From positions 443,920 through 507,919 of the forward strand of contig JBAZJI010000001.1 in the NCBI GenBank assembly GCA_041651395.1: DNA of 64,000 nt. The letters run 5' to 3'. Positions within the stretch are counted from its first letter, which is position 1; every line of letters begins with the position of its first letter. The notes beneath the pieces are model-generated. The model was not told the origin of the DNA. It worked only from the letters and a program-made list of their open reading frames with translations, and searched no databases. The stretch comes from Minisyncoccota bacterium. GTDB taxonomy: Bacteria > Patescibacteriota > Minisyncoccia > Minisyncoccales > JAGOPM01. Position numbers and translations under genes: made by a program. Below are positions 1 to 64,000 of the stretch, piece after piece.

Positions 1-60
1 CTTGCCAAGAATAATCCCGATAGTGGAAGGTCGGAAATTTTTTTTGCAGTTCGTGGTATG

Positions 61-1128
61 TCATCTTAAAACAGCCAGGCGTGCGATAATGCCCAAAATG
101 GCACAAATGACGCCAATGACCCAAAATCTCATCGTTACTTTATAGGGCGGCCATCCTTTAGCTTCATAATGCAAATGGATGGGCGCAGCCAGAAAAAACT
201 TTTTTTTCAAAAACTTTTTGGAAAGCAATTGGATAATAACCGAAAGCGATTCCCAAACAAGCAAAAAGCCGATTAGCGGCAGATACATTACCGAGTTGGT
301 AAAAAAGGCCACGACCGCCAAACTGGCGCATAAAGCCATAGAGCCAGTTTCCCCCATATAAAATTTAGCCGGCGGAATATTAAACCACAAATAAGTTAAA
401 AGCGAACCGAAAACCGCAAAGCAAAACGAGGCCAAATCGTATTGATGAAACATCCAAGCAATTAAACCATAAGCGCCAAACATCGAAAGGAAAGAACCAG
501 CTGCTAAACCATCGATACCATCGATAACGCCGCCGCTATAAGTAGCCATCATTACGACAATGAAAAATAAAATGTAAAATATTCCAAAATTAACATCCCC
601 GACAAATGGAATATAAACTGTGCTCCAGCCGAGCTTGTAATAGCACCACCACCCGCCGACAAAACCCATAAAAGCAAACAAAAGCAGGCGATAACGCAAA
701 CTCAAACCACCGGCGATATAGTCCCCCTTGCCGTTAACTTGCAGCAGGTCGTCAACCAAACCAACGATAGCAGCTACCACGAGCGCAAAAAATGGTATCC
801 AAGTTTGATCGCGGGTAAAAAAATCTAAACTACCCAGCCCAGGAACACCAAACTTTGCACAAATATGTAAAATAAAGGCCACAACCAACGGCGGAAGCCA
901 AATAAGCACACCACCCATGCGTGGGGTTTTAATTTCGCCCTCACCATGCAGCTTTTGAAAATTTGAAACATCCTGCCCGTCAATAGCTTTAGTGCGCACA
1001 CTCTTGCGCCAAAACTTATTTTTATAAAGAAACTCGGTCACAATCGGGACCAGGATCTGCGCGGTTAAAAAACTAAAAGCCGCGATGGTTAAAACCTTAA
1101 AGGCTGCAATAGTGTTAATAAAAGCCAT
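61..1128 (-). CDS. mraY: Phospho-N-acetylmuramoyl-pentapeptide transferase (MraY family)
   Basis: 355-aa polytopic membrane ORF. MraY-type motifs are visible: IKTPRMGG, VDDLLQV, IDGIDGLAAG, and C-terminal APIHLHYEAKGWPPYKV (cf. PIHHHFE..GW). Confidence 0.85.
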   Translation of the reverse strand: MAFINTIAAFKVLTIAAFSFLTAQILVPIVTEFLYKNKFWRKSVRTKAIDGQDVSNFQKLHGEGEIKTPRMGGVLIWLPPLVVAFILHICAKFGVPGLGSLDFFTRDQTWIPFFALVVAAIVGLVDDLLQVNGKGDYIAGGLSLRYRLLLFAFMGFVGGWWCYYKLGWSTVYIPFVGDVNFGIFYILFFIVVMMATYSGGVIDGIDGLAAGSFLSMFGAYGLIAWMFHQYDLASFCFAVFGSLLTYLWFNIPPAKFYMGETGSMALCASLAVVAFFTNSVMYLPLIGFLLVWESLSVIIQLLSKKFLKKKFFLAAPIHLHYEAKGWPPYKVTMRFWVIGVICAILGIIARLAVLR

Positions 1129-2462
1129 TATTGTTTCTTAGTTTTTCTTTCTTGGACTGTGGAGAGTCTTATATCAATACGCTCCATATCGCGCGGGAAA
1201 AGAGAAGCATTCGCCACATTATCCAGGCCTAAAAATTGCTTAGTCACCCGCTCGATGCCGATGGCAAACCCGCCCTCTGGTGGCATGCCATACTTAAAAG
1301 CCTCCAAATACATTTCAAAGTCTTCGGGCTTATTGCCCCACTTCTTAATGTTAGCCAGAAGCTGTTCATAATCATTAATGCGCTGTCCACCGGTCACAAT
1401 CTCTAAACCTTTGAAGAGTAAATCAAAACCTAGAGTATACTCTGGGTCTTGCGGATCAGGATACGTATAAAACGGCCGTTTTTTAGTCGGGAAATGTGTG
1501 ATAAAAATAAAATCAGAACCATATTCTTTTTTGGCCCACTCGCAAATTTTGCGCTCATCCTCGGGCGCTAAATCAGGCTCATCCGTGGAAACGCCTAAAA
1601 GTTTTTGCGCCTCGCGCAATTTTATTCTAGGAATCGGCCGGCTCAAATCCAAAGGCTCAACATTATAAATTTTGCAAGCATCAACTTCTTGCAAAGCCTT
1701 GCCCATCATGGCCTTTAACGTGCCCTCGCACATAACCATGATATCTTCCCAGGAATTAATAAAACCCATTTCTGCATCCAAGCTGACATACTCACTTAAG
1801 TGTCGGGAAGTGGCGTGGGGCTCGGCCCGATAAGCTTTAGTCACGGTTAAAACGCGTTCATAAACGCCCACCAGCATTTGTTTGTGGAATTGCGGGCTTT
1901 GCGCTAAATAAGCATCATAATCGTAATAATCAACATGGAAAACTTCACTGCCTCCTTCGGTCGCCACACCCACCAGGCCCGAGGCCTGGAATTCCGTAAA
2001 ATCGTTTGCCTTAAGGTGTTCGCGAAAACCATCAATTAATTTTTCTTGCACCTTAAAAATAGCCTTCAGCTCCGGCGCGCGCAAAGAAAACGGGCGGTGG
2101 TCCAAAACCACCGGCATACTGACTTCCTTGATATTCTTTAATTCAAAAGGTAAAATTTCCGACTTGGCTAAAACAACAATTTCACTGGCCTGCATTTCAA
2201 TGCCTCCGGTAATGGAATCTTTATTGACTAATTTTTCTGGCCGCTTTGCAATTTTGCCTTTTATTTGCAAAACCCATTGCTCCTTGATGCCCTCGGGCAG
2301 CGCCATATTTTTTAATTCACAAACCACTTGCAAAGAGCCGGTTCTATCACCCAAATCCAAGAAAACCAGCTTACCCAAATCGCGGCGGGTCAAAACCCAA
2401 CCCTGAACCAGAACTTCTTCGCCGACTTTCTCGATTGTTTCCTTGATTAATATTCGTGACAT
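1128..2462 (-). CDS. aspS: Aspartyl-tRNA synthetase, archaeal/eukaryotic type (class IIb)
   Basis: 444 aa with an N-terminal OB anticodon-binding region. Motifs: QSPQFHKQ, class II motif 2 YRAEPHATSRHLSEYVSLDAEM, motif 3 GGFAIGIERV. The size fits type-2 AspRS, but AsnRS is not fully excluded. Confidence 0.8.
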   Translation of the reverse strand: MSRILIKETIEKVGEEVLVQGWVLTRRDLGKLVFLDLGDRTGSLQVVCELKNMALPEGIKEQWVLQIKGKIAKRPEKLVNKDSITGGIEMQASEIVVLAKSEILPFELKNIKEVSMPVVLDHRPFSLRAPELKAIFKVQEKLIDGFREHLKANDFTEFQASGLVGVATEGGSEVFHVDYYDYDAYLAQSPQFHKQMLVGVYERVLTVTKAYRAEPHATSRHLSEYVSLDAEMGFINSWEDIMVMCEGTLKAMMGKALQEVDACKIYNVEPLDLSRPIPRIKLREAQKLLGVSTDEPDLAPEDERKICEWAKKEYGSDFIFITHFPTKKRPFYTYPDPQDPEYTLGFDLLFKGLEIVTGGQRINDYEQLLANIKKWGNKPEDFEMYLEAFKYGMPPEGGFAIGIERVTKQFLGLDNVANASLFPRDMERIDIRLSTVQERKTKKQ

Positions 2463-2463
2463 T

Positions 2464-3474
2464 TTATTTAAGCAAATTTTTGTAGTCCAATTTCATGGCC
2501 TGCTTAACCAAATCCAAAGTTTCCTGCGCTTCCGCTCTGGCGCGCTTATTGCCAGCCGCCAAAATTTCGGCAATCAGTTTATCGTTCTTTTCAAATTTGA
2601 CACGGCGCTCCCTAATCGGATCTAGAAATTCATTAATACGCTTGGCAATTTCTTTTTTACATTCCACGCAACCGATTTTGCCTTCCCGGCACTGTTGTGC
2701 TCTTTGCTCGGCTAAATCTTTGGCAAAAACCTGATAATATTTGTAAACATTGCAAATTTCCGGATCGCCCGGGTCGTCCTTTTTTAACTTTTTCGGATCG
2801 GTTATGGCTTTGGCAATTTTTTCCTCCACCTCTTTGGCGCTATCAGATAAGTAAATAGCATTGCCCAAAGATTTGCTCATTTTGCGGCCATCAGGACCAA
2901 GCAGACGGGGCGTGCTGCCTACAAGAGGTTCCGGTTCGGTGAAAATTTCTTTGAAATTGGAATTAAAATATCTGGCAATCTCGCGCGTTTGTTCAACATG
3001 AGGCAGCTGGTCTTCGCCCACCGGCACCACATCGGCGCGGACACATAAAATATCAGCGGCTTGAATAATGGGCCAACCGATATAGCCAAAAGTTGGGCCC
3101 TCCACGCCTTTATTCTTGATTTCATCTTTGATGGTTGGGTTGCGCTGCACGCGCGACATTTTAACCATCATGGAAAATATTAAATTGAGCTCGGCAATTT
3201 GGGGAACTTGCGACTCCACAAAAATACTGCACTTGGCCGGGTCGATGCCCACAGAAAGATAATCCAAAACCAAATCAGAAATATTTTTTTCAAAGGTAGC
3301 CGTATTCTCGACATTATCGGTCAAATATTCATAATCGGCGATTATAAAAAAACAATCATAGTCGTTTTGCAGCTTAAGCCTATTTTCCAGAGAGCCGACA
3401 TAGTGGCCTAAGTGAAGGCGGCCGCTTGGGCGATCCCCAGTTAGGATGCGTTTTTTATCTGCGCTTTTGGGCAT
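2464..3474 (-). CDS. trpS: Tryptophanyl-tRNA synthetase
   Basis: 336 aa with a HIGH-type motif (GRLHLGHY) and KMSKS. The overall layout is class Ic TrpRS. The start overlaps the valS 3' end by 20 nt. Confidence 0.9.
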   Translation of the reverse strand: MPKSADKKRILTGDRPSGRLHLGHYVGSLENRLKLQNDYDCFFIIADYEYLTDNVENTATFEKNISDLVLDYLSVGIDPAKCSIFVESQVPQIAELNLIFSMMVKMSRVQRNPTIKDEIKNKGVEGPTFGYIGWPIIQAADILCVRADVVPVGEDQLPHVEQTREIARYFNSNFKEIFTEPEPLVGSTPRLLGPDGRKMSKSLGNAIYLSDSAKEVEEKIAKAITDPKKLKKDDPGDPEICNVYKYYQVFAKDLAEQRAQQCREGKIGCVECKKEIAKRINEFLDPIRERRVKFEKNDKLIAEILAAGNKRARAEAQETLDLVKQAMKLDYKNLLK

Positions 3475-5800
3475 GTTTTTTGACTGATTTTTTTGCTTTA
3501 GGCTTGCTCTTTACAACCTTCTTAACTTGTTTTTTAACAGGCTTTTTAGCTGCTTTCTTAGGTTTAGCCTTGCTTAAAATGGGCTTTTTGGCTGGTTTAA
3601 TGGCCTTCTCCGGAGCCTTGGGAGCCAAGGTGGCTGGTAATAAGGCCGATTGGACTGTGGGCCATTTTTCCACAATTAAGGCCTTAGCTTTATTCTCAAT
3701 GGGCAGCTTTTGATAAAGCGCCTCGGTTACAAACGGCATAAAGGGGTGCAAAAGTGCCAAAGAATTTTTAAGCACAAAAAGCAGAATTTTCAGAGTATTT
3801 TCTTTTTCCTCTTCGGTTTTAGAGTTTTTTATTTGTTCTTTGGATTTCTCAATGTAGATGTCGCAGAACTGGTGCCAAAAATATTCGTAAATATCGCGGA
3901 TCGCCGTGCCGAAAGCAAATTTAGAAATATTTTCCGTAGTGGATTCGATTAAAACATCTAGCTTTTCCAAAATTTCTTTATCGGCTTGCGTAACGGCCAC
4001 CGGCTTTTCTTTGACGTCGTAAGTTTTGCCTTCCGCAATATCCATAATGGCAAAACGAGTGGCGTTCCAAACTTTGTTGGCAAACTTTTTGCCCGCAATA
4101 ATAGCATCTTCGCTAAAGTGAATATCTTGCAAATCAGTGGCCTGCCAAGCCAAGCCCATACGCGTAGCATCAGCCCCATAACTTTCCACTAAGCCGATCG
4201 GGTCAATTCCGGTTCCTAATGATTTGCTCATGCGCTTGCCGTCCTTAGTTAAAACCGTGGCATGGATAATGACATTCTTAAAAGGTTCGCGCCCGGTAAA
4301 CTCCAATCCGGAAAAGATCATCCGGCTCACCCAAAGATTAATGATATCGCGCGCGGTGGAAAGCGTGCTAGTCGGGTAAAAATCCTGCAAATCTTTGGTA
4401 TTTTCTGGCCAGCCAAAAACGGCAAACGGCCATAGAGCGGAAGAAAACCAAGTGTCAAAAACATCTTCTACTTGCTTGGGTTCGCAATTACCGCACTTAG
4501 GACACTTGGCGGGTTTTTGAGTTGCGCAAAAATATTCTTGGCTTTCTTGGCATTGCCAAATGGGCATCTGATGTCCCCACCAAAGCTGGCGGGAAATACA
4601 CCAATCCTGAATATTTTCCATCCAATTAAACATCAGCTTTTCCCAGCTCTTGGGATAAAATTTTACCTTACCGCTTTTAACTGAAGCTAAAGCCGCTTCC
4701 GCTAATGGCTTCATTTTTATAAACCATTGCTCGGAGGGCAGCGGCTCAATTACGGTATGACATCGGGCACAATGCGGCTTTTGGTGCGTATGATCTTCAA
4801 TCTTCACGAGCAAATCAAGCTGCTTCAAATCTTCCACAATAATCTCTCTAGCTTGCGCGGCTTTAAGGCCCTGGTATTTAGGCGGAACATTTCTATTTAA
4901 CCGGCCAAACTGATCCATTATCTCAATCATCTCTAGCTTGTGGCGCACGCCCATTTGATAATCGGTAAAATCATGGAAAGGTGTGACCTTAACCATACCC
5001 GTGCCGAATTCCTTATCAACAGAATCGTCGGCAATCACCGGGATCTCTTTATTAACCAAAGGCAAATAAACAGTTTTGCCGACTAAGTTTTTATAGCGGG
5101 CATCGCTGGGATTTACGGCCACAGCCGTGTCCCCTAACATGGTTTCTGGCCTGGTGGTGGCCACAATGACAAACTCCTTGCCATCTTTGGTAATCGGATA
5201 TTTGATGTGCCAAAGTTTTCCCTTCTCTTCTTCGCTTTCCACTTCCAAATCCGAAAGAGAAGTTTGGCAACGGGTGCACCAATTAATAACGCGCTTGCCG
5301 CGGTACACTAAACCTTTTTTGTAGTAAGTTACAAAAGCCGCCTGTACTGCCTTGGCATAGCCCTCGTCCATAGTAAAACGCGTGCGGCTCCAATCGCAAG
5401 AAGCGCCCATGCGCCTAATTTGGTTCAAAATTATGTCGCCATATTTATTTTTCCACTCCCAAACCTTTTTCAAGAATTCTTCTCGTCCTAACTGGTGGCG
5501 ACTGATATTTTGCTTGCGCAATTCTTTTTCAACAACATTTTGGGTCGCAATGCCGGCGTGATCAATGCCCGGAACCCAGACTGTCCGGTATCCTTGCATG
5601 CGTTTGCTGCGAATGAGGACATCTTGGATAACCAAATTGAGGGCATGTCCCATATGCAAATTGCCCGTAACATTAGGCGGGGGCAAGGTGATACTATATG
5701 TTTTTTTCCCGGTATCCGAAGGCTGGAAGAACTTTGAGCTCTCCCAAAAATTATAAATTTCCCCCTCGTTTTTCTTGGGGTCGTATTGCGGATCTATCAT
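3455..5800 (-). CDS. valS: Valyl-tRNA synthetase with a lysine-rich C-terminal tail
   Basis: 781 aa with the ValRS hallmark PPPNVTGNLHMGHALN, KMSKSLGTGIDP and a CP1 editing region. The last ~50 aa are a K/P/A-rich tail rather than a coiled coil. Confidence 0.9.
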   Translation of the reverse strand: MIDPQYDPKKNEGEIYNFWESSKFFQPSDTGKKTYSITLPPPNVTGNLHMGHALNLVIQDVLIRSKRMQGYRTVWVPGIDHAGIATQNVVEKELRKQNISRHQLGREEFLKKVWEWKNKYGDIILNQIRRMGASCDWSRTRFTMDEGYAKAVQAAFVTYYKKGLVYRGKRVINWCTRCQTSLSDLEVESEEEKGKLWHIKYPITKDGKEFVIVATTRPETMLGDTAVAVNPSDARYKNLVGKTVYLPLVNKEIPVIADDSVDKEFGTGMVKVTPFHDFTDYQMGVRHKLEMIEIMDQFGRLNRNVPPKYQGLKAAQAREIIVEDLKQLDLLVKIEDHTHQKPHCARCHTVIEPLPSEQWFIKMKPLAEAALASVKSGKVKFYPKSWEKLMFNWMENIQDWCISRQLWWGHQMPIWQCQESQEYFCATQKPAKCPKCGNCEPKQVEDVFDTWFSSALWPFAVFGWPENTKDLQDFYPTSTLSTARDIINLWVSRMIFSGLEFTGREPFKNVIIHATVLTKDGKRMSKSLGTGIDPIGLVESYGADATRMGLAWQATDLQDIHFSEDAIIAGKKFANKVWNATRFAIMDIAEGKTYDVKEKPVAVTQADKEILEKLDVLIESTTENISKFAFGTAIRDIYEYFWHQFCDIYIEKSKEQIKNSKTEEEKENTLKILLFVLKNSLALLHPFMPFVTEALYQKLPIENKAKALIVEKWPTVQSALLPATLAPKAPEKAIKPAKKPILSKAKPKKAAKKPVKKQVKKVVKSKPKAKKSVKKHAQKRR

Positions 5801-5904
5801 ATCGAATTGTCAAATATACATTAGCACTTTTGGCTAAATATTTCAAAGGGTTTTATGGCTGTGGAGAATGTTAAAAAACCAATAATCGCGACAAGCTTCA
5901 TCTA

Positions 5905-5933
5905 TTGATTTTTATACGGTAATATGTTATAAT
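5905..5933 (+). promoter_or_regulatory. Sigma-70-type promoter for ORF 5971
   Basis: TTGATT (5905-5910), a 17-nt spacer, then TATAAT (5928-5933). The -10 lies inside a 21-bp palindrome (5922-5942). GGAGG sits 7 nt before the ATG. Confidence 0.55.
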
Positions 5934-5970
5934 ATAACATATTGTACTATAAAAATTTTGGAGGATTGCA

Positions 5971-6417
5971 ATGACGGAAAATTTAGATACTACCAATGTA
6001 TTGGAGAAGCTCGGAAAAGACATAAATGATTTTCGTTGGGCAAAGGAAAAAATGCCCTCGAAACTTGAAGAATGTCACGATGGTGGAGACGACTCGGAAT
6101 ACTTTGAAGATGGATATGTTCTGGGGAAAGTGGCAATTTTTGAGCACGCGGGCTTTTTGGCTCTCGACATCCAAATAAAGCACCGATGCGGCGAAGACAC
6201 ACTCTGGGCATATTGCATGCTCTTGCACCAATATGCATTTGCGCATGTTGGCCAGGTTGGTTCCGGTATTCATCGCTTTGTGCCAACAAAGTTCAAGGGT
6301 AGACCCATCACTTTTCAAAAGCAATATCTTGGCTGGACAGCCATGGATATTCAAGCACAATTCCTAGCATGTCGATTTTTCGAGGATACACATACACTCA
6401 ACTTAGACATTTTGTAA
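5971..6417 (+). CDS. Hypothetical protein (orphan, own promoter and terminator)
   Basis: 148-aa ORF preceded by a GGAGG RBS and a consensus-like promoter and followed by a hairpin terminator. I recognise no family. Confidence 0.55.
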   Translation: MTENLDTTNVLEKLGKDINDFRWAKEKMPSKLEECHDGGDDSEYFEDGYVLGKVAIFEHAGFLALDIQIKHRCGEDTLWAYCMLLHQYAFAHVGQVGSGIHRFVPTKFKGRPITFQKQYLGWTAMDIQAQFLACRFFEDTHTLNLDIL

Positions 6418-6433
6418 TCACATGACAAAACAA

Positions 6434-6462
6434 ATCCCGCTCATCGAGCGGGATCTTTTTTA
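6434..6462. terminator. Bidirectional rho-independent terminator
   Basis: ATCCCGCTC-atc-GAGCGGGAT (9-bp stem) followed by CTTTTTTATTT on the + strand. An A-rich tract on the other side serves convergent metK. Confidence 0.65.
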
Positions 6463-6499
6463 TTTGATATTTGGTAGTTTGCTTTGGATATTGGCCTTC

Positions 6500-7477
6500 T
6501 TATTTATCCCACTTAAACCCATTGCCAAAATGCCCATACATGGCAGTCTGCCTAAATTGGGGTTTGCATAAATTCAAAAATTTAATTATTCCGGCCGGAG
6601 TTAAATCATATCCTTTGATATGGGGAATAAACTTAATCTTCCCCCTTTTATGAATCTCGGCACAAGCCATAACCGGCTCGGCTACGCCAATGGCATAAGC
6701 TAAACGCACAAACACTTGCCCGGCTTTTTCTTTTTTAAGCAAATCTACGGCAATTTTGCGTGCCATATAAGCCGCTGACCTATCCACTTTGGTATTATCT
6801 TTTCCAGAAAAGCACCCGCCGCCAATGGAAACATTGGGACCATAATTATCCACAATTAGCTTGCGGCCTGTTAAGCCTGTGTCCGCGGCAAAACCACCGA
6901 TAGTCCATTCTCCGGCCGGATTTTTAAGCCAACGGGTATCGCCCTCTTTAATCCCCCACTTTTTCAAGAGCTTTAGCAATTCCGCGGGATAGTCCCCGCA
7001 AACACTGGTAACAACTTTGGTAATTTTGCCATCTTCTACCGTTACTTGGCTTTTGCCGTCACGCGGACCCATAGCTTTACTAAGCTGGCGGGAAAGCATA
7101 ACCTCCAAAGGCATCATCTCTTTGGTTTCATTACATGCATAGCCCACCATTATGCCCTGATCCCCGGCCCCTCCCACATCGACCCCGGCCTTAATTTGGG
7201 GCGATTGCTGCACAATATTAATAGTTACACTGACCGCATCATTATTACCGCATGACTTATAAACGTCCTTGGCGATTTGCTCAAAATCGATCTTGGCATG
7301 GCTTGTAATTTCTCCCACAATAAAAATCTTACTATGCCCGCCCATGGTTTCCACTGCCACTCTTGAATATGGGTCTTGGCGCAACGCTTCGTCTAAAATG
7401 GCGTCGCTAATTTGATCGCAGATTTTGTCAGGATGTCCGATTGCAACACCTTCCGCTGTTTTGATTATATGTTTCAT
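6500..7477 (-). CDS. metK: S-adenosylmethionine synthetase (short form)
   Basis: 325 aa with GHPDKICDQISD, GAGDQGIMVGYA, GGGCFSGKD.TKVDRSAAY. It is about 60 aa shorter than typical bacterial MetK. Confidence 0.9.
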   Translation of the reverse strand: MKHIIKTAEGVAIGHPDKICDQISDAILDEALRQDPYSRVAVETMGGHSKIFIVGEITSHAKIDFEQIAKDVYKSCGNNDAVSVTINIVQQSPQIKAGVDVGGAGDQGIMVGYACNETKEMMPLEVMLSRQLSKAMGPRDGKSQVTVEDGKITKVVTSVCGDYPAELLKLLKKWGIKEGDTRWLKNPAGEWTIGGFAADTGLTGRKLIVDNYGPNVSIGGGCFSGKDNTKVDRSAAYMARKIAVDLLKKEKAGQVFVRLAYAIGVAEPVMACAEIHKRGKIKFIPHIKGYDLTPAGIIKFLNLCKPQFRQTAMYGHFGNGFKWDK

Positions 7478-7528
7478 AATAATTTTTTATTGAAAAAACG
7501 CCTGCAGGAAAAGAAAGCGTTGTAACGA

Positions 7529-7646
7529 TTATCTCTCCCCTGAGGGTTTTAGATTTGGCACCTTCTGCGCTGGCAGGGTTGCCGGGTGGTCATCGGGCTA
7601 AATCCCGCATTCGCCTATTGGCGAAACTCGCACCGCTCTTGATAAT
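7529..7646 (-). promoter_or_regulatory. SAM-I (S-box) riboswitch in the metK leader
   Basis: The minus strand reads AUUAUCAAGAGCGGUGCGAG[UUUCGCCAAUAGGCGAAUG]CGGGAUUUAGCCCGAUGACCACCCGGCAACC..GGUGCCAAAUC..CCCUCAGGGGAGAGAUAAU. This matches the SAM-I core (UUAUCAAGAG, GCCCGAUGA, CCCGGCAACC, GGUGCCAA, AGAUAA closing P1). The bracketed extra hairpin lies in the P2 region. Confidence 0.8.
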
Positions 7647-7664
7647 TTATTTGATTGTTAATTA

Positions 7665-7692
7665 ATTATAAATATCCTAAAGATTTTGGCAA
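7665..7692 (-). promoter_or_regulatory. Sigma-70-type promoter for riboswitch-metK
   Basis: Minus strand: TTGCCA (7687-7692), 16 nt, TATAAT (7665-7670), about 20 nt upstream of riboswitch P1. Confidence 0.55.
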
Positions 7693-7702
7693 ATCCCTCT
7701 CA

Positions 7703-7731
7703 TTGCCAACAAAGATAATTTATGGTACAAT
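7703..7731 (+). promoter_or_regulatory. Sigma-70-type promoter for obg (divergent from the metK promoter)
   Basis: TTGCCA (7703-7708), 17 nt, TACAAT (7726-7731) preceded by an extended -10 TGg. Confidence 0.5.
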
Positions 7732-7746
7732 ATAAATAACAGAAAT

Positions 7747-8715
7747 ATGCTGATTGATGATGTCAAAATAACTGTATATGCCGGCAAGGGAGGTGCTGGC
7801 GAAGTCGCATGGTCCAGAATTAAGCTCCAAAGAGGCCCAATGGGTGGAGATGGCGGCAAAGGCGGCAGCGTTTACGCTGTCGGTGTTTCCAATTTAGGAG
7901 CACTTAACCAATTCCGCTATATCAAAGACATCAAAGCCGAAAACGGCAAAGCCGGCGAAGGGTATTTGCGCCGGGGCCAAACAGGCAGTGACAAATTCAT
8001 CAATGTGCCGGTAGGAACGGTCATCCATTTTCTAGATAAGGATCAAAAAATAGAAATTACTAAAATCGGCGAAAAAGAACTTTTGGCCAAAGGCGGTAAT
8101 GGCGGCTGGGGCAATTATCGTTTTCAATCCTCGACTAACCGCTCGCCAAAAAATGCCAATCCCGGCCTGCCCGGCGAAACCGTTAAATTGCGCCTCGAGC
8201 TAAAAATGATGGCCGATATCGGTTTAATCGGCTTGCCTAATGCTGGCAAATCTAGTCTGATAAACGAAATTACTAATGCTCAAAGCCGCGTAGCTAATTA
8301 CCCTTTTACTACCCTAGAACCTCACTTAGGAGTTTTTCAAGATTTGGTTATTGCCGACATTCCCGGAATTATCGAAGGCGCGGCCAGCGGCAAAGGCTTG
8401 GGAATTAAATTTTTGCGCCATGTGGAGAGAACTAAAACCCTTTTCCATCTAATCTCCGCCGAATCAAGCACCCCGATTAAAGACTACAAAGCCATTCGCA
8501 AGGAATTAGGCAAATACAATAAAGCACTTTTGGAAAAAGACGAATATATATTTTTAACTAAGAGTGACGCCACTAAGACCAAAGATGTAGCGAAAAAGTT
8601 GGCCAAGCTCAAAAAAATAAGTCCGAGCGCCATTGCCATTTCTATTTACGACTACGACAGTATTCAAAACGTTAACCGTATTCTGGAAAAACTTAATAGC
8701 GAAAAGCAGGCCTAA
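7747..8715 (+). CDS. obg: GTPase Obg (short, without the C-terminal OCT domain)
   Basis: N-terminal glycine-rich Obg fold (GKGGAGEVAW..GGDGGKGGSVY). G1 GLPNAGKSSL, G3 DIPGIIEGA, G4 TKSD. Confidence 0.9.
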   Translation: MLIDDVKITVYAGKGGAGEVAWSRIKLQRGPMGGDGGKGGSVYAVGVSNLGALNQFRYIKDIKAENGKAGEGYLRRGQTGSDKFINVPVGTVIHFLDKDQKIEITKIGEKELLAKGGNGGWGNYRFQSSTNRSPKNANPGLPGETVKLRLELKMMADIGLIGLPNAGKSSLINEITNAQSRVANYPFTTLEPHLGVFQDLVIADIPGIIEGAASGKGLGIKFLRHVERTKTLFHLISAESSTPIKDYKAIRKELGKYNKALLEKDEYIFLTKSDATKTKDVAKKLAKLKKISPSAIAISIYDYDSIQNVNRILEKLNSEKQA

Positions 8716-8740
8716 AACTTTTCGGTATTTTGCACAAACA

Positions 8741-8768
8741 AAAAAATCCCCTCACGGGGATTTTTTTA
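8741..8768. terminator. Bidirectional rho-independent terminator
   Basis: AAAAAATCCCC-tcac-GGGGATTTTTTT lies between convergent obg and ORF 8776. Confidence 0.7.
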
Positions 8769-8775
8769 TAATTAG

Positions 8776-9513
8776 TTACTTCTTATTCTGCACCATCTTT
8801 TCCAGTTGCTTCTGAGCCAGAAAGTACTGGGCATTTTGGTTGGCGTCTTGAAAATTCACAAAAGATGCGCCCAGTTGCCGGCGGAAAATCAAAGTGGCAA
8901 TAATAGCTAAAATAAACGGTAAGATGACAAAATCTCCTAAATTGGCAGTCAGCCCGGTATTTAAGGCACTAGCCTGCACTGGTCCGGTCGTAGTTCCGGC
9001 TAAACCCTGCCTCCAAACAAAGGCCGTGGCAGTATCAGCCACCGGCACATGGCTCTTATCAAGCACGAAGACCGCGATTAATTCGTTTTGCCCATAAACC
9101 AAATTTTCGTTTTTGCCCACAATCGCAGTTAAGGTGATAACCTTAGTTTGCCCTTTGGCAATATCGCCCAAGAAAATCCCTTTCTTCTCATCATAGGTGA
9201 CAGCCTTCCCGTCAACCTTGATATCTTTTTGCATGGTCAGGTTGCGGCCTAAAATTGTCTGCACATACACCTGCCTTTGCACTTCTTTAGAAATATTTTC
9301 CACGTCCACGCGGTATTGGAGCGTGTCCTTTGGCGCGGCTTTAACCGCTTCCTGCCAAGGGGCTTGATTATTACCCGAAACTTTTACCCAGCTGCCGATG
9401 CTAATGGTGGGCGGCTGCTTGGAAACAATGGAATTGCTAGTCGAAGTAGCACCCAAAACAGTCCCGGCCATTAATATCCCCAGAAGCGCGAATAAAAATA
9501 AGGTCTTTTTCAT
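8776..9513 (-). CDS. Hypothetical surface protein (signal peptide plus C-terminal TM anchor)
   Basis: 245 aa with an N-terminal signal-like MKKTLFLFALLGILMAGTVLG, a beta-rich middle and a C-terminal hydrophobic helix FVILPFILAIIATLIF followed by RRQ. Confidence 0.55.
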   Translation of the reverse strand: MKKTLFLFALLGILMAGTVLGATSTSNSIVSKQPPTISIGSWVKVSGNNQAPWQEAVKAAPKDTLQYRVDVENISKEVQRQVYVQTILGRNLTMQKDIKVDGKAVTYDEKKGIFLGDIAKGQTKVITLTAIVGKNENLVYGQNELIAVFVLDKSHVPVADTATAFVWRQGLAGTTTGPVQASALNTGLTANLGDFVILPFILAIIATLIFRRQLGASFVNFQDANQNAQYFLAQKQLEKMVQNKK

Positions 9514-9573
9514 ATATTTGTTTTCTGCTCACATAATTGCACAAAACCCATAGCCTGTAAAGGGCGAATCGGC

Positions 9574-9600
9574 CGCAAAAAAAGCCCTAAAAAAGGGCGT
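9574..9600 (-). terminator. Putative rho-independent terminator
   Basis: Minus strand: GCCCT-tttttt-AGGGC followed by TTTTTTTGCG. The stem is short (5 bp) but the U-tract is strong. Confidence 0.4.
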
Positions 9601-9602
9601 TA

Positions 9603-10130
9603 TTATGCTTTATTTGTTACTTTGCTCTGGGCACTTTGAAGGATTTTTTTGTAAGTAGGCTTGGATTTTTTCGGTATCTTGGAAACAACTTCGGGTTTCG
9701 AAACAATACGCATGAAACTCAAATCATCATATGAAAAATCTTTGACAAGCTCCAAAATATCCAAACCCTTGGCAATGGCTATTTTCATAACCTTGAGGTC
9801 TTCGCGAATCTCGTAGACGTATAAGATCAGGGCCTCGGGCCTAATCGCATTTGACTCGCCTGAAAGTACTTTGACGGTTTGCGGCAGGGGGTAACTGCCG
9901 GCCAAGGTTTTGAGCGCTTTATAGCTCTCCTTGAAGGTGATAATCATTTCAATGCAACGCGAAAGGGTGATTTTGCCGGATTCCAACTCCTTTCGAGCAG
10001 CCTTTCTGGCATCAACTCGGCCAAAGCGCAATTTCCAAGTTTGAGTATTTTCAAAATTCTGCCGATCGTCCAAATCTCCGGGGCGCAAACTGTCGGCGTA
10101 ACCCTTCTTCTCCTCCTTACATTCAACCAT
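9603..10130 (-). CDS. Hypothetical protein (orphan with own consensus promoter)
   Basis: 175-aa ORF with an AAGGAGG RBS, a promoter at 10181-10208 and a terminator downstream. No family recognised. Confidence 0.55.
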   Translation of the reverse strand: MVECKEEKKGYADSLRPGDLDDRQNFENTQTWKLRFGRVDARKAARKELESGKITLSRCIEMIITFKESYKALKTLAGSYPLPQTVKVLSGESNAIRPEALILYVYEIREDLKVMKIAIAKGLDILELVKDFSYDDLSFMRIVSKPEVVSKIPKKSKPTYKKILQSAQSKVTNKA

Positions 10131-10180
10131 AATTTTATAATCCTCCTTAGTGTCGATTTTTTTGAATAAAGGTACACTAA

Positions 10181-10208
10181 ATTATATCATTATTAAAATA
10201 TCTGTCAA
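10181..10208 (-). promoter_or_regulatory. Sigma-70 consensus promoter for ORF 9603-10130
   Basis: Minus strand: TTGACA (10203-10208), 16 nt, TATAAT (10181-10186). Confidence 0.55.
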
Positions 10209-10223
10209 CTACAAAATTATGAC

Positions 10224-10252
10224 AAACAAAAAAGCCGCCCCGGAAGGGGCGG
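10224..10252 (-). terminator. Rho-independent terminator after ferredoxin
   Basis: Minus strand: CCGCCCC-ttcc-GGGGCGG followed by CTTTTTTGTTTG. Confidence 0.7.
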
Positions 10253-10270
10253 ACTCCTTATTTTATTGAA

Positions 10271-10489
10271 TTATTTCTCGGTCTTAATGGCCTGCACCGG
10301 GCAGCCGTTAACCGCATCGTCAATTCCATTGATCGGCTCGTCGGAAACCAATTCCTCCCTTCCGGCCGGGCCTTTTGTGCCCTTAATCAAATGCGATTTG
10401 CCATCCGTGCCGATTTCGAAAACCTGCGGGCAGATAGCAGCACAAGCGCCGCATCCGATACATTTACTGGTCTCTAAAATTACCTTCAT
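10271..10489 (-). CDS. Small ferredoxin (single Fe-S cluster type)
   Basis: 72 aa with CIGCGACAAICP ... a distal GCP motif, as in Thermotoga/Pyrococcus-type mono-cluster ferredoxins. Confidence 0.8.
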   Translation of the reverse strand: MKVILETSKCIGCGACAAICPQVFEIGTDGKSHLIKGTKGPAGREELVSDEPINGIDDAVNGCPVQAIKTEK

Positions 10490-10537
10490 ATTTTTTATTT
10501 ACTTATTCTACAATTTTTAGGCTTAACTAGTCAATGA

Positions 10538-11515
10538 TTAAGCCGATTTCACAATAACTTTCACTTTTGTCCACTTTTTGGCGGGATCTTGAAAATTCCA
10601 TTTAGCGCCCATGGTTTTGACATTAGCCGTGGCATTAGCCGTGCCGAATTGCAAACCGTCGACAATGCTCCCAGTTCGCATATACGCGTATAGAAACCCG
10701 GCATTAAAAGAATCTCCCGCTCCAGTTTTATCAACCACTTTAGCCGGGAGTATTCCGGCCTTATAAATACTTTGTTCATCACAAGCTAAGGCGCCATCCT
10801 TGCCTAAAGTCAAAACTGCTAAACCGCCGGTTAACTTACAAATCTCCTTAGCCATCTCCTCATATTTTTTACCGCTCCCGCAAAGCACCTCCGCCTCTTC
10901 CTCGTTAAGGCTGATAATATCGATGCCTTTTAAGGCCTTTTTATTCTTGGAATAATATTCGGCTTGCGGCTTGCTGGGGTTGGCGTAAATCTTGGCCCCT
11001 TTTTCTTTGGCAAACTTAAAAACCAATGGCATGATAGTCAGATTTTTGCCCGTCATTGGCCCGACAAAAATCCACTTTGCGCAAATGCCCGATAAATCCA
11101 AATCCTTTTTGGAAAATTCCGAAGAAGCGCCCCGATAGACTAAAATTGTCCTATCTACCCCGGGGTGAATTAGCACGATTGATTGATTAGTCGGAACCTT
11201 TTTATTCTTTTTTACCAAAGAGACATCGGCTCCATACTTCTTAAGTTCAGTTAAAACATTGTCTCCCGGTAAATCGTCCCCCACCATGCCCGCCCACGCG
11301 GTTTTTACGCCAAAAAAAGCCAGCGCCGCCGAAACATTGCTGCCGCCCCCACCGGTAAATGACATTAAAGTTTGGGCATCAACTTTAGAGCCGAGCCGGA
11401 AACAATAAGCGACTTTTAAGTCCGCGACATGGTTATAAACATGATCCTCCTTAAAAAATAGATAAGTGTCGCGCGTACCCGAACCAATGGCGACTACGTC
11501 AAATTCTTTGCTCAT
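10538..11515 (-). CDS. PfkB-family carbohydrate kinase
   Basis: 325 aa with an N-terminal GG di-glycine region (FTGGGGSNVS) and the C-terminal PfkB signature DKTGAGDSFNAGF. There is a 4-nt overlap with the ppsA stop. Confidence 0.8.
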   Translation of the reverse strand: MSKEFDVVAIGSGTRDTYLFFKEDHVYNHVADLKVAYCFRLGSKVDAQTLMSFTGGGGSNVSAALAFFGVKTAWAGMVGDDLPGDNVLTELKKYGADVSLVKKNKKVPTNQSIVLIHPGVDRTILVYRGASSEFSKKDLDLSGICAKWIFVGPMTGKNLTIMPLVFKFAKEKGAKIYANPSKPQAEYYSKNKKALKGIDIISLNEEEAEVLCGSGKKYEEMAKEICKLTGGLAVLTLGKDGALACDEQSIYKAGILPAKVVDKTGAGDSFNAGFLYAYMRTGSIVDGLQFGTANATANVKTMGAKWNFQDPAKKWTKVKVIVKSA

Positions 11516-13941
11516 TTTGTTTGTTTTTGCTTTTGCGATTGCGCTAAAGCGTATAAAGTTTTCACCACTGCGTCGGGAGATAGAGAAATTGATTTAATCC
11601 CCGCCTCAATTAAGAAATCCGCAAAACCGGCAATCGTTGAGGGCGCATCCCCGCAGATACCTACATATTTGTTGTTTGCCACGCATTTGTCAACCGCCAT
11701 CTTGATAAGTTTCTTCACAGCCGGGTTAGTTTCATTGCCGATAATGGCTAAACCGCCATTGTCGCGATCCAAACCCAAGGAGCATTGGGTTAAATCGTTA
11801 GAGCCAATCGAAAAGCCGTCGCAAATTGCCAAGAACTCGTCAGCCAACATTACATTACTGGGTATTTCACACATAATATAAACTTTCAAACCATTTTTGC
11901 CGCGAGCCAAATCTGCCTCTTTCATCACTTCCGTTACCTTCAGCGCTTCCTCGGGCGTGCGGCAAAATGGGATCATGACATGCAAATTATCCAAGCCGTA
12001 AACCTCGCGCACCTTTTTCATAGCCAAACATTCCAATTTGAACGCCTCCTTAAAACGCGGGTCATAATAGCGGGAAGCGCCACGCCAGCCGATCATGGGG
12101 TTTTCTTCTTTGGGCTCAAATAGCTTTCCACCCAAAAGTGATTCGTATTCATTGGTCTTAAAATCAGAAAAACGTACAATCACCTCGCGCGGATAAAAGG
12201 CCGCAGCAATTTGGCTGACACCCTCGGCCAATTCATCGATAAAATACTGAGTTTTGCTCGGATAACCGGCCGTAAGCTCGTCTAACTTTTGCTTGATTTG
12301 CGTATCGGTAATTTTATCATAGTCGATAAGCGCCATGGGGTGAGCTTTAATCTTTTCCGCAATAATAAACTCTTCCCGCGCTAAACCCACACCCTCCACA
12401 GGCAAATAAGAATACTTAAAAGCGCCATCGGGCGTACCAATATTCATGGCAATTTTAACTGGCAATTCAGGAATTTCCTTCAAATCATAGCGCTGCATAT
12501 CAAAAGGCACTTGCCCCTCATAGACCCGGCCTGTACGGCCTTGCGAACAATCAACGGTCACTTCTTTTCCGCTTGCAAGCTTTTTGGAACCATCTTTAGT
12601 ACCGACAATACAAGGCACTCCCAACTCGCGCGAAACAATAGCGGCATGTGAAGTCGTCCCACCCTCATCGGTTACAATCGCCCCGGCAATACGCATAATC
12701 GGCACCCAATCCGGATCAGTCATTTTTGTAACCAAAACCTCACCCTTCTTAAACTCCGCAATTTTAGCCACATCTTGAATAATATGCACCTTACCTTGTC
12801 CGATTTTACTGCCAACGGCAATTCCTTGAACCACCTCCTTAAAGCCTTGAGGCTTGGTTTTATATTCCACAAAATAACGACCGACTTCCTCCTGTGCATG
12901 TACGGTTTCTGGTCTAGCCTGCACGATAAAAAGCTTCCCGGTTTGCCCGTCTTTGGCCCACTCCATATCCATAGGCAATTTATAATGTTCCTCGATTATT
13001 ATCGCCCATTCCGCCAACTTTAATACCTCATCTTGGGTAAGGCAAAATTGCTTCCACTCCTTCTCCGGAACCGAAACTTCCTTAATGCCGTTACCGCCAG
13101 CATAAACGTACTTCTGATCTTTGCGGCCTAGATTTTTAACGATTAAAGACTTAAATCCTTTTTTGAAAGTCGGTTTATGCACGATAAAAGTGTCTGGTGT
13201 AATCCTGCCCTTAACTATCATTTCCCCAATGCCATAAATGCCGTTAATGACAACCACATCGCGGAAGCCCGATTCGGTATCAAGGGAAAACATAACCCCC
13301 GAGGAGGCTAAATCCGAACGCACCATTTTCTGCACCAAAACTGAAATAGCCACACTTAACTGATCAAAACCCTTTTCGTCGCGATAAGCAATGGCCCGAG
13401 CTGTAAAAAGCGAAGCCATACAATCCTTAACCGCATTAAGCAGCTGGCTTTCGCCGGAAATGTTAAGCATGGTTTCGTGCTGCCCAGCAAAGCTGGCATT
13501 GGGCAAATCCTCGGCCGTGGCTGAGGAGCGCACGGCTACATCGACATTTTTCAAACCATACTCTTGGCAAAGTATTTTATAATTTTCCAAAATCTGCTGT
13601 TTCAAATCATCAGGAAAGCGGCCCCAGCGCACTTTGGCCATCAAGTCCTTAGAAGTTTTTTGTAGTAAGGGAATATTTTTGGCATCAAAATTAGTAAAAG
13701 TCTTTTTTAAGTGTTCGTCTATTTTATTGTGCGCCAAAAAATACCAAAACGAATCCGAGGTTAGGGCGAAAGCATTAGGAATGGGCACACCCTTGGCTGA
13801 AAGCTGCGAATACATTTCTCCCATCGAGGAATTTTTTCCGCCCACAAGCGCTACGTCTTCGCGACGTAGATCTTTTATCCAGATGATTAACTTTTTATCC
13901 ATATTTATTTTCTTCATTATAGCCTGAATTTCCAAAAACAA
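11512..13941 (-). CDS. ppsA: Phosphoenolpyruvate synthase (pyruvate, water dikinase)
   Basis: 809 aa with GGKNSSMGEM, the phospho-His loop GGTTSHAAIVSRELGVPCIVG and a C-terminal PEP-utilising TIM barrel (GSNDLTQ). The true start may be an internal Met at 13917 or 13902. Confidence 0.9.
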   Translation of the reverse strand: MFLEIQAIMKKINMDKKLIIWIKDLRREDVALVGGKNSSMGEMYSQLSAKGVPIPNAFALTSDSFWYFLAHNKIDEHLKKTFTNFDAKNIPLLQKTSKDLMAKVRWGRFPDDLKQQILENYKILCQEYGLKNVDVAVRSSATAEDLPNASFAGQHETMLNISGESQLLNAVKDCMASLFTARAIAYRDEKGFDQLSVAISVLVQKMVRSDLASSGVMFSLDTESGFRDVVVINGIYGIGEMIVKGRITPDTFIVHKPTFKKGFKSLIVKNLGRKDQKYVYAGGNGIKEVSVPEKEWKQFCLTQDEVLKLAEWAIIIEEHYKLPMDMEWAKDGQTGKLFIVQARPETVHAQEEVGRYFVEYKTKPQGFKEVVQGIAVGSKIGQGKVHIIQDVAKIAEFKKGEVLVTKMTDPDWVPIMRIAGAIVTDEGGTTSHAAIVSRELGVPCIVGTKDGSKKLASGKEVTVDCSQGRTGRVYEGQVPFDMQRYDLKEIPELPVKIAMNIGTPDGAFKYSYLPVEGVGLAREEFIIAEKIKAHPMALIDYDKITDTQIKQKLDELTAGYPSKTQYFIDELAEGVSQIAAAFYPREVIVRFSDFKTNEYESLLGGKLFEPKEENPMIGWRGASRYYDPRFKEAFKLECLAMKKVREVYGLDNLHVMIPFCRTPEEALKVTEVMKEADLARGKNGLKVYIMCEIPSNVMLADEFLAICDGFSIGSNDLTQCSLGLDRDNGGLAIIGNETNPAVKKLIKMAVDKCVANNKYVGICGDAPSTIAGFADFLIEAGIKSISLSPDAVVKTLYALAQSQKQKQTK

Positions 13942-13977
13942 AAAAGCAGGATTTCAACATCCTGCCTTTTCCATCAC

Positions 13978-15180
13978 TTAGTTGCAAGAACCGCCGCTGC
14001 TACTGGCTGTGCCATCCCCAATTCCCGGACTGGCAACGGTCTTGGATAAAATAGTGTCGCATTCTTTAGGCTTAACCGTGAAAGCCGCACAAATCGCCTT
14101 TTTGAACTCCTCGGGAGAGCGGTCCACTTGAACTTCATCGCCATTGATGATAATTGTCGGCGAGCCTTGGACATTATACTTTTTATTCAGCTCATCAAAA
14201 ACCGGAAAAGTTTCGGATTTGTCATTGATATTGTATTTCTTCATTGTCGCCGCGAAGCAAGCAGCCAACTTAGCCTCATCAATCTGGGCTTGTTTGGCGC
14301 AATCAGCATGCTTGTCGGTTTTTACAAAACAAGAAAGATATTTAGAAAACTTCTCGATTTGTTCGCTGGAAATGCAATACTGTCTGACGTTTTGTTCTGC
14401 TTCGGTAAAGCCATGCATGGTATAATTTACATAATAAACACCCATGGCGGCCTTATCTTTGAGCAAATCATAAACCGGCAAAAACATCTTTTCCGCCTGT
14501 AAACCGAATGGGCAATACGACATCACAAAGAGCTGTACCTCCGGCTTAACCGTAGCCTTAATCTGCACTGGCGCGGCCTCGGCCTTAGGAGCGGCTTCTT
14601 TAACTTCTACCGCTGGCTTAATCGGCTCCAAAGAATTTATAGCCGCGGGGAAAATATATTTTCCATCGCCGCTGACATAAACCAAACCGCGATTTTCTTT
14701 GGTTTTACTATCCATGAGAGTGATTTCGTAAACTCCACCCTCTTTTTTATATGACTTGAAAGCTAAATCCGGCAATTGTTCGGATTTAAGCTCAGCATTT
14801 ATATACTTAACAGTCTTGAGGGCTACCAAATAAGACAATAAAGGCTCAAACTTACTATTTTTTTCCGAGACTAATATTGCCACTTGGCTGGCAGGCGGGC
14901 AAGAACAGGTTCCATCTTTAATCTCTGAAACTTTCCCTGTTTCTGGGCTGGCAGACGCGGCCTCGGCCTCAGAAGTCTTAGAGGCCTCACTTGGCAAGTC
15001 ACAAGCAGCGTTTTGTTCGCTGTTATTGGCTTGGGCGCGAGCCTCATCGAGGGCTTTTTGCAGCCCCTGGTTGTTGCCATAAAGCGTCAGGAGGAAAATG
15101 GCGCTTATTGCCAACAACGAAATCAAGATAACATTTAAGCTAACTTTCCCTTTCGGGCTTTCGTGTTGCATAACTGTCAT
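13978..15180 (-). CDS. Membrane-anchored thioredoxin/DsbA-fold protein (CPFG variant), paralog A
   Basis: 400 aa with an N-terminal TM helix and an acidic/Ala-rich linker. The C-terminal Trx-like domain has FVMSYCPFGLQAEK and GSPTIIINGDEV. It is a paralog of 19134-20231 and ends in ...GGSCN. Confidence 0.6.
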   Translation of the reverse strand: MTVMQHESPKGKVSLNVILISLLAISAIFLLTLYGNNQGLQKALDEARAQANNSEQNAACDLPSEASKTSEAEAASASPETGKVSEIKDGTCSCPPASQVAILVSEKNSKFEPLLSYLVALKTVKYINAELKSEQLPDLAFKSYKKEGGVYEITLMDSKTKENRGLVYVSGDGKYIFPAAINSLEPIKPAVEVKEAAPKAEAAPVQIKATVKPEVQLFVMSYCPFGLQAEKMFLPVYDLLKDKAAMGVYYVNYTMHGFTEAEQNVRQYCISSEQIEKFSKYLSCFVKTDKHADCAKQAQIDEAKLAACFAATMKKYNINDKSETFPVFDELNKKYNVQGSPTIIINGDEVQVDRSPEEFKKAICAAFTVKPKECDTILSKTVASPGIGDGTASSSGGSCN

Positions 15181-16532
15181 TTATTTTTCATCTTTGCTAA
15201 AATATTAGCCGCTTTGCGAGGATCAGAGAAATTGGGAATTTTGTTTTCCTCCAAAACATTTATTCCCGGCAATGTCATCTTACCTCCTAAAAAGCAGCAA
15301 ACTATTGGTTTATCCGCATGCCTTTTGGCAGCATGTGCGATTATGTTAGCATTCTCGATTGGATTTGTCATTATTTGCATAGTCTGCAAAACTATCAGAG
15401 CAGAAATGTCTTTTTGGTCAAGTAAAGCATTTATGGCTGCTTCGTATTTCTGGGCCGTGGCATCACCCACTACATCGACAGGGTTGGCCTTTGACCAGGC
15501 CGGATGCATGACGCCGGGCGCCTCTAAAATTTTTAGGGTTTTATCGTCTAAATTTGCCAATTCTAAGCCAAACTCTTGACAAGCATCGGCCGTTAAAACA
15601 CCTACTCCGCCGCCATTGGTTACTATACCGATTTTGCCGTTAAAGCGCGGCTGCCAAGCCAAGGCCTTACATAAATCCAAGAGTTCTTCCACGCTTTGAG
15701 CCTCAATAGCGCCGGCTTTTTGGAATGCAGCCTGATAAATCTTATACTCTCCAGCCAAGGAACCAGTATGCGTGCTGGCGGCCTTTTTGCCTATCTCCCC
15801 TTTGCCGGCCTTAATAACTACGATTGGCTTATTTTGGCTGACTTCTTGGCAAACTTTGACAAAATCGCGGCCGTTATTAATTCCCTCAATATAAATTCCG
15901 ATAACCTTTGTTTGCGGGTCTTTGCCGCAGGCCAAAATTAATTCCGAAAGATTAATATCGCCCTCATTGCCAATAGAGATAATTTTTGAAAAGCCATAGT
16001 TCTGCGCCAATGACACATCAATTATCGAATCGATCATGGCACCGCTTTGCGAAATTAAAGCGATTGCTCCGGTTCTAGGGCTCGCCGGGGCAAATGACGC
16101 ATTAAGATTGGCCCAGGGATTAAGAACGCCCAAACAGTTCGGGCCTAAAAGCGGAATACCCGCCTTTTTCAAAGCCGCTGCCAGATCTTCCTGGATTTTT
16201 TGCCCCTCGGTTCCGGTTTCGGCAAATCCGGCAGAGATTATTACGACCGAGCCAACCTTATTAGCAATGCATTCGTTGACGATTATAGGCACTATTTTTG
16301 CCGGCACTGCAATAACTGCCAAATCAATAGCTACCCCAATATCCGAAAGCGACTTGTGTGTTTTGATACCAAAAATTTCCGCCTCGTTAGGGTTAACAAA
16401 ATATATTTCCCTATGTTCCTTCCCTTCAAGGACATTTTTTGCCAAGCCCGAGCCAACTGTATTAGGCAAGCTATTGGCCCCGATAATGGCAATGCTTTTT
16501 GGTTCAAATAACGTCTGAAAATTTTTGGGCAT
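15177..16532 (-). CDS. acdA: Acetyl-CoA synthetase (ADP-forming), alpha subunit
   Basis: CoA-binding N-terminus KSIAIIGAN..VG and the phospho-His region STHTGSLAG. About 450 aa, like Pyrococcus AcdA. I chose the ATG at 16532, 1 nt after the acdB stop; the ORF track extends to 16562. Confidence 0.8.
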   Translation of the reverse strand: MPKNFQTLFEPKSIAIIGANSLPNTVGSGLAKNVLEGKEHREIYFVNPNEAEIFGIKTHKSLSDIGVAIDLAVIAVPAKIVPIIVNECIANKVGSVVIISAGFAETGTEGQKIQEDLAAALKKAGIPLLGPNCLGVLNPWANLNASFAPASPRTGAIALISQSGAMIDSIIDVSLAQNYGFSKIISIGNEGDINLSELILACGKDPQTKVIGIYIEGINNGRDFVKVCQEVSQNKPIVVIKAGKGEIGKKAASTHTGSLAGEYKIYQAAFQKAGAIEAQSVEELLDLCKALAWQPRFNGKIGIVTNGGGVGVLTADACQEFGLELANLDDKTLKILEAPGVMHPAWSKANPVDVVGDATAQKYEAAINALLDQKDISALIVLQTMQIMTNPIENANIIAHAAKRHADKPIVCCFLGGKMTLPGINVLEENKIPNFSDPRKAANILAKMKNK

Positions 16533-16533
16533 A

Positions 16534-17148
16534 TTATTGTAAAATTTTGAAATCCACGGCAATGGCGGCTTGTTTGGCGGCCAGGACCGGATTAAAATCT
16601 ATTTCGGAAATGTTTGTCTCGTTTTCTGCCAACCGGCTAACTTTGCTGAGAAAGCTAGCCAGCGCCTCCAAATCAGCTGCTTCGCCACCGCGAGCTCCCT
16701 GCAATACTGCGAAGCCCTTTATTTCGCGTATCATTGCCAGAGCTTCTTCCTTACTGACTGGGCAAAGCCGAAAGGAAACGTCTTTTAGGATTTCGACAAA
16801 AATTCCCCCTAAACCAAACATGATCACCGGTCCAAACTGCCTGTCATACTTGACGCCAATGGACACTTGGTGTCCGCTTTCCATTTTTTGCACCATTATT
16901 TGTTTGGCTTTGGCTTGCAAATCCTTAAAGGCCATTTCTAACTCGTCGGCGTTTTTAATATTAATTTTAACCCCGCCAAGTTCCGAGCGATGCAAAACAT
17001 CATCACCCCAAATTTTGGCCACGACCGGATAGCCGATTTTTTGCGCATAATTTTGGGCTCGGCCAAAATCCTCAAATATCTCTGAGGGTGCGACCGGTAT
17101 AGAATATTTTTCCAACAGCTCCTTGCTCTTTTGAAAATCTAAAAGCAT
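16534..17148 (-). CDS. acdB: Acetyl-CoA synthetase (ADP-forming), beta subunit (ATP-grasp)
   Basis: ATP-grasp pattern YPVVAKIWGDDVLHRSELGGVKINI. The likely start is MLLDFQKSKELL at 17148; the ORF track extends to 17229. Confidence 0.75.
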   Translation of the reverse strand: MLLDFQKSKELLEKYSIPVAPSEIFEDFGRAQNYAQKIGYPVVAKIWGDDVLHRSELGGVKINIKNADELEMAFKDLQAKAKQIMVQKMESGHQVSIGVKYDRQFGPVIMFGLGGIFVEILKDVSFRLCPVSKEEALAMIREIKGFAVLQGARGGEAADLEALASFLSKVSRLAENETNISEIDFNPVLAAKQAAIAVDFKILQ

Positions 17149-17307
17149 ATTATCTGTATTATAACAAATAGTTACAAATATAGAAAAAGCCTCTTTGGAA
17201 GGCCGCAATGAGGGCACATTTTGAGGCATTATGTTAAAATATTAAGCAAAAAATAGGCTCCAATATTGGAGCCTTTAATAATTTCAGAGCAAGAATGCTA
17301 AGAATAG

Positions 17308-17889
17308 TTATTTTGATATGCGGTAAAAGATTTTTTTGGTGAAGGATGAAAAATGTTTGCAGAAGGACCAGAAAGTTTGAACAATTCGCGCCATAAAGTC
17401 AAAAATTATGCGCCAAATACGCTCAAAGAAGGCAACAATTTTTTTGCAGACATTTTTGAGTGAAGAGAATATCTGCCGTATCCATGCTGTGCCCGCGGAT
17501 AAATCAGCTACAATTACGCCGCGTAAACTTTTCTTAGTTGTTTTCGCCTTATAATTAAGCTTAATTCCGCGCTTTTCTGCACCCGCCTCGAATTCTTTCA
17601 TCATTTCAGTGAAATACAATGGCACGTTGTCGGGCTTGCAGTTTTGGATTTGCGCAAGACAAAGTGCGTAGATCATGCGCAACTCTTTTTTACTGAATTC
17701 CCTCATACAATGTCCGATACAATCAAGGTATAAAGATTTCTCAACTTTAAGCGATCCGCCATTGTGAACTAGAAGAACCTTGATGCGTTCGGGACCACTA
17801 TCGCGGCTAAAACCCGCAAATATTTCGGTTGCACTGTTATTAGAATCCCAACCATTAGGATGCTTTCCACCTTCAACAACTCTTCCCAT
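17308..17889 (-). CDS. Hypothetical protein (orphan with own consensus promoter)
   Basis: 193-aa ORF with an AAGGAGG RBS and a perfect TTGACA-17-TATAAT promoter upstream. The C-terminus is hydrophobic/amphipathic (IVAFFERIWRIIFDFMARIVQTFWSF). Confidence 0.55.
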   Translation of the reverse strand: MGRVVEGGKHPNGWDSNNSATEIFAGFSRDSGPERIKVLLVHNGGSLKVEKSLYLDCIGHCMREFSKKELRMIYALCLAQIQNCKPDNVPLYFTEMMKEFEAGAEKRGIKLNYKAKTTKKSLRGVIVADLSAGTAWIRQIFSSLKNVCKKIVAFFERIWRIIFDFMARIVQTFWSFCKHFSSFTKKIFYRISK

Positions 17890-17975
17890 ATTTACCTCCT
17901 TGGTAAATTGCTACGGCTTTTTTATACTAGGTAACCGCCCACCTTTTTCTAGAAGTATTTTTTACTTCCTGCAAT

Positions 17976-18004
17976 ATTATAGCACCTAATTATAATTATG
18001 TCAA
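17976..18004 (-). promoter_or_regulatory. Sigma-70 consensus promoter for ORF 17308-17889
   Basis: Minus strand: TTGACA (17999-18004), 17 nt, TATAAT (17976-17981). The leader is about 80 nt. Confidence 0.6.
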
Positions 18005-18012
18005 TAAGTAAT

Positions 18013-18043
18013 ACAAAAAAACCCTTATTTTACAAAGGGTTTT
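18013..18043 (-). terminator. Rho-independent terminator after gap
   Basis: Minus strand: AACCCTT-tgtaaaat-AAGGGTT followed by TTTTTTGTAT. Confidence 0.7.
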
Positions 18044-18061
18044 AATATTGCATTTGGGGTT

Positions 18062-19054
18062 TTAGATAGCAGCTTTTAAGCAAAATTCTCCTAGCCTGCA
18101 AGAATAGGCCCATTCATTATCATACCAAGCCACAACCTTTACCAGATTTCCGCTAGCCATGGTTAAGGGCGCGTCTAAAATTGAGGAATAGCTATCACTC
18201 TTAAAGTCCATAGAAACCAACGGCTCTTCGCTGACGCGGAAAACACCTTCAATTTCATTGGCCTTGAAGACATTATTTAGCTCTTCCTTGGTCGTTTCTT
18301 TTTTTAGAGTGCAAACAAAATCAACTATAGAGACCGTCGGTGTGGGCACGCGCAGAGAAAGGCCATCAAGCTTACCGGCTTTCTCCCCCAAAACTTTACC
18401 GACTGTTTTGGCAGCACCCGTGCTGGTGGGGATAATATTCAAGCCAGCGGCGCGAGCGCGGCGCAAATCCTTATGCGGCAAATCCAAAATATTTTGGTCA
18501 TTAGTGTAACTATGGACCGTAGTCATAAATCCTTTTTCAATACCAAAATTATCCGCAAGGATTTTGACGACCGGAGCCAAGCAATTCGTAGTGCAAGATC
18601 CCATATCAATAACATCATCAGAGCAACTGGCTAAATCCTGGTCATTAACTCCTATAACAAATGATTTCACTTTATCGGGCGTTTTTGATGGCGCCGACAA
18701 GATAACTCTTTTGGCTCCGGCTTCGATGTGCTTATGCGCATCTTCGTATTTGGTAAAAGCGCCGGTGCATTCCAAAACAACATCGACTTCAAGCTCTTTC
18801 CAAGGCAATTTAGTGGGATCTTTTTCAGAAAGGAGTTTTATTTCCTTTCCGCCTATCACCATTGCTCCCTCTTTTTCTTCAATTTCAAAGCCGCAATGGC
18901 CATAAGAAGAATCATATTTGAGAAGGTGCACCAAAGTGTGGTTATCAGTGAGATCATTGATGGCCACTACTTCAATTTGCGGGATATTTTTAATAATGTT
19001 TCGAAAGGTTAAACGGCCAATTCTCCCAAAGCCGTTGATTGCAATTTTTGGCAT
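18062..19054 (-). CDS. gap: Glyceraldehyde-3-phosphate dehydrogenase
   Basis: The start MPKIAINGFGRIGR at 19054 begins a 331-aa protein with the active site SCTTNCLAP. The longer 415-aa ORF in the track overlaps the upstream gene and is rejected. Confidence 0.9.
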   Translation of the reverse strand: MPKIAINGFGRIGRLTFRNIIKNIPQIEVVAINDLTDNHTLVHLLKYDSSYGHCGFEIEEKEGAMVIGGKEIKLLSEKDPTKLPWKELEVDVVLECTGAFTKYEDAHKHIEAGAKRVILSAPSKTPDKVKSFVIGVNDQDLASCSDDVIDMGSCTTNCLAPVVKILADNFGIEKGFMTTVHSYTNDQNILDLPHKDLRRARAAGLNIIPTSTGAAKTVGKVLGEKAGKLDGLSLRVPTPTVSIVDFVCTLKKETTKEELNNVFKANEIEGVFRVSEEPLVSMDFKSDSYSSILDAPLTMASGNLVKVVAWYDNEWAYSCRLGEFCLKAAI

Positions 19055-19133
19055 AGTATTTATTTCAAACAAATTATAGCAAATGCGCCCTAAAAAGCAA
19101 AAACCTCCGCGCAAGCGGAGGTTTAAGAAAAAA

Positions 19134-20231
19134 TCAGTTGCAGGAAGCGTTGCTTGAAGCGGCTGCGCCGGTGCTAGGCCCCATACCAGCGGAAGCTGCA
19201 GATTCAGAAAGCTTTTGTTCGCACTCCGAGGGCTTATTATTAAAAGCATTGCAGATAGCCGTCTTGAATCCTTCCGGTGAGCGGGTAACATTTTGTACCT
19301 CAACGCCATTAATGACCATGGTTGGGGAACCCTGAACGCTGAATTGTTTATTCAATTCATCATGCAAGGCAAAGGCCGGGAAACCCTTCTCTTGGCTGTA
19401 TTCGTAGTCTTTGGCATTAGCGGAAAGTTTAAGCTCGGCGAAAGTCTTGCTATAGCAGCTTTCCAGCTTGGCGGTATCAATACCCGCTTTGCTCGCACAG
19501 GTACTGTGAGCGGGATTGTAGCAAGCCTCGGCTGCTGCTTGGGCAGCAGCGGCATCCTTGAGGGCTGCAGCCGCCTTTTGGCAAGCACTGACATCGTAAG
19601 TGGCAAAACAAGTCAAATAAGCATTAAATTTATCATTCTGCTCCTTTCCAATGCAGTACTGCCTGATATTCTGATCAGCCTCTTTTTTGCCGTGCATAAT
19701 ATAATTCACGTAATAAATGCCAATGTCAGCTTTATCCTTGAGCAACTGCATCGCGGGTAAAATAGCCTTCTCGGCCTGCAAGCCAAATGGGCAAAAAGAC
19801 ATGACGAATAGTTTCACTTCTGGCTTATCGCTCTTTTTTACCTCTTTGGTGGCGGCCGTGTTGCCTTCTTTGGTATTCTCTTTCTTTTTGATTTCAATCA
19901 GTTCGCCGGGGAAGATTGCTTGGCCATCCTTAGTTACTGACAAAACGCCTACTTCTATCTCCGTACCCTTGTCATCTTTGGTTTTAATTTTAACCGTGTA
20001 AAGACCATGGCTTTCACTGATGGTTTTTTCGTCATAGAAATATTCCGGGGATTCTGGCGTGCGGAAATTCTCATTAACATATTTCATCGCGTCTTTTATC
20101 GCTACACCTTTGGAAACGCCTCCAATAGAAAGACCGCCCTTCATTGCGAAAGCGAATACGATTGCGAGCAGCAGTAATACCGCTACTATCGGCCAAAGCA
20201 AATTCTGGCCCTTTTGTTGTTCTTCTGCCAT
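19134..20231 (-). CDS. Membrane-anchored thioredoxin/DsbA-fold protein (CPFG variant), paralog B
   Basis: 365 aa with an N-terminal TM helix. Motifs: LFVMSFCPFGLQAEK, YYVNYIMHG, GSPTMVINGVEV, ending ...NASCN. It is a clear paralog of 13978-15180. Confidence 0.6.
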   Translation of the reverse strand: MAEEQQKGQNLLWPIVAVLLLLAIVFAFAMKGGLSIGGVSKGVAIKDAMKYVNENFRTPESPEYFYDEKTISESHGLYTVKIKTKDDKGTEIEVGVLSVTKDGQAIFPGELIEIKKKENTKEGNTAATKEVKKSDKPEVKLFVMSFCPFGLQAEKAILPAMQLLKDKADIGIYYVNYIMHGKKEADQNIRQYCIGKEQNDKFNAYLTCFATYDVSACQKAAAALKDAAAAQAAAEACYNPAHSTCASKAGIDTAKLESCYSKTFAELKLSANAKDYEYSQEKGFPAFALHDELNKQFSVQGSPTMVINGVEVQNVTRSPEGFKTAICNAFNNKPSECEQKLSESAASAGMGPSTGAAASSNASCN

Positions 20232-20320
20232 AAATATTGTGTTTTATTTTTTTATTTTATTTTTTGACTATTTAATTATGGTCCGGGAATAAAAACTGTA
20301 AAGATTGAAAAATATCAAAT

Positions 20321-21844
20321 TTATGTTGTTATTAAGCTTTGCCCGGTCATCTCTCTTGGTTGGGGCAAAGACAGTATCTGTAAAGCTGTGGGCGCGATAT
20401 CTTTTAGCCCGCCATTGGCTTTCAGCTTGGCTTTAGCTAAAGCAGCATCGTGCGAGACCAAGACAAATTCTACCGGATTGGTGGTGTGGCTGGTAGCGGT
20501 TAACTCGCTTTTATCCTCAGCATTACCGTGATCGGCGAAAACAAAAACCGTGTAACCGTTTTGCAAAGCCGCTTCAACAATATCTTTGCAAGCATTGTCC
20601 ACCGCTCTTATCGCTACTTCAATGGCCTCTTTTTTAGCCGTATGGCCAACCATGTCGGCATTAACCAAATTAGTCACGACTAAATCATATTCTTTTTTAT
20701 CAAGCTCAGCGCAAAGGCGTTGGGCAATTTCTGGTGCCGACATTTGCGGCTGCAAATCATAAGTAGCCACCTTAGGAGAATTAATCAAAATCCTTTGTTC
20801 GCCTTCAAAAGGCTTTTCGATTTGGCCGTTAAAAAAGAATGTGACATGCGCATACTTTTCCGTTTCCGAAATTCTTAGCTGCTTTAATCCCGCTTGGCTG
20901 ACTACCTCGCCTAAAAAATTGATAGGCCTTTCTTCGGTAAAGGCGACTAAACAGGGCATGGGGGTATAATATTGCGTCATAGCCACAAAAATGCCCTTAA
21001 ATTTACTACGCGCAAACGGGGCAAATTCTTCTTCGATTAGTGCTTGAGTAATCTGACGGGTTCGATCCGTTCGGAAATTGAAAAATATTAAAGAGTCGCT
21101 GTCGCTCAAACCGCAATACCCTTCTTTGCAGGCTGGGATAATAAACTCGTCGGTTACTTCTTGCGCATAACAGCTCTTTAGATAATCGAAGGGTAAAGAA
21201 AATTTTTCAGCGGCTTGGGCATCTTTTAAGCATTGGTAATATTTTTGCGTGCGTTCAAAACGCTTGTCGCGATCCATGGCGTAATAGCGTCCGGATATCG
21301 TGGCGATTTCGCCAAAACCAATAGCATTGAGCTTTTCCTGAATCTTGCACAAATTGTCGATGCCGGCTTTAGGCGGCGCATCCCGGCCGTCGGTTATAAT
21401 ATGGATTAAAACCTTACGAAAACCTTTTTCTTTGCATAAATCCAAAAGTGCGAACAAATGATCTAAGTGGCTGTGCACGCCCTCAAATTGCGCCAAGCCC
21501 ATTAGGTGCAAATACCCGTTATTTTTAGAAGCATGGTCAAGGGCTGCCAAAAAAGCCGCATTGGAAAAAAATGTCCTATCCCCAATGGCGTGCAAAATAC
21601 GCGGCAACGATTGGTAGATAACCCGGCCGCCGCCGATAGTCATGTGCCCGACTTCGGAATTTCCTTGATAGCCTTCCGGCAAGCCTACGGCCTCGCCACT
21701 GCATTTCAAAAGCGTATGTGGGTATTGCGCAGCCAAAGAAAAACAAAAAGGCGCATTTGAAGCATTGACAAAATTATGTTCGGAGTTTTCCGAATAGCCC
21801 CAACCATCACGGATTAAAAATAAAACGGGATTTTTCGCCTTCAT
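20321..21844 (-). CDS. gpmI: 2,3-bisphosphoglycerate-independent phosphoglycerate mutase
   Basis: 507 aa with [20 protein letters not shown] and ADHGNAE, the typical iPGM pattern. Confidence 0.9.
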
Positions 21845-23139
21845 CTTATTTGGCGGAAATTATTACCGGCATATTCACAATTAAGGCCCAACTCCTCCTC
21901 GATGCGCATAAGCTGATTATATTTGGCCAGCCTTTCAGAGCGGCAAGGTGCACCGGTTTTAATTTGCCCGGCCATAATACCCACAACCAAATCCGCAATG
22001 AAGCTATCCTCTGTCTCGCCTGAACGATGCGAAACCATTACGCCCCAATTAGCCCCTTTGGCATCGATACAAGCCTGAACTGCTTCGGAAACCGTACCAA
22101 TCTGGTTAACCTTAAGCAATAAGGCGTTGCAGGCCTTTTTCTCGATAGCCGTGGCAATCCTCTTGGGATTGGTAACCAACAAATCGTCTCCGACAATTTG
22201 GACTTTCTCACCCAAAGCCTCGGTTAATTTTTGGTAAGACTGCCAGTCGTCCTGGTCAAAAGGATCTTCGATAGAGACAATATCGTATTTCTCCACAAAA
22301 CCTTTATAAATTTCCACCATCTCATCTCCGGTTTTCCAATCCGCTTGGGCAGCCTCGCCCTTGAAATTCAAATTATACTTCCCCTCTTGAAAAAACTCCG
22401 AAGCGGCTACATCCATGCCGATTTTTACCTTGCCCGAATAGCCGGCCTTTTTAATGGCTTCGCTTAAAATATCCAAGGCCTCGTGGGCATCATGGACATC
22501 CGGAGCAAAACCGCCTTCGTCGCCGACATTGGTGGCATTTAGGCCGTATTTAGTTTTGAGAATAGATTTAAGAGTTTGATAAATTTCTGCTCCGTAGCGC
22601 ATCGCTTCGTGGAAATTTGGTGCACCTACCGGCAAAATCATAAATTCTTGCATGGCCAATTTATTGCCCGCATGACTGCCACCATTAATAACATTTAGGC
22701 TGGGCACAGGCAAAACAAATTTATGCACATCGAAATTTTTGGCCAAAAATGCATACAATGGCAAACCCTCTTGGGCGGCCAAAGCTTTGCATGCGGCCAT
22801 AGAAACCGCCAAAATCGCATTGGCTCCAAATTTGCTTTTATTCTCCGTTCCGTCAGCGTGCAAAAGCAAAGCGTCAACTTCGGCAATAGTGGCCACCTCC
22901 CGATTTTCTAAAAGCCGGGCAATCGCTTCGTTGACATTTTTTACTGCTTTAAGCACTCCCTTGCCGCCAAAGCGCGCCTTGTCGCCATCGCGCATTTCTA
23001 AGGCTTCGTAAATGCCGGTACTGGCCCCGGAGGGCACTGAAGAGCGGAATAACCCTTTTTCAGTCAGTAAATCAACCTCCACAGTGGGGTTTCCGCGAGA
23101 ATCTAAAATCTCGCGGGCAATTATTCGTTGTATTTTCAT
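21841..23139 (-). CDS. eno: Enolase
   Basis: 432 aa with [15 protein letters not shown] and SHRSGETED. There is a 4-nt overlap with gpmI. Confidence 0.95.
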
Positions 23140-24014
23140 AGATCTAGTTTTTTAAGATATTCTTTGAATTCCTTGAATTCGGGATTTTGGATTGCAAACT
23201 CAACTACGGTTTTCAAATATTCTACTTTATTTCCCGTATCATAATATTTTCCATCATCTAAAACGATTGTATAAACCGGTACGCCCTCTGATTGCAATAA
23301 ATTAATGGCGTCCACCAACCAAACTTCCCCGCCCTTACCCGGCTTAATACGCTTAAGAGCGTCAATAATTTCAGGTGGCAAAATGTAAGCGCCATGCGTA
23401 GCGATATTGGAAGGAGCTTCATCGGGATCTGGCTTTTCGACAATTTTTTTGACTTTATAAATATTACCTTCGACTGGTTCGAGATCGGCAATACCATAGC
23501 GGCGAAGATCTTCCTTCTTTTCAATGCGAACACCAGAAATGACAATTCCGCCAAATTTCTCATAAACTTCAATCATCTGTTTGAGCCGTGGCGGATTGGC
23601 ATGAATAAATTCATCTCCCCAAAGTACGGCAAATGGCTCATTATTTATAACCGGCTCGGCACACAAAACTGGCGTGCCATTGCCATAGGCGCCCTTTTGC
23701 CTAATGTAGATAAAATTAGCCATAGTAGCAATATCGGTAATCTCCTTGAGTATTTTTTCTTTGCCACCGGCTTGCAAATTATTAACTAAATCTTGGTTCG
23801 GCACGTCAAAATGGTCCTCGATAGCGCGCTTATTGGCGCCAGTCACAATCACGACATTTTCCAACCCGGAATCAACGATTTCTTCGACTACATATTGGAT
23901 AACCGGCTTATCGACGATGGGGAGCATCTCTTTGGGCATGGCTTTGGTCTGCGGCAAAAATCGCGTTCCCATTCCGGCGGCCGGAATTACAGCTGTTCTA
24001 ATTTTCTTTTGCAT
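23136..24014 (-). CDS. galU: UTP-glucose-1-phosphate uridylyltransferase
   Basis: 292 aa with [30 protein letters not shown]. Confidence 0.85.
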
Positions 24015-24020
24015 ATATTT

Positions 24021-25388
24021 TTACTTTTTAATTCTTAGAAACGCAGGGATATCCCATTTCTTTTCCTGTTCCGAAATTTTCTTTTCGCTATCTTCAGTCT
24101 CACGCTTAATCTCGATGGCATTCTTGCGCAAATTGTCACTGCCCTTATCGGGCGCAGGATGAGTAGTAATGGTAATTTTTTGAGCCGGCTTGCCAATTGC
24201 TTTTCTCGCAGGCTTCTTGTGTTTGGCTTTCGGTGCCGGCGGCTTTACTTCGGGCTTAACTTCGGGTTTGCTTTCGCGGAAAATAGCATCACGAATATTT
24301 TTGACAGGACTACCCTCGCCAATGGCCAAAAGTGTTACCCGGATCTTGTCGCTTTTATCCGAGCGCAACAAAATTCCGAAAATTATTTTGGCTTTAATGT
24401 TGGGCGAAGTGATGCGTTGGGCGATTTCTTCAACCTCCATCATTTTCAAATCAGCCGGACCGGTTATATTAAACATTATTCTCTCAACTTCAATAGCCTT
24501 CGCCTCGCGCCCGCTGACAATACCATTGTCCACTAAAGGATTATCCAAAAGTTTCTCGATCATGGTATTGAGGTCTTTACGCTCCCCCTCAATGCTATTT
24601 TGATAAGCGGTTTTGCCATATCCCTCCAAAATACTTCGAAAATCCGCAAAATCGATATTGATCAAGCCCGCTTCATAAAGTGTTTCCAAGAGGCCTTTTA
24701 TGGTCATGGCCAAACTTTTGTTAATGGCCGAAAACGATTGTTTGATGGCTGTACGCGGGTCAATTACCTTAAATATTTTTTCATTGGGAATAACCAAAGA
24801 AGCAGAAAGATGCGGTCGGATATTTTCCAAAGACTCATGGGCAATGCGGCGGCGTTTTTCTCCCTCAAATTCGAACGGCAGGGTAAAAATTCCCAAACTG
24901 ATTTTGTGCGCCAGACGTGAAGCTTCGGCAAAAATCGGCATCGCTCCCGAGCCGGTTCCCCCGCCTAGGCCGGAGATAAAAATGCACAAATCGCAATTAG
25001 CTACTTCTCTTTTTATCTCTTCTTTAGATTGCTCGGCGGCTTGGCGGGCTAAATCAGGATTCATACCACAGCCCAGGCCATTAGTTAAACCCTTGCCCAA
25101 AACCAATTTGCGGACATTTTCGGGCAAAGATTCCAAACTTTGAATATCGGTATTGGCAGCCAAAAAAGAAATTTTCTTATTGGGGGCAACGATATTGGCA
25201 ATTTCCCCGACAATCGAGCAACCTCCGCCACCCACTCCAAAAACCTTTATTTTAATTGCCGGGTTTTCCATGGAGTGCGCTTTGGCTTGTTCAATTATCT
25301 CCTTGGCAATATCTTGAGATAAAGGGGCTGGAGCTTTGGTTTGATTTTTTTTATCCGCTTTTTCCATAAAATTTGGCAGAATTACCAT
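24021..25388 (-). CDS. ftsZ: Cell division protein FtsZ
   Basis: GVGGGGCSIV, the tubulin signature GGGTGSGAMP, a K/P-rich linker and the C-terminal peptide DIPAFLRIKK. An alternative start lies at 25367. Confidence 0.9.
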   Translation of the reverse strand: MVILPNFMEKADKKNQTKAPAPLSQDIAKEIIEQAKAHSMENPAIKIKVFGVGGGGCSIVGEIANIVAPNKKISFLAANTDIQSLESLPENVRKLVLGKGLTNGLGCGMNPDLARQAAEQSKEEIKREVANCDLCIFISGLGGGTGSGAMPIFAEASRLAHKISLGIFTLPFEFEGEKRRRIAHESLENIRPHLSASLVIPNEKIFKVIDPRTAIKQSFSAINKSLAMTIKGLLETLYEAGLINIDFADFRSILEGYGKTAYQNSIEGERKDLNTMIEKLLDNPLVDNGIVSGREAKAIEVERIMFNITGPADLKMMEVEEIAQRITSPNIKAKIIFGILLRSDKSDKIRVTLLAIGEGSPVKNIRDAIFRESKPEVKPEVKPPAPKAKHKKPARKAIGKPAQKITITTHPAPDKGSDNLRKNAIEIKRETEDSEKKISEQEKKWDIPAFLRIKK

Positions 25389-25942
25389 TCTGCCCGGTTA
25401 ATTTTCAAATAAAAACCGATTTTGTTGATAATAACGTGTAAAATAAAAGTGAAGACCAGTAAAATTACCCAAATCCGGATATCGGCCAGCTTCCCGATGA
25501 GCAAAAATACAAAACCCACGCCGATAACATAATTGATCTGGTCCCAAATAATCCAACTTTCCCCGGGCTCCAAATCAATCCGCCTCTTAATAAAGCTAAA
25601 AAGCAAATCGCCACAAAGCGCGCCTAAAGGAATAAGTATGCCTAGCCATAAAGGTTCTCTACTATAATCAAGAATGGAGACGGCTTGAAAAAAATCCGCC
25701 ACATAAAGCAATTTCTGCACAACATAAATTAAAAAGCCGACTAAAGTCCCTAAAATAAGCCCGCGCCAAGTTTTGTGGTCTCCAAAAATATCCTTGCCCC
25801 GAAATTTCCTTCCTCCGTCAACGGGCTTATTCAAAAATTCCGCAATACCCAAAAAGCGTAAAACCGGCGGTGTCATATTGGCAAAATACGCCGGCAAAAA
25901 AAAGTATAAACACTGGACGATTAATTGGGAGGAAAAATTCAT
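25382..25942 (-). CDS. CDP-archaeol synthase-like (CarS / DUF46 family) membrane protein
   Basis: 186 aa with about 5 TM helices. Motifs: LPAYFANMTPPVL, KPVDGG..FRGKDIFGDHKTWRG, GDLLFSFIKRRIDLEPGE, WDQINY. These match the CarS family pattern as I remember it. Confidence 0.65.
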   Translation of the reverse strand: MNFSSQLIVQCLYFFLPAYFANMTPPVLRFLGIAEFLNKPVDGGRKFRGKDIFGDHKTWRGLILGTLVGFLIYVVQKLLYVADFFQAVSILDYSREPLWLGILIPLGALCGDLLFSFIKRRIDLEPGESWIIWDQINYVIGVGFVFLLIGKLADIRIWVILLVFTFILHVIINKIGFYLKINRAEW

Positions 25943-27195
25943 CAGATAAGCTTTGATTGTTTTTTTTCTTTGCGATGAGCTGCTTCTAAACCTTTTAACT
26001 TGCCGTAAACTCCGTCGTAACCGGCCTCCATTTTCACTTTATCTAAGCGCACTAGCTCAACAGCAGTGGCAATTTGTTCATCGGAACAGCGGGCAATGTC
26101 GGCTATTGGCGTTTCAAGTAATAATTCAAACTCACTGGCGACATTTGGGACCAGTTTTTCATATTGCTCTTTCACCTTGCGGCTAGTGGGGCCAACACCA
26201 AAAACATAAGCAATTATCTCTTCAAGCGGGACAATATGCTTAAAGCCGATAGCGCCCTCGGGCCTAAAACCTGAAGGATACTGGGCAATTTGCTCAACCC
26301 GGCTTAACACGCCGATTGTAAGTTTTTGCCCGCAAACCGGACATAGGCCATTATAGCGCGCAGTTTCTTTTGGGTCAAAGCTTATTTGACAATTAGCATG
26401 CCCATCATTGTAATATTTACCCTCTTGCGGAAAAAACTCTATTGTGTTCAAAAATTGGCTATTGTCCCGTTTTTTAATTGCCTCAACAATGGAGGTGTAA
26501 TCCAAATCGCAGGCAAAAACATTAGCCTCGCGGCCTAATTTCTGGATAGAATGCGCATCAGAATTGCTTAACAGTGAAAGGCGGCTGCCATCGCTTGTGC
26601 GCCAAACCATAGCTGGGTCAGCGGAGAGCCCGGTTTCTAAAGCATAAATTTCTGGAGTTAACTCCTCAAAACATTCCTGCAAGGAATCAAAACCCGATTT
26701 ACTGCCAAAAACCGAAAACCACGGCGTAAAGCAATGGCCTGGAACAAAAAGCCCTTGTGGCGCGCAATCCAAAAAAATTTTCAGCAGTTCTTTGGTATCT
26801 AGTCCCAAAATCGGCCGCCCATCGGAATGCAAATTGAATTTTCCCAGCTTCTCGTTAAATTTTTTAGCCGCAGCAATATCGGGAAAAATTACCACAATAT
26901 GAACCTTGCGCACCTTACCGCCCTTACTGTAGATGCAGCTGATTTCCCCGGTAACGGCAAAATGCACTTGTTTTTCTGGTTCTAAAAGCGAATCACGCAA
27001 AAGATAAAAACCGCTGTCCGTTTGTTCCAGTTTAGTTTCCATCTCTTTCATCCACAAAGGATGGGTACAGTCCCCTGTACCCAAAACTTTAATGCCTTTG
27101 CGGTGCGCCCCTTGTTCAAGCGCCTCTAAAGTAATAGCGCTGGAAGTGGCGCGCGAATATCGGGAATGAATGTGGAAATCGGCTATCAACTTCAT
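25942..27195 (-). CDS. Endonuclease Q-like (PHP domain plus zinc finger)
   Basis: MKLIADFHIHSRYSRATS ... GTGDCTHPLW, SNSDAHS, and CPVCGQKLTIGVLSRV. I chose the ATG at 27195, 1 nt after the upstream stop; the track extends to 27225. Confidence 0.65.
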   Translation of the reverse strand: MKLIADFHIHSRYSRATSSAITLEALEQGAHRKGIKVLGTGDCTHPLWMKEMETKLEQTDSGFYLLRDSLLEPEKQVHFAVTGEISCIYSKGGKVRKVHIVVIFPDIAAAKKFNEKLGKFNLHSDGRPILGLDTKELLKIFLDCAPQGLFVPGHCFTPWFSVFGSKSGFDSLQECFEELTPEIYALETGLSADPAMVWRTSDGSRLSLLSNSDAHSIQKLGREANVFACDLDYTSIVEAIKKRDNSQFLNTIEFFPQEGKYYNDGHANCQISFDPKETARYNGLCPVCGQKLTIGVLSRVEQIAQYPSGFRPEGAIGFKHIVPLEEIIAYVFGVGPTSRKVKEQYEKLVPNVASEFELLLETPIADIARCSDEQIATAVELVRLDKVKMEAGYDGVYGKLKGLEAAHRKEKKQSKLI

Positions 27196-27196
27196 A

Positions 27197-30100
27197 CTAT
27201 TTGAATTCTTGGCAGCTACCCGCATACGGGCACCATTTGTCCGTGGCTCTGGTAACCGTTAGATCTAAATATTTTTCTACTTGTTTTCTGCCTTGCAGGC
27301 AAGTGATATAGAAACGGACTGGGCTTTCCACTTCCCTCATACCAAACGGGGCCGAAGCATAAAAAGAGAAATCAAATTGCTGATAATTCACTGACATTTT
27401 CTTGGAAATCGGGAAAATAATTTTTTGCGGGTTGACCCCGGTTACCTCCGCCTCCACGGCCGCTCCTTTGGATTTGGCGCTGCCGCTAATAAATTTTAGA
27501 CCACTGGGCAAAATTCCCTCGATGGTCATCTTGCTGTCCCTATCGCAGCCAAATGCCTTAGCTAAGGCGCTCGAACCATCGTCAGGGTTAAAATAGGGCA
27601 GATTTCCGTTATTCTGGAAGTATCCAAGCCTTTCCATAATACCCTTGCCCGCTGCTTTAGCTACGGCTTTATCTTTGATGTCGCGGGCATCCTCACTCCA
27701 TTTGGACGTTTCTTCAAAGATATCAAATTTGCGTTCTTGGCTCGGATCGGTTTCGTAAATATACCATGCCGCATACATATCAATTTTATCCTTCTGGGCG
27801 GCTCGGGCCTCCCGAATTGCTGCTGAGACGCACTGGTCAGACATAAAATTAGCCGTGGTCAGCGAGCCGTGACAAACGGCCTTAGCCACACTATTACGCG
27901 TTTCGCTATCCGTATAGCCACCATCCTCAGTGGGCAGGCCCTCAGAAAGAATGAGCATGACTTTTACATCACCGGCGCGTCCGGCAGTTATCAAGGCTTG
28001 ATGAGCCATATTAATCGCTCTGGCCAAATTGGTTGTCCCGCCGTAAGAAAGCGAATCCACAGCCGAATTCCAAGTATTGATATTCTGGGTAAAGGCTAAA
28101 GGAATACCATTATTAGTCATCTTTAACTTGGCCGTACCATGGCTAGCCTCGATGATGCCGATATTATCCTTACCGCTCTCTGTATTTATTTGGCCATATA
28201 ACCCTTTAATAACCCGCTGATATTGCTCCAAAAATTTTTCGCGATCCGGGGCATTGACCGGGACATTCATGGATTCAGAAAGATCGGCCACAATCATCAC
28301 ATAGCGAGAAATGTCAAAATCTTCAGCTTTTAAGTTGCTACCGCGAGTTAGTTCGCCGCTAAATTGATAGCAACCGCAATATTCCTCCAAGGGCAAAAGA
28401 ATTGTCTGGTTTTCCGATATCTTGTCGAGCTGGCCACCTTGGGAGGTCGCCATATATTCCAAAGTAATATCGAATTTTTTATCCTTATCCAAATCCATGC
28501 TGGCCTTATCCAAAGAAAATTTGATGTTAAATGGTTGCGTTTCGCCAAATTTCATCTCCTTATTAAAGGCAACCGCATAGCTGACCGTCCCGTCGGGCGA
28601 CTCACCGGCCTTCCGCGCCCCGGCTACCACTACTTTTTTAGGCGCTCTTACAACCACACTTAAAGAACTGCAACCTTCGTTAAATTTGCACATGATAGCG
28701 CCCTTAAAATATGTATAAGCAAATTTTCCTTGCGTGCCGCATTCGGTGCAAAAATCCGCCTTAACTTCCACGCGCGGCGGAGGCGGACGGCGGCAAACCG
28801 CAAACGTTTGCGGGCTAGGTAAGCTCTGGGCTGCAGGCTCAGCCATAGAGGAAGCTGTAACCACATCTTTCCCGGCAAAAACCGAAGCCTTAATATTAAA
28901 TAATGCTGCGTTATTTTTCAGTGAAGACTCTGCAATCAGCTTCTCGAGATTTTCGTGGTCCACCTGCCACTTGAGGTTGACATATTCGGTTTCCCCGGCG
29001 GCCAGCAAAGGTATGGAAAAGCGCAAATTGCCCGGCTTAATCTCGGAAAATTCCACTTTATTGGCCGCGCTTTCAAAACCGGCATAGCGAACCAAATATT
29101 TTGGCGAGTATGTCACGTTTACGCTAACGTCTTGGCAATTTAATTGCCCTTCACATTTAAGAGCGATGCTGCTTGTGCCGATATAATTTACTGAACCGGG
29201 ATTATAACAATCAAATTCCGTTTTAATGCTGGGGATTATATTTATCTTAGGTAATTCACCCTTAGGCGGCTCTTTGCACTCTTCGGGAATGGGCATGGCA
29301 AAAGTGACATTTTCTATCTTGCCATACTGCTTCGTATAGCCATTGGTATAATGTAATTGAGCCTTGGCCGTGCCCGACTGAGGTAAACTTCCCGAATAGT
29401 TCAAATTGGCATCAAATTCGATGGTCTTAGATTCTCCGGGTACCATATCGCCCAAGGAAAAACGCACCCCGTTCATGCCATCAAAAGAATTGTCATAAAC
29501 CGCCCCTCCGCTTTGCAGACTGCTTGAATACTTAAAAGTTTTGGCAATATAAGAGGCGTAAACCGGAAACTTATCGGAAAGATAAACGTCTTGGCATTTG
29601 AATTGCGGATAATTGCCGATACAGGTTACCTTGAAAGTTAAATGAGCGGCACACTTGGTGGGCACAATATTACGTTCAATGGCAATATCCAAGCCACCCT
29701 CTTTTTTGTCCTCGGGTTTTACGCACATCGAGGCCTTATTCATTCCTAAATCAAATTCCCGCTTATAACCGCTGGAATCGACGAAACGGTAAAGGCTCTT
29801 GGGAAAATCCACGAGATTACCCGGATTACTCACTTTGTAATCCTTATCGAAAATGACTTGAAAATTCATGGTTTCCCCTGCGGTCATATTCCCGGTATTC
29901 CATTTAACAACGGAATTATTCTGCTCCATACCCAAAAGCTTGGCCTTACTCGGATAATTAACCGTGCTGAATTTATAATTACCCTTGGCATGCAATTCTA
30001 AAGAAGAATTATCGCAGACCGGCGGCGGAGAATTTTTTGACTTAGTAATTATTTTGTCAAAAATAGAATTAAGATCAGAGAGCGTCTCGGATTCAAAATA

Positions 30101-31240
30101 ATAATCATCGCCCTTGGCCATATCGCGTAAAAGTTGCCGGGCATTTTTGGCAGCCTCTTCGGGCACATTAACGGTCAAAACCCCTGCTTCAGTTTTTATC
30201 CGCAAGGTTTGGCCTTCGCTTGACTCGAGCTCTTGCAGGGCGTAACCCACGACATTGAGCTGAATATCATTCTTGGCCACAGCCGCCTTAGCCCGATCGC
30301 GAGAATCAACCACGCACTTATTATTGCCTGAAGGCGGGTTAGTTTTGGGAGAAGGATAAGATTCGTCGCACTCGCCCTTGGTGGAATTATTGGGCACACC
30401 GTCCGAAAGGAGAATCAAAACTTTTTTACTCCCCGATTTGGGATTAGCAGCAAAAAGATCCATGGCTTTTTTTAAGCCATCGGCAATATTGGTCGTGCGT
30501 TCTCCCGCTACTAAAGAAGAAATCGCGCCGCGGCTTTTAGGGAATTTAGCCGAGGCATCGAAGCCGCCCGAAACTATTTTCCCGGCATTACCAAAAGTAA
30601 CAATACCTACCCGATCGAATTTTGAATCAAATTTATCCATGGCCGCCAGCAAATGCTGCTTGGCATAATCAATGCGGCGCTTGCCGTTGGCCAAAGGTTG
30701 GCCCATAGTCCCGGAAATGTCTACCAGAAAAACCACATCAATATTATTACGGGTTATCTTTGTGGTATTAGGGCTGCTGCAAACTATGCCAAAACAAACC
30801 GCCGAACGCCCCGAAACATCTTCGTATTCTTTTTCGCCAGTATCTTCATTGGGCAAAATCACCCCACTATCACCCTGCGAAACTTCAAAAGCAGGAGATT
30901 GGTCTTCGGCCAAACCAGAACCGCCTGTTGCCTGCACCTGGCCAGCCTCAGTTGCCGGGGTACAGGCCGTGCGCACATCGTCGCCGTATTGTAAAAAAGT
31001 ATTGGCGACAAATTCGCCAAGCGCACTGCCCGAGGGCACGCGCAAAGGCCCAATTTTACTGGATTGCCCCTTGCTTAAAATATCCAATAAAATATCTTGC
31101 CCATCGCGAAAAATACTCTGGGTGGAAAAATATGTCCCCTCTTCATTGGTCTGATAAAAAATCTTTGGGCAGTCTTGCGCTTGGGCAAAGGGCGCAATAC
31201 AGAATAATACAAATGCGGCGGCAATAATTTCTTTTTTCAT
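27197..31240 (-). CDS. Giant secreted protein with two vWA (MIDAS) domains
   Basis: 1347 aa with a signal peptide ending FAQA-QD. The N-proximal vWA has VVFLVDISGTMG, VGIVTFGNAG, TTNIADGL, VLILLSDGVPN. The C-proximal vWA has VMIVADLSESMN, GGTTNLARAI, VMLILSEGLPT. The middle is long and beta-rich. Confidence 0.75.
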   Translation of the reverse strand: MKKEIIAAAFVLFCIAPFAQAQDCPKIFYQTNEEGTYFSTQSIFRDGQDILLDILSKGQSSKIGPLRVPSGSALGEFVANTFLQYGDDVRTACTPATEAGQVQATGGSGLAEDQSPAFEVSQGDSGVILPNEDTGEKEYEDVSGRSAVCFGIVCSSPNTTKITRNNIDVVFLVDISGTMGQPLANGKRRIDYAKQHLLAAMDKFDSKFDRVGIVTFGNAGKIVSGGFDASAKFPKSRGAISSLVAGERTTNIADGLKKAMDLFAANPKSGSKKVLILLSDGVPNNSTKGECDESYPSPKTNPPSGNNKCVVDSRDRAKAAVAKNDIQLNVVGYALQELESSEGQTLRIKTEAGVLTVNVPEEAAKNARQLLRDMAKGDDYYFESETLSDLNSIFDKIITKSKNSPPPVCDNSSLELHAKGNYKFSTVNYPSKAKLLGMEQNNSVVKWNTGNMTAGETMNFQVIFDKDYKVSNPGNLVDFPKSLYRFVDSSGYKREFDLGMNKASMCVKPEDKKEGGLDIAIERNIVPTKCAAHLTFKVTCIGNYPQFKCQDVYLSDKFPVYASYIAKTFKYSSSLQSGGAVYDNSFDGMNGVRFSLGDMVPGESKTIEFDANLNYSGSLPQSGTAKAQLHYTNGYTKQYGKIENVTFAMPIPEECKEPPKGELPKINIIPSIKTEFDCYNPGSVNYIGTSSIALKCEGQLNCQDVSVNVTYSPKYLVRYAGFESAANKVEFSEIKPGNLRFSIPLLAAGETEYVNLKWQVDHENLEKLIAESSLKNNAALFNIKASVFAGKDVVTASSMAEPAAQSLPSPQTFAVCRRPPPPRVEVKADFCTECGTQGKFAYTYFKGAIMCKFNEGCSSLSVVVRAPKKVVVAGARKAGESPDGTVSYAVAFNKEMKFGETQPFNIKFSLDKASMDLDKDKKFDITLEYMATSQGGQLDKISENQTILLPLEEYCGCYQFSGELTRGSNLKAEDFDISRYVMIVADLSESMNVPVNAPDREKFLEQYQRVIKGLYGQINTESGKDNIGIIEASHGTAKLKMTNNGIPLAFTQNINTWNSAVDSLSYGGTTNLARAINMAHQALITAGRAGDVKVMLILSEGLPTEDGGYTDSETRNSVAKAVCHGSLTTANFMSDQCVSAAIREARAAQKDKIDMYAAWYIYETDPSQERKFDIFEETSKWSEDARDIKDKAVAKAAGKGIMERLGYFQNNGNLPYFNPDDGSSALAKAFGCDRDSKMTIEGILPSGLKFISGSAKSKGAAVEAEVTGVNPQKIIFPISKKMSVNYQQFDFSFYASAPFGMREVESPVRFYITCLQGRKQVEKYLDLTVTRATDKWCPYAGSCQEFK

Positions 31241-31242
31241 AT

Positions 31243-32022
31243 TTAATTATGTAGATTTTTTGGATAATTTTTTATCTGCCCTAAAAACTTTCGATTAGCC
31301 CATTCCCAGAGATCTTTGGCAGAAAGGAATGCCCGATACGATTCATCCATTCCTTTCATTTTTTTGAACTCAATTTCTCCCATAGGTGCATTAAAATCGT
31401 GTTGGCAAAAATATTTCCCACCCGTAATCTTGATGTGCCCTTCTTTATCGCGGCGCTTGGCTCCGCAAATATCACAGACCTCATATTTGTCGAGGCGCAA
31501 TATCCAGCTGGCAGTCGCTTTTTGATCTTTGGCGGCGGCTTTATTGTGGGCATGGGCGTATGCCGCAGTTTGCAAACCGTATTCCTCCCAAATCCCGCTG
31601 CCCGTTTTTATATCGACTATTCCAACCTCCCCGTCTATTCGGGCCAAAATATCGGCCGTCCCGCAATAAAAATGCTCCTGATTGTCGATAATCTTTTTTT
31701 CCACGCCAATTACCTCAATCTCATGCTTGGCGCGCCACTTAACTAATTCCTGCATAATGGGCTTAAGCTTAGGATCGAATCCATCTTTACCCAGTAAAAA
31801 ATTTTCCGCGGCGTCATGCACCTTTATCCCATTTTCCGCGGCCAAGCGCATCGCCTCTTGCGCCGCGGTAAAATTTTTCTGTTGCGCATAATAACGCAAG
31901 AGTCCGGGTTTGGCGACAATCTGCAAAATCGAGGTAACCCGGGGCAACCAGAAATCTTCTATCTCATAACCGTGCTTAGCACGGAATTCCTTAAGCATTT
32001 TTCCTTCTTCCTTGTTAGTCAT
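31243..32022 (-). CDS. PD-(D/E)XK family nuclease (RecB/phage-exonuclease-like) with a zinc-ribbon insert
   Basis: 259 aa with no signal peptide. Motifs: LPRVTSIL, GIKVHDAAE, GTADILARIDGEVGIVDIKTG, QTAAYAHA, plus CDICG...CQH. Confidence 0.6.
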   Translation of the reverse strand: MTNKEEGKMLKEFRAKHGYEIEDFWLPRVTSILQIVAKPGLLRYYAQQKNFTAAQEAMRLAAENGIKVHDAAENFLLGKDGFDPKLKPIMQELVKWRAKHEIEVIGVEKKIIDNQEHFYCGTADILARIDGEVGIVDIKTGSGIWEEYGLQTAAYAHAHNKAAAKDQKATASWILRLDKYEVCDICGAKRRDKEGHIKITGGKYFCQHDFNAPMGEIEFKKMKGMDESYRAFLSAKDLWEWANRKFLGQIKNYPKNLHN

Positions 32023-32032
32023 CTTTCCTTTT

Positions 32033-35000
32033 TCATCTGACCGGCGGTCTTATGCCGATAAATTCATCCGGAGCATAAAGCGTTATATTGCAATTATCAA
32101 AACGTAATTTGCCATAACCGTTATCGCCCCAAGTAGTTCCCCAACTGTTTTTAATTATCCAATACCTATCTTTTTTATTGTAACCGACAACAATAATTCC
32201 ATGGTTTACCGATGAACTAAAATCCTTCTCACACTCAAAAACCCCGTCATCGCCAATCCTAAAGGCAGCCAAAATTTTTCCAACAAAAGGCCCGCGCTGG
32301 TCCAGAACTTTCATCATGTACTCGGTTGTAGCCGTAGAAGGGCCTAAATCCGGGCTAACAAACTGCGGAGTAGCTTTTGTGCCCCGGGTCTGCCAATCGG
32401 CGCATTGCGCTTTGGCAATCGCTTCCCCAAAAGGATATTTTTCCCCGGACATGCAAGCCTCGTCAACAATGCCATTACCCATAAGCGCCCACTCCTTAGT
32501 GGTCTGGTAGGGCGCAATACTGACGCCATCGGGCAAGGGAAATTTATCCGCCGAATAAAGCCAAATTTCCGAAAGGTCCAAATTTTTGCCCGCATCCCTT
32601 TGCTCGATTTTGTAGCGTGATTCGATGGTGCCGCAATAAGCATAGGCCCAACAATTACCAATGCCATCTTGATCTTTAACTGAAGTCAGCCAATTTTTCC
32701 CGTCTTTATCGCGCCAGTCCAGATCGTCTTTATTGGCACTGGAACGGAAATTTATTGTCGCAACCACCCCGCTTTCATCTTGGCCTTCGAATTTCCCATC
32801 AAAGTTCCTGTCCAAGCACCAATAATGGGTTTGGGCTTGCTCTGTTCTGGCAAACTCATAGGAAACTTGGCAAAATGCACTGCTGCCCAAATCACAACTG
32901 GCCAATTCAGGACCATTGCAGGAATCTTTTCTAACCGAAATTTTCATTTTCCGGCAATCATCAAATATTTCTATTATCCCGTCTTTGCCGATTGCCGAAA
33001 GCGCCCAATGCAGGCGAACATTCCCCGCGCTGGGTAAATAATCGTAATAAAGCACCTTTTTGTCGTTTTCCGATTTATAAGGTTGTGTGCTGTCGCTGCT
33101 CCAAAACAAAGTTTTTACCGGCGCAGTGCAATTATTAACCGGGAGCAATAATTTACTGGCATCAAAAATATAAGATTTCTCATCGCAGAAAATTTGGCGC
33201 ATTTCATCTTTGACGCAAGCGCGATAACCGTATTTTAGATCAAGGGGCTGGGCTTTGAGCTTGGCAATATTAATTTCAAACCAAAATTTTTCAGCCTTCG
33301 AGCGATAATCCAATGGCAAAGTCACACTATCATCCCAAACATATTCTACCCCACCCGTTTCCCCAGCCGCGGCTGACCATATTGCAAAACCGCCATAAAC
33401 TTCCGGATACTCGTCCAAATTATTGACTTGGCCGGTTAAATTAATCGCCTTGGACCCGTCAAAATGCACGGCAGTTTTAGCCTCGGCGCTAAGCGTTTCC
33501 ACAATGGGCGTAATCTTGGTTGTCAGGCCAAGCCAATCATTGGCACAATAATATTTCTCATCCTCCCAATATTGCTTGGCGCAAAGCCGCAACTTAAATT
33601 TCCCCTCCCGATTATTGGTTTTAATATTGGCAAAGCCCAGCCAAACTTTGATATCACCGGTGCCGGCCGTGTTTTTGAGAATACTGCTATTTTCGAAAGC
33701 CACGGCTTTATCGTCCGGATTAGCAGTGTTGTAATATTCGTAGCCCAAATAAAGCCGATTAAACTCCCTCCAATTATCCACAACTCCATCAATCTTATAT
33801 CCGGGATAACCGCCGCCCTGATACTTCAAAGCGACATTGCGGACTATGGGGGCTTTTATATCGGAAATCATAAAGCAATAATCTTCCTTGGCGCAAACCA
33901 CATATGTATCAGGTGTTCCCTCGAATAAAGGCGTGATGCAGGCCCGATAGCAAAACCTCGCCTCCCCCTTGCTTGGCTTGATGGGCGATAAGGGCTCCAT
34001 ATCCAAAGCATCCACAGTCGTATCTAGTTCGCGATAAGCAGTCTTCTCAGATACAAACACGCTTTGGTTGCGATAATCGAAACTTTGCCAAGTGAAAAAT
34101 GTTCTGAGGACCGGGAATTTGCCTGTGTTGGTAATGTGCCCTTGGGGCAAAATCGTTCCATCAACGAGCATTTTGGGCGGCAAATTAATGACATCAATAT
34201 CTTCTAAGCCTCGCACCCGCTCGCTGATAATCTCGCCGCAAACTTTATCTTTAGGGTCTTTAGTCGGCGAAGCACAGGCCGCGTAAGTTATATTTTCAAA
34301 ATTGTCAAAGGGTAAAAATGATTTGGAGTCGATTGTTTTCTTAAAGGCGACGTTTCTACCTTGATTAAGCGGTTTGTCGAGCCAAATAAAACTATCCTCG
34401 TCAATGGTAGCCCAGTCAATCCACGGCTCGTGGTGTGCGATATAAGTCAACTCCTTGCCAAACATGCCGATTTGGCCCGTGGGAATGTCTTCATGCACGG
34501 TTTCGGAATATTTTTCCGTATCGTAAATCGCAAAGCCCGCGTAAAGCTGCTTGGCGCCCCAAAAAGAATTCACCCGGCCGTTAAGATCAACTGTCTTTGC
34601 GGTGATATTGCTTGGGGCAAATGTTTGGACATAGGGCAAATCCGGAAAACAAAAATACGGCGAGGAAAAAATATCAGTTCCGGTTTGCCGGGCGTAAATC
34701 TTCACACAGGCTTTATCCCCCTTGTCCAAATAAATTCCCTTGGGCGAGAAGCTGACAATTTTTTTATTGGGCAAAATTTGGGTTCTTGAGGAAAAATACC
34801 CATTGACTGGTTCAATCTTTTGGCCATTGGCTTTCTTAATCGTCAAATCAAAACAATATTCCACGAAAGAATCGGCCTTATTCCCCGGGTAAAGACTGGC
34901 CGAAATTTGCAGGCTGCCGTCATTTTTATTGATTTTTGCATCCTCGATAATTGCCTTAGGGCTGGGGTAGAGCCCTTCCCGGTCCATATCGCGCATCATT

Positions 35001-35350
35001 TCGAAGCAGTAAGGTTTTTCCGAATCATTCAAATTAAAAACTTTGGCCTTAAGCGCATAACCGCTGCGCAGCAAAAAATTAGCGGCAAAAAACGTGAATC
35101 GCCCGTTGTATTTGACTCGGGAATTGCCGATTACAAAAGCCGCTTTGGTGCTGCCTTTGGGAAAAACTTCATAAGCCACGCTCACGCCCTGGTTATCAGC
35201 CAAACCGCTGACCGTGGCATTAATAAGCGTGCCATTATTTTTGGTTTGATAAGAATTAATCGTAACTGCGGGCGCCGCCAAAACCGGCAATGCAAAAAAA
35301 GCAGAACAGATTATGGCAAGAATAATATTTTTTTTGCCCATAATGCTCAT
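32033..35350 (-). CDS. Large secreted protein with a C-terminal papain-like (C1) cysteine peptidase domain
   Basis: 1105 aa with a signal peptide. C-terminal motifs: DWRDKDGKNWLTSVKDQDGIGNCWAYA (Cys), VNHGIIVVGY (His), WIIKNSWGTTWGDNGYG (Asn/Trp). Confidence 0.75.
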   Translation of the reverse strand: MSIMGKKNIILAIICSAFFALPVLAAPAVTINSYQTKNNGTLINATVSGLADNQGVSVAYEVFPKGSTKAAFVIGNSRVKYNGRFTFFAANFLLRSGYALKAKVFNLNDSEKPYCFEMMRDMDREGLYPSPKAIIEDAKINKNDGSLQISASLYPGNKADSFVEYCFDLTIKKANGQKIEPVNGYFSSRTQILPNKKIVSFSPKGIYLDKGDKACVKIYARQTGTDIFSSPYFCFPDLPYVQTFAPSNITAKTVDLNGRVNSFWGAKQLYAGFAIYDTEKYSETVHEDIPTGQIGMFGKELTYIAHHEPWIDWATIDEDSFIWLDKPLNQGRNVAFKKTIDSKSFLPFDNFENITYAACASPTKDPKDKVCGEIISERVRGLEDIDVINLPPKMLVDGTILPQGHITNTGKFPVLRTFFTWQSFDYRNQSVFVSEKTAYRELDTTVDALDMEPLSPIKPSKGEARFCYRACITPLFEGTPDTYVVCAKEDYCFMISDIKAPIVRNVALKYQGGGYPGYKIDGVVDNWREFNRLYLGYEYYNTANPDDKAVAFENSSILKNTAGTGDIKVWLGFANIKTNNREGKFKLRLCAKQYWEDEKYYCANDWLGLTTKITPIVETLSAEAKTAVHFDGSKAINLTGQVNNLDEYPEVYGGFAIWSAAAGETGGVEYVWDDSVTLPLDYRSKAEKFWFEINIAKLKAQPLDLKYGYRACVKDEMRQIFCDEKSYIFDASKLLLPVNNCTAPVKTLFWSSDSTQPYKSENDKKVLYYDYLPSAGNVRLHWALSAIGKDGIIEIFDDCRKMKISVRKDSCNGPELASCDLGSSAFCQVSYEFARTEQAQTHYWCLDRNFDGKFEGQDESGVVATINFRSSANKDDLDWRDKDGKNWLTSVKDQDGIGNCWAYAYCGTIESRYKIEQRDAGKNLDLSEIWLYSADKFPLPDGVSIAPYQTTKEWALMGNGIVDEACMSGEKYPFGEAIAKAQCADWQTRGTKATPQFVSPDLGPSTATTEYMMKVLDQRGPFVGKILAAFRIGDDGVFECEKDFSSSVNHGIIVVGYNKKDRYWIIKNSWGTTWGDNGYGKLRFDNCNITLYAPDEFIGIRPPVR

Positions 35351-35351
35351 A

Positions 35352-36812
35352 TTATTTGCAGTTTGTTAAAAATTGGATTGCTGCAATATTTTTAATCCCG
35401 CCGGGTTTGGAGGACCAATACGATTTGGCCAAATCATTGGCTGTTCCGGAATTTTTGCCGCTCCCGTTGGCCAAATTTAGTGTAAAATTAACTTTTTGGC
35501 CGCTCGCAATATTACCCACGGCTATGCCCAAAGAATTAAGCTGCGAATTATAGTTAACGGTATAAGGAGAGGCAACATTGCTGCCAAGATATGAAATGCC
35601 CGGGTTTAGCCGAAGGTAAGCAAAAACATCTTCACAATTTTTTGCAAGGGACTTTTCTTGGGCAAACATACTACTAAGCGTGATGGAAATTTTTGACAAA
35701 TCTTCCGATTCGGAAAAAGTAGCCGGCAAACTGGCCATATTCTTCATCAGGCTTTTGGCAAAAGCCCCGGCATTGGGTTTGATTTTATCAGTTTGGACAA
35801 AATTAAAACCAACAGTATAAATCTTGGCCGGGGATTTATCGGAAAATTTGGCGTAAAAGGCTTGATTTAGAGCATCTTTGGTGCAAGTATTAGCGCTCGT
35901 CGGATATGATTGCCAGTCCGGGCATTCACCCTTGGTGTAGGCATTAGCAACCCCATCAGAAACAAGCACAATAATATTGCGCTTAGAATTTGATGTTGAG
36001 CTTAAAGGCAGCGCTGAAAGTAAATTGCGGGCCTGCAAAATTCCATCAGCAATATTGGTTAATTTCTCATTAGCGGCAAAAGCCTCAAGGGTCGCGCCAG
36101 CCTTAGTATAATCGCTGCTCATACCCAAAAGAACCTTCCCCTTGGCGCCGAAGCCCACAAGCGCTACCCGATCAAAATTTTTATCCAAATTGGCCAACAA
36201 CCCTTTGATGGCTGCCTTGGCATTATTAAGTGGAGCTCCACGCATAGTGGCTGATTGGTCAAGCACAAAAACTATATTAAGCGCAGGCCGCCCATATTGG
36301 AGAGCTTCGCTAGGGCAAGAAAATTCAATATTGCCAGAAAAACGACAGCTCGCCGCAGGCTTGGCAAATGTTTTGGGCATTGGCTTAGCTATTAACGGCA
36401 AATAATTTTGTTTTCCGGTAGGGCGAAAACCATCATCTAAATTTGGAAAATATCCCGAGGCCCGCATCGTGGCTATCATTTCCGTTTTTTTGCCGGCAGC
36501 ATCCACACAGGCAAAACAATTTTTAGAAAATGCCGAACCGCAAAGCTTAGGGTCGGTGACAACTTGCTGCTTAAGGCCGTAAAGCTCGCAGTAATTATAC
36601 TTGGTGGAAATTTTGCCATTGACCAAACCCCAAGAATCGGCTTGGCTGCCGTCGGGCAGCGTGCAAACAGAATATTGGCCTGCCGTTGTAGTAATAACCT
36701 TTGAGGGGAAACCCATTTGCAGACAGTAGGCAGTCGAGGGGTTGTGCATGGCGCCCGCGCCCAGAGGTAAAAGTGCCGCTAAGGCAATTATTGCAAATAT
36801 TTTTTTAGACAT
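35352..36812 (-). CDS. Secreted DUF333-like plus vWA domain protein
   Basis: 486 aa with a signal peptide. The N-terminus NPSTAYCLQMGF..CTLPDGSQADSW is DUF333-like. The vWA has IVFVLDQSATMRG, VALVGFGAKG, LTNIADGI, IIVLVSDGVAN. Confidence 0.7.
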   Translation of the reverse strand: MSKKIFAIIALAALLPLGAGAMHNPSTAYCLQMGFPSKVITTTAGQYSVCTLPDGSQADSWGLVNGKISTKYNYCELYGLKQQVVTDPKLCGSAFSKNCFACVDAAGKKTEMIATMRASGYFPNLDDGFRPTGKQNYLPLIAKPMPKTFAKPAASCRFSGNIEFSCPSEALQYGRPALNIVFVLDQSATMRGAPLNNAKAAIKGLLANLDKNFDRVALVGFGAKGKVLLGMSSDYTKAGATLEAFAANEKLTNIADGILQARNLLSALPLSSTSNSKRNIIVLVSDGVANAYTKGECPDWQSYPTSANTCTKDALNQAFYAKFSDKSPAKIYTVGFNFVQTDKIKPNAGAFAKSLMKNMASLPATFSESEDLSKISITLSSMFAQEKSLAKNCEDVFAYLRLNPGISYLGSNVASPYTVNYNSQLNSLGIAVGNIASGQKVNFTLNLANGSGKNSGTANDLAKSYWSSKPGGIKNIAAIQFLTNCK

Positions 36813-36826
36813 ATTTTTGAAAATTT

Positions 36827-38869
36827 TTAGGGTTTTACCGCCTCCCCGGGCGCATTAACTTTTTGCACAGAGATAACCTCATCTTTGAAATTGGGAATCA
36901 TGCCGCATTCGCCATAAGGAATATGAATAAACCCGTCATCTCCCCAGCCAGTACCCCAGCTATTTTTAATAATCCAACTTCCATCTAACTGACTATAACC
37001 GACAATTAAAACCGCGTGCGAATATATGACATCGGCCCGCCAATTAGCTCCGCAGCGCAAGTGGCCGGCCTCATCAAAGTAGGCGTCCGAATGAAAAATA
37101 TGCCCGTGAATCGGCCCATACTTTCGGATGGCCGCTTTTATTTGATCTAAACCGATAGTACTTTTATCACCAATTATCTTTTCCCACCCGATAAAAAGCC
37201 TTTGTTGCCAATCCGCACAGCGATTAGCGCAATGGTCTCCGGGTAACGGATAACCGTCTTTATCCAAAATTCCGACATTATACGGAAAACAATTTTCGTC
37301 CACGGTGCGCATCGGGAATTGCCAATCAACCACATTCTGATTGGCATATTTTTGATTTTCGTTGGCACAGGCCGAGAAAAAACTTTCCGAAAGATCAATA
37401 TCGGTATTGGGTAGATCCCTTTCAATCAGGTAGCGCGATTCAATGGCGGCCGCCGTCCTGAAATCCGCGCATGTTCCGGAGCCGTCTTGATCTTTAGCGC
37501 GCGTTACATAGCTTCCCTTGGGCCGATTGCGCCAATCAAAATACAGCCAATCCGCCTGCTCATAGATATCATATTGTGCAAAAACCGATTCCCCGAAGCG
37601 ATCAAATTTGCCATCCCCATTTTTATCCACGCAAGCAAAAACCTGATGCCCGCCAACTTTAGTCTCTAAATTTTTCAGCATTAAAAGGCAACCTAAACTT
37701 TTTTCCCCGATGTTATAATTGTAACCAGTATTGCACCAAGTTATCAGCTCGCCTTGGCAGGACTCTTTGCGCAACTGTATCTCTTTATTTTGGCAATCCA
37801 ATTTCAAGCGGACATCGATATGAGAAATTTTAGCCTCCTCGGTGGTAAAATTTGTTTGCCCGAGAAATTCCATGCCCAAATTGGAAGAGCAGACTCCAAC
37901 CCTCTCAGTGATTATCGGTTCTTCATCATAGCACTTAATATAAATTTCCTTTAACTTATATTTGGCTTTATTGTCCTTACTATACTTTAATAAATTCACC
38001 TCGCAGTCCTGCGTATCCTGATACTGGCTGGAAGTTTTAATTACCACCTCCTTTCCGGCTAAATCCCGCGCAATGTAATAATACTGTTTAACTACTCTTT
38101 TCTTGGCAAGGTCATAATTACCGCTGGCAAAAGCATTAAGGCAATCATTTTCATTCAAATAACAGCCATGGAGAGCTGCCCCGGCCAAATTATCCGCTTG
38201 CCAATAATGGCAAAGGGCGCGGCGGGCAAACCTTTGCGTTGAAAGTTGAGCATTGGCTGAGCCGTTATTTACGGCACAATACCACATGGGTTGGGCCAAA
38301 TACCCACAATCGTAGAGCGGACCGAAACCGGAGGCATAAATCAAATCTACCGTATCCATGGCCAAGCCGGTATCATTGGCAAAGGAAGAAGCGTCGGGAT
38401 ATTTTTGCGAAAAGCCGACAGGGAATTCTTTGGAAAAATAATAACCTGCAATCTGCCCATCGCTGGCGCGCCGGCTGATTCTAATCATGGCGCCGCGGTA
38501 ACAATAATAATCCCCATCGCTGTCGCTGGAAGTTTTAAGCTCAGGCATTTCTAAAACCGGATTGACGGCATATTGGGCCATGTTGGAAAAACTTAAATCA
38601 TAAGAAAAGCTCCCCCTGTTCACCAGTTTGCCTGTTTTAATCGTCACAATCTCATTTGGCCGGCGCCGCAAAAAAACCTCGAACCACGGCTCTAAAGCAA
38701 AGGAAGTCGGGTTAACAATTTGGCCAGAAAGGGTTGCCCCGTTTTGATTTGTTATTTTTTTCAAATTCGTAAAACGCGGAAAATTACTCTCCGCCAAAAC
38801 GTGATTGAATGCCAAAAATAACAGGCACGCCGAATATGCAATTATGTGCAAAAATTGGCGCTTGCTCAT
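36827..38869 (-). CDS. Secreted protein with a C-terminal papain-like (C1) cysteine peptidase domain
   Basis: 680 aa with a signal peptide. Motifs: DWRNRPKGSYVTRAKDQDGSGTCADF (Cys), YSHAVLIVGY (His), WIIKNSWGTGWGDDGF. It is a paralog of 32033-35350. Confidence 0.75.
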   Translation of the reverse strand: MSKRQFLHIIAYSACLLFLAFNHVLAESNFPRFTNLKKITNQNGATLSGQIVNPTSFALEPWFEVFLRRRPNEIVTIKTGKLVNRGSFSYDLSFSNMAQYAVNPVLEMPELKTSSDSDGDYYCYRGAMIRISRRASDGQIAGYYFSKEFPVGFSQKYPDASSFANDTGLAMDTVDLIYASGFGPLYDCGYLAQPMWYCAVNNGSANAQLSTQRFARRALCHYWQADNLAGAALHGCYLNENDCLNAFASGNYDLAKKRVVKQYYYIARDLAGKEVVIKTSSQYQDTQDCEVNLLKYSKDNKAKYKLKEIYIKCYDEEPIITERVGVCSSNLGMEFLGQTNFTTEEAKISHIDVRLKLDCQNKEIQLRKESCQGELITWCNTGYNYNIGEKSLGCLLMLKNLETKVGGHQVFACVDKNGDGKFDRFGESVFAQYDIYEQADWLYFDWRNRPKGSYVTRAKDQDGSGTCADFRTAAAIESRYLIERDLPNTDIDLSESFFSACANENQKYANQNVVDWQFPMRTVDENCFPYNVGILDKDGYPLPGDHCANRCADWQQRLFIGWEKIIGDKSTIGLDQIKAAIRKYGPIHGHIFHSDAYFDEAGHLRCGANWRADVIYSHAVLIVGYSQLDGSWIIKNSWGTGWGDDGFIHIPYGECGMIPNFKDEVISVQKVNAPGEAVKP

Positions 38870-38915
38870 GCCTGCTTTAATTATAGTGTTTTATTGCCTT
38901 AAAAAAAGTGGAAAA

Positions 38916-41900
38916 CTAGTCACGAAACTCGCAAATATCGCGATAGTCGCACCAATCGCAATGCCGGCCCGGAGTGGCTGCAAAATTGCTCTGCTCTAAG
39001 GCTTGAGAAAAATCCTCGAATTCTTGAATCAAATTTTCAATATCTTCATCGCTGCCTAAAAACGACAAAGTTGAACCATCTTCTAAATAGTAATAAATCA
39101 GCTCCACGGGCTCGGCTTTATGCACTTGTTTGGCCGCTATTTGGTAAATCAAAAGCTGCGCCTTAGTTTGGTCATCTAGTTTATCCTTGGGCGTGCCGGT
39201 TTTATAATCAATAATGGCAATTTTTCCTTGTCCTCTATCGTCAATGCGGTCAATTTTTCCATAAACAGCTTTGTCCCCTATCCTAATAGTAAAGGAAGAT
39301 TCCAATGCCCCCTTGCCATCAATTTGATATAATTTAGGCGGGTTGGCTTTCAGATTCTCATAAAAATTCTTCAATATTTCCCTGCCTTTTTGGTAATAAT
39401 CCTCTTTTTGTTTTTTTGATTCAAACCACTCATCCTGCCAATGCTTGTCATAAAGCTTATAGAGCTCCTCAATATCGGGAAATTGTCCCTTGTCCTTAGT
39501 GGAACCAAACAGGTCTTTTTGCTCTGATTTTCTGGCGCAAAGGTCAACAAATTCCTCAACCGTGGAATGGATAGAACGCCCAAAGGTTGTAGAGGCGCGG
39601 CCACGTTTGGGCACGCGCATGATATGCTCTAGTTTGTATTGGTAAGGACATTTTTCGAAGGCGGCTAACTGAGTATAAGAAAGGGTTTCGGGCAGCTTGT
39701 AGCTAAGAGAATTTTTTTCCGGGTTTTTATGATTGGGCTTGAGCGTAGAAATGTCGGCGCATTCCACTTTTTTGGCTTTGCAAACTTGAGCCAAACCGAT
39801 TTCGGAGAGAAACTTACTGGGCACGCGCGTACGCTTGAGCCCGGGTTCAACTTGGGCATGGCTTAAATACAGCCCCAAACGAGCCCGAGTTAAGGCCACA
39901 TAAAATAACCGGCGCTCTTCCTGCTCGTGAAAAATTTTATCATCGCCTTGCAGCTGGACTGCCTCGAGGGCATCCCCCTCCTTTTGCCGGCGCACGCCAA
40001 GCAAGGCTGGGGGTATTTCAAGCCCGCCCCCGCGGTTATAAGTCGGGAAATGCGACTGCACTAAATCAATGACAAAAACATGATTAAATTCCAAACCTTT
40101 CGCCTTGTGCACGGTCATAACCTGCACTTGCTCAAAACTGGCTTGGGCCAGATCAGAACGAATTGTGCCCTTTTCCCCGGACTCAATTTCAAAATTCACC
40201 TGCTCCAAAAAGTCGGAAAGCCGGCACTGGACTTGCGATTCTTCAAATTCCTTAAGCTGTTCCAAAAATTGATTAAGCAAATCGACATTTTCTTTGGCTT
40301 GGCGCGGATTAGTTTTTTCATCCTGCAATATCCATGAAAAATATCCGGCCTCCTCCAAATAAACCGTGAAGGTTTCGCTTAAGGTATGGTCTTTAACCAT
40401 CTCGCGGTGCCGCTCCACCAAGGAAGTGATTTTATTGCACGCCGCCAGAGCCTTGCCTGAAATTTGCGGCACTGAGCCGGCTAATTTTAGGCCTTCATAG
40501 AGCGATAAAGTTTTTTTCCGGCAATGCTCGGTAATCTTGGAGATATCATCCTCGGGCACGTCAAAAACCGGGGCGCGCAAAACCTTATAAACCGCCGCGC
40601 TTTCGTGATAATTATCCAACAATTTCAAATAAGAAAGAGCTTCCAAAATTATTGGTTTCTGATAAAAACCTTTGCTGGCCAAAAAACGAAAATCAACACC
40701 CTCTCGCTGCAAAACCGTGCAGATTTTCTGGGCTTGGGCGTTGGTGCGCGCCAAAATGGCAAAATCCGGATATTCCAAATCCTGCGGACTCTTGTTGGGG
40801 ACAAAACACTTTTGCAATTCTTTGATTTTTTGCACCACGCGCTTGGCCTCTTCCTCCACATTTTGACACTGCCAAACTTCAAATGCGCCAACCTGCTTAG
40901 AATTGGCGCAAAGTTTTTTTAGTTCCTCTAGCCGTATCTGCTGCTTCAAAAAATTATCAGCAACTTCCTTTTTATGCGCCACGTAATGCTCCAGGCGGTT
41001 AGGATTGTTGTTAATAATGCTCTTATAAGCCCAATCCAAAATATTTTGCGTCGAACGATAATTGGTTTTTAGAACCACGATTTTTGCCTCGGGAAAATCA
41101 TGGCAAAAATCCAAAACATTTTCCAAAGCCGCCCCCCGAAAACGGTAAATGGATTGGTCGTCGTCGCCCACCACACTTAAATTATTTTTGGGCGCAGCCA
41201 AAATTTTGACGAGCTCGTATTGGATGCGATTGGTATCTTGAAATTCGTCGACTAAAATGTATTTGAACTTGTCACGGTAAATTTTAAGGGTGGCCGGGCT
41301 TTTTTTGAAAAATTTCAGGCAATAGTTAAGCTGGTCGCCAAAATCCAAATAATTATTATCAAGCAATGTCTTTTGGTACATAGCATAAGCCCTTGCCACC
41401 TCAGCGGCCTTTTCCATTTCCTCGCGCAAAACATCCAAATCGTCCCCGGCCTTGGCTCCGCCGTCGGTTAAATCTACGCGCAAGCTGTCGGCATATTCCA
41501 AGTAATGCTCGGGATAAATTCCCTCTTCCTTGCATTCCTTAAAATGATAGCTCAGTTGATCTAAAAATTTGGCGGGATTGCCCAAAGATTGGTAATGCTT
41601 AAAATCAAACTTATCCAAATTCTTGCGCATCAAAATCCACCCTTGGTTATCGTTCAATATTTTGAAGTCATCAGCCAGGCCGATATCAAAGCAATGCCGG
41701 CGCAAAATTTTGTCGCAAAAAGCATGAAAAGTTTGAATCCATAAATCGCAATAAGCCCAGTCAATATTTTCCTCGATAATTTTGTCCTCCAAATGCGCGG
41801 CGGCATCTTCATTAAACACAAGGCAGAGAATTTCTTCCGGCTTGGCTTGGCCTGAATTTACCAAATATTTGAAACGCTCTTTTAAGACTGTCGTTTTGCC

Positions 41901-41981
41901 CGTTCCGGCTCCGGCCACTATCAAAAGCGGCCCCTTGCCGTGCTCTATCGCATTTTTTTGCTCCAAATTCGGACTACTCAT
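38916..41981 (-). CDS. UvrD/PcrA-type helicase fused to a C-terminal PD-(D/E)XK (Cas4/AddB-like, Fe-S) nuclease
   Basis: 1021 aa with Walker A AGAGTGKTT, DEFQDTN, VHKAKGLEF and YVALTRAR. The C-terminal nuclease has IDRID...IIDYKTG and the cysteines EKCPYQY ... CDWCDYRDIC. Confidence 0.85.
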   Translation of the reverse strand: MSSPNLEQKNAIEHGKGPLLIVAGAGTGKTTVLKERFKYLVNSGQAKPEEILCLVFNEDAAAHLEDKIIEENIDWAYCDLWIQTFHAFCDKILRRHCFDIGLADDFKILNDNQGWILMRKNLDKFDFKHYQSLGNPAKFLDQLSYHFKECKEEGIYPEHYLEYADSLRVDLTDGGAKAGDDLDVLREEMEKAAEVARAYAMYQKTLLDNNYLDFGDQLNYCLKFFKKSPATLKIYRDKFKYILVDEFQDTNRIQYELVKILAAPKNNLSVVGDDDQSIYRFRGAALENVLDFCHDFPEAKIVVLKTNYRSTQNILDWAYKSIINNNPNRLEHYVAHKKEVADNFLKQQIRLEELKKLCANSKQVGAFEVWQCQNVEEEAKRVVQKIKELQKCFVPNKSPQDLEYPDFAILARTNAQAQKICTVLQREGVDFRFLASKGFYQKPIILEALSYLKLLDNYHESAAVYKVLRAPVFDVPEDDISKITEHCRKKTLSLYEGLKLAGSVPQISGKALAACNKITSLVERHREMVKDHTLSETFTVYLEEAGYFSWILQDEKTNPRQAKENVDLLNQFLEQLKEFEESQVQCRLSDFLEQVNFEIESGEKGTIRSDLAQASFEQVQVMTVHKAKGLEFNHVFVIDLVQSHFPTYNRGGGLEIPPALLGVRRQKEGDALEAVQLQGDDKIFHEQEERRLFYVALTRARLGLYLSHAQVEPGLKRTRVPSKFLSEIGLAQVCKAKKVECADISTLKPNHKNPEKNSLSYKLPETLSYTQLAAFEKCPYQYKLEHIMRVPKRGRASTTFGRSIHSTVEEFVDLCARKSEQKDLFGSTKDKGQFPDIEELYKLYDKHWQDEWFESKKQKEDYYQKGREILKNFYENLKANPPKLYQIDGKGALESSFTIRIGDKAVYGKIDRIDDRGQGKIAIIDYKTGTPKDKLDDQTKAQLLIYQIAAKQVHKAEPVELIYYYLEDGSTLSFLGSDEDIENLIQEFEDFSQALEQSNFAATPGRHCDWCDYRDICEFRD

Positions 41982-42021
41982 GGTATTAGATTATTGCATA
42001 AATAGGGCCTCTTTTCAAAAT

Positions 42022-42046
42022 TAAAAAAATCCCAGTTTCTGGGATT
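42022..42046 (-). terminator. Rho-independent terminator
   Basis: Minus strand: AATCCCAG-aaa-CTGGGATT followed by TTTTTTAATTTT. Confidence 0.75.
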
Positions 42047-42052
42047 ATCAAA

Positions 42053-42619
42053 CTAGTCTTGCGGCGCTTCGCCGTGCAAGAAAGCCTCTTCGAGAGCCAA
42101 GCAAAGATCATTGACTTGTTCTGACGGAAAATTGTAAAACGGGTCGCTTCCTTCTTGGTTCAGGATTACATTTTCATTGAGATTATTGATAATTGTCTCA
42201 ATCTTTCCCCAATCAAAACGCTTGATATCCCGCGACCAAACCGAAATAATCTCCGGCGGACAGTCGCTCTTAACCCAAAAAACCGAATGCCGCAACATTT
42301 CCCCTTTAGCCGAAATGGCTTGGCCGACATTTTTCTTGTCCTCATCTGCAAGCAAAAATGCCACTAAAGCGCCATTGACTGAAGTTCGGGGGCAGGCGCC
42401 AAGCTGAGCAAACAACCACTGTTTTTCGCCAAAGATTGAATTAAAAGACAAAATGCAAGGCTTATGCAATGAAGCATAGCGGACATGCGAAGTATGCGCA
42501 TCACCATCCCAAAATAGCACCACACTTCTGCCCTCTAATTCTGGCAAATCGGCAATCCTTTGGGGAGCGAAAAATTCAGCGACCGTGGACACAATTTCTC
42601 TATCTTTTATTACTCCCAT
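42053..42619 (-). CDS. Hypothetical protein
   Basis: The start MGVIKDRE at 42619 is preceded by AAGGAGGTG at ideal spacing; the ORF track extends to 42676. No family recognised. Confidence 0.55.
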   Translation of the reverse strand: MGVIKDREIVSTVAEFFAPQRIADLPELEGRSVVLFWDGDAHTSHVRYASLHKPCILSFNSIFGEKQWLFAQLGACPRTSVNGALVAFLLADEDKKNVGQAISAKGEMLRHSVFWVKSDCPPEIISVWSRDIKRFDWGKIETIINNLNENVILNQEGSDPFYNFPSEQVNDLCLALEEAFLHGEAPQD

Positions 42620-42713
42620 TTGCACCTCCTTTTTAAGGTAATAACTGAGCTTGCCAAACAAAATTAACCCTGTCAATAATTGTTTGCTCCCGGGATTTGC
42701 TAATGGATTTTTC

Positions 42714-42744
42714 TACCCAAAAACCCGCCTCCACGGGCGGGTTA
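42714..42744 (-). terminator. Rho-independent terminator after prmC
   Basis: Minus strand: AACCCGCC-cgtgga-GGCGGGTT followed by TTTGGG. The hairpin overlaps the stop codon. Confidence 0.65.
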
Positions 42745-43503
42745 TTTATATGCAGCGATAAAATAGCGGGGTTTCTTGAATTGATCTTTGCAAATTTCTG
42801 CCTTGTAGCCTTCTTTTTTAAGCAAGGCCCGCAAATCTTTGACCGTGCGCGAATCGAATTCGCAAAATAACCTTCCGCCAGGCTTCAGATGCTTTTTGGC
42901 TTGCACGAGCAGCTTGCGGATATATTGCAGGCCATCTTTGCCCCCGAATAAAAATGAGCCGCTCTCATGGCGTAAAACAGAATCTTGCACATCTTTGACG
43001 AATATCTCCGGGATATAAGGCGGGTTGGCAAAGATATAATCAAAGCCACCCTCTAAATCTTGTAAAATATCGCTTTGCTTAATAGCGGCGCGGGAAAGCC
43101 CGATCTTATTGAGCTTGATATTTTTAGCCGTCTGCATCAAACAAAAGGGATCAATATCGGCAAAAATCACTTTGGCCTTTTTTAAGCTTTTAAGCGCCGC
43201 AATACCGATGCAGCCAGAGCCGCAAAAAACATCTAAAATAAAAAATTCTTTGTCTTTGGCCAAATCCGCTAATACTTTTTCCACCCAAAATTCCGTTTCA
43301 TCTCGAGGGATAAGCGGTCTAAATTCCAAATCAATTTTAGTACCCAAGAATGGCCGCCAACCAATGACATAATCCAAAAGCTCGCCCTTCATTAAAAGCC
43401 CCACATCACGCCAAAAAGCCGAGGTCTGTTTCCCCTTATATTTCTCGCGCAGCAATATTGCACAATCTTTTTCTAATTCAGAAATTTTTGTTTTGCCTTT
43501 CAT
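42742..43503 (-). CDS. prmC: Release-factor glutamine N5-methyltransferase (HemK/PrmC family)
   Basis: 253 aa with the SAM-binding motif DVFCGSGCIG and the catalytic motif ANPPYIP. Confidence 0.8.
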   Translation of the reverse strand: MKGKTKISELEKDCAILLREKYKGKQTSAFWRDVGLLMKGELLDYVIGWRPFLGTKIDLEFRPLIPRDETEFWVEKVLADLAKDKEFFILDVFCGSGCIGIAALKSLKKAKVIFADIDPFCLMQTAKNIKLNKIGLSRAAIKQSDILQDLEGGFDYIFANPPYIPEIFVKDVQDSVLRHESGSFLFGGKDGLQYIRKLLVQAKKHLKPGGRLFCEFDSRTVKDLRALLKKEGYKAEICKDQFKKPRYFIAAYK

Positions 43504-43557
43504 TTTTAATTCTAAATTAATTTCTGAATTACAAATTATGCTTTATAACTTAAATAC

Positions 43558-43818
43558 TCACATTCCCATCTTGCCTTTGAGCATGGGAGCTAGTTGCATC
43601 AGCCGGACTTGCAGCTGCTTGTTGGCTTCGGAAATCGCTTCTTTGAGAAGTTTTTCTAATTTAACCGTATCGTGAGCAGGGTTGAGCTTAATATCTTCAA
43701 TTTCCATCAAGCCGTTCATTATGACTTTTACGCCCTCCTTATCCACTTCAATCTTTTCCTTTTTGAGCTGGTTTTGGAGGTCCAAAGCCTGCTTCATTTG
43801 CTTCATTTGTTCAAACAT
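43558..43818 (-). CDS. YbaB/EbfC-like nucleoid-associated protein
   Basis: 86 aa. An N-terminal MFEQMKQMKQALDLQNQL helix is followed by a beta segment (VKVIMNG..EIEDIKLNP) and a C-terminal helix (LLKEAISEANKQ). Size and pattern fit YbaB. Confidence 0.6.
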   Translation of the reverse strand: MFEQMKQMKQALDLQNQLKKEKIEVDKEGVKVIMNGLMEIEDIKLNPAHDTVKLEKLLKEAISEANKQLQVRLMQLAPMLKGKMGM

Positions 43819-43924
43819 AGTTTTATGATGATACCAAATTCAAATGGCAAAGTCCAAATCACTCAAAATAATTTTTGGCCTTTTTGCAGTAATTGGTAAT
43901 TTGATATTTGAATTTCACTTATTT

Positions 43925-45310
43925 TTATTTGTAATTTTCTAATAAGCGCACAAGCATTCTCACCGGCGCCCCTGTAGCTCCCTTGGCCAAATATTCGTCA
44001 TCGGCGGGCAACATTCTTGGCGCGATATCTATATGGGCCCAGGGATAATCTTTGGCAAACTGCCACAAAAAGGCGGCTGCGGTGCAAGCACCGCCCCGGC
44101 GGGTTTTAGCCGTGTTGGTTAAATCAGCAAATTGGCCGCGAACTTCCTCTTCAAATTCTTCCCATAAGGGCAGAGGCCAAATATAATCTCCGGCCAGCTC
44201 GCCATTGGATTTCAGGTCGTGCTCTATAGTATGGTCTTTAGTAAAAATCGCACTGGCCCGACTGCCCAAAGCCGAATGCGCCGCCCCAGTCAGCGTGGCC
44301 ACATCGATAACTAGTTTGGGTCGGAATTTTTTGGCATAAGTTAGAGCGTCGGCCAAAATTAAACGGCCTTCCGCATCCGTAGACATGACTTCGACGGTTT
44401 TACCAGATAAAGTCTTCAGCACATCTCCGGGCCGATAGCTATTGCCCGAGGGCATATTTTCCGTAGCCGGAATCAGGGCAATGATATTTTTGCGCAAACC
44501 TAGGCGAGCAGCGGCCTCCACGGTATGCAAAACAGCGCCGGCGCCGGCCATATCCATGTGCATGTCTGTAAGCCCATCGTCGGGTTTAATATTTATGCCG
44601 CCGGAATCGAAAGTTACGCCTTTGCCAACCAAAACAATCGGCCTGCCAGAATTGAGCGCACCCCAATACTCCATAATAATAAACTGGGCCTCCTCATAGG
44701 AACCTTTGGAAACACCGACTAACCCGCCCATACCCATGGCTTCGGCTTTTTTCTGGCCCAGAACAGTGGTTTTAACTTTTTTGTAAATGCGCGAAATAGC
44801 CCGGGCATGGTCGGCCAGTGATTTGGGCGTTAGCTCACCGCCGGGAGTATTAACCAAATCGCGGCAACCGTTAACCGACTGGCCAATAATAAGGCCATCA
44901 GCAAAACCCTTACGCGCCTCTTTGCTGACTTCGTCACCGACATAAATTTCCTTCATTAGAGTAAAACCACTTTTGTCGGTTTTGTAACGGATAAATTCAT
45001 AATTAGCCACCACAAAATTTTCGGCCAAAATGCGGCCCGTATCATAGGGAGTGAGATCAAGATCGGGAAACTTAAAATCGCCAAAATCCAGATAAAGGAA
45101 TTTGACCCTATTTTGCTTGCAAAAAGAGACTATTTTGCGCGCCAGAAGGTGGAAATTGCGCAAATTGATTTTTTCGCGGTCGGGCACGCCAATGGAAACT
45201 ATTTTCTCGCCATAGCGGGAAACAAAAACAAAATTCTCCTTTTGGGCGCCCAGCTGCAAAAGTGCAATCTCTTTTTTCTGCGGCTTTTTAGCTAAAAATG
45301 ATATCTTCAT
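43925..45310 (-). CDS. pepA: Leucyl aminopeptidase (M17)
   Basis: 461 aa with VGKGVTFDSGG and the M17 signature STDAEGRLILADAL. Confidence 0.9.
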   Translation of the reverse strand: MKISFLAKKPQKKEIALLQLGAQKENFVFVSRYGEKIVSIGVPDREKINLRNFHLLARKIVSFCKQNRVKFLYLDFGDFKFPDLDLTPYDTGRILAENFVVANYEFIRYKTDKSGFTLMKEIYVGDEVSKEARKGFADGLIIGQSVNGCRDLVNTPGGELTPKSLADHARAISRIYKKVKTTVLGQKKAEAMGMGGLVGVSKGSYEEAQFIIMEYWGALNSGRPIVLVGKGVTFDSGGINIKPDDGLTDMHMDMAGAGAVLHTVEAAARLGLRKNIIALIPATENMPSGNSYRPGDVLKTLSGKTVEVMSTDAEGRLILADALTYAKKFRPKLVIDVATLTGAAHSALGSRASAIFTKDHTIEHDLKSNGELAGDYIWPLPLWEEFEEEVRGQFADLTNTAKTRRGGACTAAAFLWQFAKDYPWAHIDIAPRMLPADDEYLAKGATGAPVRMLVRLLENYK

Positions 45311-45373
45311 AACGTTACTGGCAATAAAGCTATTTTAGCCAAAAACCCCTTTATTTACAACAAACTTCACTAA

Positions 45374-45402
45374 TTGACTTTTTAGAAAATATATGCTATA
45401 AT
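45374..45402 (+). promoter_or_regulatory. Sigma-70-type promoter for the + strand two-gene cassette
   Basis: TTGACT (45374-45379), 17 nt, TATAAT (45397-45402). An AAGGAGG RBS precedes the ATG at 45435. Confidence 0.6.
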
Positions 45403-45434
45403 ATAATTATTCACAACTTAAAAAGGAGGATACG

Positions 45435-45890
45435 ATGAATGTCAGAGATTTATTCTGCGCCAAAGAAGACGGTAAACAAGAAAATGTTTACCTATTCTAC
45501 GTCATGGCCGCAACAAGCTCTGGGCTCAAAAGTACATTTTTGACCACGATCAGCCGAAGCGAAAAGAATGCTACCAATCGAGTAATCGAGGTAGCAACTA
45601 AAAAATTCTCTCCGGGCAAAACCGGCGGGCCAGAGCTTGTTGGGCAGCCTATCCCCGACTTAATCTTTGCTTGGCAATTCGGCGAAAATCTTGCCGAATG
45701 CCAACGTCGGCTTAGAGAGGCTCTCGAAATAAAATTTCCGAAAGCTAGCAACGAAATGAAAGACAGATTGGCTAACCCAATCTTGCTATTTCTGGCCAAA
45801 GTCAGCGGAGACCGCAAACCGCGATTTCCTAGGCCCTGGCCGCAAACAAAACAACAAAAGTCTGAAAAACAGACAGGAGGAAAAGCATGA
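45435..45890 (+). CDS. Hypothetical protein (cassette gene 1)
   Basis: 151-aa ORF with a strong RBS and promoter and a basic C-terminal tail. No family recognised. Confidence 0.55.
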   Translation: MNVRDLFCAKEDGKQENVYLFYVMAATSSGLKSTFLTTISRSEKNATNRVIEVATKKFSPGKTGGPELVGQPIPDLIFAWQFGENLAECQRRLREALEIKFPKASNEMKDRLANPILLFLAKVSGDRKPRFPRPWPQTKQQKSEKQTGGKA

Positions 45891-46060
45891 GTCCAACAAT
45901 GACAATCACGAAACCGCTGACAACACTGGGTGGGGTTACACTGGCAGCAAGCTCCAATCCCGATTGGCATCTTGTCCAAAAAATGAAAATCGCCAGCCAA
46001 CGCCAACAAAACCTGAAGCACGAAAAAAAGGAAACAGATCAGTGGAAAAAGTGGCATTAG
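45887..46060 (+). CDS. Hypothetical small protein (cassette gene 2, 57 aa)
   Basis: Hand-translated as MSPTMTITKPLTTLGGVTLAASSNPDWHLVQKMKIASQRQQNLKHEKKETDQWKKWH. It has an ATGA start/stop overlap with gene 1, AGGAGG 6 nt upstream, and hairpins downstream. It is below the ORF-track length cut-off. Confidence 0.4.
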   Translation: MSPTMTITKPLTTLGGVTLAASSNPDWHLVQKMKIASQRQQNLKHEKKETDQWKKWH

Positions 46061-46148
46061 CCATCCTCGAACAAAAACATAAGCCGCGTTTAGCCAGTCT
46101 CCTTTAGGGACAGGCCCGCGGCTTTCGTATTTTATCCTTAAAAAACAA

Positions 46149-46180
46149 AAGCCCCACCAAGGGGCTTGTTTATTTTTATA
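46149..46180. terminator. Bidirectional rho-independent terminator
   Basis: AAGCCCC-accaa-GGGGCTT followed by GTTTATTTTT on the + strand. An A-run upstream serves the convergent minus-strand gene. Confidence 0.65.
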
Positions 46181-46181
46181 G

Positions 46182-46745
46182 TTAACTTTTCTTAAAATAC
46201 GACAAATAATACGGGATATGCCAGAAGGCATGCGCTAATGCTAAACCTATCAGCCAAATTCCGGATTCCACATGCAGCTGATGCAAATTAGCGATACCTA
46301 AGTTATAGCCAAAATCGGTTTTAAGCAAAAATGCCAAACTGCTTATAGCGCAAACCAAAAAGCTGATTGCCAACAAAGCATTAAAAATTTTATTAGGCAG
46401 GGTCGGAGCCATGTTTCCCCTTTTTGCTACGATGGCCAAAAGCAAATACATCCCCCAAGAAAATAACCAAATTTTTACGAATTCAGTTTTGGCGCTAATC
46501 GGCGCCTCCTTGGCCGGGGCGGGCGATTTTTCAAAAGGCGCTTTTTGGGGAGCGTCACTAACAATTTCGGGCGCAGAAGTGGCAATTTCCGAATTATCGC
46601 AAATGCCGTTATTATTGCCATCCACATATAGCCCACATTCTCCATTACAGGAGGAATCTGTTTTGCCATTGGGGCAAGCTTGACCCAGGGCCAAAAACGG
46701 CAAAGCCAACAGTGCCACAAAAATGACAGCAAATTTTTTACTCAT
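46182..46745 (-). CDS. Membrane protein with a secreted Cys-rich N-domain and His-containing TM helices
   Basis: The start MSKKFAVIFVALLALPFLALGQA at 46745 lies 1 nt after the upstream stop. The N-domain reads CPNGKTDSSCNGECGLYVDGNNNGICD. It has 3-4 TM helices with HQLHVE and HAFWH. Confidence 0.55.
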   Translation of the reverse strand: MSKKFAVIFVALLALPFLALGQACPNGKTDSSCNGECGLYVDGNNNGICDNSEIATSAPEIVSDAPQKAPFEKSPAPAKEAPISAKTEFVKIWLFSWGMYLLLAIVAKRGNMAPTLPNKIFNALLAISFLVCAISSLAFLLKTDFGYNLGIANLHQLHVESGIWLIGLALAHAFWHIPYYLSYFKKS

Positions 46746-46746
46746 A

Positions 46747-47037
46747 TCAAATCTCCGTAATTTTATATTCCTTGCGGTCCGCATACTCGGCCTGCTTGCC
46801 GTCATTCCACTGGTTAACCGGCCGGATATAGCCGACTATCCGCGAATAAACCTCGCATTTCCGGAAATTGGCCAGCTCGGGATGCTTTTCATAGCAGGCC
46901 TTGCATTTAATTACCCGATAATCATCAAGCCCATCCTTGTAACCGAGCAAAACCGCATCAACTAACTCTTCCCCATTGAGCTTAATTTCTTTTTTGCAAT
47001 CATAGCAAAACAAATTATCTTTCTCGTTTTTTATCAT
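46747..47037 (-). CDS. Stand-alone NrdD C-terminal-like module (zinc ribbon plus glycyl-radical loop)
   Basis: CYDC...CKAC is followed by EVYSRIVGYIRPVNQWNDGKQAEYADRKEY, which resembles the class III RNR C-terminus (R-V-x-G-Y...WN.GK..E...R). I chose the ATG at 47037 (96 aa). An upstream GTG at 47088 is possible. Confidence 0.6.
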   Translation of the reverse strand: MIKNEKDNLFCYDCKKEIKLNGEELVDAVLLGYKDGLDDYRVIKCKACYEKHPELANFRKCEVYSRIVGYIRPVNQWNDGKQAEYADRKEYKITEI

Positions 47038-47208
47038 TTTGGTGTTTTTTATTTTTCGGCTTGGGTGCCCAAAAAGCAACAAGGCCACAGATTGTTGCTC
47101 TCAAAATTATGGATAGTCCAAGGAACAAAAAAGCGCAAACCTGCCCTAGTCGACAAATATTGCGCAATGTTCTGTATTTATTTTAAGTTATTTGCCCGCC
47201 TGGGCAAA

Positions 47209-48465
47209 TTATTTATCCACAGACTGCGCAGCCGCCAGCCCAGCCGCATAACCCGTGGCCCAACTGGCCTGCATATTATAACCACCACTCTGCCCATCGA
47301 TATCCAGAATCTCCCCGGCAAAATAGAAATTGCTGAATTCGTTGTAACGCATCGTTTTCTGGTCGATTTGATCCAATTCCACACCCCCTGAGGTAGTCAT
47401 AGCCATGTCAAAACCCATGGTCTTTTCTATTTCTAAGCGGCAATGTTTGAGAAGTTTAGTCATGGTCAGGCGCTGCTCTTTGGTAATGCCATTGCAGATA
47501 TGGTGCGGGTCAAAACCCCCGGTGCGCAAAACATAATCTGTTACGCCCTGCGGCAATAAAACTTTAAGCGCTACCTCTAATTGCCTATTCTGGTTATTTT
47601 CCAAAATCTCGAGCAACTTAGCGTTTAGGGCCTGCTCGTCGAAGCGCGGCTCCAAATCCAATTCTAAAACACCGCTTTCCAAATTATTATCGGCCATCGC
47701 CTTACTGGCATTCAAAGCCAAGGGCCCGCTTAAACCAAAATGCGTAAACAAAAGATCGCCGCTTTGGGCAAAAATCTTTTTGGGCGCATTGATAGTGCCT
47801 TGCACGCCCCGCAAAGAAATGCCTTGCAACTGCCTTGCCGCCTTGTCGGCTAGCTTCAAGGGCACCAGCGAGGGCCGCAAAGTATTTATTCTAATGCCCA
47901 AACCCTGCAAATAACCGTAGAAAGCCGGCATTTTAGACTCGGCCAAAAAAGAGCGCCCGCCCACGGCCACGATAAAAGCCTTGGCGAAAAATTCTTGGGC
48001 CTTGCCATGGCAAACGGTTTGGATGCTTTCCAAGGTTTGCTTTTTAATCTTAAAATTCAAAAACTCCGTTTCCGTAAAAACTACCACGCCAAATTTAGCC
48101 AAATCAGAAATGAGAGCTGATAAAATTTCATCAGCTTTGCCGGCCATGGGGAAAACTTTGCCATTGCCTTCAGCCTCGCGCTTTATGCCGTGCTCTTCAA
48201 AAAACTGGATGGCCGCAAGAGAATCAAATTGCGCCAAAGCGGATTGCAAAAAATTCCCTTTTTTGCCGTAAACAACCGGAATGGTTTGAGGGTTGATTGA
48301 AGTATTAGTAAAATTACATCTCCCGCCTCCGGAAAGCAAAATCTTGCGCCCAAGCTGGCGCGATTTCTCAATTAGGGCAACTTTTTTGCCAGTTTTAGCC
48401 GCTTGAATGGCTGCCATTAATCCGGCTGGCCCTCCCCCTATAACGATAATGTCAAAATTATTCAT
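47209..48465 (-). CDS. HI0933/BaiN-like FAD-dependent oxidoreductase
   Basis: 418 aa with the dinucleotide-binding motif DIIVIGGGPAGLMAA and the family motif SGGGRCNFTN. Confidence 0.8.
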   Translation of the reverse strand: MNNFDIIVIGGGPAGLMAAIQAAKTGKKVALIEKSRQLGRKILLSGGGRCNFTNTSINPQTIPVVYGKKGNFLQSALAQFDSLAAIQFFEEHGIKREAEGNGKVFPMAGKADEILSALISDLAKFGVVVFTETEFLNFKIKKQTLESIQTVCHGKAQEFFAKAFIVAVGGRSFLAESKMPAFYGYLQGLGIRINTLRPSLVPLKLADKAARQLQGISLRGVQGTINAPKKIFAQSGDLLFTHFGLSGPLALNASKAMADNNLESGVLELDLEPRFDEQALNAKLLEILENNQNRQLEVALKVLLPQGVTDYVLRTGGFDPHHICNGITKEQRLTMTKLLKHCRLEIEKTMGFDMAMTTSGGVELDQIDQKTMRYNEFSNFYFAGEILDIDGQSGGYNMQASWATGYAAGLAAAQSVDK

Positions 48466-48515
48466 CGCTTAATAATTGCACATTTGAAAAATTTAGCAAT
48501 AAAAAGCCGCGTTGT

Positions 48516-48653
48516 TTAAGCGCGGTTAGCTTCTGATTTTTCCCTTTTATCACGAGATTTCTTTTTTGGCTTTTCTACCTTCTTATGCTGCCCGTTGGGG
48601 TACTTCTGGAATGCTTCGTGTTTTCCTTTTTCTTTCCGGTTTTTTTTCGACAT
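48516..48653 (-). CDS. Possible small basic protein (45 aa)
   Basis: Hand-translated as MSKKNRKEKGKHEAFQKYPNGQHKKVEKPKKKSRDKREKSEANRA. The stop is embedded in a CCGCG/CGCGG hairpin followed by CTTTTTA. No clear RBS. Confidence 0.3.
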   Translation of the reverse strand: MSKKNRKEKGKHEAFQKYPNGQHKKVEKPKKKSRDKREKSEANRA

Positions 48654-48661
48654 TTTGTCTC

Positions 48662-49495
48662 CTACTTCAAAGCTGGCATAAATACTTTTTTTTCTTCAAA
48701 ACCGAACAACGAAATCGGTTTCTCTTCCCGCGCCGGAGTAATGTGCACTTTTACTATTAATTCTTTTCCGATTAAATCTTTCTCCTCAAACTCCTGCCTG
48801 GAAATTCTAGCCTCATGCATTTTCCAGCCATAGCCAATCCGCCCGGCATTGAAAGAAATTTGCTGCACTCCGTCGGCATATATGTCAAAATACAAGTAAT
48901 AACCTTTGTTAACCTCCTTTTCATCATAGCTAGCGTAGGGCAAGCCGAGAGTCGCAATATCCGCACGAAGGCACAAACATTCACGCCAAGACCAAGCCTG
49001 CAAGTCTCGCGAGATTGCTATGGGCAAAAGGCTTGGATCTCCAATAACCGCCATTCTAGCCGGTTTTCCGGCAAAGCGGCAGGGTGAGCCCTCGGAATTG
49101 TAACATTCAGTCCAAAGATAATACTCGAATATTCCGCTTCTTTTTTCGCCAAAGCCAATTGCGACATCAGACTCGCGCCACCAAGTGCTATACTCGGGTT
49201 TTTTCAAAACCGCCTCATAGCCGAGAACTGATCCGAAGGCCTCAAAATTTTCTTCAGCTTCCGGGAATATCATCCGACCCTTGAAACCGAACTTAGCCGT
49301 GGCAATATCATAGGGGGTCCGGATTTGCCCAGAAATTACCACCACCGTCGGGAGATTTGCATACTTGCAAACTACCGGGACGAGCTGCGGGTAAGTTAAC
49401 GCATAATTGACATTGATTTTCTCGGCTGCCGCGAAACCACCTGCCGGATACGCCAGCATGCCAAAAATCACCATTACTGCCAAAACTTTTTCCAT
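48662..49495 (-). CDS. Hypothetical secreted protein
   Basis: The ATG at 49495 is preceded by GGGAGG. The sequence is signal-like (MEKVLAVMVIFGMLAYPAGGFAAA). No family recognised. Confidence 0.55.
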   Translation of the reverse strand: MEKVLAVMVIFGMLAYPAGGFAAAEKINVNYALTYPQLVPVVCKYANLPTVVVISGQIRTPYDIATAKFGFKGRMIFPEAEENFEAFGSVLGYEAVLKKPEYSTWWRESDVAIGFGEKRSGIFEYYLWTECYNSEGSPCRFAGKPARMAVIGDPSLLPIAISRDLQAWSWRECLCLRADIATLGLPYASYDEKEVNKGYYLYFDIYADGVQQISFNAGRIGYGWKMHEARISRQEFEEKDLIGKELIVKVHITPAREEKPISLFGFEEKKVFMPALK

Positions 49496-49600
49496 TGACA
49501 ACCTCCCTTTCTAATGTAAATGACCTTGCCGACATTGTCTAACAAAGGACCATTAATGTCAACAATGACAAAAGCAAAAGCGGGCTAGCGCCCGCTTTTC

Positions 49601-50206
49601 TTAATCTTGCTTATATTTTTTAAGCCCGATCATTATCAGGGCAACAAGCACCACCAGAATTGCGCCAAATTTTACAAAATCACCAAGCCTCCCCCAATAT
49701 CGCACCCCGGCAATAAATATGGAGACAAAACCGCCATAAGTAAAGCCAAAAGCAATAGGCCAAGGCTTAATAAATAAATGACCAACTATCGAGAATAGCA
49801 AACCAAAGGCCAAAAAGATGAAAAAGGAAATTTTCTCATGTTTATCCCGGGCGGCAGTCTCCAAAGCCGAACACTGCTTATACAAATCGCAATAACCAGT
49901 TGCGGGATTAACATTAGGCGCAACCTCCGAGGGCGCCATTTTGGCCGAGATGGCGGCATTATTTACCCAATCGCCGCCAATGGCAGCGCATTGTTCGGAA
50001 GTCGTAGCGGCTTGGAATTTTACTTTGCCGCAAAAATCCTCGTAGCGCGGCTCTGGCCAAACAATGGAGACGCCCAAAGTCAAAGTTACGACAAGGGCCA
50101 CCACAATACTTAAGCCTAAGCCGATTTTTAAGATTGTATTTGAATCGATCATATAATTCATCATAGCATACTTCACAAAAGCAAGACATCGCTTTTCACT
50201 TGCCAA
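49601..50206 (-). CDS. Hypothetical membrane protein
   Basis: 201-aa ORF with 4 predicted hydrophobic helices. The start is uncertain because there are several Met codons in the first 20 aa. Confidence 0.5.
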   Translation of the reverse strand: MASEKRCLAFVKYAMMNYMIDSNTILKIGLGLSIVVALVVTLTLGVSIVWPEPRYEDFCGKVKFQAATTSEQCAAIGGDWVNNAAISAKMAPSEVAPNVNPATGYCDLYKQCSALETAARDKHEKISFFIFLAFGLLFSIVGHLFIKPWPIAFGFTYGGFVSIFIAGVRYWGRLGDFVKFGAILVVLVALIMIGLKKYKQD

Positions 50207-50254
50207 TTTGTCCGATTAATGGTATAGTTTTTTGTAACTTCAAAAGGAGGCTCG

Positions 50255-50410
50255 ATGAAAAAATACGAAATAGCTGCTATTATTGCCGGAGTTGCAATTT
50301 TGGCGGGAGTGGGGTGTTTCCTCGCCTACATGAAGGCCGAGGAGTATATCTCCGACCTTATTGGTCTTGAAAAATTTTCCAACTCTGTGGCTAAAAAGAG
50401 CCAAAACTAA
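50255..50410 (+). CDS. Small single-pass membrane protein (51 aa)
   Basis: Hand-translated as MKKYEIAAIIAGVAILAGVGCFLAYMKAEEYISDLIGLEKFSNSVAKKSQN. AAAGGAGG lies 6 nt upstream and two hairpin terminators follow. Confidence 0.45.
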   Translation: MKKYEIAAIIAGVAILAGVGCFLAYMKAEEYISDLIGLEKFSNSVAKKSQN

Positions 50411-50433
50411 TCCGCCTTCCGCGGATTTTTTCT
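50409..50433 (+). terminator. Rho-independent terminator
   Basis: AATCCGC-cttcc-GCGGATT followed by TTTTTC. Confidence 0.6.
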
Positions 50434-50441
50434 TTACCAAA

Positions 50442-50470
50442 AGCACCCCGAATTTCCGGGGTGCTTTTTG
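50442..50470. terminator. Rho-independent terminator (second of a tandem pair; may also serve the convergent gene)
   Basis: AGCACCCCG-aatttc-CGGGGTGCT (9-bp stem) followed by TTTTTG. Confidence 0.65.
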
Positions 50471-50489
50471 ATATACCGCTTAAAGTATT

Positions 50490-53078
50490 TTACTTTCCCA
50501 ATAGGGCCTGAATCGCCTTATACATAGCCTCTAATTGCGCCTTGTCTGTGGGCAAACTATAGGTCGGCACCACAGCACTTAAAGTGGTTGCTGGTGTCGT
50601 AGTGGTACCCTTAACGCTTCCCATAATGGAATCAAATAAGGAATTAATTTTATCCATGGTGGCCTTATCCAGTTCGCCAGAAGTCGGCAAATTGTATTTT
50701 TTCTGGAAGGCCGAGAGCGCACTTTCAACACCAGTGGTAAAAGTTCCGTTGGCTGCCCATTTATAAAATCCGGCCTTATAGAGGAATTTTTGGAGCATGG
50801 ATACATCATCGCCCTTGGCGCCAAAAGCCCTCAATACACTGAATTTATATCCGACTACAGAAGGCGTGCTAGCCGCTGGTTTGGTGGTTGTGCCCGTTGC
50901 GCTAACGCCTAAAATGGCATTTAGCTTAACCATGGTCGCGGCATCTACTATACCGGTAACTGCCAGTTTATATTTGGCTTGGAAAAGCTTCAGGGCGGTT
51001 TGGGTGCTGGCTGTCAAAACACTATTGGGCAAATATTTATAAAATTTCTCCTTATAAAGTATTTGTTGGAGCTGTTTAACATCCTCCCCTTTGGCGTTGA
51101 GTTTCAGAACTGCCGTAAACTTGAATGGGCCAACATCATAATAAGGCACATTAGCATTCATAAAACGCATGGTGATATCGTCTAAAATGCCGGTGTCGTC
51201 AAGCTTGTATTTGAGCTGGTAGGCTTTCATCGCCGCCTTGGTAGCGGTATCCAAGATGCCGGTAATCGGACCAGTGTAAAACTTCTCGAATATTAAACGC
51301 TTTTGCAGTTCCTTCACATCATTGCCGGCTTTGCCAAACCAAATGGTAGTCGGGAAAATATAACCCTTCACCTTATTGGCCGTTGAAACTATTGCACCGA
51401 TTGTTCCGCCTTGGGCAGTCACTGCCGGAGCATTAGCATTCAAATAATTGCGGGTTTTGAGATCAAGCATGCCGCTTTGCGTTAAGCGGTTTTCCACCTG
51501 ATATTCTTTCAAAGCTTTGGCTGTATCCGCGGAAAAATAATTGGTAATATTACCGCGATAAAAACCTTCCTTTTTAAGAATATTATGCAAAGCAATAATA
51601 TCGGCACTGCTGTCGCCTTGTTCAAGATCCTTCGTGAATTGGTAGCGGTTAACGTTATCGGTGGTTTGCGTTGTGGCGGTTCTATTGATTTCCCACTCAT
51701 ATTCAGTCGGGGTAGTTTGCCACACACCGCCGCTGCTCTTGCCTAGAACATAAAGCCGGTGCAATTCCCCTTTTGCCAAACCAGTCAACGAAATTTTTGT
51801 CGCCACCGGGGTCTCGGAACCATACGAGCCGCTGTCCAATTTATATTTGTAATGGGTCACATTGGTGCCACCAACTGTAATATTAATGGAAGTATCATTG
51901 GTCGGATCACTGGGCATACCGGAAATTTCCGCAGTCGGAGCGCTACCCGGATTCACGGTCCAAATATAAGTAGTCGGAGAAGATTGCCAGTTGCCCGCCG
52001 CATCCCGGCCGGCCACATAAAGCGTATGCTGCCCGGCGGTAAGATTGGAAGCGGTCAAAACTTGGCTGATAGGCAAATCGGCACTATAACCACCGTTATC
52101 GATATAATATTTGTAATAAGTCACATCTGCCCCGCCAACCGTGATATTGAGCGAAGTAGACTCGGTTGGATTGGCCGGCTTATTGCTTAAAGTCACCTCG
52201 GTGGGCGCAACTGAGTCAAAAGTAAAGCTGTCGGTTTTGGTTGTTGAACCGTTAGCGCTCGCAAAAGAGATTGTGCAAGTTTTGGCCCCTTGGGCTGTAT
52301 TGCTGGCCAAAGTGATGGTCATGTTATTGGCACCTGATAAAAATGAACCGCTCAAAGCCACACAATCGGGGCCGCCAACCGTAAACGTTCCGGTGGCATT
52401 AGCCGTAAAGGCATAGGCATAAGTCATCGAATTGGTCAAAGTCGGAATAGCATGGCTTTCAGTGATAGCCAAAGGAGCGATATTGGAAATAGTAACACTG
52501 ACCGGATTAGAATCGGCCGAGTTTCCCGCCGCATCAATAGCCTTGACAAAAATCATTAAGGGTCCATTAGCAGCGCTTGCAGAATTCCATGACAAAGTGG
52601 GATTTCCCTCGCCCAGTTTAGTGAAGCTTCCGTTATAAAATTCATATTTGCTGATGCCCGAACCGATTTCGGTAGCCGAACCGGTCAAGGAAACACTTCC
52701 GGTCAAAGTAGCACCGGCAGCCGGAACAGTTAAAGCCACTGCTGTCGGGGCGGTTTTATCAATTTTAATGCTCACATCGCCAGCCCCAGCGACAGTCACA
52801 CCATTTGAGTCAACAGCTTTGTAGCGCAAAATTGTTTCCCCTTCGCTGCTGGCAATATACGATGCTCCGGCAGTAGTCGGGTCGCAAGCTGCGCCAGTGC
52901 AATAATAGGTGATGCAGGTCGAAGTGCCATCAGGTGCACATGACAAAGAAGCCGTCACATTGGAATTAGTCCATGTGCCTGCCGTATAAGTGCCCAGGCT
53001 ATGACTAACTGTCATAGCGCTTGCATTAAGGCCAATAATGGCAAATGCAAACATAAAAAAGAGCAATGCTTTTTTCAT
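50490..53078 (-). CDS. Secreted protein with Ig-like domains and four peptidoglycan-binding (PG_binding_1-like) repeats
   Basis: 862 aa with a signal peptide and an Ig-like region (IDKTAP...). Four repeats fit the pattern G..G.DV..LQ..L....FY.G...G.....T..A...(Y/F)Q.K(Y/N).L..(T/S)G.(L/V)D..T. Confidence 0.75.
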   Translation of the reverse strand: MKKALLFFMFAFAIIGLNASAMTVSHSLGTYTAGTWTNSNVTASLSCAPDGTSTCITYYCTGAACDPTTAGASYIASSEGETILRYKAVDSNGVTVAGAGDVSIKIDKTAPTAVALTVPAAGATLTGSVSLTGSATEIGSGISKYEFYNGSFTKLGEGNPTLSWNSASAANGPLMIFVKAIDAAGNSADSNPVSVTISNIAPLAITESHAIPTLTNSMTYAYAFTANATGTFTVGGPDCVALSGSFLSGANNMTITLASNTAQGAKTCTISFASANGSTTKTDSFTFDSVAPTEVTLSNKPANPTESTSLNITVGGADVTYYKYYIDNGGYSADLPISQVLTASNLTAGQHTLYVAGRDAAGNWQSSPTTYIWTVNPGSAPTAEISGMPSDPTNDTSINITVGGTNVTHYKYKLDSGSYGSETPVATKISLTGLAKGELHRLYVLGKSSGGVWQTTPTEYEWEINRTATTQTTDNVNRYQFTKDLEQGDSSADIIALHNILKKEGFYRGNITNYFSADTAKALKEYQVENRLTQSGMLDLKTRNYLNANAPAVTAQGGTIGAIVSTANKVKGYIFPTTIWFGKAGNDVKELQKRLIFEKFYTGPITGILDTATKAAMKAYQLKYKLDDTGILDDITMRFMNANVPYYDVGPFKFTAVLKLNAKGEDVKQLQQILYKEKFYKYLPNSVLTASTQTALKLFQAKYKLAVTGIVDAATMVKLNAILGVSATGTTTKPAASTPSVVGYKFSVLRAFGAKGDDVSMLQKFLYKAGFYKWAANGTFTTGVESALSAFQKKYNLPTSGELDKATMDKINSLFDSIMGSVKGTTTTPATTLSAVVPTYSLPTDKAQLEAMYKAIQALLGK

Positions 53079-53125
53079 ATTATTGATAGATTATTTTTAA
53101 AATTTAGTAATCTTATTATAGTTCA

Positions 53126-53160
53126 ACGAAAAAACCCCGCAAGTTGTGACAGGCGGGGTT
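53126..53160 (-). terminator. Rho-independent terminator
   Basis: Minus strand: AACCCCGC-(12 nt)-GCGGGGTT followed by TTTTCGTTG. Confidence 0.65.
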
Positions 53161-53173
53161 TTGTGTTTTAGCA

Positions 53174-55990
53174 TTATTTAGTTTTAAGCTTAAGCAATAA
53201 CTGAAGCAACTCGATGAGAATCTTGATCAAGTTCGCCCTATTGCTTTGCGCACCTAAAACTGCTGGCTTGCTGCTGGTTGAAACTCCCAAGACAGTTGGC
53301 TTAATCTTTTTCAAAGCCGGATCAAGCTGCCCCAGAGACATACCACCGCCTCCGCCCCCTACTGGGACAGGAGCGGGCTTGGCAATTACATTAACTGTCC
53401 GGGCCATTTGGTTGGCCTCATTTCCCGTTTCATCCATCACGTCATAAGTAACAAGGTAAGAGCCGATAACGGCAGTATTGACCATATTTTTTACCTTGAT
53501 TCTGGAAGTGATATCGCCATCCTTATTATCATTAGCCGTGGCCCCCGCATCATTATAAGCATCACCAACATAAACAGTGACCGGGTTATCGCCCAAAATA
53601 GTTATTACGGGATTCTGCAAATCTTTTTCAGTAAAAAATGTCTGCCAAGCCAAATATGGATATCCATCATTTTTATTGGCATCTATTCTCCAGATTCCTT
53701 CAAAATCAAATCCCTGATAACTCGCCCACTGCTTTGACTGGGCGTCAGTCAAACCATTGGAATCATTGCAACTTTCCGGACTATTATACTGCGTACTGCC
53801 GCACATTATACTTCTATCAGAAGTTTCTTTATTCCAATATGAATTTGTTTGGCTGGCTCCTTGGTATTGCCAACCAATCAAGCCGCCATTAGCATCTTGC
53901 CACTGCGAAGAATTTCCGACTTTCGCCACGGAGTAAGAATTAAAAACATTTGTATTTTCGCTTAAGCCAACTATTCCACCCCCTTGAGTTGCTACCATTT
54001 TTCCTTTAGCATAGCAGTCCGTCACTCTTCCGCCGTAGTTCTGTCCGGCAATAATACCGGCATATCCGGGACCGCCATATCCGCTATCTAAGCTCGATAT
54101 TTCTAAGTCAGCCCAACTTTGAGAAATTGTGCCGCTATTTTGGCTGGCAAGACCGCCGCATTTACCAGAACACGCAAGTTTTCCAGTGATACCAACTTTT
54201 TCTATTGTTCCAGAATTAACATTGGCAAGAACAGCGCAATAAGTTGAATTGCAAATAACATCAACATCCTTGAAGACAACATTCTCAATCTTTCCTCCTT
54301 GTAGATATCCGAATATTCCTCTATTTCCTCCACTGTTAATATAAATGCCAGAGACTATATGGTTTTTCCCATCTATCTTTCCAGAAAATCCGTTATTATG
54401 TCCGATTTCTTCAAAACCTTGACCATTATTCCAACTTCTTGTCACCGAGCAATCAATGTCATTTTCAATAGTGTAGTACCATCTCAAGTGATTTCGCACA
54501 TCTTGCAACTCCTGGCAATTAGTAATCTTGGCTTGGTTGCCAGAGGTGCCCAAGCTGTAATTATTGATAGTAATAGTCTTGGGAGAAGAAGTGGCGACAT
54601 TGCCAGCATTGTCGGTAGCAATGGCAAACACCTTGTATGTTCCGTCGGTTGTTGAGGCTGTATTCCATGAAAAAATATGGGTTGGAGCATAGTTATAACT
54701 ATAGGATTCTCTTTGACTTAAATCTTTACAATTGTTTGACGAAATTGGATTATCAGGATTTTCCGCTCCAAATAAAATGCAAACATTTTTAATTAAAGAG
54801 TTATTATCCTCTCCATAAGTAGTTAGGGAAATATTACCAGAAACCTCGCTATTATTTTCTGGACTATCAATTCTGATAGTTGGAGCGGTTGTATCAGTGC
54901 AGTCTTCATCTATAGACTGATCGCAATCATTATCTTTTTGGTCACCGCAAACTTCTGCGCCCGTAGCTATACAATTATATGTATCGCAAGCATTTCCAAT
55001 TTTATCATTATCATCATCTAATTGATTAGAATTTCTAACTAATGGACAATTATCTACTGAATCATCTATACCATCTTGATCTGAATCTTGTACTGCTTCG
55101 CAAGCATCGCCTACTTTGTCACCATCTGTATCTGCTTGGCTAGGATTTGCTACTTGGGTGCAATTGTCGCAAGCATCGCCAATACCGTCAGAATCGGCAT
55201 CTGCTTGGTTGGAATTGGCAACAAATTTGCAGTTATCCGAAGAATCCGGAACACCATCGGCATCAGTGTCGGTTGGGGCAGTGCAAACATCACCCACTCC
55301 GTCAGAATTAGAGTCAACTTGGCTAGAATTAGCAATGTTTTGGCAATTGTCACAAGCATCGCCTACTTTGTCACCGTCAGTATCTACTTGGCTAGGATTT
55401 GCTACTTGGGTGCAATTATCTAAGGAATCTTGAATACCGTCAGCATCAGTGTCGGTTGGGGTGGTTTCAGTCTGGCAGCTAGCATCGCAGCCATCGCCAG
55501 GAGCTTTATTGCCATCATCGCAAGTTTCCCCTTGCTCGATAGCTCCATTACCACATTGAGCAATTAAAGCGCAAAGACTCGGATTGCCAGAACATTGCCA
55601 ATTAGCTTCAATGGCGCAAATTTCTGAACAGCCGTCTTCGGGCATCAGATTGCCATCATCGCAAGTTTCCCCTTGCTCGATAGCTCCATTACCACATTGC
55701 GATTGCGCGACAGTGTGGCAGGTATTATCGCAAGCATCATCATTTACCGAGTTATCATCATCACATTCCTCTCCGGCCTCTACCGTTCCATTTCCACAAA
55801 CTACAGGAACTTCGATTTGACAAGTGGCATCGCAGCCATCGCCGGGTGCTTTATTGCCGTCGTCGCAAGTTTCGCCAGTTTCGGTTACGCTATTACCGCA
55901 AGACGATCCTTCTGCAATAACTCTTGGCGCTACCGCAAACGCGCAAAGCGCAAAAATCATTGCTAAGAATACTAATAATTTCTTTTTCAT
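53174..55990 (-). CDS. Secreted protein: Cys-rich CGNG..ETCDDGN repeats, thrombospondin type-3-like Ca-binding repeats, GLUG-motif region, DUF5011-like Ig domain
   Basis: 938 aa with a signal peptide. It has 4 copies of CGNGxxExGExCDDGNxxxGDGC and repeated DTDADG(I/V).DS.DNC..VAN..Q.D.D.D..GDACDNC. GGLASQNSG / GGGIVGL / GGLIGW are GLUG-like. PVITILGDNPVTVYVGDAYNDAGATA is DUF5011-like. Confidence 0.75.
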   Translation of the reverse strand: MKKKLLVFLAMIFALCAFAVAPRVIAEGSSCGNSVTETGETCDDGNKAPGDGCDATCQIEVPVVCGNGTVEAGEECDDDNSVNDDACDNTCHTVAQSQCGNGAIEQGETCDDGNLMPEDGCSEICAIEANWQCSGNPSLCALIAQCGNGAIEQGETCDDGNKAPGDGCDASCQTETTPTDTDADGIQDSLDNCTQVANPSQVDTDGDKVGDACDNCQNIANSSQVDSNSDGVGDVCTAPTDTDADGVPDSSDNCKFVANSNQADADSDGIGDACDNCTQVANPSQADTDGDKVGDACEAVQDSDQDGIDDSVDNCPLVRNSNQLDDDNDKIGNACDTYNCIATGAEVCGDQKDNDCDQSIDEDCTDTTAPTIRIDSPENNSEVSGNISLTTYGEDNNSLIKNVCILFGAENPDNPISSNNCKDLSQRESYSYNYAPTHIFSWNTASTTDGTYKVFAIATDNAGNVATSSPKTITINNYSLGTSGNQAKITNCQELQDVRNHLRWYYTIENDIDCSVTRSWNNGQGFEEIGHNNGFSGKIDGKNHIVSGIYINSGGNRGIFGYLQGGKIENVVFKDVDVICNSTYCAVLANVNSGTIEKVGITGKLACSGKCGGLASQNSGTISQSWADLEISSLDSGYGGPGYAGIIAGQNYGGRVTDCYAKGKMVATQGGGIVGLSENTNVFNSYSVAKVGNSSQWQDANGGLIGWQYQGASQTNSYWNKETSDRSIMCGSTQYNSPESCNDSNGLTDAQSKQWASYQGFDFEGIWRIDANKNDGYPYLAWQTFFTEKDLQNPVITILGDNPVTVYVGDAYNDAGATANDNKDGDITSRIKVKNMVNTAVIGSYLVTYDVMDETGNEANQMARTVNVIAKPAPVPVGGGGGGMSLGQLDPALKKIKPTVLGVSTSSKPAVLGAQSNRANLIKILIELLQLLLKLKTK
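55101..55420 (-). repeat. Intragenic direct repeat (TSP3-like units)
   Basis: 68-nt copies at 55101-55168 and 55353-55420 differ at 4 positions. The offset is 252 nt (84 codons). Confidence 0.8.
55508..55699 (-). repeat. Intragenic direct repeat (Cys-rich units)
   Basis: Exact 51-nt copies at 55508-55558 and 55649-55699. The offset is 141 nt (47 codons). Confidence 0.85.
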
Positions 55991-56071
55991 AATAATTTTA
56001 ACTAATGTATTCTACGAACTTTTTGTAAATTAACAAGGACGTGCGATTGCTCGCATGCCCTTGTTTTTAGC

Positions 56072-57574
56072 TTACGCTTGGTAGGTTGTGCTTTTGATTT
56101 CCTGCAAACCTTTGTGGATTTTTTGCAATTTCTTTCTCTGGTAATGCCAATAAGTCCACACGCAGAGCAAGGTAATCATAATCACCCAGAACCACCAAAG
56201 CATGATGATATCGGGGCAAATCCATTTCAGAAGAAGTAAAACAATAAGGATAATAATCGGGAAAATAAGCGATTGGAAAAATAGTTTACCGTCGAACTTC
56301 CTGTCATTCTCGGTTAAAACATAACCAAGCTGCTTAATTTTTTTGCGCAGCATGTCCTTGCGATTCTTTTCGTAAAGGCACAAGCAGAGCATCAAAACGG
56401 CTAAAATCCAAGGAATATCATCATAGGTGCCGCAGGCCGTGGCATTAATGCCAAAGGCAGAAAGCAAACTCTTAACCGGCTCTTCTTCTTTGCAATCACA
56501 TTCCTTATCCGCGCAGGCACAAGTCGAGCTGCCGGCCACTATGCCAGCGGGCACGGATTTCTTGGTGAGATCCGGCTCGCCGAAATTCCTGTAATCATGG
56601 GTTTCAATGGTAGAAGTGCCCTCCACGCAACCGGGGGTGGTAAAAGCATATTCGCGACTCATGGCAATTTTTGGGTTTCCGGAAAACACGCGAAAATAAT
56701 ATTTGGTGCAAGAAGTCAGATTAACTAAACCGATAGAATGGTTAAAAGCATACTCAGTCTTTTTTAGGCTTTCATTAGTGTAGCCATTGTGTGGTTTAGT
56801 CCCGTCAAAAACATGATTGCCGGTCTCAGGAGAATACATGACTTGGCTGTCGCCTTTGCAATTAGTCGCCCAAACAATGTCAGCAGATTTGGTTTGAATA
56901 TTCTGAGCCTTCACGGAAGTGACCGGGTTTTCGATAATCCAAATTTCGCAACCCGAGCCGCCGCCACCTCCACCGCCACCTCCACCGCCTCCACAGTTAG
57001 GGCCGGTGCAAGGCGGGTCAGAATGGCAAGATGGACCAACGCAGGGGCAATTTGGCCCCTCGCAAGGCGGATTATATTGGCCAAGAAAACCAATGACAAT
57101 ATCAAAATTAGTCCTCTTTTGCTGCCAAGTAGTCGGGGAAACCGGCAAATCACCCTTATCAGTAGAAATACTCAAGGTGAAATCATACTGCTGCATTTGG
57201 CCGGCATTAATATCGGCAAGGAAAATTTCCCCGGCTTGATAAAAGTCAAAAAGAGTTTTGGCCCCCGAAGATGAATTGCCTCCCCAGAGATCCACCCCGC
57301 CCTTGGATATTTTCATATCCAAAGCACGCGCCAAATCGTCACTGGGCGTGGGATTGGGAAAATTCTCCGCATAAACCGCGACCTTATTGGGGGCCGTAGT
57401 ATTATTGGTTACTTTAATAAATCTCGTGACGCCATCGCCGGGCAAAACATTAGCCTCGTTGAATAACGGTGTATTTTCAAACTGCACCGTGATATTGGAA
57501 GAGGCTTGGGCCACTGTCCCAATCGCGAAACAGAGCGTCAGCGCTATCGTTGTAATTAATTTTGCGTATTTCAT
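56072..57574 (-). CDS. TasA/camelysin-like N-domain protein with Cys/Pro + poly-Gly linker, FN3-like region and C-terminal multi-TM anchor
   Basis: The start MKYAKLITTIALTLCFAIGTVAQA at 57574 gives 500 aa; the track extends to 57733. The N-domain reads NITVQFENTPLFNEANVLPGDG..FIKVTNN, followed by a G12 run. The C-terminus has 3-4 hydrophobic helices. Confidence 0.6.
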   Translation of the reverse strand: MKYAKLITTIALTLCFAIGTVAQASSNITVQFENTPLFNEANVLPGDGVTRFIKVTNNTTAPNKVAVYAENFPNPTPSDDLARALDMKISKGGVDLWGGNSSSGAKTLFDFYQAGEIFLADINAGQMQQYDFTLSISTDKGDLPVSPTTWQQKRTNFDIVIGFLGQYNPPCEGPNCPCVGPSCHSDPPCTGPNCGGGGGGGGGGGGSGCEIWIIENPVTSVKAQNIQTKSADIVWATNCKGDSQVMYSPETGNHVFDGTKPHNGYTNESLKKTEYAFNHSIGLVNLTSCTKYYFRVFSGNPKIAMSREYAFTTPGCVEGTSTIETHDYRNFGEPDLTKKSVPAGIVAGSSTCACADKECDCKEEEPVKSLLSAFGINATACGTYDDIPWILAVLMLCLCLYEKNRKDMLRKKIKQLGYVLTENDRKFDGKLFFQSLIFPIIILIVLLLLKWICPDIIMLWWFWVIMITLLCVWTYWHYQRKKLQKIHKGLQEIKSTTYQA

Positions 57575-57599
57575 ACTTTTTGTTTGTTTAATTGATTGG

Positions 57600-60149
57600 T
57601 TAAATGGTGGGTTCGGCGGGTACTGGCTCAACTGGGGCTTGCTCGGGGGCAGCAGGCTGTTCGGCTGAAACTGCCTCGGCAATAATTTCTGGATTATTTT
57701 CAGGCTGCGGTTCAGGGGTAGCTGGCGTCTCACTTAAAACTTCAGGCATTTGAGTCTCATCAGTCGCGGGCTGTGGCTCAACTGGCGTTGAAACTTCCGC
57801 AACCACTGGGGCCGGAGCCGGAACAGAAGCAGCCGGCTCGATTATAACTTCCGGAGTAGTGGTAGCCGCTTGCGTATCCTCAACGCTAGGCGTAGTGGTA
57901 GCAGGAGCTGTCTCGGGAATAATTTCTGGCGTGTTGGTCGCCAATTCAGGTGAATTTATCGCCTCTGTTGATGTAGGCAAAGTTGTAGTAGCGATCTCCT
58001 CACTGCTGGTAGCCACGGCCAAACCTGGCTGAGTTGGCAGAGTATCAACAATTTCGGGAGTTGGAGTACTACCGCCGGCACCTTCCATTGGCAATTCAGG
58101 AGCCTCTTGGGTAGTCGTAGCTTCGCTGCTGGTAGGAACAATTAATAAATCATTTAACTTATCGGCAAATTCATCCATGGGCACGACTTCCAAAACATTG
58201 GCGCTGCCCGGAGTCGGGATCGGATCAACCCAAGAACCAGTACCATCGGGAATTCTGGCAAATGATTTATTAGCCGGAACAGTCGTGCAGGTTCCAGAGA
58301 CTGCAGCTGAATTAGTTGCGTCCGGCGTGGGCAATATGGTGCAGGCATTAGTCGTATCAAAAGTATGGGAATCGACAGGATTGCCAAAAAGATCATAGAA
58401 AGCGATAGTGTCGCCACCATTAGACATAAACTCGCCATTCATGTAAACAACCAGCCAATCATGGGAATTGATTATCGTATCGCCGGTATTGGTAGTAATA
58501 AAAGCCGTGGCTTTCGAAATGTATTTTTTCGTACCTAAAGCGTTCTGGAAATAAAAACCATCTAAATCAACGGCTGAGCTGCCATTGTTATAAAGTTCAA
58601 TCCACTCGCCTTTGGGCTTAAAGCTGGAATCATGTCCCCAAGTTGTGCTGCTGGGGTATGGCAAATATTCATTAAGCACAACAAATTTTTGCGCCTCTTC
58701 TTGCTCGTAGAAAACGCGGGCTTCATGCAAAATTGGCGTAGAAATTGGCGGCCAAAATGTATCCGAAGTCAGATCAGCTTTCCAGCGTATATAACGCGTC
58801 TGGGGCAAAGTCGATAAGTCGATTGGGCTAGTAGATGATTTTAATTTCCAAGAACTCCAGTTGCTTGCGTCATTAGATGTTTGCACCGAGAAAGCAATAT
58901 CCGTGCCGTTTACCAAAGTTTCATCCCATTCCAATTTGGTCCACTTGGTAATTTTACCGCTATCAAAAGTCTGGGACTGCAAGGTAGCTGTGCCATCAAA
59001 CCAAGGAAGCTCACGCTTAAAACTTGTAAATTCATCGATTGCTGGATTCCCGCTTGTATCAAGAAAAACAATACGCGCGCATTTAATCATCCTCTCGGTA
59101 AACTCAATGGTTAAAAAACTGCTATTGTTATTGCTGCTACTTTTTACTATCACCTGCTCACCAGCATAAGCGCAAGTCGGACTAACTTCTACCCGATATT
59201 TATACGGGATGTGTGGATGATGAAAATCAATTTCAATTTTAGCGACCGGGTAAAGCATTCCATAATCAACTCCAAACCAATCAGCATCACTTGCCTGAGT
59301 CGCTTTCCAATAAGTTGCCGTATCTCCGTCGATAGCTTTTGAAGGAATATGTTGTCCATCATTGTCCCCAGAAAAACTTGCCGTCATCGGTGGTATTTCT
59401 CCGCCCGCGGCAATAGAAACATCACCTGTTCCATCAGTGGCCGGGCTTACGGCAATTTCTTTCTTTCCGCAGCAATCATAGCTTGGAGTTCCGGCATTAA
59501 AATCAGCCTCAGTGGTTTGCACCCAAATTCCTTCAATTTTCCAAGTGCCGGCTAAAATCGCGTTGGGCATTGTTTCCAAATCAGAAAATCCCACTCCGGA
59601 AACTAAATCTTTTTGCTTAGCCAAAACATTAAAATCAAGATTGCAAGTTTGGTTTTGTAAAATATATGAAGCGCCATTTGGCAGCGAAGCTTCAAAATGC
59701 CAATTAGCAGCAGTTGGAGAATAATCGGCCACCTCGTATGAAAATAATTTGAGCGGGCCATTATAAACCGATACGCCATCCAAAGTCGCCTGCAAGTTCA
59801 AACTGTCGCAGAGCGCACCAATGGTATTAGTGGCAAAAATCGTATATTGAAAACCAAGGCTCCCATTATTGGCAATGGCCATATCCTTAGTTGCCACCAC
59901 GCTGCCCGGCAAAACCGCGGGAGAAAAATCCGCTCCCGAGCTTAAAGATTGGTCCAAGGTGCCGGCGCCAAAAATATTACCGCCAGAAATTTCCGTATCA
60001 ACCAATTTAGCCACAGTGTAACTCATAGGCGTATTGGCCAAAGCAATAGAAACAATCATCAAGGCAGCAGAAAGCTTCTTGACGGCCGCCTTCGGCTTAA
60101 TCTTGGCAAATAAGGCTCTTATTTTCTTTTTTGCGTCTTGCAAGGACAT
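57600..60149 (-). CDS. Large secreted TasA-like N-domain / discoidin-like / lamin-tail-domain protein with a Pro/Thr/Glu-rich tail
   Basis: 849 aa. The N-domain is paralogous to 60176-62380 (GADFSPAV..FQYTIFATN..CDSLNLQATLDG). AIDGDTATYWKA is F5/8-type-C-like. The LTD reads VVLNEYLP..GEWIELYNNG..VDLDGFYF ... RIPDGTGSWVDPIPTPG. Confidence 0.65.
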   Translation of the reverse strand: MSLQDAKKKIRALFAKIKPKAAVKKLSAALMIVSIALANTPMSYTVAKLVDTEISGGNIFGAGTLDQSLSSGADFSPAVLPGSVVATKDMAIANNGSLGFQYTIFATNTIGALCDSLNLQATLDGVSVYNGPLKLFSYEVADYSPTAANWHFEASLPNGASYILQNQTCNLDFNVLAKQKDLVSGVGFSDLETMPNAILAGTWKIEGIWVQTTEADFNAGTPSYDCCGKKEIAVSPATDGTGDVSIAAGGEIPPMTASFSGDNDGQHIPSKAIDGDTATYWKATQASDADWFGVDYGMLYPVAKIEIDFHHPHIPYKYRVEVSPTCAYAGEQVIVKSSSNNNSSFLTIEFTERMIKCARIVFLDTSGNPAIDEFTSFKRELPWFDGTATLQSQTFDSGKITKWTKLEWDETLVNGTDIAFSVQTSNDASNWSSWKLKSSTSPIDLSTLPQTRYIRWKADLTSDTFWPPISTPILHEARVFYEQEEAQKFVVLNEYLPYPSSTTWGHDSSFKPKGEWIELYNNGSSAVDLDGFYFQNALGTKKYISKATAFITTNTGDTIINSHDWLVVYMNGEFMSNGGDTIAFYDLFGNPVDSHTFDTTNACTILPTPDATNSAAVSGTCTTVPANKSFARIPDGTGSWVDPIPTPGSANVLEVVPMDEFADKLNDLLIVPTSSEATTTQEAPELPMEGAGGSTPTPEIVDTLPTQPGLAVATSSEEIATTTLPTSTEAINSPELATNTPEIIPETAPATTTPSVEDTQAATTTPEVIIEPAASVPAPAPVVAEVSTPVEPQPATDETQMPEVLSETPATPEPQPENNPEIIAEAVSAEQPAAPEQAPVEPVPAEPTI

Positions 60150-60175
60150 AAAATTAAATTATTTGATAAAAATTA

Positions 60176-62380
60176 TTACTTGATATCAACAACATTTTGC
60201 CCGCTCGCGCTCGCCTCGACAGATACTGTTTGGGCAACAGTTAAAGTTGGTGTAATTTCAACAACCGGGGTAATGACTGGCTCATCAGGCGTAGGCGTTA
60301 AGGGATTAGGATTAGGATCGGGCAAATTGGTCTCGCTTGGAGCAACTAATTCAGTATTAGGTTCTTGAGCAGGAGGCGTTTGCACGTCCTGAGCTGCCGG
60401 AACAATCGGGGTTACTGGTAAAACCGGCAGACTAGGCAAAGTGCTGCTGCTATCAAGAATAATGACAGTCGTGCTAGGTGTAATTTCGGGTTGCGGATTA
60501 ATAATCAAACCAGCATCAATAATAATTGTGCCAGTCGGTGCCACTGAAGTGACGGCAATAGGCGGATTAACGAGCAGCATATCATTTAAGCCCCCGATAA
60601 TTGTTTCCACTGGCGGGATAATGCTTGAACTGCCTCCGCCTCCACTGCTGCTTTGGGTAAGAGTATCGGAAGTGCTAGCCGTTGCATTGCTGGTCGTGGC
60701 AATCTGAACAAACGGAATAGTAGTTGTAGTCGTAGTAGTGGTATCTTGGGCCGGCGTAGTAGTGCTTATAACCTCGGGAGTGGTAGTCGCCTGATTTTGG
60801 GCGGCCAAAATTTCCAACTCAGCCAAAGTTAACTGGTTAGGAGCCCCGGGCGTAGGTCTGGGATCAACCCAAGTAGCTGCCCCGTCTGGATAACGGGCAA
60901 TCGATTTATCGGCCAAAGCCCAAGTGCTGGTGCAGTTACCATACGGCTCATCGTCATTGGTTGGCGGGATAACACCAGTATTATCGCAAGCGGGCGTACC
61001 GAAACTATGCGAGTCAATAACGCTCCAATCGCGATTATGCAAAGTAACGGTATCTCCCCAATTACTCATAAAACCTCCCGGGACGTAAACCACCAAGTAA
61101 CCATTGGGACCGATAACCGTTGAGCTACTCATGGTTGAAGCATTAGAAATCATGTATGGAAAGCCCATTTGGTTGCGCAAATAAAATCCATTCAAATTAT
61201 AAGAGCTGGCCGGAGAATTATTATAAATTTCAACCCATTCACCGGATAAACCAAAACTTGTTACATCATAACCGGCTGGATTGGGTAATAATTCGTTAAG
61301 AACAACCGTATTGGGCGGAATTACTTTGGCCTTTTGCGGCATAGTGGTCACGCCGCTCCATGATTCACAATCGTCTATATATTCGAAGTTGAGCCTTAAT
61401 TTCTGCGCTGCGCCGTCACAATCCTCAAAAAGAATATCCCCGCCATAGGCGTACAGATAATTCATGGTCGGGTGCATTAAGACCAAAGAGAATTTACTCG
61501 AAGAAGTGGCTGCTTGCCTATACCAAACCACACCGCTCATGCCAGCAAAATTCTCATCAGCTGAACCAAACATGGTGGTGTATTGCGAAGTGCTCGGAGT
61601 AATTTGGTGAAAATAATTGGTCGGAGCGCTATTGGCATACCGAACATTGATAGAGGAGCAATCTATCTGTTCCCCGCTTTGGCAATTCACGTCATAAACA
61701 ATGCTTTCTTCTCGGCAATTCGGCTGCATAAAACCAATACTGACTAAAACGCTCAAATGCCCGGGTTCTCCATTATATTGGGCGCATTTATTAGGCTTGT
61801 TGCCGTTCCAAATATCGGCCCTAATAATAGAGGGCACACGCTCAATATCGCGAAAGCCGCGATATTCCGGGAAGCCCATTTGCCAAGCCTTATAAACAAT
61901 ATCAAATTGGCAAACTTGGGCCTGGAGAGCTGCGTCGGAAGAATTAAGATTGGCGGTAAAAGTCCAGTTGGCTGGCTCCTCGTATGGGGCCTGGGCGACA
62001 AAATTAGAAAGTAAGCCGGTATACATCGGCGTGCCATTAAGCGAAGCAACCACATTCAAATTTTGGCAAAGGGTGCCATTAAAATTTTCAGCTACCACTT
62101 TATATTGAAAAGGCACGGTTGAGCTAACGTCTGAAAGAGTAATATAGCGCACTGCGGAGCTGCTGGGGCTAACCATCGGAGAAAAATCTGCTGCGCTTTC
62201 GGGCATAATATCGACTATGCCGGCATCTAAATTATTATTAAAGCTGATTTCAATATCATTATAAAAAGCCAAAGCAAAACCGGCCGGGAATTGCATTATC
62301 AAAATGCCGGCAAACAGGGCTGAAGATATTATTTTTTTGATACTGGTATTCATATGGCTGTTTGGCTTTTCAATTATCAA
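60176..62380 (-). CDS. Large secreted TasA-like N-domain / lamin-tail-domain protein with a Thr/Pro-rich tail
   Basis: 734 aa. The signal/anchor region is followed by FALAFYNDIEISFNNNLDAGIVDI. The LTD reads VVLNELLP..GEWVEIYNNS..YNLNGFYL ... RYPDGAATWVDPRPTPG, followed by a T-rich tract. Confidence 0.65.
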   Translation of the reverse strand: MIIEKPNSHMNTSIKKIISSALFAGILIMQFPAGFALAFYNDIEISFNNNLDAGIVDIMPESAADFSPMVSPSSSAVRYITLSDVSSTVPFQYKVVAENFNGTLCQNLNVVASLNGTPMYTGLLSNFVAQAPYEEPANWTFTANLNSSDAALQAQVCQFDIVYKAWQMGFPEYRGFRDIERVPSIIRADIWNGNKPNKCAQYNGEPGHLSVLVSIGFMQPNCREESIVYDVNCQSGEQIDCSSINVRYANSAPTNYFHQITPSTSQYTTMFGSADENFAGMSGVVWYRQAATSSSKFSLVLMHPTMNYLYAYGGDILFEDCDGAAQKLRLNFEYIDDCESWSGVTTMPQKAKVIPPNTVVLNELLPNPAGYDVTSFGLSGEWVEIYNNSPASSYNLNGFYLRNQMGFPYMISNASTMSSSTVIGPNGYLVVYVPGGFMSNWGDTVTLHNRDWSVIDSHSFGTPACDNTGVIPPTNDDEPYGNCTSTWALADKSIARYPDGAATWVDPRPTPGAPNQLTLAELEILAAQNQATTTPEVISTTTPAQDTTTTTTTTIPFVQIATTSNATASTSDTLTQSSSGGGGSSSIIPPVETIIGGLNDMLLVNPPIAVTSVAPTGTIIIDAGLIINPQPEITPSTTVIILDSSSTLPSLPVLPVTPIVPAAQDVQTPPAQEPNTELVAPSETNLPDPNPNPLTPTPDEPVITPVVEITPTLTVAQTVSVEASASGQNVVDIK

Positions 62381-62383
62381 TTA

Positions 62384-62917
62384 TCATTTTTGCTCCTCCT
62401 TGGTTGAAGATTTTTCCGTTTTTTCCTTTTTCATTTCTGCCATGATTGACTTAGCTTGGTCGACAATTATCAAAATGGCGCACAAGGCAATGATGGAAAT
62501 AAAGACAATCGGATTACGGGCAAAATTAATCACATAACCCATCAAAGGGATGGTCAAAAATACCAGACCTTGGATTTCCGTGGCCGGCACGTCGCGCTGG
62601 TCGTTGGCATTGTTGGCGTCGCCTTTGGTGATAAAAGCCTGAGCCCCATTAATAAATTTTGTATCCACAATCCTATGGGTCGTGGGGGCTTGAGTTTTTG
62701 TCGCTTGGCCAAAGGTTACGATATCGCCTATTTTGTATTGCTTTTGCGGAATTATAAAAACCACACTGCCCGTCCTGATAGCCGGCTCCATAGAACCAGA
62801 CAAGACAACATAAGATTTAATTCCACCCGGAATCGGTAAAACCGAAACCACCAACAGTAAGGCTGTGGCTATTAAAACTATCGAAAATATTTTTGATGTG
62901 ATTTTCATCCAATCCAT
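62384..62917 (-). CDS. sipW: Signal peptidase I, SipW / archaeal-ER type (S26B)
   Basis: 177 aa with an N-terminal TM helix, catalytic Ser LSGSMEP, His TTHRIV, TKGDANNANDQ and a C-terminal TM helix. Confidence 0.85.
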   Translation of the reverse strand: MDWMKITSKIFSIVLIATALLLVVSVLPIPGGIKSYVVLSGSMEPAIRTGSVVFIIPQKQYKIGDIVTFGQATKTQAPTTHRIVDTKFINGAQAFITKGDANNANDQRDVPATEIQGLVFLTIPLMGYVINFARNPIVFISIIALCAILIIVDQAKSIMAEMKKEKTEKSSTKEEQK

Positions 62918-62924
62918 GGGATTT

Positions 62925-62975
62925 AAGGATTAATTATTTAATCCTTTATTCTTTGCCCGAAAAAGTCGGGCAAAG
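62925..62975 (-). promoter_or_regulatory. Two perfect hairpins between the TasA-like gene and sipW (possible attenuator / RNA-stability element)
   Basis: CTTTGCCCGA-5 nt-TCGGGCAAAG (62951-62975, 10-bp stem) and AAGGATTAA-4 nt-TTAATCCTT (62925-62946, 9-bp stem). Neither has a strong U-tract. Confidence 0.45.
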
Positions 62976-62991
62976 TAAAAGAAATAAATCT

Positions 62992-63888
62992 TTAGTCAGT
63001 TATCAAAGTCGTACAGGTATTGTCGGTGTATGGGCCGGTTCCCACTACTGCACCAGTAAATACGCAAGCTCCAGTTGGCATTTTTCTCCAGCCGGGAGCT
63101 CCGAAAGGCACACACTGTCCTTGGTAGCAAGTAGACCCAGAGCCTCCTTCAGGGTTGCATTGAACATTTGCACAAAGGTCAACGCAGACAAAATTCTCAT
63201 TGTGTCTGGTTTGTATGGCTTCCAGGGAAATATCAGCAGTTAACTTGTCAGTTTGAGATTCACTATTCACCAATGAACCATCGCAACCATTAGCGGAAGC
63301 GGTACCAAAGCACCATTGCTTAGTCACGCAAGTTTCCACACCGGGCTGGAAAGCAGAACCAGTAATGCTATCGGCAATAGCGAACTTGCCAACATTGGCA
63401 AACAAAGTCCAATCTTTCAAAGTAACCTCACCGGCGTCTTGGGTTCCATTGCAATCTCCATCAGCAAAAAACTTGATGTAGAGCTGCTTGTCGATTTCAC
63501 CAACATCGGCAGTAGTGTCGCCTGCTTTTGTTTCGGGGCTGGTCAAATCATTCTCGATAGAATCAACTTTGCTTATCTCACCGCAAACCCAAGCCGGGTT
63601 GGAATCGACTTTGATTTTAATGGTATCGTGACCATTATCACCGGGTTTAAGGTCGGTCAAATCAAAGAACTTCTGATTGGTTAAATCACTTGGATCCCAT
63701 TCAGTCATATTATTGACTGGACCATTAACTACCACTTTGGAATCACCAACCTTGAGGTCAATGGAACCGGCAGTGAATTGGTTGTTCAAAGAAATCTCCT
63801 TGTCAGAGAAATAGGCAATAGTGCCTCCGATTGCGGCGATTGCAACAATGGCAATAGCGGCAATGGATATAACTAATTTCTTATTCAT
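62992..63888 (-). CDS. TasA/camelysin-family protein with SipW-cognate signal peptide (candidate major fibre subunit) and Cys-rich C-terminal extension
   Basis: 298 aa. The N-terminus is MNKKLVISIAAIAIVAIAAIGGTIAYFSDKE. Other motifs are FTAGSIDLKV, DLKPGD and LEAIQTRHN, the typical TasA/CalY pattern. The C-terminal ~70 aa carry 10 Cys. Confidence 0.75.
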   Translation of the reverse strand: MNKKLVISIAAIAIVAIAAIGGTIAYFSDKEISLNNQFTAGSIDLKVGDSKVVVNGPVNNMTEWDPSDLTNQKFFDLTDLKPGDNGHDTIKIKVDSNPAWVCGEISKVDSIENDLTSPETKAGDTTADVGEIDKQLYIKFFADGDCNGTQDAGEVTLKDWTLFANVGKFAIADSITGSAFQPGVETCVTKQWCFGTASANGCDGSLVNSESQTDKLTADISLEAIQTRHNENFVCVDLCANVQCNPEGGSGSTCYQGQCVPFGAPGWRKMPTGACVFTGAVVGTGPYTDNTCTTLITD

Positions 63889-64000
63889 ATTATTTTTTAT
63901 TTTATTTTTACCTTTTATTCAGGCCTTTATCACTCGCCCCAAAATGAGGCGAGTTGAAAGGCCTAAAGATGATTAGTCTTGTGTAGGCTGAGGAAATGCT

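Follow-up and report, generated by a model that had tools for sequence, protein, structure and literature searches.

A stand-alone glycyl-radical module of the NrdD type in a Minisyncoccota bacterium: a candidate spare part for class III ribonucleotide reductase

Introduction

Oxygen destroys glycyl-radical enzymes by cleaving them at the glycine that carries the radical. To our knowledge, pyruvate formate-lyase (PFL) is the only member of this group with a known repair route, that of GrcA/YfiD. According to a 2026 review, no spare part is known outside the formate lyases.

A 64,000-nucleotide stretch of a Minisyncoccota genome (the window) encodes a small protein that resembles the extreme C-terminus of class III ribonucleotide reductase (RNR), NrdD, and nothing else of that enzyme. 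What purpose could a radical domain serve when it is separated from its barrel? Three options were offered by the original prediction for this locus: a spare part comparable to GrcA/YfiD, one piece of a split NrdD, or a repurposed radical/zinc module. The sequence, its homologues and their gene neighbourhoods are considered here with respect to these options.

Boundaries and product of the mini-gene

The mini-gene lies within a minus-strand open reading frame at 46747..47088 that specifies 113 amino acids from a GTG and 96 amino acids from an ATG at 47037. The N-termini of homologues coincide with the ATG, and the extension from GTG to ATG is completely different in a relative with 93% identity (L010); the 96-residue form (MIKNEK...KITEI) is therefore taken to be the real product. 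No database record exists for the 113-residue product, and the 96-residue form is on record solely in contigs of the same species. The NCBI accession of the mini-protein is MFA5166111.1. The TGA stop codon (46749-46747) is followed after a 1-nt spacer by the ATG (46745) of a 187-residue membrane protein, just as originally described, and a GGAG is found ahead of this ATG inside the 3' end of the mini-gene.

46747..47037, minus strand: class A mini-NrdD coding sequence, 96 amino acids, stop codon included, supported by profile matches, homologues and selection
47038..47088, minus strand: in-frame extension up to the GTG, probably a 5' leader and not coding
46182..46745, minus strand: 187-residue membrane protein with a signal peptide, a four-cysteine head, a Pro/Ala linker and DUF4405-like helices with conserved histidine

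Zinc ribbon and glycyl-radical loop

The motifs of the mini-protein are CYDC (C11, C14), CKAC (C45, C48) and SRIVGYIRPVNQWNDGKQAEYADRKEY, and they fall into two structural elements.

46894..47007, minus strand: zinc ribbon made of C11-x2-C14, a 30-residue beta-hairpin and C45-x2-C48, from cysteine conservation and an AF2 model
46795..46857, minus strand: glycyl-radical loop C61-K81 (CEVYSRIVGYIRPVNQWNDGK), from invariant residues and alignment to NrdD

When 40 family members were aligned, C11, C14, C45 and C48 were invariant, and a four-ligand, C-terminal structural zinc site of the NrdD type is predicted to be present. Also invariant in the loop and tail are C61 with the E, V, Y, S and R that follow it, G69 and Y70, R72 and P73, Q76 and W77, and K81. 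The conserved signature of the glycyl-radical domain (GRD) thus comprises four zinc cysteines, an EVYSR-x2-GY-x-RP loop and a QW..GK tail. The R-x-x-G-Y pattern of NrdD is found as SRIVGYIRP with invariant G69 and Y70, and the predicted radical glycine, G69, is encoded at 46831-46833. The loop aligns to residues 610-645 of T. maritima NrdD (PDB 4COI/4U3E).

Profile searches bear out the earlier description of an open reading frame of 96 to 113 residues that holds only the zinc ribbon and radical loop of NrdD and no barrel. Pfam NRDD (PF13597) is matched above its gathering score (E = 5e-12) in its last 42 positions alone (521-562 of 562), and TIGR02487 is matched at positions 537-580 of 581 with 40.6 bits, where the cut-off is 326. 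Residues 41-96 matched the C-terminus of Paceibacteria-type NrdD when profiles were compared with each other (probability 99.7%, E = 3e-26); the second zinc knuckle of the mini-protein aligns to the CPxC of NrdD and residues 1-40 are family-specific. The 96-residue protein has neither the ten-stranded alpha/beta barrel nor the finger-loop cysteine of NrdD. A Pfam scan at E-values up to 1 returned NRDD and a weak zinc-ribbon match only, with no PFL radical domain.

The AF2 model calculated from the 40-sequence alignment had a pLDDT of 66. The glycine loop scored low and the zinc-ribbon part was modeled as hairpins with block-mean pLDDT values of 70-80. A Foldseek search of the model against the PDB gave no match at E <= 0.001, just generic zinc-ribbon ribosomal proteins. 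Weak results of this kind are to be expected since the domain folds against the barrel. In NrdD, the GRD is composed of the zinc site, the glycine loop and the tail, which move together as one rigid and highly mobile unit (PMC11226230), and the enzyme is cleaved by O2 at its radical glycine (PMC12288474).

Family and selection

A survey of homologues yielded 86 non-redundant family loci. The mini-gene architecture is shared by about 125 of the best 150 cluster representatives at 50% identity, and the hosts are CPR and Desulfobacterota-labelled MAGs; members of the Desulfobacterota type had no informative neighbours. A metagenome scan with the C-terminal 53 residues of the mini-protein (second zinc knuckle through tail) did not return the contig of the window, and a chimeric NrdD C-terminus used as query returned only length-matched fragments of 126-258 amino acids.

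Between the mini-gene and L010, pN is 0.053 and pS is 0.83; across the family, pN/pS ranges from 0.08 to 0.37. As judged from these sequence comparisons, the mini-gene is a real gene under purifying selection and belongs to a large, undescribed conserved family. In one homologue the module is joined to a glutaredoxin/NrdH-like domain that has a CFHC site; NrdH, glutaredoxin and thioredoxin serve as RNR reductants. An apparent 424-residue fusion at locus L030 was rejected, its long open reading frame being an artefact of an out-of-context upstream start.

Surroundings of the mini-gene in the window

A tblastn search of the 64 kb found nothing else that corresponds to an nrdD body, NrdG, NrdR, Fur, rubrerythrin or desulfoferrodoxin, in agreement with the original prediction as regards nrdD and nrdG. 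Three elements flank the gene pair.

47076..47100, minus strand: leader hairpin GCAACAA...TTGTTGC with a T run after it, some 40 nt upstream of the start codon, read from the sequence
47180..47207, minus strand: promoter-like site (TTGCCC, 16 nt, TAAAAT), a consensus match of a kind whose count is not above shuffled controls
46149..46167, either strand: bidirectional intrinsic-terminator-like hairpin at the end of the two-gene unit

The leader hairpin is kept in L010 and in a further relative, L011, with A-to-G changes that preserve G-U pairing. The promoter-like site comes after an upstream gene for an HI0933-like flavoprotein. In this species there is no PerR-like gene near the mini-gene, and the sequence upstream of it shows no AT-rich palindrome resembling a PerR box; an AT-rich palindrome is present upstream of perR-mini in relatives. 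In relatives, perR-mini operons have a DnaA-box-like motif, TTWTCCACAG, ahead of their -35 element. Enrichment of this motif in the window was considered and rejected (4 copies against 1.6 expected, with 9 of 100 shuffles reaching 4); the sole copy near the mini-gene sits in the 3' end of the upstream coding sequence.

Loci of relatives with and without nrdD

At 16 of the 86 loci the mini-gene comes directly after a complete nrdD that has its own glycine loop, usually with nrdG and nrdR as well. Since the neighbouring enzyme is complete, the mini-gene at these loci encodes the module a second time and is not half of a split enzyme. At 11 of the 86 it follows immediately on an nrdD that has lost the loop. 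These nrdD genes end just past the zinc site, and remnants of the loop are still visible (TEVFLKVGEE, STVYLKVVMAD). The loop-less body is under strong purifying selection, with a pS of 0.66, a pN of 0.04 and 323 invariant columns in a comparison of L025 with L033, so that the mini-protein would have to supply the radical in trans. Among the nrdD-linked relatives, nrdG follows the mini-gene in 15 of 21. The tail of the mini-protein is 81-100% identical in amino acid sequence to that of its cognate NrdD (up to 97% at the nucleotide level) as opposed to a mean identity of 70-78% with non-cognate NrdD tails. Such tracking would be expected if both tails share a docking site and an activase.

At least 20 of the 86 loci that are not linked to nrdD have the mini-gene in one cluster with rubrerythrin, desulfoferrodoxin, hemerythrin or a gene of the Fur family. 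In these operons the Fur-family gene overlaps the start of the mini-gene by about 29 nt. Four of the Fur-family genes (L001, L004, L016, L019) scored 88-103 bits with PerR models versus 38-65 bits with the best Fur model. The gene order at L097, where the mini-gene is 74% identical to that of the window, is PerR-like, mini-gene and M17 peptidase; the M17 neighbour is common to L097 and the window, and the arrangement ties the lineage of the window to the PerR arrangement. By analogy with these relatives, the mini-gene may be induced by stress in the present species as well.

The 11 loci raise the question of whether the window protein is likewise an obligate small subunit of a split NrdD, with an nrdD elsewhere in the genome that lacks the loop and the 96-residue protein as its sole, always needed radical domain. 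Mini-genes beside truncated but selected nrdD genes give this reading a precedent, as does a simpler split, class B, which consists of 45-66-residue glycine-loop peptides with no zinc ribbon in CPR and DPANN-type lineages. It also suits the window gene in that this has a promoter-like site to itself and lacks a PerR-like neighbour. However, the mini-gene adjoins nrdD in 11 of 11 split cases and is unlinked in the window, and 16 loci pair it with a complete nrdD. The closest relatives of the window gene, moreover, occupy PerR-type operons, which counts against this reading since repression of an essential subunit until stress occurs makes little sense. An obligate subunit is therefore unlikely here. 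What stands of the originally suggested split is its reality at 11 related loci; the 16 loci with a complete enzyme do not conform to it.

Comparison with known systems

Like GrcA/YfiD and its phage T4 counterpart Y06I, the mini-protein is a small stand-alone protein with little in it besides the radical domain of a glycyl-radical parent enzyme. Both types occur in genomes with the complete parent enzyme and its activase (for the mini-gene, at the 16 related loci), and both have a link to stress, which for the mini-gene is through the PerR-like operons. The proposed logic is also shared: the activase of the parent would load the radical and the module would replace the oxygen-cleaved C-terminus. 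The parent enzymes differ, being PFL for GrcA/YfiD and class III RNR for the mini-protein, and no PFL-type radical domain is detectable in the latter, which makes it an analogue of GrcA and not a member of its family. GrcA is without the four-cysteine zinc ribbon, whereas the mini-protein is without the long disordered N-terminus of GrcA/YfiD. In some mini-gene lineages, furthermore, the parent no longer has its built-in domain, and the module has become obligatory.

The order of zinc site, buried glycine loop and surface tail is that of the GRD in NrdD itself (P. copri residues 676-739; T. maritima 4COI/4U3E; phage T4 1H7A), with homology from the second zinc knuckle to the end. In contrast to that domain, the mini-protein is a separate polypeptide with no barrel, ATP-cone or finger loop, and nothing corresponding to its first zinc knuckle and hairpin of about 30 residues is present in the NrdD sequences compared.

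A C-terminal zinc-finger part of RNR may be encoded as a separate polypeptide (PMC9669993), and two-piece RNRs can be functional (PMC3653736). The split class II RNR NrdJa/NrdJb and the phage nrdD genes that are split by introns, inteins or endonucleases have this feature in common with the mini-protein. They are, however, true single-copy splits, whereas the mini-module often coexists with an intact nrdD copy, can be distant from it and has a regulatory context of its own. Class B proteins have the same glycine loop and tail, and their gene lies between nrdD and nrdG. They differ from the mini-protein in having no zinc ribbon and in adjoining either a truncated nrdD or an nrdG in the cases with flanking DNA. 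With a zinc ribbon and no adjacent nrdD, the window protein falls outside class B.

Proposed role of the module

The explanation that fits best, and that we consider reasonably probable, is that the mini-protein is an autonomous GRD of NrdD that acts in trans, most likely as a spare part for oxygen damage analogous to GrcA/YfiD. That glycyl-radical enzymes other than PFL may have spare parts was raised as a possibility in 2021 (PMC8683613). Of the three options in the original prediction it is the favoured one, with relatives found beside a complete nrdD-nrdG pair or in PerR-like operons. NrdG, presumably encoded elsewhere in the genome, would install the radical on G69; the module would then take the position of the enzyme's own C-terminal domain in the barrel of NrdD and hand the radical to the active-site cysteine. 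The window gene would descend from PerR-controlled oxidative-stress operons, and its most likely role would be to restore NrdD after cleavage of the enzyme by oxygen at the glycyl radical that it carries itself. The membrane protein would be co-transcribed here and stand outside the radical-module system.

The PerR-like operons would also suit a decoy or regulator, that is, a module that competes with NrdD for NrdG, or that is sacrificed as a sink for radicals or oxygen, and so lowers radical installation on NrdD under stress. The retained zinc ribbon and glycine loop should be all that an activase needs for recognition. Against this, the lineages with a loop-less nrdD point to a module that would be catalytically competent in trans, and the C-terminal tail that follows the loop changes together with that of the cognate NrdD, which fits docking to the barrel and would be needless in a decoy. 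We regard a decoy as improbable.

The downstream membrane protein

The 187-residue protein has the secreted, cysteine-rich head of the original description, with a signal-peptide-like N-terminus and four cysteines. Hydrophobic stretches begin near residues 89 and 116-127, and the C-terminal region contains an AHAFWHIPYY motif. Matches to DUF4405 (PF14358) span the whole 66-position profile and are sub-threshold, at 15.6-17.4 bits (E = 0.024 and 0.0066) against a gathering score of 26.7 bits; a 101-residue relative scores 20.8 bits. The protein also has a weak PF27309 MJ0753_N mark. Horizontal insertion of the gene, judged by composition, was rejected as there is no GC anomaly.

A radical/zinc module that has been repurposed to work with this cysteine-rich, histidine-bearing protein, for example as a membrane redox or metal-handling unit, would account for several features of the locus. 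The 1-nt spacer, the common terminator and the GGAG inside the first gene suggest a two-gene unit, and more than 20 contigs of this species all carry the pair. In the 93%-identical relative a SIMPL gene occupies the slot of the membrane gene; it is followed by the 101-residue homologue, which places the C-terminal helices two genes downstream of the mini-gene. Yet the membrane gene follows the mini-gene in this species only: the slot is empty in a relative with 60% identity, and a survey of co-occurrence, as had been proposed, found the gene at none of about 80 other family loci. Among 5.8 billion proteins, the membrane protein has only two homologues, both near-identical. On what is probably one 6448 bp contig, the mini-protein is 100% identical and the membrane protein 83%, which would mean widely different rates of evolution for the two. 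As the mini-protein lacks a signal peptide, it would be cytoplasmic. A repurposed module is very improbable, and the weight that the original prediction gave to the membrane protein is not upheld. The membrane protein is, on these comparisons, a species-level neighbour and not a partner of the family, with predicted co-transcription in this species.

A decaying, functionless nrdD remnant, for which one could cite the presence of only the last part of NrdD with no nrdD or nrdG nearby, is refuted by the conservation data: pN is 0.05 with synonymous changes at saturation, the motif is invariant in 40 members of a large family, and NrdD lacks the N-terminal zinc knuckle and hairpin, which are specific to the family.

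Implications

With the GrcA-like spare part as the preferred reading, the mini-NrdD family is a concrete spare-part candidate for the enzyme by which anaerobes produce DNA precursors. Whether it is the first such system for a glycyl-radical enzyme other than PFL is an evenly balanced proposition. In that event, many CPR bacteria would have a zinc-ribbon radical module for class III RNR that is placed under oxidative-stress control of the PerR type. With it, strict anaerobes could resume the synthesis of DNA precursors once a brief exposure to oxygen is over, and in several lineages it would have made the built-in domain dispensable, to give a natural two-piece NrdD. The mini-protein is small and easy to express, and the lineages with complete NrdD (such as L040 and L027) and with truncated NrdD (such as L036 and L025) are natural controls. 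Several public entries label family members 'anaerobic ribonucleoside-triphosphate reductase', and metabolic reconstructions may as a result count a full RNR without one having been shown. The family illustrates how a spare part turns into an obligatory subunit over evolutionary time, and it would help to explain how minimal-genome CPR bacteria and sulfate-reducer relatives survive oxic pulses.

Domain composition of the mini-protein

The reading frame at 46747–47088 (-) encodes 113 aa if it starts at a GTG codon and 96 aa if it starts at the ATG at 47037. The 96-aa product is taken as real since homologues likewise start at this ATG and since the sister species, a 93%-identical relative, has an unrelated sequence in place of the in-frame extension. 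This mini-protein contains C11-x2-C14, C45-x2-C48, C61 and the loop SRIVGYIRPVNQWNDGK. Pfam NRDD covers it at profile positions 521–562 of 562 only (E = 5e-12) and TIGR02487 at positions 537–580 of 581 (40.6 bits versus a cut-off of 326), which bears out the original prediction that only the C-terminus of the class III ribonucleotide reductase (RNR) NrdD is encoded. Having no barrel, the mini-protein fails the NrdD equivalog test. Its top match among solved structures is T. maritima NrdD (residues 610–645). With hhalign, a profile of class A, the mini-NrdD proteins with a zinc ribbon, aligned to the C-terminal part of Paceibacteria-type NrdD, starting at the second zinc knuckle and running through to the end (probability 99.7%, E = 3e-26); in this comparison, residues 1–40 of the mini-protein, comprising the first knuckle and a hairpin, had no NrdD counterpart. 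Neither NCBIfam nor Pfam holds a dedicated model for mini-NrdD, which is matched partially by full-length NrdD models alone, and public entries for several family members read "anaerobic ribonucleoside-triphosphate reductase" or "hypothetical protein".

The local operon

The following features were identified at the locus:

47207–47180 (-), promoter-like site upstream of the mini-gene
47076–47100 (-), hairpin GCAACAA-N9-TTGTTGC with TTTTT after it, in the leader that runs from the promoter-like site to the mini-gene
46747–47037 (-), mini-gene, with GGAG within its 3' end and its stop codon 1 nt from the ATG of the next gene
46182–46745 (-), gene of the 187-aa membrane protein
46149–46167, terminator-like hairpin closing the pair of genes

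The leader hairpin may function in attenuation or as a small regulatory element. It also occurs in the sister-species loci L010/L011, and in L010 two stem A's are replaced by G's with G-U pairing kept. A tblastn search of the 64 kb with NrdD, NrdG, NrdR, Fur, rubrerythrin, desulfoferrodoxin and hemerythrin queries returned no match besides the mini-gene. Thus, the absence of an nrdD body or nrdG from the window was confirmed, as was the 1-nt gap, and what had been observed from the sequence is correct in all details.

The membrane protein is composed of a signal peptide, a four-Cys head, a Pro/Ala linker and a terminal helical module with AHAFWHIPYY. It falls below all Pfam thresholds (DUF4405, E = 0.007–0.024; MJ0753_N, weak), the MJ0753_N mark lying on the head CPNGKTDSSCNGECGLYVDGNNNGICD. 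The 1-nt spacer is identical in all examined contigs of the window species. Only two homologues were found among 5.8 billion proteins (92% and 83% identity), and the contig of the latter probably also encodes a mini-protein with 100% identity. In the sister species, the mini-gene is followed by a SIMPL gene and then by a stand-alone homologue of the C-terminus:

L011 1750–2055, 101-aa protein matching the last 70 residues of the membrane protein (57% identity)

In a relative at 60% identity the slot is empty, and the membrane gene was absent from all other family loci examined. What follows the mini-gene is variable, and its coupling to the membrane gene belongs to the local operon and does not mark a function of the family; the proposed partnership with the membrane protein does not extend to the family.

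According to Pfam scans, the large reading frames of the window encode housekeeping and surface proteins that are ordinary for CPR bacteria. A series of genes at 50490–62380 (-) is predicted to encode very large surface proteins of the kind that CPR cell envelopes typically have, with PG_binding_1, thrombospondin type 3 and DUF4215 Cys-rich repeats as well as lamin-tail, F5/8 type C and Ig-like domains. The interval from the membrane gene to an M17 peptidase gene contains, on the other strand, a 151-aa ORF (45435–45890 (+)); its counterpart in the sister species is weak (25% identity, E = 2e-4), and its UPF0150-like match stays below threshold. A long ORF antisense to it (45497–46231 (-)) is probably spurious.

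Family size and conservation

A word-indexed protein search with the 96-aa query gave 162 relatives, all of the listed ones short; this search gives only proteins of near-query length (42–129 aa for the 96-aa query, 126–258 aa for a 147-aa query) and never returned full-length NrdD proteins with near-identical tails, so its lack of long matches does not show that such proteins are absent. When 1.84 billion representatives were searched exhaustively with an HMM, 544 matched at E ≤ 1e-10; of the best 150, about 125 are small and have the class-A architecture. Class A, to which the window mini-protein belongs, spans 81–160 aa with zinc ribbon and Gly loop; class B spans 45–66 aa with the Gly loop only. 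All four ribbon cysteines are invariant in 40 of 40 class-A sequences, as are C61-E-V-Y-S-R, G69, Y70, R72, P73, Q76, W77 and K81. Between the window mini-gene and L010, pN is 0.053 with synonymous sites saturated (pS = 0.83), and uncorrected pN/pS is 0.08–0.37 over 13 other pairs drawn from all context types. Purifying selection on the family is strong. The invariant residues, low pN/pS and family size rule out a remnant of nrdD.

Genomic contexts of class A

Loci were gathered from exact-protein look-ups and from scans of species-representative genomes and metagenome contigs, followed by ORF calling and neighbour searches; context counts rest on 86 non-redundant class-A loci. In 16 of the 86, the mini-gene directly follows a complete nrdD with its own EVYSR-x2-GY-x-RP tail (709–751 aa where the contig spans the gene). 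In 11, it directly follows an nrdD ending just past the CPxC zinc knuckle. At least 20 belong to gene clusters that also contain a Fur-family gene, rubrerythrin, desulfoferrodoxin and/or hemerythrin. The remainder, mostly of a Desulfobacterota type with an extra N-terminal helix or on short contigs, have no recurrent neighbour. Among 21 nrdD-linked species genomes, NRDD is upstream in all 21, a radical-SAM/Fer4_12 gene (NrdG) downstream in 15, and NrdR present in 13.

In six loci, the Fur-family gene and the start of the mini-gene overlap by ~29 nt. The Fur-family genes of four operons (L001, L004, L016, L019) scored 88–103 bits against PerR models versus 38–65 against Fur/Zur, and that of L097 82 versus 52, all scores being below curated cut-offs. 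The perR-mini promoters contain AT-rich palindromes resembling Fur/PerR boxes, e.g. TTAATAATAATTATTATTAA, over or after the -10. A DnaA-box-like TT(A/T)TCCACAG is also common to them, 0–12 nt before a TTGAC -35. The promoter motifs lie upstream of the Fur-family gene:

L001, ~9560–9640
L004, L016–L019 and L024
L097, ~1680–1730

The nearest relatives of the window mini-protein in species genomes (51–58% identity) are mostly of the PerR/rubrerythrin type. Closer relatives share the window synteny, with an HI0933-like flavoprotein upstream and M17 peptidase, methyltransferase and UvrD-type helicase downstream, and L097, whose mini-protein is 74% identical, has the order PerR-like, mini, M17. From these relationships, the window lineage seems to have arisen from the PerR arrangement and to have lost the regulator locally; no PerR-type palindrome was seen upstream of the window mini-gene.

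Evidence for action in trans

Truncated nrdD bodies form intact ORFs of 693–774 aa (L021 aside), are 73–80% identical to complete relatives and have 323 invariant columns in common, cysteine pairs included; L025 and L033 differ with pS = 0.66 and pN = 0.04. Together these rule out pseudogenes. Remnants of the Gly loop are visible in some, e.g. TEVFLKVGEE and STVYLKVVMAD. Since truncated NrdD has no glycine loop of its own, the adjacent class-A protein must supply it. Truncated nrdD at the 11 loci must depend on the class-A module, which provides natural evidence for trans-complementation. At L021 (5682–9260), a class-A mini-gene and nrdG come after an nrdD of 1192 aa that has an intein (Pfam Intein_splicing, E = 1e-16) and no Gly loop.

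Mini-protein tails are 81–100% identical in amino acids to the cognate complete NrdD tail, with nucleotide identity up to 97%, versus a mean of 70–78% against non-cognate tails. Such a match is expected from a common barrel and activase, or from homogenisation by gene conversion. The last ~32 codons have 90–97% nucleotide identity to the adjacent complete nrdD (L040 8021–10435; L027 2814–5229; L038; L052), the rest of these mini-genes having no counterpart there, which suggests repeated gene conversion between the tails. In one metagenomic homologue (L141 1345–1878), a 177-aa fusion of a glutaredoxin/NrdH-like domain (CFHC; Pfam Glutaredoxin E = 1e-6) with the class-A module ties the module to RNR turnover.

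In class B, an nrdD ending right after the Zn site is followed by a gene of 45–66 aa for Gly loop and tail and then by nrdG:

L007 7824–10864; also L068, L069, L083, L084, L088, L093, L132, L139, L154 and L163–L168

This arrangement looks like a true two-piece NrdD. Its MAG labels are CPR, Micrarchaeota, Thermotogae and Dojkabacteria, and a class-B sequence is known from protein alone in the Aenigmarchaeota-labelled P0093. The NrdD radical domain, composed of Zn site, buried loop and tail, moves as a rigid, highly mobile body (PMC11226230). This account explains why the autonomous class-A module has its own ribbon, which class-B peptides lack, the Zn site being retained in their partner NrdD.

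Proposed role

The window mini-protein is very probably a trans-acting NrdD radical module. A spare-part role, in which the module restores oxygen-cleaved NrdD, is somewhat favored. Oxygen cleaves NrdD at the radical glycine (PMC12288474). Oxidative stress would induce the mini-gene, NrdG would activate its product, and the mini-protein may then dock into the NrdD barrel and rescue the cleaved enzyme. It is less likely that a truncated NrdD encoded elsewhere in the genome relies on the mini-protein as an obligate subunit. Split RNRs are known, both as class II NrdJa/NrdJb and as phage nrdD cut by introns or inteins (PMC9669993, PMC3653736); those are single-copy, whereas the class-A module coexists with a complete nrdD in 16 loci. 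The original interpretation is partly supported: its spare-part reading gains strength, its split option keeps some probability, and a link to the membrane protein is rejected for the family as a whole.

The functionally closest system to the mini-protein is GrcA/YfiD, which serves pyruvate formate-lyase (PFL). The absence of a PFL-type radical-domain match and the presence of a zinc ribbon place the mini-protein outside that family. In the searchable literature, no NrdD radical domain was found described as a stand-alone protein. With the question of spare parts beyond PFL explicitly open, the mini-NrdD family provides a concrete and easily testable candidate.
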